Shown here one piece after another: positions 1 to 64,000 of a stretch of DNA of 64,000 bases. This stretch comes from Tricharina praecox (Eukaryota): NCBI RefSeq assembly GCF_024521635.1, contig NW_026250418.1:682001-746000 (forward strand), given 5' to 3'. The number at the start of each line of letters is the position of its first letter. The stretch's first letter is position 1. The notes beneath the pieces are model-generated. The model was not told the origin of the DNA, ran no database searches, and was given only the letters and a program-made list of their open reading frames with translations. A program made the translations under genes and the position numbers.

Positions 1-162
1 GAATGGCAGTTTCCATTGATGGGCTGTTGACGTCGGGGTATGGTAGTTGTGCTGGGGGTCTTTGGGATCATTATATATCACTCTCCACGTTTCTACTTTG
101 GACGCGTGACAAGTCGTGACTCGCGAGGATTTGCAGCCCAACTGAAGGATGTATATTCACCG

Positions 163-288
163 ATTCCTTCCATTCCTTCCATTCCTTCCATTCCTTCCAT
201 TCCTTCCATTCCTTCCATTCCTTCCATTCCTTCCATTCCTTCCATTCCTTCCATTCCTTCCATTCCTTCCATTCCTTCCATTCCCAGC
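163..288. repeat. 9-bp tandem repeat (ATTCCTTCC)x13 plus one degenerate copy
   Basis: Perfect 9-mer array seen directly. It produces the spurious IPS/MEG/WKE repeat ORFs. Confidence 0.95.
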
Positions 289-600
289 CTCCAGGTAGTA
301 CGCAGCGCAACCACAACAGAAGTACCCGGACAGAGTAAAGTAAGTTAAGACAAGTTGAAGAAATCAAAAAGTAGTAGTAGTCAACACGAAGTAAGTTAAT
401 CAAGACAGCAAAAAAAAAGACTCGATACCAACAACAATACCAGCAACAGAAACACACACAGAAGGGGCAAAAAAAGAGTACAAAACGCCAGTCCAGTCCC
501 CCATCGCGCGCCAACCAACCAACCATCCATCCTACACAGCCCCAGCCACGCAACACACAACCCACACAATGCAAAACGCGCAGTACATACATACACCATA

Positions 601-3600
601 CTACATGATCCTCGCGAGCCTATTGATGCCGGCACACCACAAGAGCAGAGTAGGCACGCCAGCGCTTCCGGCGACGAACTGTCCCAGCACGCCCAGTCCG
701 CGCCAGACCTCAATCACCTCCCTAAGCACCGCCGCGTTCCCCTCGACAGCAGATACAGCGACAACAACGCTCCAGCCGTCGCCCTCGGCGCCGCCGTCGT
801 GCCGCAGTAGCAGCCCCGTGGGTCGGTACTTGAGTTTTTTCTCTAGCTCGCCGCGCGGGCGCAGAGTGTGCGCGAGCACTACCCCCCAGCTCTCGTCGAC
901 CGCGTCGATAAGTACTGCGTCCGGGTCGAGGTCGTTGGATGGGTCGGGACCGCCGGGCGTGTTGGCTGATGCCTCGGGCGAGAGCATCGACGAGGGCCCC
1001 GGGGTGGTGACGACCGGGGGTGTGGATATGTTGCCGAATACTGGGGGCGTTGAGATGTTGCCGGCGGGCGTGGACATGGCGCCGATGGGTGGGGTGGAGG
1101 TGTTACCGGTCGCAGAATTGATGTGTTGGTTTTCTGGGAGGGACGGATCGTCTTTGGGATCGAGCACCTCTTCGGGGGAGAAGTCTTGGATCCGCAGCGG
1201 AGAAGAGATGTCTGCAGCGAGCAGGTAGATGGCGGACACTCGCTCGTGCGTCTCAACGAGCGTCTGCCACGTCTCTATCTCGTCCTCGGGCATGGTGGTG
1301 CTGCAGACTTTGGTGAAGCATAGGCGCCATTTGACGGCGGGGTACTTGATGAGTTCGACAGTTGTATCCCAGATCTCGTGCATGACTTCCTCGAAAGGGC
1401 GGAGAAAGCCGGCGGTGCTTCGCCGCGCGAGGTTGATGATCGCCGTTTTCTGGACCGACCCGGTGTTATCGCTCCACGCTGCTGCTACCCATCGCTCATC
1501 TGTGCTCTGCGAATAGGCGATATGTAGTAATTGGTTCTCCTTGAGCAATGCCGGACTAGGATCGGACGTCTGCCGAAACTCGATGTTCTTGGGGATAGGC
1601 CGGGCCACCTGAATTGGAAGCGAGGTCAGGCGCTTCGCTTCTTCGAAGCCCAGGTCCGGGTCCGTAGGAATGCACCGCGAGTAGACCTCCACCGCCAAAC
1701 GATGAGCAACGCCCACCCTCATGACAGCACCGAGTTTATGTGCCACAAATCCAGCAGGCACAACCTGCAATACCAGTTGATTCGGCAGAGCATCCGGAAA
1801 CGTAGCGATGCTGGCCTCGTACAGCCGCTGCATGCGGATGAAGCTAGTGCAGATATCGACGAGTGACGATGGGTGATCAAACGGATTGATGACGTAGATC
1901 ACTATGTTCACCCCCTCGTCGCCAACAGCATGTGCAAGCGCTTGTCCGAATCCTTCAAGATGGCCCTGGATCGCCTTCATGCCGAGTTCGTAGGTTCGCG
2001 GTGCCTCCTGGGGTATCTCTACAGCCACAAGGCCGCCCTCAACCATTCCTTCGATTTCACCCCTGATGTGAACGCCGAATCGCCCGGCCTCATATGAGGA
2101 GCTAACTTGTTCCAGCAGGAAATCGGCGCCTTCTTTCATCGCGCTCGACGCGGGATGAAGGCAGAAGGAGATCACACTCTTGGAACCAGAAATAGGTGCA
2201 AGACTGAAGGTATCCCAGAAGTGCAGCGCCGGTGGCAGCATCTCCAGCACGTTTTCCCCACGTTGCATCCGGACATGCGGCGGCGGAACGTGAAAGATAT
2301 CCCAGGGCTTACTATCCTCCTCATCCTCCGGATCCTTGTTCCGTCGCTGCGAGATATTTGGCTTTATCCCCTGATGTCCGCGGCCGAACGGTGCGAGAGG
2401 CGGTGGAGGTGGTATCGGCGGTGGTTCTGGTATCGAATCCGCGATAGCCGCATATGTTTCCAGATTGCACCGCACCACGGCCTCTTCCTTGAACAGGACT
2501 TTGAGAGCATCTTCGACAAGATCCTGATCCTGGCTGCATCGCCGTCGAATCAGACTGGTTTCTGCGTCCTCCTCGTCGTCACGGTAGGTTTCGTTCTTCC
2601 CTCGCCACGATGCGTGCATCCACCCGACCATGTGATCCGCCACCATCGCGGCGACCTCGAGAAACTCACCTTCACCCAGGGACAGCAATGTCATGGCATC
2701 ACTAGTCAGCACCTTGTGTTCGAACACACCCACTATCGACTCATCAAAGGCTCCCGGTTGCATATGGTTCCACGGCGGCGGCGCCAAGTCCTGGATTACC
2801 TCCACCTCTCCATCCGCACCAATAGTACCATCTCGCTGTTGTCTCGACCCTTCGGGCGTATCGACATCCATCTCACCACTGTCCTGTGCCAATTTTGGCT
2901 TCTTCCCGAAGTTCAGAAACCCAGGCAGCAGTGGAGCAGTTCGTCCAGGTGAAGTGTGGTACGATTCCTCGTCTTCGTCCTCCGTGGTATCATCGGCGTC
3001 GCTCTCCGAGTCCTCATCGCTCGACAGGTCGTCGTCAGATTCTCCGCCACTGGAAAAGTCGTCATCCGCGGGTGTGATCGTTACGGCCAGTTCTGAAGGT
3101 GCACTTTCCAGTTTTCGCCTCTTGTGTTTAATACTCCGTGGCTTGTTGATCTTTGTGGCATCAAATTCCTGTTCGTCTCCTTTCGTATCGGGAAGGAAGA
3201 ATCTTCCGCCTGGTGCATACTTTTGGTCCGCCATTTCCACGCTTTCCGTGAACAGGATAGGTGAATATAGCGAGGATCGTCGTTGCTGGTTGACGGGAGT
3301 GACTGGGGTAATCGAGGCAGCAGGGGCCGCCGGTTTCTTGAAGTCCCCTGAGAAGGACGGCGTCTCAGTAGATGGCGGTTGATATCCTGGAACTAATAAT
3401 CCGATCGCATGATGCGGACTTAGCGGCGGTGTGACACTTTGTGTTTCGACCGACGTTGAGGGAATCTCCTTCACTGCCGACGGGTCATTTAATCTTGATC
3501 GTTTTTTATCCCGTTTAGTCTTCCCCATAAGAAATCGGTCGGTTGGTGGTGGTGTCCCCATGCGCAAATCCGTGTCCCCACCCTCCATGTGCATTAGGCC

Positions 3601-5681
3601 ACCGACACCCTGCAGATCCCCGCCATCAAGGTCCATGCCACCAGCATCGTTCCCGCCTTCGAAGTCGGGATTGTCGAAGAAATCGAAATCATCCTCAGTG
3701 ACTTTCATGAATTGGTCCATATCCTCCATTCCCTCTCCAAACAGGTCCGTCTCTCGTTGGGGAACCATATGGTCATTATTCGGAGGTGCTGGTTCGCCTG
3801 GCCAGTCATGGTCCATTGTTCCGCTGGTTCCGAGGGTGGTGGTGGCAGTGGTGGTAGTGGTGGATGGATCGGCATCAGTAGTTGCAGCAGCACTGGTTGG
3901 CGGTTCACTGGCAGGACCCGCTGTAGCGGTTGAACCTGCCGGCGATAAACCATCCGGTTCCGGCTTGGGCTCGGGGAGTTTTCCTTCCTTGATCTCGGCA
4001 GTCCTGTCCTCCTTAGACATGTCCGTTTCGGCTTGCTCTCTCCTCTCCTTCATCTCAAGGTGTTCTTTGATCTTCTCCGCCCTCAAATCTCGCCCCTTGA
4101 ACCACTCATGGCCCCACTGCACCGCACTCTGCACATCCCACCATTCCGCACCAGTGTCCTTCTCCGTAATCTTCGGTAATTCCGCACCCCGATCAAGTGT
4201 GCTCTTCAAAGTTGCCAGCTTCCCCCAAGCCAGTCGAGAATATTCCGGATCGTTGAAATCCAACGAGGGAAGGTGCTCCTTGGCCGCAACAAACAGTTTC
4301 TTATCGCCTTCGGAAGCGCGCAGGAAAAGCAAGGCCTCGGGCCAAAGCACGTGGTGGATGTAGCCCATCAACGGATCCGTCAACGAGGGAATCCGGATCT
4401 CCACATACGGCCACTTATCTTTTTCTATCGCTTCCTGTAGCACAGTCTTCTCGGTGTCTTCGAGCGGGAAGGGTGAGATTATGCCGCGGTCCTTCAGATA
4501 CGACAGTACCTTGTCTTTCCAATTCTCCTCGGCTTTCTTGACTTCGGGTTCCTCGATTTCTCCACCGTAAACTGGAAGGAGCCGGCCCCATTCGCCCCAG
4601 GGTGCCACAAACACCTCTCGGCAGCGCAGGGAATCCCGTGTGAGACCACAAGTGACGAGTCTTCGGATGGCGCTCTGCTTCTCCGAGTATGGAATGACCA
4701 CCAGAGTTCCCAACGAGGTCATATATGCATTTAATTCTAGAACCAATGGTGGGGTCAATTCCGGCTCAGTGACAGGCTGGGCGGCGAGAAGCTCCATCCT
4801 CCCCATCCTCTCCATTCGACTCTTGTGTTCCTTTATGCATGGTAGGGATGTCGGCGACACGAGTGTTCGGGCGTTCAATGGGGTGAAGCCTTCCCGGAAT
4901 GCTAAGCCGAATGAAACTGCGGCTAGGACGGCGGTGATGATGTTGCCGTATATGAATAGCTGCTCCTTGAGCCGATCTGGCTCCTTGACCACATCCATTG
5001 ATTCTGCGGGATCATCCAGGGTGAGGTCGATCATGACTGGTCCCTCGTTCTTGGAACCAGCGCCAGGCGTGCCAGAATGAATACTCGGGGTAACTGCCGC
5101 GGATGGAAGACGACTAGTTGGGTCGGAATGGTTGCTGCTTCCAGCCTTGACGGCGGAATCCGAAAAGCGAGGTGTGAGTGACGATGCGTGGAAGACGCCA
5201 GCGGAAAACTCTATGAATTCTACCGGTCAGTTGCATCAACTTCATGGCCACACTAGAGATTCACCTTGCAGCCCCCATTCCTCCTTCAACCGCTTCTCGA
5301 GCTGCAACCAACGCTCATCTTTTTCCTGCGCCGTCGATGCCGCCATCTTTCCTTTACCGGAGCCATCTACATCCGTAGAGACCCCCGGGCTCTGCGCGCC
5401 AGCAATCCCGTAAATGTGGAAAACCCACAGCCCGCCGCGTCTCAGGTCCGAAAGCACCGGCACACCATCTGCCTTCAGTGCCCGCTCAGCTTCGCGGAGG
5501 ATCTCGGATTGCTGCTCGACATACGCATCCGGATCGAAAGTTGACGGTACGTAGATCGCATACGGAACGCGTGATAGGCTATCCTAAACAGAACATGAGT
5601 ATATTAGCAGACAACCGGCAGCAGCAAGGGTTCACACACAATTTTCAAGACATTCGTTAGGGCCTCTAATGGCGGTTCCAT
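601..5681 (-). CDS. MED13: Mediator kinase-module subunit Med13 (Ssn2/Srb9), 3 exons
   Basis: 1477-aa ORF 601..5034 has Med13 C-terminal motifs (ALHFWDTFSLAPISGSK; LLHIAYSQSTDERWVAAAWSDNTG). I extended it 5' by reading ATG 5681 (MEPPLEALTNVLKI), an intron at ~5639-5585, exon DSLSRVPYAIY...GLWVFH, and an intron at ~5264-5220. Confidence 0.9.
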
Positions 5682-6764
5682 GATGTCTGGTAGTGATTGG
5701 AAAGGCTGCGGACGTCCGGGAGCAAGTAGTGGTTCCTCCATAGCTGCGGCGGGTCAAAGTGTATGGTTCGGCAAGACCGGGGCGGTGAGTTTGCTGGTTT
5801 CGAGCGTGCGATCCTGCTTACTCGAAGTTCAACGTGTGGTTGCGAACCTCGGCGTGTGGGGTGGAAAAGGTATCGCGGTGTCGTCGGGCGCGCCACAAAT
5901 GGAGGGATGGAGGGGCGGAGGGGCGGAAGATCGTCAACCAATATAATACAACGTCGACAAAAGCGAGCAACTGCGAAGTAGAGTATGGTATTCTGAAAGC
6001 CGTGCCGTGCGAGTATCTCCGGGGAATTGCGCCGTAGCAACCAAATGCAAGAAATTTGAATGAAAAAGCCCACTGAACTCCCACAATGAAAACACAGTCT
6101 ACAGATGAATTAGAAACCCGGATCCCGTTTACTCCGTTCACAAAAAATGCAAGAAAAGCGTCTTCGTGTCGTGTCGCGTTGAATGTGGGGGTGGGTTCAA
6201 TGTAAGAAGGTACGTGAGCTGTGTGATGCTCTTGAAGAGATTACGGGTGCTTCGAGATTAGGGTGAACGTAGGCGCGCCGTGAGTCGTCGCGCAGTGGAA
6301 TCGATGAGTAATGGGCGTGCGACAAAGGACTCGGGTCTCGGGGTAGCTCTGGCTAAGGCGGATAGCGGTTTTCGTGGTTGTCTGAGTAGGACTGCGGTCT
6401 GCATCTTGCGACGGCAGAAGCTGAGGGGGAGGAGAGTTGACGCGAGGAGCGCGTGGAGGAAGGAACGACTTTCGACGGGTTGCGCGCCTGGCTGTGGGGG
6501 ATCGGTTGTGCTTAGTGGCAGGGTGACTCGAGTTTTCGCTATAAATGGGGCGGAGACCGATATCGAGTTCGAATGGGCGCGGATATGGAGGGAGAAGCGG
6601 CGAGCATTTCTCTCTTGACTTTTGGCAGCGGAATCGCGGAGGTGCTGCTTAGAAGGCCGACATATCAGGGCGGCGGCGGGAGTGGTTGGGCGCTAGAGCA
6701 GGGAATGACAAGTGGTGAATATAGTAGGGTAGGTCGACAGCCGCGCTTTTTATTTTTCTGGCGT

Positions 6765-7701
6765 TTATCTCCACTTTTGGCCGGAAAGCTGGAAGACTGG
6801 TGATGGGACGTGAGTGTGGACCGGAGCAAGAAGGGCCGTGTTCGTGAACTGTTCGTGTGGTTGTTGACTTGGTGTCGTGTGGGGCTCTGGTTGTTGAGAT
6901 GAGGTCTCGAGGTCACACAACACACACACAACTTCGACACGGTTCTGCTGGATATGGGGGTGGCGGCGGGCGGAGAAAGAGGCAGGGATGGGCACTAAGC
7001 TGGGGGAAGAAGGAACGTCAACGGAGAGGTCTCGCTCCGTGGAGCCAACCACCAAACGAACAAAACCTCCGCACGCACGCGTTTCTCGGGACATGCCACC
7101 ATAGTACATAGCCGGCACATTGTTATCAGCGCTTGGCCAATGTGTATCGAGTACAGGACTCGGATTCATCCAGAGATCTTCAGGCAGCGTGTAGGTACAC
7201 GATTTGACAGCACCAATGGCGTAATCACAGCTGGTCCAGTAATCTTGCACGTCCCTACTCCTGCCATTCGTTCCAGCTATCGCAAGACACGGTACCGTGT
7301 TTTTCCCCTCAACCAGCAGCAAGTCGCACTGGCGATAAGTGCCCTTTCCCCGCTCAATGAGACCGATGAGAGGGCAATGAGTCTCATGCCAAAAGTCTTC
7401 GACATCTTCGGGAGCGACAATTGATTCGGTTTGAAGAACGGCAAGGCTTCGTCCATGGTTCTCGTCATTGAGGTTGAGCTTGCCAATGTAGCGGGGCTCC
7501 CAGTTTGAACTTTTGGCTGTTAGCATAGTGCAAAGTCACTCCTGAGGCCTCCTTGTCGCAAACGTGCCGATATAAGCTGTCGCCAAAGGCCTTATATCGG
7601 ACCGTCTCCCCTGCTTTGAACCTATCATCGAAAGGGTTGAAAGGTTGACCCACGTCGCACCCGAAGCGACGCAAAACCCTTCCCAAGAAACTGCTGATCA
7701 T
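6765..7701 (-). CDS. Hypothetical spliced protein, divergent from ENP2
   Basis: ORFs 7465..7701 and 6765..7526 join in frame through a putative 58-nt GC-AG intron (7567-7510) with a GCTAAC branch point. The 3' end is uncertain: a second intron would end the protein near 6995. No family recognised. Confidence 0.45.
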
Positions 7702-8042
7702 GACGTGTAACTAATCAGTAAGCCGAAATCTAATGGGAATGGATAAGACGCATCGTTCGAAGACATCTTTTTGTTCGTGGTTCGGTACATGTCTATTATG
7801 CTGGCGAGTGGTGCTTTGTCTTACCATGAGCTCTCCATGTCGGAAGGTGGGATGCAGGGAGAGTTATTGTCACTCATCGATCATCACTAATGTTACCAGC
7901 CCCTATCCGGATCAAGTTAGTGCTGTAATTTTCACTTTTCAAACTTTCGTTCTCTAAAAAGAACTTGAGTGCTTGCTCGAACTCGCGACATCATCGATCT
8001 CAACTTCGCCCGCCGACTCCACCAGCAGACCTCTGACCCACA

Positions 8043-10254
8043 ATGTCTCTCAGAGTCACCCTGCAGAATGGCGTCTCGGTGTACACCATCTCGGGCAGCA
8101 ATACCTCGCGCGCCCTCCCAGACTGGCTCGCTCGCAAACGGAAGCGCTCGCTCAAGAACGACGAAGCATACCAGAACCGTGTCGAGCTGATCCAAGATTT
8201 CGAGTTTGAGGAGGCGTCGCAATGCATACAAGTGTCGGAGGATGGCGAATACGCAATGGCGACTGGTACGTTTGGCATCATGTCTGTCCTCGCTGCGGAA
8301 AGAACACTGGAGCTGACCACCGTGAAAATGCTGTCCAGGTACATACAAGCCTCAGATGCACATCTACCATTTGCCGTCGTCGTCGCTCAAATATGCACGC
8401 CATACCTCGACGCTGAATCTCACGTTCCTCCTGCTTTCGACCGACTACTCCAAATCGTTGCATCTGCAGACCGATCGGTCACTGGAGTTCCACACGCCGA
8501 TGGGATGCCACTACGCCACCCGTATCCCCCGCTATGGCCGCGCACTGGCGTATCTCAAACCGCAGGCGCATGCCATCATCCCAGCTGAAGGGAACGAAGT
8601 GTTCCGGTTGGATCTCGAGGCCGGTCGCTTCCTGAAGCCGTTTGAATTGGGGGGATTCGAGGGACGCGGTGGCGATGTCAAGTCGGCGGAATGTGTCGCA
8701 GTGGCAGACGGTTCTCATGGCCTGCTGGCGTTCGGTACCAGTGCCGGTACCACCGAATTCTGGGATTCACGGTCGAGGAACAGAGTCGGAGTATTGGCGC
8801 CGCCTGTGAATGGTGGGACCGTCTTTGACACCCTGGGAGACGCACAGACGCCGTCTATTACCGCCGCACAGTTCAATCGCAATGGCCTTACATTCGCGAC
8901 CGGAAACGAGTCGGGCATTGTTACGCTATACGATCTCCGTTCGCCCACACCAATGCTTACAAAGGACCAAGGCTACGGGTTCCCGATCCAGACATTGTCG
9001 TTCCTGCATACGCAAGCGACGTCGGAACAAAAGGTGCTGTCGGCGGACAAGAGGATTATCAAGCTCTGGGACGCAGCCGACGGAAAGCCGTGGACGTCAG
9101 TGGAGCCTTCAGTCGACATCAACCACGTCTGCTACATTCCCGACAGTGGTATGATCTTCACCGCCAACGAGGGTCAACAGATGCACTCTTTCCTCATCCC
9201 CGCACTTGGACCGTCGCCATGGTGGTGTTCGCACCTGGACACCCAGATCGAGCAGCTCGCAGACCGCAGTATCAACGATCCCGACGCCTACTCTTCTGCT
9301 GCAGTAGAAGCGGCAACCTATGACAACTACAAGTTCCTTACCAAACCGGAGATGCGACAACTCAACCTTGACCACTTGCTCGCATCTGGCAAAGGGGCGG
9401 GTGTTGTACGGCCCTACATGCACGGTTACTTCGTGGACCAACGCCTGTACGAGGAGGCAAGACTCATCGCCGATCCGTTCGAATGGGAGCGCCAGAAGCA
9501 GAAGCTTGTCAAAGAGAAGATCGATAAGGAGAGAGAATCGAGAATCCGCACTTCCGCCAAGGACAAGAACGCAAAAGTCAAGATCAACAAGCGTCTCGCG
9601 GAACGTCTTGAGAGTCTCGAAGGCAAACTCAATAAAAAGGCGGCGGATGAGGACAAGACCAACGTTCTCCAAGACCCCCGTTTCAAGGGTCTGTTCGACA
9701 AGCCCGAGTTCCTCGTCGACGAGACCAGCCGCGAGTTTCAACTTATCAATCCCTCGACACGCCCGACCATCGGCGCGGACGGCGCGCCCGTCGAGCGGAA
9801 ACGCGGCAAAACCGCTGCCGAAGAAGAAGAGGAATCCGATTCCAACGCCGGCAGCGGCAGCGAGTCGGACAGCGGCAGCAGCGAGGACGAAGCCGAGAGC
9901 ACGCGCGCGCCCCAGCCCAAGAAGGAACCGCAAATGCGCATCTCCTCCTCATCCTACCGCAAGTCCGGCCACGACACCAGAGGCTTCCCCACCGTCTCCC
10001 AGAACCAGAAGAAGCGCGAGAAGTCCTTTGGTGCGCGCGTCGCGGGCGTGCAGACTACCGAGAGGAGCAACGAACCCAGGGGGGCCACGGCTATGGGCGA
10101 CAGGGAGATCACGTTTGTCCCCCGGCGCAGGGAGAAGCCGCAACGTGGCGAGGCCCAGGAGGAGAAGAAGGATATGGGCGATCGTGGACGGAAGTGGAAG
10201 GACCGCAGAAGCGCAAGCGGAAATGCGTTCAGAGCCGCGGGAATCAGGAAATGA
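8043..10254 (+). CDS. ENP2: Ribosome biogenesis factor Enp2/NOL10 (WD40 + NUC153)
   Basis: Exon 1 is 8043-8265, intron 8266-8338 (GTACGT..CTGAC..CAG). The splice gives RVELIQDFEF..ATGTYKPQMHIY. Also DQGYGFPI, YDNYKFLT, YMHGYF and a NUC153-like DPRFKGLF..EFLVDETSREF. Confidence 0.95.
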
Positions 10255-12041
10255 AGCAGCAAAAGTTTTGGTTTATATATACAGTTTTTTTATTGTATTG
10301 GGACGGGCGTTTGCAATTTCTTCAGTGTTTTTCGGGGTTGGCGGCTCGGCGGACGGGTCTTTACTTAGATAATGAGTTGCCTATTATGTACAGAGTGAGG
10401 GTGGTTTGGAGCATGCTTCGGTTGTATGATATCAAGAGCCATTTTCTACTTCGCCATTGATATAGACATAAAAAGCTTGTGCCCAATAGGTAATAGTGCC
10501 ACTACACGAGTGAGATCGTGTGATTATTGCTACTCACGTGATGTATCCGCTCGATGAATCCAGCAGCACCCTCGCTCAAAGTCAACAAAAGACTTCCTAG
10601 CATATGAAATTTTGCTCCCTAAGTTTTGCAGATTTTTCACCGTGTGAAAAAACCACCACACAAGATCGACAATATCCTAATCTCTCTCTCTCTTGTTTTT
10701 TCTTCTTCTTCTTTCGGGTGGAGACTAGCTTGCAGAAATTCGACCTGCAGGTTGATGCATGCATGCATTTGGCAAGCAGGATACGGTACATCTTATGTAG
10801 GATGCAAGGGAAGCCTGAGGGGAGGCGATTCAGGCGACTCAGGCGAGGATGTTTTCCTCTTCATACTATATAAACGAGAGGTTCGTTTTGGGTGCTCTCG
10901 TGACTTCTCGTTTCCGTTCTGGTTTCGGTCGTGGTTGCTCAGTGCTGCTGCAAACGGCCATTCATATCTCGTGACTAGGTACATACAGTGGTTATTGGTG
11001 GCGGCGGCGGCCGAGGGAGCGGTGGTGTGGGCCCCGTGGGGGAGGGGATGGGGATGAGGCGGTCGCTTCTGCTGAGCTAGTGATTCCTGGACCTAGGTAC
11101 GTGTTGCTCTTGGAACTACTTCCTATTGATGTTTAAGAGAGGGAGAATGGTTCTTGATGGTACTTGCCAACCACATGAATAGCAGTTGGAGAATCAATGG
11201 AGATTGCTATCACTGTCGGTCTGCATGCGGACAAGCGGTGATTCGCGGGATCTGCCGGCGCCGAAACTCCATCTCATCGCGAAATCCGAAGCCCCACCAC
11301 ATCACATCATCCTCACGATAATTACGAAGGTAGAGTACTTACAGGAACCCATTCTAGCTGAGGTAGTGAGGCACTGGTGCTTTTGGATGCGTTCACATTG
11401 TATGCAGAAAGTCGTGCTCTCGAGGACTTGTAGGCCGTCAGAGCAGCATGTGATCTTGAACATCTTATCATATCTCGCAATGCGCGCATCTGCTGGCCTA
11501 CCTATTCTTCCTTCACCTGTCGAAGGCTCGACGTTCGATACGCGAGATATCGATCGTAAACGGCTTTCGCTCACCTCCTGCTGGCTTCTGCGTCCAAAAG
11601 ACGCGATGGCTACCATCAATCGAAGTTTTCCATGTATTCGCTAGACACATAGAGTACCGTACCGAGTACCGAGTACCGGTATTCTACTGCTGGAGCCCCT
11701 GGAATTCAGACATTCTGTTCCAACATCTGGACAGCGGTTCACATAAATAAAGATACTGCGCAGCCATAAAGTCTCGGCAAATGAGACAAAATGCCGGTAT
11801 TCGTTGCTATGCAATCTTCCAGAGTGGGCTCGATTCTACCGACACACCGCGAGGAGTTGTTTTGGCGGGAATTCTATATCTCGGAGAAAGCCGTCCGGGG
11901 TTCCATCTACCTATCGCCCCCCGTCGTTCCCGTCATTGCTCAACCTCCACCCATCACACAACACCACAACACCACGCTCTCTCCCGTTTCCTTAATTCTT
12001 CCACCTTTCAGTCCAAACCAACAAAACTAAACATCGCGAGC

Positions 12042-12592
12042 ATGGGCGCCTGCGCAAGCTGCTTCGAATCGTGCCTTGGCACCCGTCAAAAAGACGACGT
12101 AAACCACTCCTACTCCTCCCCTATCTCCCTCGCTGACGCAGGCGAATGCAGCCGTCGCGCGCCGCGCTGCTCAACGACCCCACCGCCGCAGTGAACTACG
12201 GGTACAATTCGGGCTATCCGCCGTCGCCCACCGCCGTCGCCGTACAGGACCCGCAGCAGCTCCTCCACGAGCGCGAATACCTCGACCGTCTCGTCGTCCA
12301 GACGTCCGAAAACTTAATCGACATCTTTGCGCCCCCGATGCTCGCTGGCGCCCCGAGTTCAATGAGTATTACGCCCAGCAGCCGCGGCGAGTGGTATCGT
12401 AACCTGCTGGAGCGCACTAGTCCTCCCGCGCCCGCGGTTGAGGTGCTGGTGCTGGGCGAGGCGAAGGAGGTCGATGCCGATGAGAGGGTGTGGTTGAGGG
12501 GCCTGCTGGAAAGGGGCGAGGATGCGGTTAGAGAGCTGGCCAGGGTTAGGGAGGTCGGCGCGTTGGTCGTCGGTCTGGATATGGACATGTGA
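12042..12592 (+). CDS. Ego1/Meh1/LAMTOR1-like vacuolar anchor of the EGO/Ragulator complex
   Basis: N-terminus MGACASC (myristoylation plus palmitoylation signature), phase-0 intron 12099-12151, ALL dileucine-like motif, and LAMTOR-like EREYLDRLVVQTSENLIDI. Confidence 0.75.
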
Positions 12593-13580
12593 GGCTGACG
12601 CGGAAGTACGAGCGGTGATGGCCGCGCGATGACAGTGGCCGGCGCTCGTAATTTCCGCCTGAGAATCCCGTCGGGGAAAGACTTGTGATGCTACAGTCCG
12701 GTTTCTGAGGGATATGGTAATAGTGGGATAGCGGGGGATATGGACGTAATTGGTCTTGAGTTTCTGCATTTTGGGAATAGGGGTGGGCATGGATGGAAGG
12801 GCGTGAAGGACAGGGAGGAACACAGGTTTGTGTAGGGTATGGCGTTGTCTATCGGGTTTCTTTTTCTTTTTTCTTTTTCACATTTCCTCTCGCTAGGTGG
12901 ATTTCCTTTGTTTGTGCTGGTCTTGTTGGATTTACTAATTCTTAGGGTCTCATTGAAGTGCTACGGCGCTTCACTTCATTCTGTTTTCCAGTCTCGGGCT
13001 TGTCTTGTAGATAGTCCTCTATTCATATACTTATGTCTCCATGTCTTTGCGTTTGGACATAGAGGTTCAGTGGGGACTCTTCGATGCGGCCATTTGGGTG
13101 CTGCTGAGCGCCCCACAAAGGTGAAGTCCGTACAAACACTGATCTACCCGGACAATCGAGAATGTTGGTCCTATGTAGAGTACTCTAGAGTGCTATTGTT
13201 ATGGCTCGTATGTTTTAAGCACCAAGTCCCTTAATACTATAGAGTAGTTCCATAGCACAGCAACGATGACCGATAAAAACAGACCGAGACCGAGACTCGA
13301 CCATGCACTAATTGTCGAATTGGGCGTCCTCGGACGTTAAGACGGCCAAATTTGGTTTCTACCTCGATCCAGCCAGGTGACGTAGCCTTGTCTTGCTTGT
13401 CAGCCTTCCTCCCCCGCTTCACTCATTCACTCCTTCACTCCTTCACTTCTGCAATACATACATTCTGTGATATATACATCCTTCTACAACTCTCCACGAG
13501 CTCTTTATCCACGCATTGCCGAAATTCTCTCACACCCTCATTTCCCTCGTGCTCTCCTTTCGTGCAAAATAGAATACAGA

Positions 13581-16500
13581 ATGGATTCACACCCTTCCCA
13601 GTCAAGACAACACGCCGGCGTCGGCACAGATCGAGACGAAGGAGACGAAGATCTATACTTGCAACCGTTCACTCCCGATGAATCCAATGCGAATTTCAGC
13701 TTCACGGCCGCTCCCAAGATGACCAAGTCGTTGATGTCTCATCCCTCGATGCCATCTTCGTCTTCTGTTCACCACCAGCAGCAGCATCAGCAGCATAAGA
13801 ACTCTAGTGCTCCGGCCGAGCAGCAGCAGAACTCCGGTACGGCCGAGCAGCAGCGGACTCCAGTACGCTTCATGGGAAATGGTAAGGATTTCATGTCTTG
13901 CCGCCGTGATGTTACATAGGTCTATGGATTACTAACGGTTATACTGTAAGATATGAGACTACCGGTACCGAATATTGGTGCCAGTACTTCGAGGACCGCT
14001 GCTTCTTCTGCAGCCGGCATGAGAAGAATTGGTGGAACGGGGCCTTCGGATAGTTCCAAACAGCACAATTCGTCGTTTAGACCTCCGCCCGGTCGTGGTC
14101 AGGCTCCGAGGCCCCAGAGTCGTTGTGATGCTGAGCGTTCTTCGGAGTACCCACGGCAGCAGCAACAACAACCTTCAGGAGGCCCTTTGACATCACAACA
14201 GGCCGGCGAATTCGGACCAAGCGGCGGCAACAAAGCTCCAGTAAAGAAGAGGAAGTCCATTGCAGTATCACAACCAATCGCAACCAACTACCCTTCGAGT
14301 AATAAACGAGACCCCGGAGGTCCTCCACCTGGACCGGAGGATTTGGTGATTGTGTTGGAAGATGACGAGGCAATACAAGATATCGACAAGCGACTAGTCG
14401 AGAGCGGCACAGGGCGTCCAACGCGACCTTCCCAGATGAAATCACGGACTCGTTCAATGGACACTCCGGGCGTCATAGCTCATCCCGGTCAAACTTCATC
14501 ACGGAGACGTCCAGAAACTCCACGTCTGCAAAATGCAGGAGGCGGCTCGCAAGGGAGCACTGTCCATATCCTCAACCGGACTATTAATGACCTTATGTCC
14601 CGGAATACTACGCTTGAGGGAGATGTCGATAGCCTCAGCCACGCCATCCAAAGTCAGAAGAAGATCATCGAAGCGGCGGAAACTAGAGTTGAGTCGCTCT
14701 CTGCCAGCCTTAAAGCTCAAACAGATTGCAAGACCGAGATTCTCAGCAAGCAGAGCAGGCTGGAGAAGTTTTTGCGTGCGATCGGGGAGGATTACAATAC
14801 ACTCAACACCCGCAACCTCGACCTAAACAACAGACTGAAGGAGGCCCTCACTGAAAAGGATAATATCCGGGATGAAATGGAGAGTACTCGAACTACTTTT
14901 CTACGGGCGCTTGAGGAACTTGAGCGTGAGCGTGTCAACTTCCGTGAGCGGGCAGCAGTGATCCATAGCCAAATCAATGGAATGCGCGATTTGCAGAAAT
15001 TCAGGGAAGCAGAGCTCAACGAAAAAGCCAGTCTCCTTGCGGAGGAACGAGACCGTTCACAGGCCCTGGAGATGCAGATCAGTGAAATACAGAAGGCTCG
15101 GCTATGTGACGCGGAGAAGTTTGAAGAGATGAAGTCTTTGTTGGCAGAATTGAACACCTCTCTGATGAGTAAGATTGTGGAAAGTGATAACATCAATGCT
15201 GAGAAGTGAGTTAACTCTCCAATTATCGTATATTTTCTGACGGGTGCAGGTTGAATAAGTGCTTTGAAGGCATAGTCAATTTGCAGTCGGTAGGTGGTCA
15301 AATAAATGCCCACCTCTTCGCGACGAAAAGTCTCCTGAAGAATGCATATCAGCAGTAGGTATTCCGATTCTAGTTTCCACGGTAGTCTGCTAATACCCTG
15401 ATGCAGAATTGCCTCCGAGATACAGGAGGGTCAGAAAAACCACGCTATAGACATATCTGACAGGATCTGGGCCCATATGGCGAAAGCAACTGATGATCTT
15501 GCCGAGTCCGTCCAAACGAGCATGGCAGACGCCGCACAGGATATCACCCACATACTTTCGAGGGAGCTGAAGACCAGATTTGATTCGGCATTACAAGACT
15601 TGGACAAGATTTCTCACGTACTGGAGGCAGTCCCAGATCGTGTTTCGGTATCTCTAAAGGACTACACGCATTCAGCGACGGAATCCCTAAATGCAATTTC
15701 CAGTTTACTGCAAACGAACGCCGATAAGAGCTTGGTCGTCTTCGAGGGGAAGGCTGAGGTCGCTCTGGCAGAAATGGACAAAAAAACTCAGTCTTTTCAC
15801 GCCGACATAGCTGAGAAAGTGCAGTCGACAGCGGTTGTCCTGACTGAAACAATTCAGAGCAAGATGAACGCGACAGCGGGCGTTATCTTCCAGAAGCTCG
15901 GGGTATCCTCAAAAGAGCTCACTGTGTCAATTAGGCACAATCTATCCAGAGAGCTTGAGTCAGCGGTGATCTCATCTACAGCCCAACTGTCAGATGAGGT
16001 CTGCAAAACCATCAAGGACAAGATGGAACTTACGTTGAAGGATTTTGATACTGTCGCCAAACTGTAGGCGAATTCACTCATTACCGATGCGCGAGCCTTA
16101 CTGATATGCCGCTTAGTATTACCGTTGCGTCGTTGAAATTCAACCAGGAGACCAAGGATGAGGCTGTGGGGGACGAGAGGTAAGCGCAAATGGTGGTCTA
16201 CAATGAAACGTGATAGGAGTTGACTTCCGTGCAGAGTAATGCAAATGCAAGAGATTATCGTTGGTCTCCAGAAGACCATCGACTCTCTGACGAATACCGT
16301 CAGAGAGAGCTGGACACAATGGAGCAATGATCTGAAGGCCATGTACGAGGTTAGACTTCAGGAGAATGAGGTCCGTTATCAAGAAACCGAGCAGCGGCGT
16401 CTCGCGAGTGAGGAGCAAAACAGCAAGCTTCTTGAGCAGATAGCTCGTCAAAACCTTGAGTCGCAGCAGAAGCAGGAGTCCCAGAAAAGGTAATAAATGG

Positions 16501-18260
16501 GTCTATTTTGGGCTAGAACGATGAGCTAATCAAACTTGTTAGGGAATCTGATTATGGAGAAGGCCAGCGCGAATCGCCAGCAGAGTCAACAATCCGAGTG
16601 ACGATTGACGATTTGAAGCAAGAGGTTTGGCAGAAAGGAGCCCAGCTCGAAACACTCAAGACGGAGAAAGAACTGCTCGAGCAAAAGATTGATCAGATCA
16701 TTACCGAGAGAAAGGAGGTCGAAGAAAAAGGCCACGCCCACCGTGTGATGCTAATGAGGAAGTTGCAGTCTAGGATTGATGGACTGGAGATGCAAAACGC
16801 GAACCTATGCAGGCAGCTGAGGGAGATGCAGTTGAACTCGGACAATTCTAAGCAGGCGGAAGTTGTGAGTCTGAAGTCGGAGAACTCCGATTTGCACACC
16901 AAGCTTGACCTTTTCAATGCGGAGTTTCAACGTTTGTCTGTTATGCTAGAGGAAAAGGAGAAAGTCGTCATTGAGAAGGACGAGTTTATCTCCAGGCTGG
17001 AGGAGGAGGCTCAGGTCGTCACACTACTCGAGCAGCAAATCGTGGAACAGTCAAGGAAGATCTCGTCCCATCTCGAAACGATCCGGTCCATCGACCGCGA
17101 TCGTAAGAAGACCCTTCAAGAGAAAGAAGCGATCGAAGCTCGGATCGAATCGCTTGAAAAGGAAAAGAAAGAGTTTCTGCAACGTATTTCCACACTGGAG
17201 GGCGACAAAGGACAGCTGGAGGTGATTATTCAAGAGAGCAAGGGAAAGATGCAGAACCCGGAGGAAAAACTAACCGTGACCGATCATCACCCCGAGAAGC
17301 TCCAGGTGAATCTCGATAGGGCTGTGGAACCGAACGAGGAAGCGGCGCACATTGATTTCCTCAACGCTAACCATCAATTTGTGGCCAATGCAATGACTGA
17401 CATGAATTTGCTGCCTGCACACATGGATCTTCTTGCTGCAAACGAAGATCATCCTATTGCGGACGTAGGTCTCCCTGTACAATCAATTGGGGATAAAGTA
17501 AACTAACATGGAATCATATCAGAACGTTGCTATCCTTGAAGGCCCTTCTGACGAAACGCTCCCCAGTAGCCCTCCGATAGCAGGCCATAGAGCCGTAATG
17601 CGTACCTTTTCTCAGCCGAGTAGAGGTGATTCAGTGTCAGGTGGTAGCTCTGCTGGTCAGGTTCCTCGGCCTGGACTCCAGGGAATTTCCGTTGGGGTCC
17701 ATATTGCTAAAGAAGCCTCAAACCCGAATGACGAGATGGAACCGGGCATTCCACGCCAGCAAGTCGAAGTGCTGTTAACGCCAGGGAAGCCAATCACCAC
17801 TACAAACACCCATGAAGCCGGTAGTAAGAAGCGGAGGAGAAAAGAGACAGCTATCCAGAGCCCGCTGCCAGCGCCCAAGCGTCCAGCCAAGCGGACGACC
17901 CGGCAACCCGCGCCTCAGCCGGCTCAGGCGTCCATGTCCACGGCGAAACAGCACCCTCGAATTAATGCTCCGCGAACCCTATTGAGCTCCCCCAGCACTC
18001 CCGCAAATGCTAAGGCTCCTATTGAGCCGTCCTCCGAGGCTCAACCGCACCAAGTTCAACACCAGCTGGAAGATGCTATCCACGCTGGAGTTCAGGCTTT
18101 TGCTGATCCGGCTGCTCCTCCTGTTCCCGTTTTTACTTCTCCTCCCAAGACACCGGTCCAAGGTTCTAAGAAGGCCTCTGCCAAAGTTCCTGCCAAGGTT
18201 CCCGGTATTCGCAAGAGGTCTTTTGTTAAGAAGCGACAGGCTTACAGTGATCTCGCATGA
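13581..18260 (+). CDS. Large coiled-coil protein (~1430 aa, 8 exons), function unknown
   Basis: ORFs at 13467, 13953, 15477, 16239, 16598 and 17508 join in frame through GT-AG introns (13882-13950, 15206-15249, ~15355-15406, ~16065-16116, ~16180-16234, ~16490-16542, ~17466-17522). It has long heptad-rich helices with disordered termini. Confidence 0.85.
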
Positions 18261-18894
18261 AGAGAGGATGAAAAAGAGGTGGTAGAGAGTTGCTGTTTAC
18301 ATTTGTTACGTTTTTATTTTTGCTCTTTGCAACTTGATTTTACGCTTTGCTACGGCCGCGCTTCTGATGGATGGGAGGACATCGTCTTTAGCGTGTCTTT
18401 GATTGTCGCTTTTCTGTGATTTACTTGACTTGATTTCGTTCTATGGTTGTTGACGGTTGGTGAAGAAAGGATTGACTGACTGCTTATTTCATAAAGTTGT
18501 GGAGGTCAGATCTGGCGTGTAATGTTCTTTTGTGTTTATTTCTATGCACTTTCCTTCTGTGCTGATTTGAATTGTTTTTCTCCTCGTTCCCTCTCCATAG
18601 TGCTTACATTGAATCTATGGAGAATTGAATAAAAATGTGATTTCTTTTGTACATTTTACTAGTTTTGTGTGATGATTCATGATTGGCTATCATTGGTGAA
18701 ATTTCCAAATAACGGTTCAGTTAGTTTTGTTGGATAGTCTCGCAATCGCTAAGTTTGGGAGCGAGCATGGAAAGCGAATAACAAGTATAGGTATTGGGCT
18801 AGCCAAAAGAACCATTTTCTATTCAACTGATACGGGAGATGGCTGTTGGGGAAGAGTGATGCCATAACAGCCCGCCAACCCTCGATATGGTGAC

Positions 18895-19265
18895 TATTTA
18901 TGGACCGATCGACTCATCACTCATCTGGGGAATGCTCATCTCGTTCTAGGAGTCGGGATACTCGAGCATCGTACGTACGTAAATATTCTTACACGACTTA
19001 CAAGCCTCATGCAAGTTGCCAAACATTCGTTCATCCCGCGAGCACACCCTTCTGCAATCGCCCGCGAAGTTACGCTGCTGAAATAAGAGTACCCAGTATT
19101 CGCCGACGGGGTGGGATGGCGTGAATAGTGGTAGGGTACTGGGGTAGCCGGGGTGTAGTTCTTGCCGCCGCCGGAAGGGATGTGGGTGGGGGGGAGGGGG
19201 GGAGGGGGGGGGGGGGGGGGGGGGGGGGTTGTGGAGGTCTCACAGGTCTCACTGGTCTCGATCAT
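18895..19265 (-). CDS. Possible small proline-rich orphan gene
   Basis: ORF 18936..19265 has a poly-Pro run, a GTAAGT donor at ~19001 and a possible short terminal exon. No homology recognised. Confidence 0.2.
19187..19228 (+). repeat. Poly-G tract (~40 nt, G-quadruplex-prone)
   Basis: Run of G interrupted by two A residues. Confidence 0.9.
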
Positions 19266-19544
19266 GTGATTGTGTTTCGGGTAGGTAAGATCAGCAGCAC
19301 AAAATTCTGTCGGTAAAAGAGTTTATGAGAGCTTCGCACTTGCCACTCCCCGGGGACGTTATTGCGCCTCAAGCCCTCCAACCAGAAAGCGGGAAATGGC
19401 ACGGGAGTGGTGGCCACGACGCTGACACCAGCCAGTTCATGGCCAATCTGGCACCCTCGACCAGTGCACGCAACAGCCCGAAAAGCCCATGGGCTGGGCT
19501 GGGGCTGGTGGGCTGATCTGATAGCCCGAGCTGGCGCCGATGGG

Positions 19545-19870
19545 CTGGCAGCCCAGCCCGGGCTATTAGTTGGGCTGGGCGGGCTGGAGAGTGTTATGTT
19601 CCGCTGGGGCACACTGACCGCTCAGATTGAGATAGTAGCCGTTGATAACCCACGCACTATATGTGTTCTCAGCTCCGGGGAATACCGAAGCGTTATCGCA
19701 GATCTTGACGAACACATCCCTCCCGACGTAAACACGTTTGCTGTCGACCTCATAATAGTACCTGTTGACATCGGGCCCCAAGTCGGCGGCAGGCACAATA
19801 TTATTGCGGCAGGCACAATATTATTAGAGGGCAGACCGTCAGGCGTGTTGTTCGTGGGCGGCGTAGTCAT
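19545..19870 (-). pseudogene. Frameshifted paralog of the 21.7-kb orphan gene
   Basis: MTTPPTNNTPDGLPSNNIVPA is shifted out of frame from ADLGPDVNRYYY..VFVKICDNASVF..YSAWV by an exact 20-nt tandem duplication (19786-19805/19806-19825). It is followed by a GTCAGT..CTAAT..CAG intron (19618-19545). The 3' end was not determined. Confidence 0.65.
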
Positions 19871-20984
19871 TGTGGGGGGATGGGAAGGGCCCGGGCGTTG
19901 ATCGATGGAGAGGGGGCAGGTGTTGGCAATCGTGTCTGGGAGGAGTACCCCACATAAGCCCTGAGTGCGCACTGGATAGGCGAAGGTCTCAGGATGCATT
20001 CGGAGCTGACTAATCAGCGGGGGCGCAGGAAGAATCCAACCACTCCCCGCATGGTACTCTAGAAGTTACACTTTGTGATGTACGGCACGGCCGAACTCAA
20101 AAGAAAATGTAATGTGAAAAGGTTATCCTTCTATGTAACTGGCAGTCGGAAAGGCCCTTAACTATGTAAATTCACTGTCCGAAACAGATTAGTTGGCCTT
20201 GGCCACCCAATCCTAAAACAAACGTCTCTCATGCTTCTTCAGCGTCTCTCGTGTTTCTCAAATGCTCCGCATATTCTCCTCCTGTGCCCATCATGTCCGC
20301 CACATGCCAACTATCCTTCATGGGTTCGCTATCCCCTCATGGCGTACAACATTACCTGTACGTCGTGCAAATAGTCCAGACCTCTGCTCTCATTGACCGC
20401 CGGGAGCTCAGTTCCGATGGGGAGCGGTGATGATCTCGAAGGAAGCTGGCCACCGGTGCCACAACCAAGGTCAACGACATCCTCTATCATACTTTCAACC
20501 GATATCCTTCCGAAGTTTCGCCTGACCGCAGAGCACAGCGTAACTACATACAGACAGCCATCACCAGAGCACGACCCGGAGTTTATCATTCACCCACTGC
20601 TCTCTCTCGACGTTCGGCTGTAGTTCTTTTCCGCTCACAGCCGTGAACTCCACAGCTCCTGTACTGCACCCTCGCGCGGCGGAGGTGAGAGTGGAGTGCA
20701 GAGGCATTGCTGATAAGTAGTGGCTGGGTGTGGAAATGGTGCTACTACCTATGTGCGATGGATAGGACTCAGCTCTGCGTGAGCCTTACACTGATTATTA
20801 TGGAGAATGCACGGCGATTAGGAGACGAGATCGGAATCATACGATGCGATGTCAATTTTAAGATGGCTAGACAGTGAACAAACTTCGGTATTACCCCCTA
20901 TTTTCCGAAGAGAGGGTGGATGGATGAGGTTTAGGGATTACTACGTGGTGTTAGACACTAGTTGTTTCCAACGAAGTAATGGGA

Positions 20985-21755
20985 TTAATTACCAGAAACC
21001 GACGTCAGAAGAAAGGTGAATGGTACCCTCTTCCTCTTTCCAGCCAATGCCATTGCCTCCTCCGTCGACATGGCGATCAATTCCTCCAGGCTGGGTGGTG
21101 GCATCGGAACCGTCGTTTGGAACTTCTCCTCAACTACCTGTGGTACCCGATCTAATCGTATGTATGGTTGTTCTGAATGATTGAAGGTGCACATGTGTTT
21201 AATAAGGTTCTGTTTACGCAGTACTGTACATACCAGAGCCCGTGGTTAGTGAATGCAACGAGTGCAAAGTGATATCTTGTTCTCGGGGAGACTGAAGCTC
21301 GATGCGCACGTCCGTAACAAGGTGCTTCTCATGTTGTGGAGCTGTACATACCAGAGCCCGTGGCTAGTGAACGCAACGAGTTCAAAGTGGTCCCTTGTTC
21401 TAGGGGAGACTGACACGATAAACGACGCTCGAGCATCAATCTCTGACGACGGCCCAAGTCATCTAGATCTGTACATACCAGAGCCCGTGGTTAGTGAATG
21501 CAACGAGTGCAAAGTGGTATCTTGTTCTCAGGGAGACTGACCCTCGGTGAGGCAGACCCACGCTGAATAATGATCGCCGGAAAATAACGAAGCGTTTTTG
21601 CAGAGTTTGATGAACTCGCTCCTCACGGTCGAGAGGATGGGGCCATTGGTATAATAATAGCTGTTCACATCCGGACCGACGTCGGCAACAGGCACAATTG
21701 TCTTGGATGGCGGGCCGGAGGGCATGATGTTCTTGGATGGCGGGTCGGAGGACAT
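20985..21755 (-). CDS. Small orphan gene (183 aa if all three repeat-introns are spliced)
   Basis: Exons 21755-21542, 21468-21415 (54 nt), 21341-21297 (45 nt) and 21223-20985 form one open frame. The last intron donor reads TT rather than GT, so this allele may be defective. Confidence 0.6.
21224..21541 (-). repeat. Three near-identical 72-73-nt repeats that read as spliceosomal introns (introner-like)
   Basis: Copies are at 21224-21295, 21342-21413 and 21469-21540. The outer copies differ at 2 nt and the middle copy at ~7 nt. The minus strand reads (G)TCAGT...CTAAC...TACAG. Confidence 0.9.
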
Positions 21756-21762
21756 GATGTTC
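21703..21762. repeat. 30-bp tandem duplication in the orphan gene 5' coding region
   Basis: (C)TTGGATGGCGGG(C/T)CGGAGG(G/A)CATGATGTT occurs twice and encodes MSSDPPSKNI/MPSGPPSKTI. Confidence 0.85.
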
Positions 21763-22374
21763 GTGGGCTGCGTAAACAGTGCGGGGTCAGGGGGCAGGGA
21801 GTAGGATGGTGACGATGAAGATTAGCGTGGGGCTGGCGGGCCGCTGAGTGCGCACTTGATACCTACTACCTAAGCGAACGTCTAAGGATGCATCTAAATC
21901 TGACTAAGCAGCTACAAGTATCCAACTAATCCTTAGCACCCGAGTCAATTCGCACCCGTTCCCCAGACCTTCATTTCGCTTACCTTTTCTCACGGAACGG
22001 AAGACAGAGAGAGAGAGAGCTGTGAAGTGTTGACACCCTGATGAGCGATGAACGGTGCGGATGGTTGGATGCGGAGGGGTATTGCGTGGCAGAACACAGG
22101 CATTTCGACGACAGTACGGCCGGTTCCTGGTCACTCATTCGACTATACATGTTAGGGATACCATACGTAAAGTCTGAGGCGTGACGGTAGATTATCAGGT
22201 GTGGTCCGCAGCAGCGGGTAACCTTCGCTAGCACTTCACCTCTCTATCGTTAGTTTGAAGCGGCTCCAAACGTGGCTCCCCCACCACCCAAAGCACCCTT
22301 GTAAATTCTCCAACGTCCCACCTCCACCAAACGCGCTTCGCACCGATTCCACCAGCACCACCGTCAAATCCGCC

Positions 22375-22706
22375 ATGGCCAAGAAAGGCACGCGCGCACA
22401 CACCCTTCGCGCCTTCCCCTGCCTCAACCAGCTACCTGGCTAACACGCATCGCAGCGAAATCTCGAACGGTTGCCGTGCGTCTGATCTCGATGGCGATGA
22501 CGGGGTACTACAAGACTTTCGTGCGGCCGCGCACCCACCGCCCGCTCAGCATGATCAAATACGATCCCGTCGGTATGTTTTCTTTCGTCCGCGGAGGTCC
22601 GCGGGAGGTCCGGCGGGGTCAAGGATTGCGGATGGCCGCTGACCCGGTGCCGGCAGTGAAGCGCAGCGTGCTCTTCCTCGAGCAGAAGCGGAAGGGAGGG
22701 AAATAA
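22375..22706 (+). CDS. MRPL39: Mitochondrial ribosomal protein bL33m (yeast Mrpl39), 3 exons
   Basis: The spliced product is [59 protein letters not shown]. Introns are 22388-22455 (GC-AG) and 22573-22656. Confidence 0.93.
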
Positions 22707-22904
22707 ACGTCGGTGTGGGGGGAGTCGCACGATCGGCGAGGGAGGCTACGGGGTGCGGGATTGGGCTGCGGACGGTGACGGTCGTGTACTGTAGCGATAG
22801 AACGGGTCTTTCCTTTCTCACCGACGGTCGGGCGGCGGCGGCGCGGGCGGCCGGGTGGTTGCGGACACGGGTAGCCGGATTCAACGTGATGGCGGGGGTT
22901 GGCG

Positions 22905-23166
22905 ACTCGGGCTGAGGATTGACTCCGCCGAGTGAACTGGACGGAACGAACTCACTGAGACGCGTGCCAGTGAAGTGGTGCGGCTGGTATGGACTCCCTT
23001 CGGCTTTCACCCGCCTCATCCACTGCCGCCAATTCCCACACTGGAACCCCAGACGCCCGTAGAAACAGACGTTTGTGAGCAAGCGGTGGCCACTTGCTTC
23101 TCCGGGGTGTAGCCGGCGTGAGAACCTCCGGCTCTACAGGAGCTTTTGCACCCGGGAGTTGGGGAT
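22905..23166 (-). ncRNA. Candidate structured non-coding RNA (unassigned)
   Basis: Consecutive and nested hairpins whose mismatches become G-U pairs only on the minus strand. No known snRNA, SRP or RNase P motif was matched. Confidence 0.35.
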
Positions 23167-26100
23167 GAACAATTGGCGCAACAAGACATCATAGACTCCG
23201 ACCCTACGTTACTCCGCTATCCCATGCTACCGTATTCGTTGCACGTGTACTTATTGTAGCCCTTGGGTCATTACGCCTGGGGAGTACGGACGGGACTGGA
23301 TTGCAGCACGCAGTGCGTCCGGAGGCTAGGACTGGGACCGTCGAGGCAATTGTGGTGAGATACTAGCACCAATATACCTAATAGGTACATCATGCTCGAT
23401 AAGAGGCAGACAGATGGGGAGAATGCAATCGCAATCAACGATACCGGAAGAACATCGTCTACGAGTGATGCGTGTGCCGTGAATGCCATCACCAGCTTAT
23501 CTACCTGGGCACTACATACAATGCAAACTCTGCCTCATCATTGATTCGGTTGAGCAGCGAGCTATGCTTCGATGACGCTGAATCTGTCTTCTCACTCGAC
23601 CTACCAACCAGCCAACCAGCCAACCAGCCAATACCGCCACGCCCGTCCAAACCCAACAGTCTGGAACGGAAGATTTCCTTCGCTGATGGCACCGCCCGTA
23701 ACGCGAGTATTATGGTATGTTACATACATGGAAGGAATACGAACGGACTCGCCAGAGGAGGCTGCGATCGATCTCCACCCCTTGGCGCCCCATAGAGGGG
23801 GGTGAAGTAGAGAATGGTTCCTCGTAGGTATCCGCGAGCATACGGGGGAGCGTGTGGAGGCCGCAAGAGGACGTGGGTTGGTGGGTATGTATTGGGGGAA
23901 CCGCTCACGGTGGAGTGCGGCAGTGCGGCAGTGTCGCAGTGACGGAGGTCAACAGAGGTTTAGTGGAAAGTGTGAGACGTGAAATCTTCTCAAGTACATA
24001 CACGCGCAGGACAGAATCACGTGGAATACATATTACATAGCGCATGGATCCATCGTTTCAGTCAGGTCCGCCATGTAATCGCGTACATGCGCCGAGTGAT
24101 GGCGTGTGAATGTGTGTATCGTGGTAGGTGGTGGGTGGTGGGTGTGGTCAAGGGTTTAATAGCCGTGTCCGGGTCCATGTCTGTGGCTGCGTCTATGCAG
24201 CTGGCATGGCCGGTCGGTCGATCGATCACTACGGTGCGTGGTGATTGCGCCAGTCACAGATTATGAACCTACCGGTACCGTGGACGGGAACTGTACTGCG
24301 ATGGGGGCTCGCAGGACACATCCGTACCGATTCCAGGCTGTACTACTACTCGATATATTATCCAGTAATAGGTTTGGATTACGAGAGCCATAGCTGACTC
24401 CAGATGGTGCCGTGCCTACGGTATTGGACGACCCCAGCGTGAAGAAGGACTCAAGAGCACAGTTCGGCAGCCAAACCGACGTAGAGCTCACCGCTTGGCA
24501 AACATTTACCGGCCCGCACGACCTCAAGTACTAAGGGGCGTGAAGGAAGAGGCAGCTTGGCGTTATCAGTGAGCCCCGGAGAGAGGAGACCTTGTTGAGA
24601 CCTTGCTGGGACCTTGTACTTGGGGAGAGAGACCTTGCTGGGACCTGGTGGGACCTATGTGTTATGTAGAGCAGACCCGATGCGGACGGCAAACGTTGAA
24701 TTGTTTCTGTTGTCACTGTTTCTGTTCTGCCTGTCCGGGCTCCGTCTTTCTTTCTTCTCATCATCATCATCAGACCAACATTGCGCCATAGAGGACGCCG
24801 GTGAGATCGAGTCATTCGATCCATTATCATCATAGACGGTAGACCTCACCTTTCAATTGATCACGTTTTTGTCTCATCACGTTTTTGAGTCTCTCAGTAC
24901 TACTCCAGGAACTATACCTTCCACCGACCGCGATCACTCTTCACGACTCCGCCCGAGCACCTCCCCGTCCGAGCACGTTGGCGTACTCTACATACGCACT
25001 CGCCGGTGCTCTCCCCCCACCAACCGCCGCCGGGAATCCATCTAAGAACCACTATACCTACTAGTAGGTGGCCATGGAATTCCCGTATCCCGTACCCCCG
25101 GCCGGGGATCTCAATCGGATCGGAGAGTTCCTACGGGTATGTACTCTACCGTACTCCACCGTTCATACAATTCGCGCGGCCGGCTAACCCAGCACGGGGC
25201 AAGTGTGGGTGTCGAACGCTCACCGAAGAAGCTACCCTTTATACCGGGGAGGGGGGTTGGGACAACATCTCGAACATCTCGAACGAACGGACGGGTCCGA
25301 CTGGTGGGGCTGAGCCAAACCGCAATTTCCAGACCGGGGTGGTCAAAAGTCGGGACGCTCCGAAACTCGGAGGCAGGGACCGCAGTGTGCACAGGGGGGG
25401 CACGAGGTAGGGCAGTTCCTCGGTCCAGTTCGGCAATAGTGATCCTGCGGAACCCGATGGCTGAGGCTTGGGCCGTGCAGCCCCAGCTACACCTGGGTGC
25501 ACCGATGCTATTGGCGGAGTTTGGTTTCTGCGAGCGCGGCTCCAGCCTCTAGCCAACTAAGCGAGTCGCTACCATCCATCCACTGCTTCTGGGTAGAGGT
25601 TGACTAGTCCATTAGGTACCTAGTACTCACTAGTTAAAGCGGCGAGACGGTTGAAACTTGACGATGGTTCAGTGGTTTTCACTGTCACTGGCCGAGTGAG
25701 AGATGTTGAGTGGCGGCGATGGATGGGTGGGGGGACAACTCGACCGGCGTTCGAATTGCTGCTTGGCTTTCCTCTGCGAGGCGACGGACTCGGAGTCTGG
25801 TGCAGGACACGGCTTACATACAAGTCGATCGCGACGATGGCACAACCCCTGTCAACTCTATTACCCCGCAACCTTACTACTGCGGACGGCGGCCGAGGGG
25901 AGCTGTGGGACCGTTGCAGCGACGAACTTGCGCATCGTCCGCTAACCACCTATCTACCAGTACTATGGATACAGCGTCGTCACTATCGCGGTGCGAGGTG
26001 CGTGTGCCAGCCGGTCTGGGTATGTAGGTGTGTGTGCTGATGCTGTGGTGGTGGTGATGGTGGTGTGGTGGTGTGGTGGAGGTGTGGAGGTGTGGATCGC

Positions 26101-28056
26101 GAAGCAAGCCATGAACCCATCGGCAAGGCACTGACTCGACTGACCAGTAACCAAGTGGGTAGGTAGGCAGGCCACACAGCGGAACATAAAGGCAGCTTCG
26201 AATCCACACTCGATCAGCACGCGGTTTTTCGTCCGTTCTTCTTCGCCTTCTCTTCTCTCTCAAGTTTCCCGCTTGAGAATTGCGGTTCTGAAGCGAAGCG
26301 AGATGCCGCGGCGAATCTAGCTGGATGCAGCCTAGCCCGCCAGCCAGCCCACTTGGACGTCATGCATGCGCAACGCGACGAGTTCCGAAGCTCATGGGTG
26401 TCGCCGTCGGTGCTTCTCCACCAGTCGGTCAGTCGGTCAGCCAGCCAGCAAGCAAGCAGTGCACTACCGCCCCAAGCCGAGTGGATGGGCCTAGGAGGGG
26501 ATGGGACTACGAGTAGAAGCGGCACCAGCTCGAGTAAGCAGAGAAGGGAGATGGGAGATGGGACAAGGGACAAGGGAAAACAAGGAGGCGTGCACGGTAA
26601 TCGATAGCCGAGCGACAACCCACCCCAACCCGACCCATTCTCGTTCCACAGACCGTCCGGCCAGTCGCGCCCGAAGGCAGCCACCGCGCTTTCCCGAGCG
26701 AGCGAGCAAAGTAATCGTCCGTCGCCGAGAGCGTCTCAGTCCACTGCACGACGGGAAACGGAGAGCGAGCGCGGGGCCGCGGAATCCAAGGACCGACCGT
26801 CATCGCACCCCCAATACCCACCACCAGCCACGGTGCCCACATACACCAACACGCGGAATGGCGACGGCCGGCAACAACTCTGCGTCGTCGACGCTGCGAA
26901 CTAACTATCCACTCTGGGCACCCATCTCTCTCTGCCGAGGATGTGACAACGCGCTCGATTGTTTTCTTTATTTCAATTTCGGTTTCGATCCAACTGTTGG
27001 TCTTGATTCCGCGGATGTTTCGTTTGCTTGCTTGCTCGCAGTCTGTAATGATGCCGGTCCCGTCTTGCGCATATCCGCCGTGTGTGGGAGAAAGAGATGT
27101 GCCACGGCAGAAACCTCGTCGCATCGCTCTCGACGGTGTAACTTGACCGGACAACAGGTCTCAGTACGCAAGCACTTGAAAGTTGGCAGGCAAGCAAGGC
27201 AACCAGACAGATAGATACGGTAGATGGCTGTCAGCACCTACAGCACCATCCACCCCTCCATCCCACGCAGGGAAGCATCCCAAACAGGAATCCTTCACCC
27301 TTCCCGCATCCCATAATCTCCAACGAATCCCGCTCAATCAATCCACAACACAGAGGCATTTCGATTCCCCCCCCTCCTCTCCGGAAATAACTGGCGTTGC
27401 CGCAATCCCCGCACCTGGCAGCAAGTCCTCCACAGCCCCCCTCCAACCCCCATAACTGCCCGCAGAAACTAACTGCTCGCGTGCGTGCAGTGAGTGATTA
27501 AGTCCAAAAGTCCAGTCACGGTATACCTACTCACACCTACTCACTTACCTCCCCCCACGGCGTGGATCCGTCGATCCAACTTAACCCGGCATCCATCGGG
27601 CGTGGACGGCGGCTGGACATCTCGGGAACGCTTCCAGCTTGCGCCACACCTGTCGGGGATATGGCACCCATACCTACGTGCAATTGTCTACCTGCCCGGG
27701 ATAGTTATGGCACCCCATACGTGCAACAACCGTCTACCTGCCCACTAATCCGCCTACCCATTACTCCACCTACTACACACTACTCCACCTACCTACCCAG
27801 TGCCTACTCTACCCCCCCCCCCCCCTCCCCCCGTCCGTACGGTCCTAGTATCAGAGTCCATCCCCTGCTGCATATATAGCCCCTCACCTGCTCTCAGTCA
27901 TTCACCTATTTACTTCCTCCTCTCCCTCCTCCCTTCGTCCCTCGCCTCCTCCTCTTACTTATATATCTACTGCTCTCGTCTCGTCTGCGAATCGTTGTTT
28001 TGCCATTCTCTCCTCCAGATCTCCCACTCGTCCTTACATCTATAAAGCTTCCAGCC

Positions 28057-29364
28057 ATGTCAGCAGCAGCTCCTTCCCGTTCCGCGCGGCGCGGCGACTT
28101 CATGAGGAGCCCTCTAGTGGCGGCGGCGCTTCCCTTCGTCAACGGCGGTGCTGCCGGTATGATTGCGACTTCCATCATCCAGCCGGTGGACATGGTCAAG
28201 GTTTGTGGCCTTCTTTCCCGTTCGTTCGTTAGTTGGGACGGGACCACGGTCGGACGGTGCGGGGCAGCTGCACTCGGATTACGGGGTTGGCGTTTCCGCA
28301 CTGGTCCCACATGCGCGAACGATCATTGCCCAATCCAGCTCTGCTGCGTGTGCGGTGTGTGTTGCACGAACCACCGCTGACATGCCCGTCACTTCAGGTC
28401 CGTCTGCAACTGGCCGGTGAAGGTCTATCCGCCGCCGCCCGCCCCTCGCCCTTCACAATCACCCGTGATATCATCGCGCAAGGCCGCTTCCTCGATCTCT
28501 ACTCCGGTCTATCCGCGGGTCTCCTGCGACAAGCTGTGTAACCACTCCCACCCACATCGCGCTCATCACGCACATCACTCGCACGCCTTGCATACGGTAC
28601 GCTAACACTAGCGTCTACTATAGCTACACCACAGCTCGCATGGGGTTCTTCAGCACCTTCATGGGGAAATTCGGCACGAAAGCTAAAGCCGAGAACCGTT
28701 CCGTAACTTTCGCGGAGCGCTCGGGCGCCTCGCTCGCCGCTGGCGGTCTCGGCGCTATCCTCGGCAATCCCGCCGATCTCGCCCTGATCCGCATGCAATC
28801 CGACGGCATGCGCCCCGCTGCCGAGAGGAAGAACTACTCTTCCGTTGTCAATGCGCTCACCCGCATCGCAAAGGCCGAGGGCATCTTGGCCCTTTGGAAC
28901 GGCTGCATCCCTACCGTCGCCCGCGCTATGGCGCTGAACTTTGGACAGTTGGCCTTCTACTCGGAGACCAAAGCCCAACTGTCGGCTTACGGCGCGTTCG
29001 AGGGATACCGTGGACAGGAGGCATACCGTAACCTTGGCGCCAGTGCCGTCGCTGGTTTCTTTGCGTCCTTCTTCAGTCTGCCGTTCGACTTTGTCAAGAC
29101 CAGGCTGCAGAAACAGACCAAGGGACCGGATGGAAAGTTGCCGTATCGTGGAACCATGCATTGCGCGATGAAGGTTGCAAAGGAGGAGGGTCTGTTGAGG
29201 TTCTACAGGGGCTTCGGAACGTGAGTTGCCCTCGTGTTTTGTTATTACCTCGTGCCGATTACTGACGGACACACAGCTATTACGTGCGTATCGCACCGCA
29301 CGCCATGTTGACGGTGCTATTTGCGGACTGGTTCCTGCAATTGACCAAGTCGGGCAGCGTGTAA
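28057..29364 (+). CDS. Mitochondrial carrier, 2-oxoglutarate/malate (SLC25A11/DIC-type) subfamily, 4 exons
   Basis: Three PX[DE]XX[KR]X[RK]-type motifs (PVDMVKVR, PADLALIR, PFDFVKTR), plus LSAGLLRQAVYTTARMG and YYVRIAPH. Introns are 28201-28397, 28538-28623 and 29221-29276. Confidence 0.93.
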
Positions 29365-30437
29365 AAGTACCGTATGTACAAGAAGTATAGACTGGGTGGT
29401 AATGGCTGTGAAATATAGGAGGCCGGAAGTGGGGGGTGGGAGGATGAGATGGTTACGACGCGATATGACGAGCATTTTGTTTGGGACAGTTTTTGGGGAC
29501 TTTCTTTTTTTTCTTCTTTCTTTTCGTTCTTGGTTGCGTATCGTCTTGGTGCTGGGATTGGCTTTTGTATGTATGGGTGTAATTTCTTGCGATCGATCCA
29601 TCTTTCTTGACCGAGCGCCGGAGGCGCGTGAGCGAAATATGTACCTCGCACCGCATGTCGATCATGGGGTGATGTGTGCTATGGATGGGCGGGTGGAGCG
29701 GATAAACGTCGTGACGGCGAGACGGCTACCTACCGTGTGTTCCATTGAAACACGTTTACGGCACAATTCTGACCGTTGAAACGGGTGATGCGCGGTTAAA
29801 AAGAAAACATGACGAAGCAGTAGGCGGATGCACATTGCGCGAAACGACATGTGAAATAACGGCCTATCACGAAACGGAAGATGCGCGGGTCGGGCGGTGA
29901 CGTAGGTACGTAGCTAGCAGGCGACGACAGAGCTCAAGCTCGGGGTAAAGTAGTTGCGACGCTCACCACCGCACCGCACCACAGCACCACGGCTGGGGTC
30001 GGGGATACCTTTGTTTTTTTTTTACCCAGTAATCGCATGTGATCTCTACGAGTAGATCATGGCGATGACCTACACACATACTGGTAGTAGGTAGGGGAGC
30101 ACTCCGGGTCCACACCCTCCACTGTCCAGTCTAGCCAGAGTTTCATCGAGTAGATGGACCGATGTAGGGTAGATGCTTGATTTCTCTGATAGGTATGAAG
30201 GTATGAAGGCTGGGTTCTGTTGAAGCAGGCAGACATGGAGTACTAGGCAGTAAATATCACTCGTTTGACGAGTGAAATTCTATGACTATGATTGTGAATG
30301 ATACAAAGTAGCATACCTACCATGGTAGATTCCATTTACCGCATAGACGAGGACAGACGCGGTACTAGGCACTGTCTACTGGCTTCAGGGAATCCGCCAC
30401 CATATGCACATCTCTAGCCCCCAGTCATAATCTACAT

Positions 30438-33400
30438 CTACAATCCCAAAAGCTCCCAATCCGGCTCTTCATCCTCATCATCCTCATCCTCTTCTTCAGA
30501 TGCTGCCTCTTCCTGTGATGGTACTACGTCCATCTCGACGTCCGGAAGAAACCCTCCACCAGCCTCCTCCTCCTCCTTCTCTTCTTCGGGTATGGCACGT
30601 TCAGCGTCTGGCAAAAAGCCCTCGCCATCATCCAGGCCTGCGATGGATCCACTACCGCTGCTGCCATTAATGGGTGCTGGCTTGGTTGTTTGCAAGGGGT
30701 GGGCAGGCTCGCTGGGGCTGTCATTTTCTGGAATGAATCCACCGCCATCGTCTAGGCCTGCGATGGATCCACTGCTGTTGCTGGCATCGGTGGGAGCTGG
30801 CTGGGTTGTTGGTATGGGGTTGGCAGGCTCTGTGTGGCTGGCATCTTCTGGAATGAATCCACAGCCATAATCATCGTTCGGTAGGAATCCTCCTCGTCCT
30901 CCACTGCCATCTTCCTCTGGAACAAATTCACCACCGGCCCCCTGATCTGGTAAGAATCCTCCTCCCCCACTGCCATCTTCCTCTGGGATAAATCCACCAC
31001 CGCCATCTTCAACATCACCGTCTGCCAAAAAGCCACCGCCACCATACCCATCCTCCTCCTCTTCCGCTGACCTCATCAGCTTTTCACTCCCCTTCCTTGC
31101 AGTCTCCTGCGCAGTATTCGTTTCGTCGCCATCTGCCAAAAACCCGCCCTCTCCTTCCTCATCTTCAACCGCTCGCCTCATCCTTCTGCTCCTCCTTCTG
31201 AAAATCTCCTGAGCAATATCCTCTTCCTCATCAGTGTCTGCCAAAAAGCCACCCTCCTCCTGATCTTCGTCTTCTTCATCTTCATATTCGTTTTCGTCCG
31301 ACTGCACCCTCCGCTTGGCCTGGTTTCTTCTCTCCGGCTTCTCCCTCCTTTCTACACCGTCGGTCCTCAATCTCGCCACAGGGACCTCATCGTTCCCCAT
31401 CCCAAGTCTCTCCCTGATCCTCAACCTAAGCAGCCACCTCCTCCACAACCTCAGTGCCTCCAGTCCCCTTTGTCTCTCAACCTCCCTCTCGGCCTCCCAC
31501 TCCAGCCCCTCTACCACCGCCTCTACCGCGGCACCATACTCACTCGCCACGACCACGCCCTTAACCATCGGACTAGCCATGCGGTTCCTAAAATCAAAGC
31601 CCGCGACGGCGTCGACATAATCGATACCGAGGATTCGCGCGGCGTTGCGGGCATTAGTGTGGAGGATGTGGACACCACCTGCCGGCACCATCGAGGGAAC
31701 GAATACATCGAGGTTTCCGAAGCGATTCTTGGGGACGATGCCGTTTACGACTGGGGGCGGGGAGTAAAGCCTCGTTTGGGCGTGCGAGAACATCGGCTGG
31801 TGCGGTAGAGCTTCGTCTTCCCCCTCCTCCTCCCGACCACCTTCTCCTTTCCGCGCTCTCGCTCTCGCGGGCGTGAATTTTAACGGAATCTCGTTCTTCA
31901 GAACCTCGCGCCCGAGCTTGTACCACTGCTCTACGGTCTTTACTTCCTTCACGTCCTGCCGCCGGAACACGGTCTCGACCTTTCCTTTGCCGCTATTGAC
32001 AGTCCCCACTTTCCTCTCCGGACTGATAATCTGACCCCTCTTGAGATGTCTCTTCAGCGCAAAAATCGGATGGTCCTTAAAGTCTTGCACCGCCTTCGGC
32101 ATAGGCTCCTCCAATTGCAGCCTGGAAAACTCCGCACCCTCGAGCTGATCGCGATCTACTCTGTAGCCGCGATGGAAGTTCCGGCGGAGGAGACGGAGAA
32201 ACCATTTGTCACCTCTTTTGGTAGAGTGAACGCGGAAGCGTCGCGTACGTGCGGAGAGGAAGGTCGCGTAGCGGCGGGTTACGTCGATGATGTGGCCGGT
32301 GTCTTCGAAGGCGAGAGCATATGTGAGTGTGTTTAGGGGATCCGAGAGAGGGGGTTCGAGGAGGGCGGGTTTGGCCACGGTTTGCGTGACGAGCGGGTCC
32401 ACGGTTATCCAGCGTTGCGACGGGACCGACCAAGCTTCTATCCAGAATACGGGGTAATCGCTTTCGACGAGTTTTTGCTCTTCGGGTTTGGGCGGCGGGG
32501 CGCTGGGTTTTGTTGGGGCTACGTAAGGGGCGCGGAGAATAGGATCGGTGAGAGAGCTGATGCGCGGTGGAACCGTAGCGGAGGCGGAGACAACGGGAGC
32601 TTCTGGTTCCGAGGTGGTAGAGGAGACTATCGAGGCCGCTATTCGTGCCGGTGGGGACTTCTGTGTGAAGGTGAAAGGCAGGACCTGTAGGGAGCACACG
32701 AGGCGTGTCTCGATATCTGCTGAGCGTAGAAGTGCGCAGAAGAGTTGTGCGCCAAGGTCGCGAGACCCGGACAGCGTTGTGGACGCATGTATGAAGTCTG
32801 CTCTAGATATCAGCTCTGTGCCCAGCGGCGTCGACCACTGCGGAGTGTATAAGCCAACGGTCCAACATGAACAGACAGCGTGCAGGATACCTTTTCCAGA
32901 GCTTCAGATTCCATCCATTGTGCAGCCGTCAGGCCTCGCCGTGTGATCTTGAATTTCCTCCGAAATACAGTAACAGCCTCCTTAAGGCCATCGGTAAACA
33001 TCTTGGACCTGCGGAACTGCTGGTCTGTTGGATCATGGTGTAGCTTGTCATACACTTTGTCAGGAAGTAGCGGCCGTAAATTTTCCTGTACTTCCTCAAT
33101 ATTGCACCATCGATTCCGCAAATTTACGTGGGACAGCAGGCATAACAGGTGAAGTTTATGCGTTTCGAGACGAATCCTCCTATCCATCGCTGTGATCTTT
33201 CGGCGAGCCGTGGTATCAATATTTTTTGATGATGGTTCGGTGAGAATCAATTCCAACATCGCGGATTTTGGCTCCGGCACAGGTTCCGGATCCGGCTGCG
33301 ACTGTGAGTTCATAATATCTCGGAGATCGATAGCTTCCCGACATGTCAGTATCCAGGACTCGTTCACGGTACGGAAAAGAAACACACGCTTTGAACTCAG

Positions 33401-33769
33401 ACCCACATCCTCCCAGTCAATATCACTATCCTCGTCATCCTCGTCTTCGTCCGGGTGCTCGTCATCTGCTACCGTGACTCCAGGCACAGCCTCGGCGTTC
33501 AACGCCGGCATCACCTTTGCGTCGTTCACCTTTTCCACAACCTCTACCGGCGCCACCTCCATTTTCCTCCGCTTCGTGGCAGAAACATCCGATTCTTCGC
33601 CAGCGCGCGTCTTCTCCTCCTTGTCCGTCAAGAGCTCCAAAAACACCTCAGGCACCTCCGGCGCTGTCTCCTTTCTCCGACTGCGGGTGACGCGTGCTGA
33701 GGGCGAACCGGCCGTAGCTTTCCGCGGGGGAGTTTCCTTCGCGGCGGCGCGACGACGTTTCGGCGGCAT
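30438..33769 (-). CDS. RAD4: Nucleotide excision repair damage sensor Rad4/XPC
   Basis: ETHKLHLLCLL..RNRWCN, GSRDLGAQLFCALLR, FWIEAW..WITVDP, DVTRRY, DFKDHPIFALKRHL and the BHD3 motif PKNRFGNLDVFVPSMVPAGGVHI. There are two short introns (~33387-33335 and ~32891-32850). Confidence 0.95.
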
Positions 33770-34137
33770 TTTGGCGGTTCTGTGTGTGAAGCGGATAGTT
33801 GGCGGCGGCGGCGCGGGGCGAGAACTGGGAGCTGGGAGACGTGGAGGGATGACGTGAGTCACTAGTGTACGTGATATGGTGGTTACACAGCAGGTAATCT
33901 GCGGCTGGCTGGGGTCTGCGGGGCCTGGCGGACTTAAGTGACGTCAAGTCGTCGGGAGCGCTCTTGAACGGTGAAGGGGCGAATCACGAATAAAGTTATT
34001 TTGCTATCTAAAACATAATACTTGGCCTGGACGGCGCATAAATCATCCGAGTAAGAATTGGGTATCATTTCTGGATCCCGTCCTCATTCCCCTCACTAAA
34101 AATGTGAAAAAACAAAAATTATCGCCCCACCTCCCCC

Positions 34138-35400
34138 TCAATCAATCCTCTTCTTCTCTCCGTCCTTCCTGATCATGCGGGCGAAGATCTTATACGCCGC
34201 CGTCAGTCGAACCTTGAGGGTCTCCTCCGAGCGTTTCAGCGTCCGTACTCTGGCCCGAAGGGCCTTTCCGGAGCTGGAAAGCTCGGAAACCATTCCTCTC
34301 AGCATCCTGAGCTCTTCCTCAACCCCGCCTAGGAGGCAGGGGAACAGCTTGGCCGAGCGCGAGTGCTCGATCTGAAAGTCTTCCCACTTCCCTTGAAGCT
34401 CACAGCATGCCTTGAGCAGAAACGCTCTGGGCATGACTTTGTTCTTTTCCCACCTAGCCACCCTCTGCTCAGCCGGGAGCAGCTCTCGGGAATCCGGAAA
34501 CCCGAGTTTCAACCATCGGGTCTTGCCGAAGTAGGAACAGGTGCGGATTCCGATGAAGGCGTTCTTGTGGTGATCGGCCAGGCGGCGCTTCCCCTCGAAC
34601 GATAGCCACTCCGTGAGCTCTCCTCCCTCTGCATGCATGACCCAGATGTCCCAGAGGCCTCCGCGGAGGACCGTCATGGCGAAGTCGGTGTACATGGTGA
34701 TGCGTGACTGGCCGAGGCCAAGTGCCTCGGTGGGCATTAAGTCGTCATAGACGGCAGCGGCGGTGCGGTTCACAATCTTGGCGAGCTTAACGATGGATTT
34801 GACGGCCGTGAGGCCTCCATCGCGGAGCATCCTGTCGACCTCCTTGTAATCGAGTTCTTCGTCTAAGAAATAGTTAGAACCAAACTCGTAAATTTGCACT
34901 CGGACGGCAACGGCTTACCAACTACTTCGTATTCGGGATCCGGTGCTTTCTTGAGATCCGATTCGTACTCGTTCTCGCTCTTCTCCTCCCACCCTAAATT
35001 CAAGATTAGGAACGGCTCACATGTCCTCACTCGCAACAAGTTACTTACCGTAATCCATTTCCACTTCTCGCTTACTTCTACAGATCTCTCTCTGTCTCTC
35101 TCTCTCTTGCCATAGACTAGTATGGCCGCATCCGGAATAAATCGATGCTCTCACTCTCTCTCCCTTTTGCTGGGCAACATAAACCCTGAGAGCACACTCG
35201 TAGTGCTCCATAGTTCTTCCTCTTCCTCGGAGGATCGGGTCGGCCTTCAGGACCGCTCGGAAAATTCGCGCCTTGTTGCTGTTGAAAACGGCCCCCATGA
35301 ACTTGTTGGAGGAGGCGAGCGCAATTGCGTCTTTGAAGCTGTCGCAGCTCTTGAGGATGCTGTGGATTATTTCCACGGGGAGGGCATCGATGCTGCGCAT
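34138..35400 (-). CDS. F-box-like protein, multi-exon
   Basis: N-terminus MRSIDALPVEIIHSILKSCDSFKDAIALASS is F-box-like. A downstream 253-aa ORF ends in a coiled coil. Internal exon boundaries are approximate. Confidence 0.65.
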
Positions 35401-35507
35401 GGTTGCCGTATGTAGTAACAACTGTGAGTGCGGGCGTGGAAATGTGAAATCTTAATTGCTGTCGCAGGAGGTTGTGATGTAGGAAGATGGAATTGTGTAG
35501 AAAAACT

Positions 35508-35601
35508 AGAGGAAGAGGATGATGTGGAAGATGTAGAGGATGTCGAGGATGTCGAGGACGAGGAGGAGGAAGAAGAGGAGGAAGAGGAGGAGGAGGAGGA
35601 A
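35508..35601. repeat. GAG/GAT/GAA low-complexity tract upstream of the F-box gene
   Basis: Purine-rich triplet repeats, pyrimidine-rich on the F-box sense strand. Confidence 0.7.
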
Positions 35602-36700
35602 GGGAGTCAATTATTTATAAGTGGCGCTTCAAAATTTCGCCGCTAGTGACTCGTGAGACTGCCCAGCGTAAATAACAACAGCCATATATTCCCAGTGCAA
35701 GCTTGAATCGCTAGTTGCGGCTGCGGCTCCACGATTGCGGCAACTGCGTGATTCATCCTGGAGTTGACATCACCAAATCTCCATCGCGAGGGTCTCCGGA
35801 CACCCACCGACCGCTAATCACGATTCGCGGTGGTCCCTCGCGCTCAGGGTAGATTTTCGGATGGAAGAGTAGTAGGTACATTATGACAGTGCCTCCGATG
35901 ATTTTCGTCATTACTCGGACTGGACTGAGAGGTGCGTCCGTCTTGAGGCTTGTACTGGACTGGGCAGTTTGCGCGGCTGGTAAGACTAAACGGACGGTAG
36001 TCGACTACATATACTAGTACATTGGATGGAAATCGATATAAATCAGTGATGAAAGTTTTCTAGAGTCTGAGATCTCCATCTTCCATCAAGTTCCAGCAGC
36101 CATACCGATATGACTAGAACGTTCCTCAGTCAGGCCCGGCTTCTTTGCCAGAAATACATCTGGAACCGTAGAGCCTTCGTTAGCACCAAGGGTTTCATTT
36201 TCCACAGCTGTGTACGGGACCTGAATTTCGGGTACTTTATCAGAGGCTTGTCCGTCCGGCAGGGAGATCGAAAATGTTGAACGACGTTGACACTATAAGC
36301 GCCAACGACGTCTGGTAAGCGCTACTGGCGCGCCATCACCTATGAAGAGCCGCGAACGATCCCTGATCAGCTGGTGCGGATTTGTTCAGATTTGGGCATC
36401 AGATTTCGGACTTTAGGATTAACTGAAAAATACTTGGCCCCGTTCTGTAGCTCTACTACTGTGAGGAAAGCCTAATCACCCGTCCAAGGCCAACAGAATG
36501 TCGGTCGACACGAGGGTTAACCTTTAAGCACGTGACCACATAAAAGAGTACAAATCAGCTTTTCCGAATTAAGTACAAATCAGACCGGTCGACCGGCCAA
36601 CATAAATAAGAAAATTTAACCCGCTCATCGCTCCCTCCTTTTCCCTTAATTTTACCACGCTCGTGTCTCGCCCAAGAGAGTAATGCCATCCACAGAGCGT

Positions 36701-37514
36701 TTAACCACCAATCTTGTCGACGACCCACCGGGCGGCATCAGATCCATAGACCGCCGGATAGGTCAGATGCACCAGAAGGTCGTGTCCGGAGTCACAGAAT
36801 GGATCGCCTGAATCGCAATACGAGCGGAACTTTAAGGCCTGAGGCTCACACGATTGATCACTGAGGCGAGGGAACAGTCCCTGGTTGATGGCGGTGCCGA
36901 CGTGATAGGATTCACCGAAGGTGTAGCGGGGGTCGCCCATTTGAAGGACCGCGACGACTGTGTAGCGTTAGTGGGAGGATGACTGGACGGAGTTATCGAC
37001 ATATCATACCTCTATTACGTAGAGGCGTGTCCAAGGGAGGCGTCTTCTCGCCGAACTGGCCACCACCTCCGCCGCACATGGCATCGCCTGTTTTTATTCC
37101 AGTTAGAAATGATGTTCCACCTTTCGAGGTGTTGGCTATCTCAAGCTCACCGATGATCTGAGCGCCCTGGGAGTACCCTATGAGCACAATCTCCGTCTGT
37201 GGGCACCGTTGAGCAAACGCGGCAACCTGCCTCTTCACCGCGGCAGTTCCATTCGTCACAGAGAGGTCGTACGGGTCCAAAAGGGCGGGATAATCAATCG
37301 CTTCCTGGGTGATGTTCTGGTGGGAAGTGACCGCAATCGTCGCCGCGACGGTGATGATGATTCCCTCGCCTGGGGGTTCGATAGAGCCACGAGCAACGAT
37401 GAGGTGGGCATCACCACACGCGCTCTCACGATCTTCGAGCTCGGCTCGAGGAACCGCTAGTGCTAGTGAGGACATCGCGAGGAGGAGAACGGTCGGTTTC
37501 GAGATGATAGTCAT
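36701..37514 (-). CDS. Secreted cutinase/acetylxylan esterase (CE5), 3 exons
   Basis: Signal peptide, ARGSIEPPG, nucleophile motif GYSQG, MGDPR, CDSGDPFC (catalytic Asp) and HLTY (catalytic His). Introns are at ~37150-37089 and ~37009-36959. Confidence 0.92.
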
Positions 37515-38295
37515 TGCGGAAGAACCGAAACGCATGGAGGGTAGCGGGCGAATCAACATCGACTGCTAAGAGAAGCGCTGGTGGAGTGGATGGTCTTCAC
37601 CAAAAAGGGGAGATTGCGGCTACTTAGTTGGAGGCTGCAAAAGACAAATGCTATTACTATGATTATGAACGTTGCGGTATCGATCGGGAGTCTAAACCCA
37701 TTATACGACCTCAACCCGATGATGGTGGTCAACTACATACCGAGGGTTACTCATCGGGGTTTTGCACATCTTCAGCCAAAATAACTCCTTCACCTCGGTC
37801 CGTGAGAACTCCTCAGAATCTGAATTCAAATAAGCATTATCATCGTGTTTTTCGGAAAGGGTGAGGCCCGCCAACCACGGGTTGTCATATCGCGGAGAAG
37901 GGTTAGGCGGCAGGAAGAGTAGCTGTAGGTGTCAACCTTTCAACGTCTGTCCGTCCGAATACAGCAATGGTAGGTAACCATGGGACACTTTCCAGAGGAT
38001 GTGAGATTTCGTTGAACCGCAGTTATCGAGAGTAAAATAAGGATGGCCATGGCGACAGCTCGAGCGGGATTCACTTCAGCTATCCAGCCAAGCAAGTGGT
38101 ATTTTTCATCGGACTTGCAGGACTCGAGTCAGTTGGCGCCGCCATGGTTGCCTCCCAGGGTGATACAATAGCGCAGCAGTGATTCCAGTGAATACCTGAT
38201 ATGGTTAGTACAGGTCGCAACCAGATCACAACCCATCGGCTCGCAAAACCGACCCCAGCACCTTCTCTCCAGACATTGCATCCCGCACCCCCGCC

Positions 38296-41118
38296 ATGGC
38301 TCCCTCCAGCGCATCATCCACGCTTCCCACGTCTTACTCTCTCGCGAGATACACATATGCATCTCCTTCAACCGATGGCGCTTGGCTCATATATCCGCGC
38401 CGCAACGGCCTCTACGTCGTGTGCGATCCAGCTGTCTGCCATCTCAAGATCGTATGGGCGGTCGAACTACTCGCCGAGATTGATGTTATCGCTGATGTGA
38501 AGCATTCGAACGATTGTTTTGTCGTTGGACGCTTGCCCGTGCTCGCTGTGAAGTATGCGGGAGGACTGAAGAGACTGCAACTGAGGTTTCAACGCGTGGA
38601 GGACTATGAGAGTGTTGTGCGGTATTTGGAGGGATGGGGGGTGGAGGTCAGGAAGGATGCTACGGCCATGCAGATGGGTAGCGTCTCCAGCCAGTCTTCA
38701 TGGATGGGCCAGCAGCAGATGGGAAGAGCTCGGACGCAGTTTGGCGTGGAAAAGTGGAATCATGCTGCGATGGAGCAGCAACGGGCAATGGGTGGGGAGA
38801 CGCAAATCGAATCGACTGCACAGGGCCAACAGGTAGTGAGGCAAGCCCAAACATCCGTCTCGACGTACGATCATCCTCCTGGGACTTTCCAGCAGCCGCA
38901 TCAGCAACAGAATCTCCAGTCGAATCGGCCAATCTCTCACCAGGAAGGACTCCTCTCCTCTCAGGGGCCGCATCAGCAATATTTCCAGTCGAATCAGCCA
39001 ATCTCTCACCACGAAGGACTCCTCTCCTCTCAGCAGCCGCATCAGCAATATTTCCAGTCGAATCATACAATCTCTCGTCACAATCCTCGCCACTCTTACC
39101 AGGAAGGACTCCCCTCCTCTCAGCAGCCACATCAGCAACATAATCTCCCGCCGAATCAGCAACATAATCTCCCGCCGAATCAGCCAATCCCTCGCCAGGA
39201 AGGACTCCCCTCCTCCCAGCATCCACAGCAGCCCGTGGGTATGGATCCAGTATTTTCACCGGTGCAACAGATCTCAGATCGCTCTTACCAGCACCAGCAA
39301 GTTTCCGAACACCCATACCAGTTGCCTGAGAAAACTCAATCCCAGAAGCAGCAGAACCAGATGCACACCCTGCAGAATCATGCACTCGAGCACTCTGACG
39401 GCCAGCACCATTTCGGAATGCAGGACTCATCCCAGAGCACTCGCATGCAGTTTCTACCCCCGCGCACAAGTTCCTCTGGCTTAGCTCAGCCGTATCAATC
39501 CGAATGCCGACAAACATTTTCTTCTCAAACGTCCCACATTACCCAGCACGCATACCAGCCTCAGCCCCAGCTGCATTCTCCGTTCCATGCCACTTCATCT
39601 CTAGACGACGATGGAGTCCCGCCTCCGCGTTTGCCAATCTCTTTCTCCCAACGCAAGATGGAGACTGTGGATATGCACGAGCTTCTTGCACTCCCACCCC
39701 TCGAAAAGCCCACGATCGTGCCTAGACCTCAGAGGTTGTTGACGCCTGAAGTTACGCCCCCCAGAAAGAAGCGTGCGCCGGCGAAGCCTAGAGCTAAGTC
39801 GAAGGGCAAGGGGATGTCGACGGAGAAAGACAACAATGGAGACAAAAAAACGGACGATAAAGAAGCGGCCGTCAGCAGTACAGCGAAGAAGCAAGCAAAG
39901 CCGAGAGCCAGACCAAAGCCGAAAGCGAAAGTTGTGGAGGCGGAAGGCCTAAACGTTTTCCAATGGGTAGTGGGTGACAAGGCTGAAGCGGAGGGCATAA
40001 ACTTGGTCACCGGGATAGTTAGTACGAAGGCTAAAGATGGGGATGCTGGGGAGAAGGAGAAAGAAGTTGCAGTAATCGTCGAAGAAGTGAAGAAACCGAC
40101 GAAGTCGAGGGCCAAACCAAAGCCGAAAGCAAAAGTTGTGGAGGCGGAAGGCATGAATGCGGAAACAGGGATAGTTGATGACAAGGCTGAAGATCGGGAC
40201 GGAGGGGAGAAGGAAAATATACTTGCAGTCACCGTCAAAGAAGCGAAGAAACCGACGAAGCCGAGGGCGAGACCAAAGCCGAAGGCAAAAGCTGCGGAGA
40301 AGCAGGTTGAGGGTGATGTGATCGAGAAAAACTCTGTGGATTGTGGAGGGACAACCAGCAACAAGACTCTCCCGCCGTCGAGACCTCTTGCAAAACCTAA
40401 GTCGAATACGGCGGTGGAGAACTTGGTTCATAACGACAAGCCTCAGGATGAGACTCCAACTACAGGGCCAGAAGAAAAGTCGCTAGCGCACGAGCACAAT
40501 CACAGCTCCTCTGCTCCGGTCCACCCTCAGGAAAAGCCCAGTTTTGCCTCGGATCCGATAGGGAACCCGCTTTCTACCGTTAATTCTCCACGGGAGAACA
40601 AGAAACGAGGGCCCCCGCCAGATGAAGATCTACAGTCAAACACGCCCCAGAAGAAGCGAATTTCCGAATTTCCCGCTACTGAGCCCCCTACTCCCTTGAG
40701 AGATGGAGAAGATTCGGTATCTCCGACTATACAGCTTGAGACGCTCCCACAAGACCAAGGCGTATCCGCTACGCAATCCATTCCCTCGGGCGCCAATATA
40801 CCAGCGATTTCGGAGATTATGGAAGGCCAGCCTCTTGGCCCTCTGGTTGGCGTAGAATCGCTGGATCCTAGGCTCCATACCCTGATGAATATCTCGACAA
40901 TCTTTCAAGACGTGGCACGACGGTTGGACTTCGCAAATATCTCGGAACCGGAGCAGAACATGACAATGGAGCTTCTGATCTCGAGTTCCCTTATCGATCC
41001 AGGCTTCTTGCGGATGTTTCAAGCTATCGCCAGAGTCTGCCAGAATCCTGACTTTGTGGAAAGAATGTTGGTGCTGGCGGCGGTTTCGAGTGAGTGGAAT
41101 GATTCGGAGCCGGTGTAG
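38296..41118 (+). CDS. REC114: Rec114/Rec7/Asy1-like meiotic double-strand-break protein
   Basis: N-terminal ~115-aa PH-like block (YSLARYTY..W..LKIVW..LLAEI..PVLAVKY..KRLQLRFQ..DYESVVRYL), a long disordered middle, and C-terminal helix LISSSLIDPGFLRMFQAIARV resembling the last Rec114 signature motif. Confidence 0.7.
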   Translation: MAPSSASSTLPTSYSLARYTYASPSTDGAWLIYPRRNGLYVVCDPAVCHLKIVWAVELLAEIDVIADVKHSNDCFVVGRLPVLAVKYAGGLKRLQLRFQRVEDYESVVRYLEGWGVEVRKDATAMQMGSVSSQSSWMGQQQMGRARTQFGVEKWNHAAMEQQRAMGGETQIESTAQGQQVVRQAQTSVSTYDHPPGTFQQPHQQQNLQSNRPISHQEGLLSSQGPHQQYFQSNQPISHHEGLLSSQQPHQQYFQSNHTISRHNPRHSYQEGLPSSQQPHQQHNLPPNQQHNLPPNQPIPRQEGLPSSQHPQQPVGMDPVFSPVQQISDRSYQHQQVSEHPYQLPEKTQSQKQQNQMHTLQNHALEHSDGQHHFGMQDSSQSTRMQFLPPRTSSSGLAQPYQSECRQTFSSQTSHITQHAYQPQPQLHSPFHATSSLDDDGVPPPRLPISFSQRKMETVDMHELLALPPLEKPTIVPRPQRLLTPEVTPPRKKRAPAKPRAKSKGKGMSTEKDNNGDKKTDDKEAAVSSTAKKQAKPRARPKPKAKVVEAEGLNVFQWVVGDKAEAEGINLVTGIVSTKAKDGDAGEKEKEVAVIVEEVKKPTKSRAKPKPKAKVVEAEGMNAETGIVDDKAEDRDGGEKENILAVTVKEAKKPTKPRARPKPKAKAAEKQVEGDVIEKNSVDCGGTTSNKTLPPSRPLAKPKSNTAVENLVHNDKPQDETPTTGPEEKSLAHEHNHSSSAPVHPQEKPSFASDPIGNPLSTVNSPRENKKRGPPPDEDLQSNTPQKKRISEFPATEPPTPLRDGEDSVSPTIQLETLPQDQGVSATQSIPSGANIPAISEIMEGQPLGPLVGVESLDPRLHTLMNISTIFQDVARRLDFANISEPEQNMTMELLISSSLIDPGFLRMFQAIARVCQNPDFVERMLVLAAVSSEWNDSEPV

Positions 41119-42017
41119 TTTGGTACGGAGTGGACGATAAAAGTTCATGTGATATGCTTTCTTTTTCTTATTCTTTTTCTTTCTTTCCTTCTTTGATTGT
41201 TTTTAGTTTGGGTCGTACAGGTACGGATTCGGGGATTGATTGGAATAGACGAGGATGATTTGCTTTGAAGAGACATTACGATTTACTACTGATACGACAT
41301 TTCGATTGACGATGGACACGAGATTGGTGGATACTGTACTTTGCTCTATCTATATACATTGCTCTAGACTATTTGAAAAGTTGGGTTTTATTGTGCTGCT
41401 CCTCTACCTGCTGGTGCCCATAAATCGAGTGGTCGGCCGGCCGGCTTCCAGCAACCATATACTTTCCTGCATTTCCATTTCACTGTAGCACGGACATCCG
41501 ATACTAAGACCGTTGTTCCCGGCCAACTGGTAGTTTCCGTGAGTCTCTCCGATACGTTCCTGGCCCAGAAATGGTATTCCCAATGCAGGCGTCTCCAGGA
41601 TTCGGACCGCAGCAACTTACGGATGCGGCTGCGTTCCACGCTCGTCCCGGAAGCAGTAGTATCTCTACCGGTGGAAAGATTGATCCCTTGTCTATCCCAT
41701 CTGTCCCGTTTGCTCGTGATGCTTCGGTCCAGCACTTCCGACAAACCGTCTTCCCGACTCTTGCCCGACAGTTGCCCCCTAATGCCGCCTCCGACTTCAT
41801 CGGCCATGATCAGGGAAATGCTTCGCCGCGGTTCTGAGCCGAAGTTGCTGGCCAGAAATTTCCAATAATGGTCCCCAAAATGCCCACATGTCTGCATCGG
41901 CTTCGCACCCGCCACAAACAAAGCATTGATAGCCATGGCGTGGCGGGCGGGTGCACATTTGATCTTCATACCCTGATGAACAACATCACATTGCTGCAAA
42001 TCGGGAAGGAGGGTTGC

Positions 42018-42326
42018 TGCTGCTTCCGCCGAGATACTGACCTGCTTCCGCCGAGATGCTGACCTGCTGTCGAACCGATTGCTGACCTGCTGTTGCCCGA
42101 GTCGTCCGCCGATATATTAACCTGCTTCCGCTGATATGTTAACCTGCCGTCCAACCGACCGCTGACCTGCTGTTGCCCTTGTCGTCCGCCGAATTACTGA
42201 TCTGCTTCCGCCGAGATGCTGACCTTCTGTCGAAACCGATTGCTAACCTGCTGTTGTCACTGTCGTCCGCCGAGATGCTGACCTGCTTCAGCCGATGTTA
42301 ACCTGCTGTTGCCACTCTCGTCCGCC
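42018..42326. repeat. Degenerate minisatellite (~21-31-nt units with higher-order repetition)
   Basis: Recurrent units TGCTGACCTGCTTCCGCCGAGA, GCTGACCTGCTGTCGAACCGATT and ACCTGCTGTTGCCC..GTCGTCCGCCGA. Confidence 0.85.
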
Positions 42327-44266
42327 AGGTGGAAGGTAGAAAGGTGGAAGGTAGAAAGGTGGAAGCAGAAAAGCAAAACGAGAAAAGTGGAAGGAAAAAG
42401 GCCGAAGGAAGGTGGAAGGAAAATGCAGAAGGAGAAAGGTGGAAGGAAGATGGGAGGAGAAAAGTGGTAGGAGAAAAGGTGAGGGAAGAAAAATTATGTT
42501 CTTGTAAGAAAGGGCGAGGAAGAGGGGTCAAAGGAAGAAGTGAGATGTGTGGGAGTAGGAGAAGAGGAGGAGGAGGGGTGAGAAGAAAGCTCCTGTCTTA
42601 TGCGTCTTTTCGCGAGAGTTAGGGCTACACCTTTATTTGCTAGTGGGTTCAATGCACATCTGATAATACCGCTAACGACATGATTGTGTCGTCTTAGATC
42701 TGTTATCTAGAGACTTAGAATGGTGGATGGATAGTTCGAGTGAGAGGGAAAATACCAGTTTATTTCACGATGGGTGCGAGTGATGTAAGGATATGGCATT
42801 TACTCATCCGTTACGCGAGTGACGCTGTGAGGCCACCCGAGTCCCGGCGCTCACCTCGCTACAGCTTCGCACATGCAAACCCAATCTCTAATCCTCAGCC
42901 GCCATGTACCGCACCGAGACGCAGGCTTCTGCTGGGACTGTAGCGAGATCGGCGAATTTGCGCCTTCCGAGTCCAATTTTTGTTTTTGTTTCTTTGTTGC
43001 TCGCAAGTAATTACATGGTACCTGGAGTCTGATGAGACGTTGTCCAGGTAGATATCCTGTCTGCAGTCTATCCCGTACATGTCCGGCGCTTGTAAGTTTG
43101 TTGCACTTCACTAAGTTCGCCCAATCTGGACCGATGCCCAAAGGTTGGTATCGAGTGATATCAAAAGCATTCGGCGAGTGGACTCTTCCGCAGAGCAACT
43201 TGTGTAACTTAGTGGTAACGGGCTCTCTACCATTATGTATCTAGCGGTGCACATTCCCACGTCCCTTCTTCCGAAGCTTTCTAAATATTTGGCAGTGTAG
43301 TAGTAGAGTCCATCGCCGCCCTCGGTGTAGTAGTCAGTATCCGCCGGTGGTCCGTCTGCAACATGACTGCCTGTTTGTGACTCGAGTCTCAGCCCCATAA
43401 CCTGTGTATCAGAAGTGCTGTTGCTCATTTTCTGGTATTGGCACCGAGGATGTTTGAAGTTCCGTGGGTCAGAGGCGGCGTTGGCGACTGTCATGGTAGC
43501 AACCGTGACTGCTACCAGCGCAGCTGCAACCAGACAACCTAATCGAGATAGTGAGTCGTGTGGTTGTGTAGACGCACGACCGCCTCCTGGTCAGGCATAC
43601 TTTGCGGTGCAACAAATGTACACACGCCCCGGACCTGTAGGGAATAACCAGCTCGAGGAATCGATCGCTTCTCCTTCCCTCCGCCTGGTACCCATTAAAG
43701 AGGGATGGAAAGAAATACTATGAAAGTACACAACAACGACGGGATGAAAAGAAATCGAACCCGCCGCCCAGCTCCCAACTCGCTTGCCTCGAAAGCCACA
43801 TCCGTTGCCGCCTCTCTCTAGCCGTTCTAGGAACTCGTCGGCGTTTTCCACAGCCACGCCGCCCTGGTGGTCATCCAAGGCTCCAAGCAGTGTTCAGATA
43901 GCTCACCCCTTTTCTCGTCCGCCATTAGCTGTCCGATCCACCACTTGCGCTTCTTTTGACCGGTTTCCCGGCCCAGAGGTTGGCTCGCCGTTTTCGGGTG
44001 ATCGTCTGTGAACGACAAGGATTATCAGCGAATAGTTCATGATGATGTCATTACATCAGACGTCATCCATTCGACGGTCTCGAAGTCCCAAGTACACCCT
44101 TCTTGTTTCTCTGGCCAGCAGCTGTAGCCAGACTCTACATATTTTCCTGCACCTGACACAAATCCACAACTCACTTCGATACACACCTTTCCTACCAAAC
44201 AACATCGTCAACACCTCCACCGATAATCACTACCAACCACTGCCACCAGCCGCCACAAAAGCAACG

Positions 44267-45025
44267 ATGTCACTCCCTCTCGTCCGCCTCTTCCCCCGGC
44301 TGGTCCGACCCACCGTCGCGACTACCTCCATCACCGCAACCCGTTACAAGAGCCACAAAGCCAACACCAGCGGCGACGTTCCGTCGAAAGACGAGCTCAA
44401 GCCCACATCGAAAGAGTCGACCCGATCCGGCACGAACGACCAGATTGCGCACGAAGACGCTGCGTTCAACCCCAATTCGAATCCGGTTGAGGAGAAGGGT
44501 GATGTCGGTCGGGAGGTGCGTTCTGAATCTCCTTCTACTACTACTGCGTCTACCCTGTGTTGTGCGGCTGCGGTGGGCGCGGATGGTCAGCATACGGAGG
44601 TGCCAGTGCAAATCTTTTTGTATGGTTTTTGGCTGTGATCGCCCAGCTGCGCCGTCGATTTGATTTCAATGGGAGATGATGGCATTCTGCTGGTATCTCT
44701 CTGGGATAGATGATGAATTGCGGGTTGATACATGGTGTTTTTGTCCGGGATTCTCTCTTCGGGATTGATTTGTTTGGGTTTCTTTCCGTCTGATAGATGC
44801 CTGCCGGCCGTAGGCATAACTAGATTTTGTTTTCGTACACTCCATATCTCCTCTATACCGGTGATCTGACATATCTGTGGCTTGTAGGAAGGATCACCAT
44901 CGTACGGAATGGAGAACCCACTCGAGTTCTCTGGTGCTACCCCGGAGGTATCGCACCAGACCCGCGACGACCGCGTGGTTAAGGGAGGAGACAAGAAGCC
45001 AAGTGGAGGAAGCAAGGGTGCTTAA
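44267..45025 (+). CDS. Small hydrophilic protein with mitochondrial-type presequence, 2 exons
   Basis: Arg/Thr-rich, acid-free N-terminus. Intron 44516-44887 (GTGCGT..CTGAC..TAG) joins in frame to EGSPSYGMENPLEFSGATPEVS..KGA*. Contains SGTNDQIAH..AFNP and NPLEFS motifs. Confidence 0.75.
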
Positions 45026-45755
45026 GGGGATTGATGTACATGAAATAGAGCTGTACATAATGCATCGATTGGGAGCATGGCATAATGAAGGGTGAATGCT
45101 GATGATTTGAGGCTCGTTATTCGCCAAGTGCATGATTAGCTGTGTGATATTCCGAGTGTCCAACTTTTGGGCTTTTGGGAGTTTTTCGTCCTCTTGTAAT
45201 ATTATGAGGAGTTTGGTTGTCCGAATCGGTGGTGGAAAGGATCGACCACACCCTTCCACCCTTCCACCCTCATAGCCCACTCGCTCAGCACGCTTCGGTC
45301 GAGGGCTGGCCCGCTCCTTTTGCACTACTAGTACATAGGATATCACTCTACGCCAAGGTTAGCTAACAGGGGCTGTCCTGCCAATTGAGACTTGAGGGTG
45401 TCCGCAGGTTTTTGGTTTAGCGAGTATTGCCGATATGATCGCGGCACACATCACGGCATGGAGATGATCTCCTTCGCTACCGATGCTATGGTTAGCTGTC
45501 AGCTTCTGCTGCCCGCACGCACCTGTGGGTACTGTATTTCGGGCGGGAAAGCAGATCGAGCGCAATTTCGACGTCGTACCTCAGGTCGTCCTCCGCCAGA
45601 GAGTCAGAGGCCTTGCTTGCTTTGAATGTTTGTGGGTGTCTTGGCAGCAAGGTGCTCTCATTGAAGCTAAGTAAGGTACCTGGTGGTTAGATGCTCCAAC
45701 TTTGGCCGAGTCGTGTGCTTCGGAGTCCGGACTTCCACCACTGCGTCGCACACAC

Positions 45756-47262
45756 ATGGATCCGAAAACCCCCACCACGACATCCTACCGCGGACTCGGT
45801 CTCCCGCCGACGCTGCGCACGCCGTCGTTCGGCGTTTCGGGAGGCCCAGCAGTGCACCGCTACCAAGCGGGGAGCTCGCTGCACGCGCTCGAAGACTCGT
45901 TGATTCTCGAGATTGGGTCGCGGATCCTGCGCGCAGGGTTCTCGAGCGAGGCGGCGCCGCGATGCCAACTCGCCTGGAACGATACCATGTGGCGCCGGTC
46001 GGGGGAGAAGGTTCTGACCGCGTTTGTGGGCCGACGGCAGGGTGGCAGGGGCGTGTGGGATCTCGACTTTGCCCTGCATGGAGAGGTGGGTGAGGATGTC
46101 GACGTGCGCCTCCGGCGACAGTTGGGGTTGGTGGAGGATCTCGTGGAACGCGGGCTGAGGCTCGCGTATAACAAGTATATTATCGCTCCCTGGCTTGTCA
46201 TGGATCGATCGGAGGAGGCTGAGCTGACGGGGTTGGGGGGGATGTAGACACTTGCTTCTGGACTCCAAGTCGCGGAGGATACTCCTTCCCGTGCCGCCGC
46301 TGTTCCCAACCCGAATCTTGACCGCCATCCTAGCCACGATCTTTGTACATTTCCAACCACCGGCGGTCACGCTGATGTCGGCACCGGTACTCGCGACCGT
46401 TGCGGCCGGGCTCAGAAGCGCGCTGATCGTGGATATCGGCTGGGAGGAGACGGTGGTGACGCCCGTCTACGACCTGCGCGCCATCGAGGGGCGAGGCATC
46501 GGCGTGCACGGACGCAGCATCCGCGGGACCAAAGTCCTTCGCGACGCATGGCTATCCTTCCTGACCACATTCCTGCGCGAAGGCAGCGACCCACCCGACA
46601 TCTCCGAGGTGGAGGAGATAATGGAGCGCATGAGCTACATACCCTCTGTGGACGGAACCCAGGGCGCAGACAAGGTGATGACGATACCGCTCGGCCGGTG
46701 GACGCTACGAATCCCATTCTCGCAACTCGCGAAACCCGCCGAAAAGGCGTTTTTTGCGCCCACGAGCACACCCACGGTAACACCGGACTTCACGGACGAT
46801 AACGACACCCCACTGCCGCTATTGCTATACCACGCACTCCTCTACAGCACCGTGGACGTGCGCTCCGCCTGCGTTCCGCGCATCGTCTTCGTTGGCGGCG
46901 GCTCCCGGATTCCCGGACTACAGACCCGCGTCCTGCGGGACCTACAGGATATAATAAACGAACGCGGCTGGGTTCTTGGACTCCGCGGGCTAAACACATC
47001 GCAGCCCAAGCCCCGCGCTAAAACATCGCTTTCGGAGGAGGACGAGGATAAAGAAAACTACGATGAGTCGGAGGAGGAGCCGCTGGCGAAGGAGAAGGAC
47101 GACAGGCCGGATATGCACGTGCGCGGCGTCAAGAGCCTCGGTGTCTGGGCTGGCGGAAGTCTTGTTGCCGGTCTGAAGGTCAAGGCGAAGGTGGAGATCG
47201 AGCGGGAGAGGTTTTTAAGTGAGGTTGCGAAGGGCGGGTCGGGACTACCAGTTGGGTGGTAA
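45756..47262 (+). CDS. Dynactin pointed-end actin-related protein Arp11/Arp10 (Neurospora ro-7-like)
   Basis: Actin-fold motifs LILEIGSRILRAGFSSEAAPRC, ALIVDIGWEETVVTPVYDLR, IVFVGGGSRIPGL and VWAGGSL. Intron 46175-46247. Confidence 0.85.
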
Positions 47263-49719
47263 TACCTACGACATACATACCAAGGCGTTTGTTTGCTTGT
47301 TTGCTTGTTTGCTTTATTAGAAATTGATGGCGAGTGGCTTGTTTGCGTGAGATATCAATACCATTTGAAAGACTTCTGCTGCAGAGTCATGTTTATCACA
47401 GTAGTACAGGCCTGGCGCCTAAACAGGTTGCTCAGCCCAGGAATCCTCATGAATTGTGGCGCTTAAGTCAACATATCCATGGTAAAGAACCTGGGATCTT
47501 GAGCCCGATACCATCTCCCTCCCCCCTCAATCACACTCCGCTTTACAGTGCTCTTTCATCTGAATACAGAAATCATCTTCAACTACACGGGCCGCAGGTC
47601 GTCATTCGAAATTTCCTGCTCCAGTCTCGTGCTACATCTTCACATACCGTCTGTACTCGTACCTATCTGCCAGCGTCAAACCTCATTCTTGTAGGTAAAT
47701 CTTTGGACGTAACACGGCAGTCTTCTTAGCCTCTCGTAGCCAGTCCGATGAGAATCTCGTCCCCGTGTTGGCGTTGGGAAAATCCAGGGAGCCCATTCCA
47801 CGGGCCGTGATAACTTCCGGGCCAATCCACGGGCTCCAAAAGCGAGACCGAGGAGTTCGAAGCGACGAGTCAACTATCTTCCTGGGCCCAAAGTAGGTAA
47901 ACACTAAAGACAGCTGTATGTAGCCTGTGAGCGCACATTCCTTCGTGATGGAGTACCTACCTAGGTACATACGAGTACTTCTTCCGTCTTCTTGTTGACA
48001 GAACGTGCAGCTCGCGGTCTCCCGCTTCCCCCAAGGCGACGGGAACAGTCCATCCACATCAACCTGCAAACCTGCTGGAGGCTAGGAAACTCCAGCGCAC
48101 GTGAGGATAAGAGCAGGAGGTGTCGCTGCTCGGCTGTGTTCTCGACGGTGAACACCATTGGTGATTGCAAGATTGCAATTTGCCAGTCGATTGGTGAGAT
48201 TTCGATTGGACTGGATCGGGGCTTTCGGCAAATGAACTCTCCGAAGTTTCCATCTATCAGCGGTAGTTATCTACTGGAAAATCCGCGCTGTTGTGTGTGA
48301 CGATGGTACGAACCACACGATAGGTTGTAACACCAGCGAATGTCGTCGGGGACTTTGAACTTTCCTCCGAAGAAACAATCTGAAGAGTACGTGTGTAAAG
48401 GGGCGTGGGGTAAAGGGTTGGTGAGAATGGAGATATAATTTGCCAATGCACCGTAATAAAGGGTTGGTGAGAATGGAGATAGGCAGTGCCTCCCAATATG
48501 TAGCACGTGAAGAAGAGGCTTTGACACGCGAGAGTGTATGGGTCGTAGTCGACGAATGAGCTGCTCTTCAAAGCTGTAGAAGCATGAAATACTCAGGTCT
48601 GCTGCGTGACTTCAGAGTTCAAAGCTTCCGGCTCCATGATTACCTACTTCGGTAGCAGATGGTGAATGTTGGGAACAATATGCCGCGCCGAGGGCTGAGA
48701 TGTTGAGGTGTTGAATGGAGTGTTGTGTGGAGTGTTACGGGAGGCGTGGTTGCTGTGCTGTACTATATCGTAGAGGTAGTGGAGATGGAACTTCGAAGAA
48801 AGCCACGGAGGTGCATACGTCGACCCGGTTCTACGAAGTTCCAACACTGCTGCTTACGTACAGGGTCGTGGCGCGAGTATCTCGCCGCAAATACCGAGCT
48901 TCGCAGAAGCTTGGGCATGGACGTGGACCACGATGGGTGCAGGAAGAAGAAGTATATTGTAATCACTGGGCATGTATGTACGCTCTGGAAGAAGACGCTG
49001 GCACCCACCCACGGCACTTTATAACCCTCGAATTCCTGTATCCAGCACGGAAAAAACCCCGCGTGGTCTAGTGGTCTAGGGCAACGCAATCAACGAGGGG
49101 AGCTGAGAGAAAGTCACCGGTTCAAAATCGGATGAATGCCTTATGTATTCAGCTCTTGGGAATTCCAAGCCACCCGCCGGGGGTGGTGGCGGTTTTTTGT
49201 TTTTGGCATCATAGATGGAGCACATGATGTCACTCGGCGATTTCACGTGACACGTCTTTTGCTGCCGGCTGTGGAGGCGGGAATCCCTACCTGAAGCGCA
49301 AGATCATGGAGGCCAAGTACAAGGAGCCCAAGTCATAGGCAGATGTAAGAATCATCAACAAGACGCACTGTAATTACCACGTCTCCAGAGTCCATACTGT
49401 CCGAGAGGCCTATTCATGAAATATCATTCGCACAATCCCAATAACTCCAGCAAAACAACAAAAAAAACAAAAAACAACATGCAATCCCCCGCAAACCCCC
49501 TTTTCAGTCGATACCTTGGTCCCGCCAGCTCAAATCAAATCGCATCCGTTCCCCGCACCCAAGCACCAAACAAATCAACAGAAGAAATAGCAGCAAACAA
49601 ATCCCAAAGCATCCCAAAGCATCCCAAAGCAAGTCATGTCAATGTCGGTCCAACAAACAGATCAATCAAGTGTCCAAACAAAAGAAAAAATGACAAAGGA
49701 AAGGGAAAAAAAATACTCC

Positions 49720-51600
49720 TCAAGCGGGCAGCTTTTCGTCGCGGTTGCGGTGGCGAGATGGAGTGCTGAGCCGCATCCAGACCGTAAATACTGCCGCTAC
49801 AATCGCCAGGATTGGTAGCAGTACCAACAGTATGGCGGTGGGATGGGTGCTCTGGATGGAGGTTGTCGCCATCGCCCTGGCGATGCTGACATCCCGGCCG
49901 ATGGATTCGTAGTTCGAGGCCCATCCGGGTAATCGGTGAAGCTGCGGATTGGCACTCCACCACATGTATGCACTGGCTGCTATTCATCAGCCATCGAACG
50001 AGAGGGGAAGATTGGATACTCACTCATCAACCCGGCGATACCCAGTGCGCCCCTCCAGTTCTCACGTCCGAACCAGAGCGCCGCCGACAGTGCCATCAGG
50101 ATCAACGCTGCGGCGTTCTTGTTCCACATACCGCCCATGCTTTGCAATCTAGTCTCCGCATCGTCCAGTGACTTTTCGATCTTTTCCGCGCTGAGAAGCA
50201 ACGTTGATGCCATCCCGTTGATTCGCGGTTCCAGTTTGGCAATGGTGGTAAGCAACTCTTGTTGGCGGGATTCGGCTGCTTCTTGCGTGCGTAGCATAGC
50301 TTCATGCGTGGAAAGAAGGGAGGTATAGAGTATTGACAGGGCCGAGAGGTCGTTGGCGGTTACGACAGCGTTGGTGAGCGCCACCGAGAGAGACTCTGCT
50401 GTCTCATCGAGTGATTGGACCGACTTCTCAGCTGTAGCCTTTAGAAGAGTATTGATCTGATAACTGTTGTTAGCATCTACAGTGCTTCGGCATGAGTGGT
50501 GACGAACCTCTTCAATCGTATGGACGACGTTGGACAACCCGCGGTGCTGTTCCGTAGAAGCCTGAGAGATCATCTGATCGGCGCTTTCCCATGCCTCTCG
50601 AGTCTTCTCGGACCAGAGGATACTGTCTTCATTGGCTTTCCGGAGAACCTATCCGATATCATCAATCTTCGTTCGGGGAGATGCAAAGAAGACGAAGTTA
50701 CCGTATTCAACTCCAGTATCCCATTCTTGCTTTGCACCTGCGCATCATCCACCCTCTCCATCAACTTTGAGAATGCCCCGTCTAGATTCATCGCTCCCAC
50801 ACGCAGACGATCCATGATTCTTTGCTGAAAGTCCTCCACGTCCTGCGTGACATGTCTCAAGAATCCCTTCCAGCCGCCTTCGAACTCTACCTGCTCCTCC
50901 CGCAAGCCCTGTACCTGGTTCAACGAAGTGTCCATGACTTTGAACAGCTGCTCTTGGACCTTGGTGATGTTTCTATGCAGATCCAGTAATCTGTCTTTCC
51001 TCCCAGATATCTCTGTCAGCTTATGTTCCTAGTTGATCTCCGACGACGAACATGCTCACCTTGCTCCACCTCGTGCCTCACCGCCACGCACACCATCATC
51101 GCATTCTGAATGTTATTGCTGAGTGTCGTCCACCACTGCGGCCGTTCCTCGAGACGCTTGATACACCTCTTGTGTCCGCCCTTCCCGCTCAGTCCCTTGC
51201 ACTCAGCCGGATACCGGACACCGGTCGCTTCGAACTCGCAGACGGCTAGTTGGGCCGCGTAGTGGTAGCGGAGATCAGCATCGTCGGAAGATTCGGAGAG
51301 GCTGTTGCAGTCGGATATCAAGGATGCTGTTGCAGTGCGGTGACAGGATGGCTTGGATTCAAGGGAACTTAGATACGCCAGTACCGAGGCATAGGCGGGA
51401 TTGTCGTGCGTGTTGGAGGGAAAGGAGAACCGGGCGAGGGAGTCGGCGAGGGGATCGGATTTGAAGTCGACGGGGACGATGGAGGGGGCAATGGAGCGCG
51501 AATGTTGCTTCGAGAAGCCGAAGCCGAAGCTGTGGGCTGGTGGTATCAAGGCGGCCGTGCAGAGGACCGAAAATAGGGTGGTAAATAGGAAAGAAGGCAT
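49720..51600 (-). CDS. KAR5: Nuclear membrane fusion protein Kar5/Tht1 (GEX1/Brambleberry family)
   Basis: Signal peptide, then the Cys-rich domain SCHRTA..LISDC..YAAQLAVCEF..C..CIKRLEERPQWWTTLSN..MVC, a luminal coiled coil and C-terminal TM helices. Several short introns. Confidence 0.88.
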
Positions 51601-52748
51601 TGCAAGCCGGTGTTTTGGTATCCGGCTCCAATGGCAGGATGGGGTGAGGATGTGTATGGAAGGTTGTTGTCGAGGTTGGGGTGTTGTGTTGTCGTCTGTA
51701 GGTGTCGTTGATGCCGTTGGGGTTGCGGTCATAGACCATGGCTCGCCCTCACCAATGTACTCTATAGAATGTTACGCACAGCCTGTTCACGTCACCAGCA
51801 GACTTTATATGTATGAGTAAAAGCGGTGGGTTCCCTGCTACTTTGGTTTGCACCTACGCTCATTCTGTGAAGCGATACATTTAAGCTTGACGAGCAAAGC
51901 GGTAACTAAATTTTTGGCGCCGCATCGGACTGGTCGGTACCGCCGCTCCGGGGCTTTCCCCTCGACTGGCCAGGGCGGGCAGGAAAAGGAGTTCTTTGGT
52001 TCGCCATAGTTTAGATAGGCTGCATGCGAAATAAAACAGGAAGATCTCTCTCTCTCTCTCTGTCGGTAACTAAATTTATGTCACCACAGTACTTGATACA
52101 TACAAGCAGCCGGCCCACTTCAGCTAGCCAACCGAAAAGTCACGCAGTTACTAAGACTGAACGTAGCTGGCTCGGTCCGCTGGTGGGTGAGACCGCCATC
52201 TAGACCAGGTGCGGCGATCACACCTGAGACTGGCAACCCGCCGCTCGCGGCTCGCCTAGTCATCCTAGCGAGCGGATTGTCACTAACATAAGCCACATCA
52301 AATTGTTTCCAATGTGTGGGGACTCTGGGGGCACTATGTAGATATTCGGTCTGCCCGTTTTCTCGTTGGTCTCTGAGAGTAAACGGCTCCGTTCGTGCCT
52401 CTACATATATCTACGGATTTGCAGATCACAGGACAGTAACTACCAGTCAACCTACGCTTTACTTTCTCATTGCGTGCTGTCCTTCGTCTTGTCTGCCCGA
52501 GTATCTAAATAAACGTACATAAAACTTGGGTACCTAGTCCGTACTTGCGCCAGTATATATCTGCTCGCGGAGACCGTGAGACGTCTTATTCACCGGTATC
52601 GGGAACTGATTTAAGCATGTAAGTAGCCCATGTTCTTGCAGTATTTTGAGTTGGCATCGAAACGTGCCGGTGTCACCGCCCCACACTGGTATTTCTAGAT
52701 ACGACGGGTTCCGGCAGCAGCTGGCCGAATAAGCGCCGCTAGCGTAGC

Positions 52749-52794
52749 CACTCACGTGTACAGTCACGAGTACACTCAGGTGTACAGTCACGTG
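52749..52794. promoter_or_regulatory. 12-bp tandem repeat x4 containing TCACGTG E-boxes upstream of RSC9
   Basis: CACTCACGTGTA CAGTCACGAGTA CACTCAGGTGTA CAGTCACGTG, ~420 nt upstream of the ATG. Confidence 0.45.
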
Positions 52795-53208
52795 CCCCGT
52801 ACGCCACACCGCCCATGCCCTACTTAGCACACAGGGTACCTGTGCAAGCCTCAGCGGCTCAAACAGCAACGGAGCCATCTCGAAACGGGTGAAGCGCAAG
52901 AAGTGTGAATGCGGCCCGCCGATCAACGCGCGCAACCCTCCGTCTCGAGCTCCACCGTCGAAGCCCTCGTAACGTATTCATCGCCCTCCTCCCCCGCCAA
53001 AACCCCTATCACGCTTTTTCCCCGTGATCGCGCGATCGTTGCGGTTCAATCCTCGCTCCCTCCCACCACTCCCGACCTTCCCTGAACGAGATTGAGCTGC
53101 ACTTCGAGTCGCGTCTCCTTCACCTTCACCTTCATCCCTCCCTCCTTCACACGCCGACGGTCGCGTCTCCTTCCCAAACTCCGCGCGTATCTGCACATCG
53201 CCTCGCCA

Positions 53209-56200
53209 ATGTCGACTACCTCGGACCAGCCCGACTCTGCGCTGCAAACGCCGGCAAAGAGAAAGGGTCCATGGGCGAATCGAGTCGTCACTTCAGAGGT
53301 CGAACACACTCCGGAGTACGATGCCTTTATGGAAAAATTGGCGGAATACCACAAGAACCGCGGGTATGTTTTCTCTATTCTCTTCTTGGTGTTGATGTCG
53401 CCATTGTCGCGCGCCGCTGTCGCCCGCTACTGTTCTCTTAGCTCCGGGAGTGTGATGGTAGTGCTCGTTTTGCGCTGAAACTGACGAAACGAATTCCTCT
53501 AGCACCACGCTCGTTCACGAACCCGAACTTGGTCGCAAACTTCTGGACCTCCATAAGCTCTACGCCACCGTGACAAGCCAGGGTGGTTACGATATCGTCA
53601 CCGAAAAGAAGGGTGAGTGGTCTACGGCGGCGGTTGCAATGCTCGGGGTATCGACGGTGGTTGGTGGTCTGGTCGCTGTCGTCCTCGGCGACGACGATGA
53701 GGATACTCGCGACGGACGGAGTCTGCGATGAGGGGCAGGTTTGCGGGATGTTTGTTGGATGTTTGCTAATAGTGCGATGCGTATTGGATAGGTGCCTGGA
53801 GGGACATCGCGAATACTTACAAGCCGCCGATCAATAACTCGAACGCAGGCTACTTGCTGAAGACAATCTACTATAAGTATCTCGCGTTAGTACCCCCACG
53901 CTGCTCAATAGGTTTATGCAGGGAGTGACTGACGAGCGCGCAGTGCGTACGAGATTACAAACTTTTTCCACAAAGATCCTCCTCCCAAGGAGTGGCTAGA
54001 AGATCGATCTGCTGCTGGAGGTGCCATCATGACGAGAACTGCTGCAGACTTTATGGCAGCTGCTGGAAGTCCCAAACCGGAGGCGAATGGAATTTCTCAG
54101 TCTCCGCCGCCCATGACGGAGAAGAGAAGTACGTTGCTGAGTTCGTTTGCTTTTCACATTTCTTTGTTCCTTATTTCTTTTCCGCACCGCCATGTCAAAA
54201 CCCCTACACAAGATACAACATTCTGCACCCTTCCCCTTCCTGTCACTTTTCCGACAGCCCGGATTTATCGATATCGCTATGTTTCCCCCGAACCATTCTG
54301 CGTGGATATCTGACACCAGTGATTTAGGTCTGCGCGCGCAACCCACCCCGCGACAGAGGTTCGCTCCCGACACCACCCCCCAGCGCGCGACCAATGTGAG
54401 ATCCCAATCGCATCCACAGCAACAGCAGCAGCACCCGCAGCAGCAACACACCCCGCAACAGCAGCAACAGCAGCAACATCTCCACCAGCAAAATGTCCAT
54501 CCCCAACAGGCGCACCATCATCAGCAACAGCCTCACCATCTCCAACATCACCAGCAACCTCACCACCACCAGCAGCAGCACCACTACCAGCAGCCGGTCG
54601 CCAATGGAGTTACGCATGTTTCGAATGGAGGAAATGCTTCCCTCTTTCCCGACTTCAGACCCAGCCAACTCACCCTACCCGAAATGCGCCCGGTGCTCAC
54701 GCCGAGGACTGCGCCCGAATCGTATGCTGTTCGGAGACGGAGGTTTCCCGAAGTCAACGGTGGACCCATTCCGGTTGGGCCCAGACTCGGAGGTAGGTAT
54801 CCTCCCACTCCACAGACTAATCAAGATCTAAGCGTTTTTGCTGCAGCTGGTCACTTGGGTTGCAGCTTGATGCACCGCATCACGATGAGTCTGAAGACCG
54901 AACTTGAGTCCGATGTCGAACATTCGATGAAGTCGCTGGTCCGCGTCTCCTTCGAAGCTGGGGATGAATTCCTCGCGGTGCACTGGCCGTCCCTGTGCGA
55001 TCTCTTATTCGATATCATCAGGGAAGAGCTGCAGTACGTCAAGGACAACGTCACGGATGATAGGGTGGACGATGCCGTGTTCCTCAAACGGCTGGAGAGA
55101 CTCAACGACGCATGCCTTGTGGTCCGGAACATGACCTTGCAGGTAGACAACGCCCGACGGTTCGCCACGGTGAATACTCCGAAGGATATCTTGGTAGAGG
55201 GCTTGACTCTGCCGAGCCATGCCAGTCTGGCCGAGGTCAAGAGCTACTTCCTGGATATGGCCGAAGTCATGGCGGGATTCTTGCCCTTTTCCGCCAACGA
55301 CCCGCTGCTCGAGGTGCTCACGCATGGCCTTGAGTCATCCGACCGTGGTACTATGCTGGGCGCGATGCGGGCGATGTGCCGCTTCATCATGAGCCGTGAT
55401 GACTACAACAATAGAATGGCAGATATACCGACGATGTCCATCCACCGTATCACCAGCATTCTCATGCTCGAGGATGAGGAGCTTGTGTCGGCTTGTCTCG
55501 ACTTCCTTTACCAGTACACGCTGCACGAAGACAATATCAAAGCGCTCCTAGATCTTCCGGAAGGATACGAACTGGTCAGGCATCTCGTGCGCCTACTTCT
55601 CTTCCAAGGAATCACAGGCGAACAGTTGGTCTATATCAAGATGGTCAAGAAGGGCCAGCCGCCATCTTATGATATTCCCCACCTACCAGATGCGATTGTT
55701 AGGGAGCTACTAGCCTTTGCCGAACCTGAGCGTGCTACCCAGTGGTAATACAACTTCTCCCTTTCTGTCTCCCATAACTAATCAGAGTCCAGGATGCGTT
55801 GCTGTTTCGAAGAAGATCCTGAGGCGGACATTACACAGATAGCACTGTGGCAGGCTTACCAGTCACGTTTCAACGAATACGTGTCTGCCGGATACCCTTT
55901 GCTGCCCGCCGCAGAGTTCATCAAGAATGTATCCGTTGCATTCCAGACAGCATCGGCCATGGTTCTTCCTACTGCGCAGGGACAGAGGTTCATCATCAAG
56001 GGCATCCGCGCCAGAGAAACGCCGATGAGCACCAAGGGTCTCGTCCACCTCGCCTGCAAATGGTTTAGCACGCCAGGCAACGCTGTCAGCAGGTGCACCG
56101 CTCAACTCCCCACCTTGCGTGACCTCTGGGCGCACATCCTTGCAGCGCATCTCCCGCCAGCCACCGAGGACAATGCTGCTCCCATATACTCCTGTAAATG

Positions 56201-56573
56201 GGCAGGATGCTCTCGCTTCGGCCCACACGGAGAGTTAGACCGCCGCAAGGTCGTCGCTCACATCCGCACGCACATGCCTGACGACAAGAAGCGTCCTGTC
56301 GCCAGCAAGGAAGAGATCGAAATGATGGAGGACCCGGACGCGCGCGTCATCATCCGCCGCTGCCAGACCGTCATCGATGAGAGGGGAGAGCCCTGTGGTA
56401 TCCCTCTCACCAGTGTCCTGGTTCTCAGGAACATTCGCAAGCGCGGCGGCTTCAAGGCAAAGCTCCTAATTGACGGATGGAAGAATGAGCTTGCTGAGGT
56501 CATGGCGGTGAATAAGCCTCTGGCTATCTTTGTCGGGGACCTGGTCGTTGGCGGCTTGGGCGGCCCTGAGTAG
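53209..56573 (+). CDS. RSC9: RSC chromatin-remodelling subunit Rsc9 (ARID, armadillo-like, RFX-like winged helix, C2H2-like)
   Basis: ARID spread over short exons (FMEKLAEYHKNRG|..LDLHKLYATV..GGYD..AW..LKTIYYKYLAAYE), PPPKEWLEDRSAAGG, CLDFLYQYT, EPERATQW|MRCCFEED..ITQIALWQAYQ, and FIIKGIR. Q/H-rich insert at ~54410-54595. Confidence 0.92.
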
Positions 56574-57031
56574 AGTTGACTTGCTACACCAGCGGATCCA
56601 CTTCCTTCTTACTTGCTTGCTTAGAGGGACAATCCTAATAGTAGCCGTTAATTTGCTCTTTTTTTTCTTTCGTTTTTCTCATGTTGCTGCAATGAACGTT
56701 TTTCATCGCATTTCTTGTGTTTCTTGTGGAGTTGCGGATTTCTCTTTTACTTTCATACTTCTTTCCTTTTTTTTTTCCTTTTTCCTTTTTCCTTTCATAT
56801 GCTTGCTTCAAAAGTGATGTGCCCGTTTGCTTTCACACCTGCGCGTCTTACATTACATTCTCACGACAAGGTTCTACGGTATCCTGTTCTCTCTCTCTGT
56901 TCTTTGTGTTGTGGATAGATTTACTACTGTACTTTACTCTACTAAACTATTGGCTCGGGCTCGAAATGACGATGACGATGGGGGATTCTGGTCAAGTCTA
57001 GTAGGTAGTCAATCGCTGGAAACAATTCACC

Positions 57032-57060
57032 AAAGGAAAGGAAAGGAAAGGAAAGGAAAG
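57032..57060. repeat. (AAAGG)n pentanucleotide microsatellite
   Basis: About 6 copies between two convergent 3' ends. Confidence 0.85.
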
Positions 57061-57287
57061 CCCCGTCGTAACCATAATCCATCCATCCAGTTCGGTAAGT
57101 AAGAAGTAACTAATATACAAATGCCACGCACGAAGCAAAACAAACAAAACAAACCATTCCGAGCTTAAAAGAAAGAAGAAAAAAGATACAACGCAAGCCC
57201 CACGCAACAAACAAACAGAAAAACCCTTATTAAAAGATAAAACAAAACAAAAAAGCAGGAAACACCCAGGCAGACAGAACAGAAACA

Positions 57288-58520
57288 TTACTCGTGACTT
57301 ACGATGGTGCCCTCGCGCCTCCACATGCGCTCCAGCACCATCTCGGCTTCCGGCACGGCCCCACTAACGCCCAGGTCGTCTCTACTCCCGCTCTCGCCCT
57401 GGCCGCGCATCAATTTCCTCCCACTGCCCTCCTGCAGGCTCCTACTGAGGCCCAGGGTGACGCCCTCCTGCTGCAGCGGCTTATTGGGGCCTGGCACGCC
57501 GCGGCGGGGCACGCGCTCAATCGCCTCGAGCAGCGGGTTCTTGAAGCGCCGCACATTCATGTACTCCCGCGCGACACGGTCGAACTCCTTTTCGAGGGCG
57601 GCGGGGAGCGCGATGTGGTGGCTATGATAGTGGTGGTTTGCGGCGGTGGGGGTAGCGGGCGGGCTTGCGACGCTCGCGCGCTGCAGCCACAGCTTCTGCT
57701 GCGTGCGGCTCGCCGGCGCGATCGAGTATGCGCTGTCGCTGCGGCGGAGCGGGTGTGCGGATGCGGCGCTCGACGGGGACGCAGTGAAGCGCGAGGTTAG
57801 CGGCGGGGTCGGCGGGCGCTCGCCGCCGCCGCCGTGAGAGATGATGGCCGTGGAGTCGTTGGGCGGCGGGGACGGCGGGAGCTCGATCTCTACGTCGACT
57901 GGAAGGGGCGGGGGCGGGGGCGGCGGTGGTGGTGTGAGCTTCGTGGTCTTCTTGCGGTCGCCGCTTTTGGAGCGCTGGCGCTCGTGCAGAGTTGTGCCCT
58001 TGCGCGCGGCGCCCACCGCGCGGTGCCGCCGCGCCTCGCGGTCCAGGCTGCGGGTGCTGGAGGATTTGGTCAGTGCGGCGGTTGACGGGTTACGCTGTAG
58101 CGCGGTACGTGAGTCCGTCCGCTGCATCTTGCCGTGGCCGCCGGAGGAATCGGTCCGTGTGATCGGTGGTGCCTCCCCGCCACCGCCCCCCCTTCCGCCG
58201 TCTCCCTCTGCCGCCTCGAAGTCCTCATCGCCGCCCCCGTTCTCGCTGCCCACGGAGCCGAGCTCGAAGGCGGTCTTCTTCCGGCTCTTCTCCCCTTTCT
58301 CCCCTCCCCGCTCGCCCCGCTCGCCCTTCTCTGTAGTTGTCGTGGTAGTGGTAGTGTTAGTAGTGGTGGCGGTGGCGCCGCCGCCGAGTTTGTTGAGCCC
58401 GCGGCCGAAACTGGGGACTCGCGGGTTGCCATGGTGGTGTCGGGACACGACGAATTGCTTGTGGTGCGCGTGAGGTTTTCGCTCAGAGTGGGGAGCTGCT
58501 GCGGCGGCTGCTTCAGACAT
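57288..58520 (-). CDS. TORC1 subunit Tco89-like protein
   Basis: Disordered 410-aa ORF containing SRTQQKLWLQR followed by EFDRVAREYMNVRRFKNP, the conserved C-terminal block as I recall it from fungal Tco89 proteins. Confidence 0.7.
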   Translation of the reverse strand: MSEAAAAAAPHSERKPHAHHKQFVVSRHHHGNPRVPSFGRGLNKLGGGATATTTNTTTTTTTTEKGERGERGGEKGEKSRKKTAFELGSVGSENGGGDEDFEAAEGDGGRGGGGGEAPPITRTDSSGGHGKMQRTDSRTALQRNPSTAALTKSSSTRSLDREARRHRAVGAARKGTTLHERQRSKSGDRKKTTKLTPPPPPPPPPLPVDVEIELPPSPPPNDSTAIISHGGGGERPPTPPLTSRFTASPSSAASAHPLRRSDSAYSIAPASRTQQKLWLQRASVASPPATPTAANHHYHSHHIALPAALEKEFDRVAREYMNVRRFKNPLLEAIERVPRRGVPGPNKPLQQEGVTLGLSRSLQEGSGRKLMRGQGESGSRDDLGVSGAVPEAEMVLERMWRREGTIVSHE

Positions 58521-59147
58521 GTCGTGATTGTTTCCTCCGTAGTTCGTGGTATGCGGTTGTGGTGGTGGTGGTGGTGGTGGTTGTGGTGGTAGTGGTGATG
58601 GGCGTGGCGGATGGGGTTGTGTGGTTGGGGGAGAGTGTGTGGAGAGGTACGTGTGTGGTGGTGGAGAAGTCTGTTGCGATTGGATCGGACTGAGTTAGGC
58701 AGCTGGGTTTGCGCTTGCGCTGTTGCGTGAGGCGTGAAAGCATGTACCCCGTACCCGTACCCGTGGCGCGGACGTGTAGGCGACACTAGGGGGTTAAGTA
58801 CTTGCAGGCGGCAGAGGACGAGGGAGAGAAGACAGGAGAGGCGCGGATGAAAGGGGAGGGGATGGGATTGAATCAACTTAAAGGAGTTGACAAAGTGGCA
58901 GCTGTTGGGTTCGCAAGGACAACTACATTCAGAAGCTACTTCGGTACATTCATATTACTAGACTTTGTGTTTGTACTGAAGTCTACACACTCCGCACTGC
59001 TCGGAGCACCGATGTGCAATCACTCGCTACTGCAGCCTAAACGGTGCAACCACCACCACAGCAAAAACCAGACAGGACCGAAAAACGACAAACCAATAAG
59101 GCTGTATCAACACAAAAGGACACCTCCTATTATACACCCATTCCTTC

Positions 59148-62100
59148 TTACGCAGACGTTGTAGGCACCAACGCAGACGATGTAGTCACCAACGTAGACA
59201 TCGTAGTGACCACCGCTGTCGTTGTAGTCACCAACACTGGCGGCTTGAACCCACTCCTGAGACCCTCCTGGTATATGCTATCAAACACCTCCTCAAGCAC
59301 ACCGGCATCCACATACTCCTGGTACTTCCGGTACAACCGTAGGGCGGTCCTAGAGTCCTCGATTGAGTCGTGCGTTTCCGTCTGGATGTGGTCGCTCAAC
59401 ACCACCCAGGCAAGGAAGCGGAGAGAGAGCTTGCGCTGTGAGTTGCGGAGGGCGTAGAGATCGACTGTGTCTATCACCTGGTCGCGCGGAACGTGGATGT
59501 CTAGGATAATTAGTAGGTGCGGGGATGAGTAGGGGTGAGGAGGGAGGTACTGATTATTCGGAAATCTTGGAGTAATCCGTGTCCGACGAATGTGCACCCG
59601 AGGTTCAGAAGGATCCACATGCGCTTGTAAGCAACCTTGAGACTGACCAGCGCCCGTCTACTTGAGAGAGGATCCAGATCTCCTGGATGAATCCCCGAGT
59701 ACTCCGTGAGGAAGTCCACAACCGGCTCGCGTGTGGCAATGTAGTCGTCGATGAAAGGGACACTTTCTTGTTCCCCGTGGCCTCTAAGTACCGACACTCT
59801 GGCAAGTCCTAGACGACTAGGACGCACTATTACCTTCATACCGTCGGCCTTCACCTCGTTCTCTTCTTTTTGGAGCGAGACGAACTCGGCGTCCAGGGCG
59901 ACGAGTGTGCCCTTTGTAGGGACTTCCTCAGGCCTGAGGAGCACGGTTTGCTCTTCCCGCCGGGGCATGCCGAGGTAGTTGAAGTCCTCGAAGAGAAGAC
60001 GAGTATCGATCCGATCTTTCCACGAGTTGTCGATGATGCTGCGGTCCGACTTCAGCTGGAAGCAGAGGACAGACGGCATCTTCCACTTCGGCGTGAAATC
60101 CATTGCTTCCTCTTTTGTGACTGGCCGGACCAGGAAGTCGTTGAACACATGCCAGTTACATTCGTCCCCTGTCCGTCCTTCCTTCGACACTTCAACTGTT
60201 TGCATGTGAGCTCTAGCTTAACTGCTAGTCAGACGGAGGAAACCCACCATTGATGAAGGACACCATATGTTTCCTTCTCTCATCCTCTTCCTTGACTTCT
60301 GCCACAAAGCCCACAAGTTCGTAAATCTTGAGGTCCGCCTGTTCGCTAGTCCTCTTAGCGACTCTCTTCAGATCCTCACCCTGCCAAACATTGAGCAGCT
60401 TGTTGTTAAGCGTCAGTCCAATCTCGTCTGGTAGCCATCCGGGCGTTGACCAGTAGTCTTTGGCAACACCCAATCCTTTATCTGACGTCGTCGCGTTGAA
60501 GGTGAGGATGTCGGGAAGCTTGGTGATAGACTTCCGCGTGTGCTGGTTCTGGTATCTCTTGCATCTGTCGCACCAGCCCTTGTGGGTGTTTTCCACCTGA
60601 ATGCTCTGTCGTACTGTCTGCGCGAATGAGGGCAGTGTCTTGTTTCCCAGGGGCGGCTACTGATGTCAGTTCCGGAATCCCGAGGGAGTAACAGTACCGG
60701 CGGAGTAAATACCTTAGGTGTGTATATGAGATCCGTTGTGACGGTGTCCCCCATAGTCCTGCTCTCCTTATGACAGATCATACACGACTGTCTCTTCGTC
60801 GCTTTGATCATCAGGACTTGGGAAAGATCTACGTCCTCCGGATTCTGCCACTGCAACATCTGGGTCGCCTTCTGCCTCTCGAAGATCGCCTGGTCCAGGA
60901 GGAACCTGTTCAGACTCGGCATCATCATAGTCAACGATCCCGAACTAGACGAATCTTCCTCCAAGACTCCGTGTCGGGCTGCGTTAGGCGACGAGCTCAG
61001 CGTTTTAAGGAAGTTGGTGGCCTGGCAGTTCAGTCCGTTCGCTTTCTCGAGCATGTCGAAAAGGTAGCCCATCTGGCAAAGCAGACAGTCTTCCACCGTA
61101 CACCCAGTCGCTGCGTGGAATAGGGCTACGTTACGCAATCGCGGAGTGTACTTGTACATCTGCAGTAGCGGATTCATGTAAGAGTTGGGAATGTTGGTCT
61201 CCAACCCGGAGAATTTCGTCTCGTTGTAGAACCTGCGTCCAATTAGCTTTCCCCAATAGCTCGTATGAGTGAACAGACAACTCACGCAAAGTCGAAGTCC
61301 TCAATACCGAATCTACTATACTTGATCTCGAGCTTCTTGTACATGGGCGGGACCTCGAATTGCCTCTTCGAATCGTCACCATACATCATCTTGCTTTCGG
61401 CACTTGCATCGGAGCCTCTCGCGTTCCTATTGCGAGCCTGCTGACTTAGAAACTTGGGTGCCGGTACGATTCCCGTGTTTTCAGCTCCTCTGGTTCTCTC
61501 GACGTAGTTCCGTGGATGTCTCTTGTGGAATGGCGCATATCCAGAGACTGATGTTGCCGCCAGAGTGTCCGGGTCAATGCGCTGTTGAGGCTGCTTAGGC
61601 ACTTCGAATATCATGTGCGGATCCCAGTTCGACAGCAGTGGCTCGTTGAAATACGGCATACCGATCATGTTCAATGGTCTCTACCAGTCTTAGCAGTCAT
61701 ATCGTCACGGGAACAGAATACCCACGTGTTTTCACCAATCGGGACCACCGTTCGAGTTGGTGGATCTGGCCATTCGACCGGGTTTCCGAACTCTGTGAAG
61801 TTCCTCTTTCCCATCGAGCTCCACATCTGCACGATTCCCTCGGCATCCATTATCGACAAGACGTCACCGCTCGGCGAGAGGTCCATAGCTGTCACGAAGG
61901 TGTTGACACTAGCATTATAGATCTTCATAGCACTCGGATTCATCACATCCACCACTTGAAACTGCCCACTGCTCGAGCCGATGATAGCGGCGGCAGTCAT
62001 CTTTGGGTGCATTCGGATGAAAGAGGCGGCCGGGAACGAGACCGGTGGCAGGGCCTTTTGCATTCGGAGATCGAAAAGCTTGACGAGAGGATCGACGATA

Positions 62101-63084
62101 AAATTTCCGTGTCTAATACCAGCCCACACACATCAGCATCCGCCACCACCACCACCACCACCACCACCATCATCCCCATAGATAATCACCTCAAATTATA
62201 GCCGCATGTAATGAGAACATTATCGTGTGTATCCATATCCAATATTGTTCCGTTATGGACGTGATCGAACTGCTTGACGACTTTGAACGAGTTCATATCC
62301 AGCAAGCGGATATGGCCTTTCGACGAACCGGTGATGATGTGCCTCGAGCTTCGCTTCATGACTTTCACGTCCTCGTCCGACGATATCTACACAGCCAGTC
62401 AGCATCTACACACACTCACACCCGTCCATCGCGCACACACACACACACACCTCCGTTCCCACAGTCCCTCTCTCCAGATTAATCGTATACATCTGGAGCT
62501 GACCGCCTCCAACCAAGATCTCGGACGTCCCCCGACTCGTAAACGCCATGCTCGTCAAATTCATAAACCTTTCATCTCTTGCGCGCACAATCACCATCAG
62601 CAACCGTGCACCCGTAGCCCTCCAGGAAAGAAAGACTGACTGTAGATGCCACGACGCCGGGCCACCACGCGTCGACATATGCAGACTCTTCGCCGCGAGC
62701 GATACGACACCGCGGTCGGCGAATAGTAGCTGTCTGACGGGGCGCTCGGCGGGAATCAAAGAGTTGTGACCGCGATAGCTCGTGTATCGTCGCAGCTCGA
62801 CACCATTGAACGACGAGACATAGCCCTGCTCTACTCAGCACTCCACATCCCGCAGATACTCCCCCATGTCCTAGTGTACCTGATCGGTCCCCAACCAAAG
62901 TAACTCCGCGTTCGTGTCGAAGGCAAGTGCCGTCGCCTGGAGGGGCACTTGCCCGAGCTGTTGGAGCGGGGCAGCCCGGTGAATCTATATACGCGCACAC
63001 ACACATCAGGACACGGTTAGGAATCGCAAGCAAGCTCAAGGGAGGGGATAGGAAGGTACGAACCTCCTGCCAGTCGGTTTCCAT
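59148..63084 (-). CDS. PAN2: PAN2-PAN3 deadenylase catalytic subunit Pan2 (WD40, inactive UCH, DEDD exonuclease)
   Basis: METDWQE start, WD40 exons, YSRFGIEDFDF|..YNETKFSGLETNIPNSYMNPLLQ, VALDAEFV, FIDDYI..DFLTEYSGI, VGHGL..DF and HDSIEDSRTAL. Many short introns. Confidence 0.96.
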
Positions 63085-63392
63085 CAAGCTATGACCGAGT
63101 CGAGTCCATGGAGGTCTTGACGGTGAATGAGAAGCTTTTGTGAAACACCAGAGATGCGGCTCGGTTGGATAAGCTACGCTAGCCGTGTGGGGGATGATGT
63201 CACGTGGAGGGAGCGGATCGGATCCCGAGAGGTTAAATTAAAGTGGAAGAGTCCAATGGACCAATTTCATGGAGATATCTGGGTATAAGACGAAGGCCAG
63301 GATAACAGAGTCAACAGTACAAAAGAATCCAACTATTTCCGAAAACGCCGCAATACAAAATACAAAGTGTTATGCTGTAGTTACTCATGCTC

Positions 63393-64000
63393 TCAATCCT
63401 TCTCTGAAGATGGTGTCGTTGGCACCGTCTCCGCCTCCTTCTCCTTCTCCTTGTCAACCTTCTTGACCTCCCTCTTCTTCTTGCCAAAGTACAAAGTCTT
63501 AAGCCGCCGTAGTTTCTGTAGCTTGCTGTTATCCTCGGCGTCCCGTTCTTCATTGGTCAGTTCGTGAGAGTGGGTGGAGGCAACCGAGGCTACACTATAG
63601 ACACTCGCCGCTCCGGAAACTCCTCTTGATGGTTGTTTGAGGACACGCAGCATCGTGCACCATCCGGGCTCTTTACCTTGTGAAGCGGCGTTGACCCACG
63701 GACAATACTTCGCCCATTAGCTTCCCTTCCGGCCAAGCAATGCTCGAGGACTTACATCACGATGTTCCCCGACCAAGTCCAACCTGCAGACACTCGCCTC
63801 GTCCTCCTCCGTGCCATTCTCCGCGGTCTTCTTTCTAAAAAGCCACAGCCCAAGGCGTCGGAAGCATGCCGAGCACGACACCAGACTTGGAATCCCCGGA
63901 TCGTCGTTCCTCCAACCAAACAGCGCTAGCATCGCTGCAGTCTCGAAAATTGGGCCCTCTTCCATGCATTCCGAGGGATAATGTAGCGCCGCCGGTTCGA
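63393..64000 (-). CDS. 3' part of an Rsm1/NIPA (ZC3HC1)/Pml39-like C3HC zinc-finger protein, truncated by the window edge
   Basis: LALFGW..LVSCSACFRRLGLWLF..LDLVGEHRD|intron|YCPWVN..GW. Confidence 0.85.

Follow-up and report, generated by a model that had tools for sequence, protein, structure and literature searches.

How does a gene come to carry nearly identical introns between exons that are unrelated to each other? This question is raised by a small gene on the minus strand of a 64-kb stretch of DNA (the window), in which three direct repeats, starting at plus-strand coordinates 21224, 21342, and 21469, are separated by unique spacers. An earlier note had read each repeat as a working 73-nt intron and the spacers as micro-exons, and it had proposed that either an introner-like element (ILE) or an intron-exon cassette array with diversifying exons lies behind the pattern. 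Here, we find that the relatives of this gene carry a single intron at the site of the array, that the three copies lie in one gene, that splicing in the present-day gene removes only one of them as a unit, and that the spliced message encodes a 203-aa protein; in this anatomy of the locus we have high confidence. As to its origin, we favor, and give an even chance, that an ancestral phase-1 intron was multiplied within the gene by tandem cassette duplication and later rewired by point mutations. Few spliceosomal introns show visible signs of having been copied, and how such copying takes place is still argued. The locus provides a compact, transcript-supported case, in which the relatives retain a single intron and one lineage has three copies. 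Moreover, the point changes that decided the fate of the copies are visible: one copy has a dead branch point, another has a dead donor, and a stop codon has turned into a sense codon. Intron sequence has also become a coding exon that differs sharply between near-identical strains. The locus is a good test bed for fungal intron duplication and exon birth, and it reveals no new kind of element.

The description of three direct repeats with unrelated spacers was borne out by all searches. The repeats were recovered in a repeat search of the window; their 48-nt core has three matches at ≤3 mismatches compared with none in 100 shuffles; and an nhmmer search of the window, its profile built from the three copies, found all three with E values of ~1e-26, the next match having an E value of 0.8. 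When the copies are read on the minus strand as units of 73 nt, numbered from the 5' end of the gene, they differ at seven (copies 1 and 2), three (copies 1 and 3), and eight (copies 2 and 3) positions, corresponding to an identity of 89-96%. The array is the only repeat family of the window with unique spacers. Spacer 1 comprises 54 nt (21415-21468) and spacer 2 comprises 45 nt (21297-21341). In stringent local alignments of the spacers to each other, to the unit on both strands, and to the flanking exons, all scores were within those of shuffles, and searches for a source of the spacers (blastn-short and tblastn against the window and two related loci, L001 and L002) returned self-matches only. 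As the earlier note had stated, the length of each spacer is a multiple of three, both are stop-free in the frame that it had used, and the removal of all three units leaves an open frame. The chance that both spacers are multiples of three and stop-free is about 0.025, which suggests that both were once coding; therefore, the three-intron picture may describe an earlier state of the gene.

The splice signals reported for the repeats were recovered in most respects. The TACAG acceptor and an internal GTATGT are common to all three copies, and the branch motif is CTAAC in copies 1 and 3 and CTAGC in the middle copy. The GTCAGT donor, said to be present in every copy, is found in copies 1 and 2; copy 3, which runs from 21296 downward, starts with TTCAGT and has no GT. 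Consistent with the earlier note, the repeat search found neither an inverted repeat in the unit nor a terminal inverted repeat, and no target-site duplication is visible in the flanks of the copies. Just upstream of the unit, copies 1 and 3 have six of eight bases in common. Three further explanations were considered and rejected. An independent DNA contig carrying allele A (record 6 of run X1) runs from copy 3 to copy 1, which excludes an assembly artifact. A CRISPR array, which is a prokaryotic locus of short palindromic repeats with regular spacers, is incompatible with the eukaryotic (fungal) nuclear context, the spliced transcripts, and the lack of an inverted repeat in the unit; the earlier note had pointed to CRISPR for the look of the array only. 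RIP-like mutation as the source of the copy divergence was rejected by eye, many of the differences being transversions. Concerning the context of the array, long ORFs in the window match Med13, NOL10, Rad4, Rec114, and TCO89, and the NOL10-like ORF is nearest to an ascomycete-dominated cluster.

The splicing of the gene was read from contigs of X3 and X4, two small runs from different studies with different organism labels. Their label as RNA is a guess; we take them as transcripts based on the GT..AG ends of every well-aligned joint, on the strand of the gene, and the absence of intergenic cover. The X4 contig (record 25) matches the window without a mismatch; the pieces given for it extend to 21468, followed by a joint to 21542 and 74 further letters. 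At the joint 21542/21468, the 73 nt skipped are exactly copy 1, and the minus-strand ends are GT..AG. Another joint with such ends, 21352/21223, skips 128 nt. The joint 20993/20940, at which 52 nt are skipped, is present in both X3 and X4, and the joint 20843/20774 in X4 removes 68 nt from the 3' UTR. The X4 piece from 21352 to 21468 has no letters other than those of the window and contains the letters specific to copy 2; therefore, copy 2 stays in the mRNA, with 63 of its 73 nt (86%) now part of a coding exon. Spacer 2, by contrast with spacer 1, is intronic and lies inside the 128-nt intron. X3 has the same architecture; at its copy-1 joint it shows a diverged 30-nt exon start, and the 115 letters between its exon-1 and exon-3 pieces fit the 114-nt middle exon of allele A, a second allele considered below. 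The features of the gene are listed in Table 1.

Table 1. Features of the intron array and of the gene that contains it
Feature	Positions	Strand	Description
Transcribed span	20094..21797	-	X3 record 19 covers 20126-21797; X4 record 25 from 20094
Exon 1, coding part	21542..21755	-	ATG at 21755-21753; phase-1 end; conserved N-terminal domain of a small orphan family
Copy 1	21469..21541	-	73-nt phase-1 intron, GTCAGT .. CTAAC .. TACAG
New 117-nt coding exon	21352..21468	-	Spacer 1 joined in frame to 21352-21414, the 5'-most 63 nt of copy 2
Copy 2	21342..21414	-	Full-length intron copy; branch motif CTAGC; CTA at the position of the in-frame TGA of copy 1; not excised whole
Composite 128-nt intron	21224..21351	-	From the GTATGT donor (21351) in the final 10 nt of copy 2, through spacer 2, to the end of copy 3
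Copy 3	21224..21296	-	Donor-dead (TTCAGT); gives the CTAAC branch point and TACAG acceptor to the 128-nt intron
Exon 3	20993..21223	-	Conserved C-terminal part
52-nt intron	20941..20992	-	GTAATT .. CTAAC .. TAG; spliced in both RNA-like contigs
Last coding segment	20891..20940	-	Stop TAA at 20893-20891
3' UTR intron	20775..20842	-	68 nt, GT..AG; spliced in X4, retained in X3

The spliced message encodes 203 aa in an open frame, in which 39 codons form an insert specific to this lineage. This replaces the 183-aa product of the earlier note, in which the last ORF was taken to end at 20985; that ORF runs into the 52-nt intron, which had been overlooked, and after its removal the frame continues to the TAA listed in Table 1. 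The states of the copies match their sequences. Copy 2 is not excisable on its own terms because the branch-point A is a G, its 63 retained nt are open in frame because CTA replaces the TGA of copy 1, and copy 3 is unable to start an intron because its GT is TT. Accordingly, the idea of three working 73-nt introns that flank two micro-exons can be retained only in part: all three repeats are intron-derived and copy 1 is excised exactly as proposed, but copies 2 and 3 are not, and spacer 1 is exonic, within the larger exon, while spacer 2 is not. Use of the internal GTATGT, the outcome that the earlier note had held to be incompatible with its model, is observed at copy 2, part of which is exon, whereas copy 1 is spliced as it predicted. 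The conceptual frame of the three-intron model is open, and the model may fit the ancestral state; as a description of the present-day gene it is almost certainly wrong, given that copy 3 has no GT, that copy 2 has CTAGC, that both spliced contigs use the GTATGT of copy 2 and skip spacer 2, and that a hypothetical excision of copy 2 would leave the donor-less copy 3 in the message, where the frame stops at 131 aa. Minor isoforms may exist, since contigs drop rare variants; one candidate, from the GTCAGT donor of copy 2 to the acceptor of copy 3 (21415/21223, 191 nt), is in frame and is one of two in-frame alternatives on paper, the other being an intron of 318 nt (21542/21223). Stwintron-type nested splicing was considered for the internal GTATGT and is superfluous, as the joints are simple.

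The gene belongs to a small family. A search with exon 1 gave only six matches among 1.84 billion representatives, one of which is this gene read through into copy 1. No Pfam family was found for exon 1, exon 3, or the paralog located nearby in the window; a PDB profile search with the exon-1 alignment gave no matches; and no longer homologs of exon 3 were found. Two metagenome loci, L001 and L002, are relatives with 48-56% protein identity. Exon 1 of either locus has its phase-1 end at the position found in our gene and is followed by one intron (531-600 in L001, 70 nt; 1348-1411 in L002, 64 nt) and then directly by the homolog of exon 3 (tblastn, 46% identity and E 1.5e-13 at 645-815 in L001; 47% identity and E 4e-19 at 1432-1641 in L002). 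L002 is co-linear, with residue 7 of exon 3 falling exactly at the predicted place. Spacer 1, the exonic part of copy 2, and spacer 2 have no counterpart in L001 or L002, and the array begins and ends where the single phase-1 intron of both loci does. A weak tblastn match of exon 3 also lies at 58451-58591 of the window (E 0.002), within the TCO89-like ORF.

To compare the introns, the interiors were shuffled 1000 times with the splice ends fixed. Copy 1 aligned to the L001 intron with a score of 20 (3.5 ± 1.4 in shuffles), which none of the 1000 shuffles reached; for the L002 intron, 23 of 1000 shuffles reached the score, and for the 5' part of the intron-like sequence that follows exon 1 of the paralog (from 19618 downward), three of 1000 did so. 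For two other introns of the same gene, which served as controls, the values were 1000 and 349 of 1000. Based on these results, the 73-nt unit is the gene's own old intron. In exon 1, a 30-nt tandem duplication at 21691-21750 on the minus strand (21701-21766 in TRF) doubles a 10-residue N-terminal PPSK motif, of which L001 and L002 have one unit.

The homology of the unit to the resident intron bears directly on the first explanation of the earlier note, an ILE. According to published descriptions, the ILEs of Dothideomycetes number in the hundreds and are spread over unrelated genes; their length is roughly double that of regular introns, and their predicted structure is stable, with low free energy and compensatory changes (PMC3609843; PMC4457414). 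The array resembles them, as they are portrayed in these sources, in having multiple near-identical introns with canonical signals and no terminal inverted repeats or target-site duplications, and the unique spacers would fit three insertions of a mobile intron family into one gene. It differs from them in its ordinary length, in its lack of a stable fold, and in that the unit descends from a resident intron, and no dispersal was seen in the data searched. Specifically, the profile search found no further copies in the 64-kb window, and an invariant 21-mer of the unit had no matches in the JGI metagenome contigs. In the soil DNA run X1 (~7.5x), the depth over the repeats is 7.2-11 compared with 7.5 in the flanks, an excess that is due to one allelic contig; this measure is weak, as the shortest match that can be placed is uncertain. 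In contrast, a truly dispersed element 1.7 kb away (19462-19588) reaches a depth of 50-100 in X1. With 73 nt, the unit lies within the 52-128 nt of the other GT..AG joints (52, 68, 84, and 128 nt). The copies fold with minimum free energies of −10.5, −17.8, and −8.7 kcal/mol; relative to shuffles, the z-scores are +1.14, −0.21, and +1.35, so the unit has no stable fold. Finally, ILEs are gained at positions without an intron in relatives, while relatives at ~50% identity have a homologous intron at this very site, as does the paralog. Together, these findings make an ILE very improbable and do not support this part of the earlier note. Copies in unrelated genes may exist beyond the window, the JGI metagenome contigs, and the depth of the run.

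A better match is the class of same gene duplications (SGD) of near-identical introns, which comprises 82 members in 24 fungi (Collemare et al. 2013, PMC3609843, summarizing van der Burgt et al. 2012). According to that summary, SGD introns have the length and folding energy of ordinary introns; half of them have duplicated flanking exon sequence, and the other half, in which this is not the case, are ascribed to transposition within the transcript or to transfer between paralogs (PMC3609843). The locus, where a resident intron was triplicated within its gene and one copy exonized, fits this published class, as summarized there, rather than the ILEs. As in SGD, the array is confined to one gene (within the 64-kb window, the JGI metagenome contigs, and the depth of the DNA run), the 73-nt unit is ordinary in length and folding energy, and a duplication of flanking exon sequence is unrecognizable, as in the second half of the class (PMC3609843). 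Unlike in SGD, where each copy is an intron, three copies are present here, of which one is excised whole, one is 86% exonized, and one is donor-less, and the RNA-like contigs show this rewiring. The accounts of intron duplication available to us in part contain no mention of exonized SGD copies.

Exonization of intronic sequence is a general phenomenon, and copy 2 follows it in that intron-derived sequence became an in-frame internal exon by a change of splice sites; it departs from it in its source, which is a duplicated short fungal intron of the gene itself and not a transposon or deep intronic sequence.

How, then, did the copies arise? Under tandem cassette duplication, which we favor, the single-intron site of the relatives would have been converted to copy 1, the 54-nt spacer, copy 2, the 45-nt spacer, and copy 3 in two successive local tandem duplications. 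The duplicated cassette may have consisted of the intron and, from the fast-evolving beginning of the following exon, ~15-19 codons; the cassette units would measure 127, 118, and about 130 nt. The exonic parts of the cassettes would have diverged past recognition, and the intronic parts would have stayed 90-97% alike. Point changes in copy 2 (branch A to G, and TGA to CTA) and in copy 3 (GT to TT) would have followed; the strong GTATGT of copy 2 would have become the donor, with copy 3 giving the branch point and acceptor, and spacer 2 would have been lost from the mRNA. By our reading, no part of the protein is conserved as poorly among the relatives as that encoded by the start of exon 3. 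When spacer 2 is aligned to exon 3 in register, over the 45 nt at the start of the exon, its left-anchored score is reached by 31 of 5000 shuffles (p ~0.006 before correction for ~8+ comparisons); with free ends, 310 of 5000 shuffles reach the score. Also in favor of a cassette origin, tandem duplication has occurred elsewhere in this gene (30 nt) and in its paralog (20 nt). Against it, spacer 1 resembles nothing to which it was compared, and, at each of the six ends, the similarity of the copies breaks off no more than 8 nt from the splice site. Such similarity bounded by splice sites is better predicted by an intron-precise mechanism than by cassette duplication. The second explanation of the earlier note, an intron-exon cassette array with diversifying exons, remains a live account of the origin of the array. 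A related precedent is the AGGT model, in which a local tandem genomic duplication likewise alters exon-intron structure and which also gives "imprecise" outcomes, with use of latent splice sites and addition of coding sequence; in that model as described, however, the new intron consists of duplicated exon sequence, while here a preexisting intron was copied (PMC3443670).

The copy boundaries would be explained by intron transposition, in which the excised resident intron would have re-entered the mRNA by reverse splicing at two more phase-1 positions; the mRNA would then have been converted to cDNA and have recombined with the locus, with later mutations and splicing as in cassette duplication. 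The unit extends from the GT to the AG of an intron and all three sites are in phase 1, in agreement with this mechanism as defined in a review (PMC3443670); the spacers are unique, the frame left after removing all three units is open, terminal inverted repeats and target-site duplications are absent, and transposition has been proposed, in the summary of the class, for the half of SGD without flanking exon duplication (PMC3609843). However, transposition needs 99 nt of prior exon as its target, and this sequence is absent from both relatives, which go from the intron directly to exon 3; the entire array lies inside the ancestral intron site; and spacer 2 has the weak in-register similarity to exon 3. 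Moreover, reverse splicing is, according to the same source, unproven in vivo (PMC3443670). We regard transposition as rather unlikely. A single complex repair or template-switching event, in which the intron was copied twice, two filler fragments were captured from elsewhere, and exonization came later, would agree with the replacement of a single intron by the array and with the lack of a detectable spacer source in the window or the relatives; but two fillers that are both multiples of three and stop-free are improbable by chance unless selected, and no donor sequence is known. This event strikes us as decidedly improbable. Tandem cassette duplication remains the account that we prefer.

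The middle exon differs between alleles. In X1, a 272-nt DNA contig (21242-21516) represents a second allele with 29 difference events to the window (23 substitutions and six indels), of which 28 fall within 21363-21458, inside the 117-nt exon. The remaining event lies in the 110 nt covered of the 128-nt intron, and the 48 nt covered of copy 1 have none. Compared by hand, the substitutions of this allele reproduce the 30 letters at the start of the middle exon in X3. Elsewhere, X3 differs from the window by two letters in the exon-1 piece (21542-21797), one in the exon-3 piece (20993-21222), and none in 20126-20940. Thus, conserved introns and a diverged exon are seen directly between near-identical strains. 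The rebuilt exon of the second allele comprises 114 nt with an open frame; the frame is open in both alleles, and all readable codon changes between them are non-synonymous. In its copy 2, the GTCAGT and the branch motif are lost, and the GTATGT donor is kept. A contig in run X2 (record 12, 21373-21639, six other letters) may represent a third allele. The exon may have diverged through selection acting on the protein, as a long-standing balanced polymorphism, or by way of a conversion tract; we have no preference among the three. It is conceivable, and in our view improbable, that the locus is a system of an intron and a variable-exon cassette, in which a phase-1 intron was duplicated in place along with a short symmetric exon, one intron copy turned coding, and the exon that resulted is kept hypervariable between strains that are nearly identical elsewhere. 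If so, balancing or diversifying selection would act on a recognition-type surface, and the conserved intron copies would be homology arms for swapping exon variants.

The surroundings of the gene hold several further repeats. The paralogous copy of exon 1 lies at 19566-19869 on the minus strand (tblastn, 53% identity over 51 aa). A perfect 20-nt tandem duplication (19786-19825) shifts its frame after the ATG; it has a GTCAGT donor-like site at 19618 and no exon-3 homolog downstream, and the RNA-like contigs cover the region unspliced. The paralog is probably a transcribed pseudogene fragment. The dispersed element at 19462-19588 is GC-rich and internally palindromic and occurs once in the window, in the intron-like region of the paralog; in all four runs, many contigs match this stretch only and then continue into unlike sequence, with loose ends. 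The element looks MITE-like. Just downstream of the paralog fragment, a 45-nt homopolymer (19184-19228; G on the plus strand, 86% pure) is found, and contigs break there. On the opposite strand, the neighboring gene at 22454-23376 (plus strand) has an 84-nt GT..AG intron (22572-22655) that is spliced in both RNA-like runs; the ends of a second joint, 22385/22454, are non-canonical, and this joint may be an alignment artifact. Contiguous tandem repeats are present at 42025-42264 (3 x 80 nt), 39985-40296 (2 x 156 nt), 30607-30846 (2 x 120 nt), 38895-39232 (4 x ~83 nt), and 163-290 (a 9-nt microsatellite), and some of the tandem repeats lie inside long ORFs (Rec114-like and Rad4-like).
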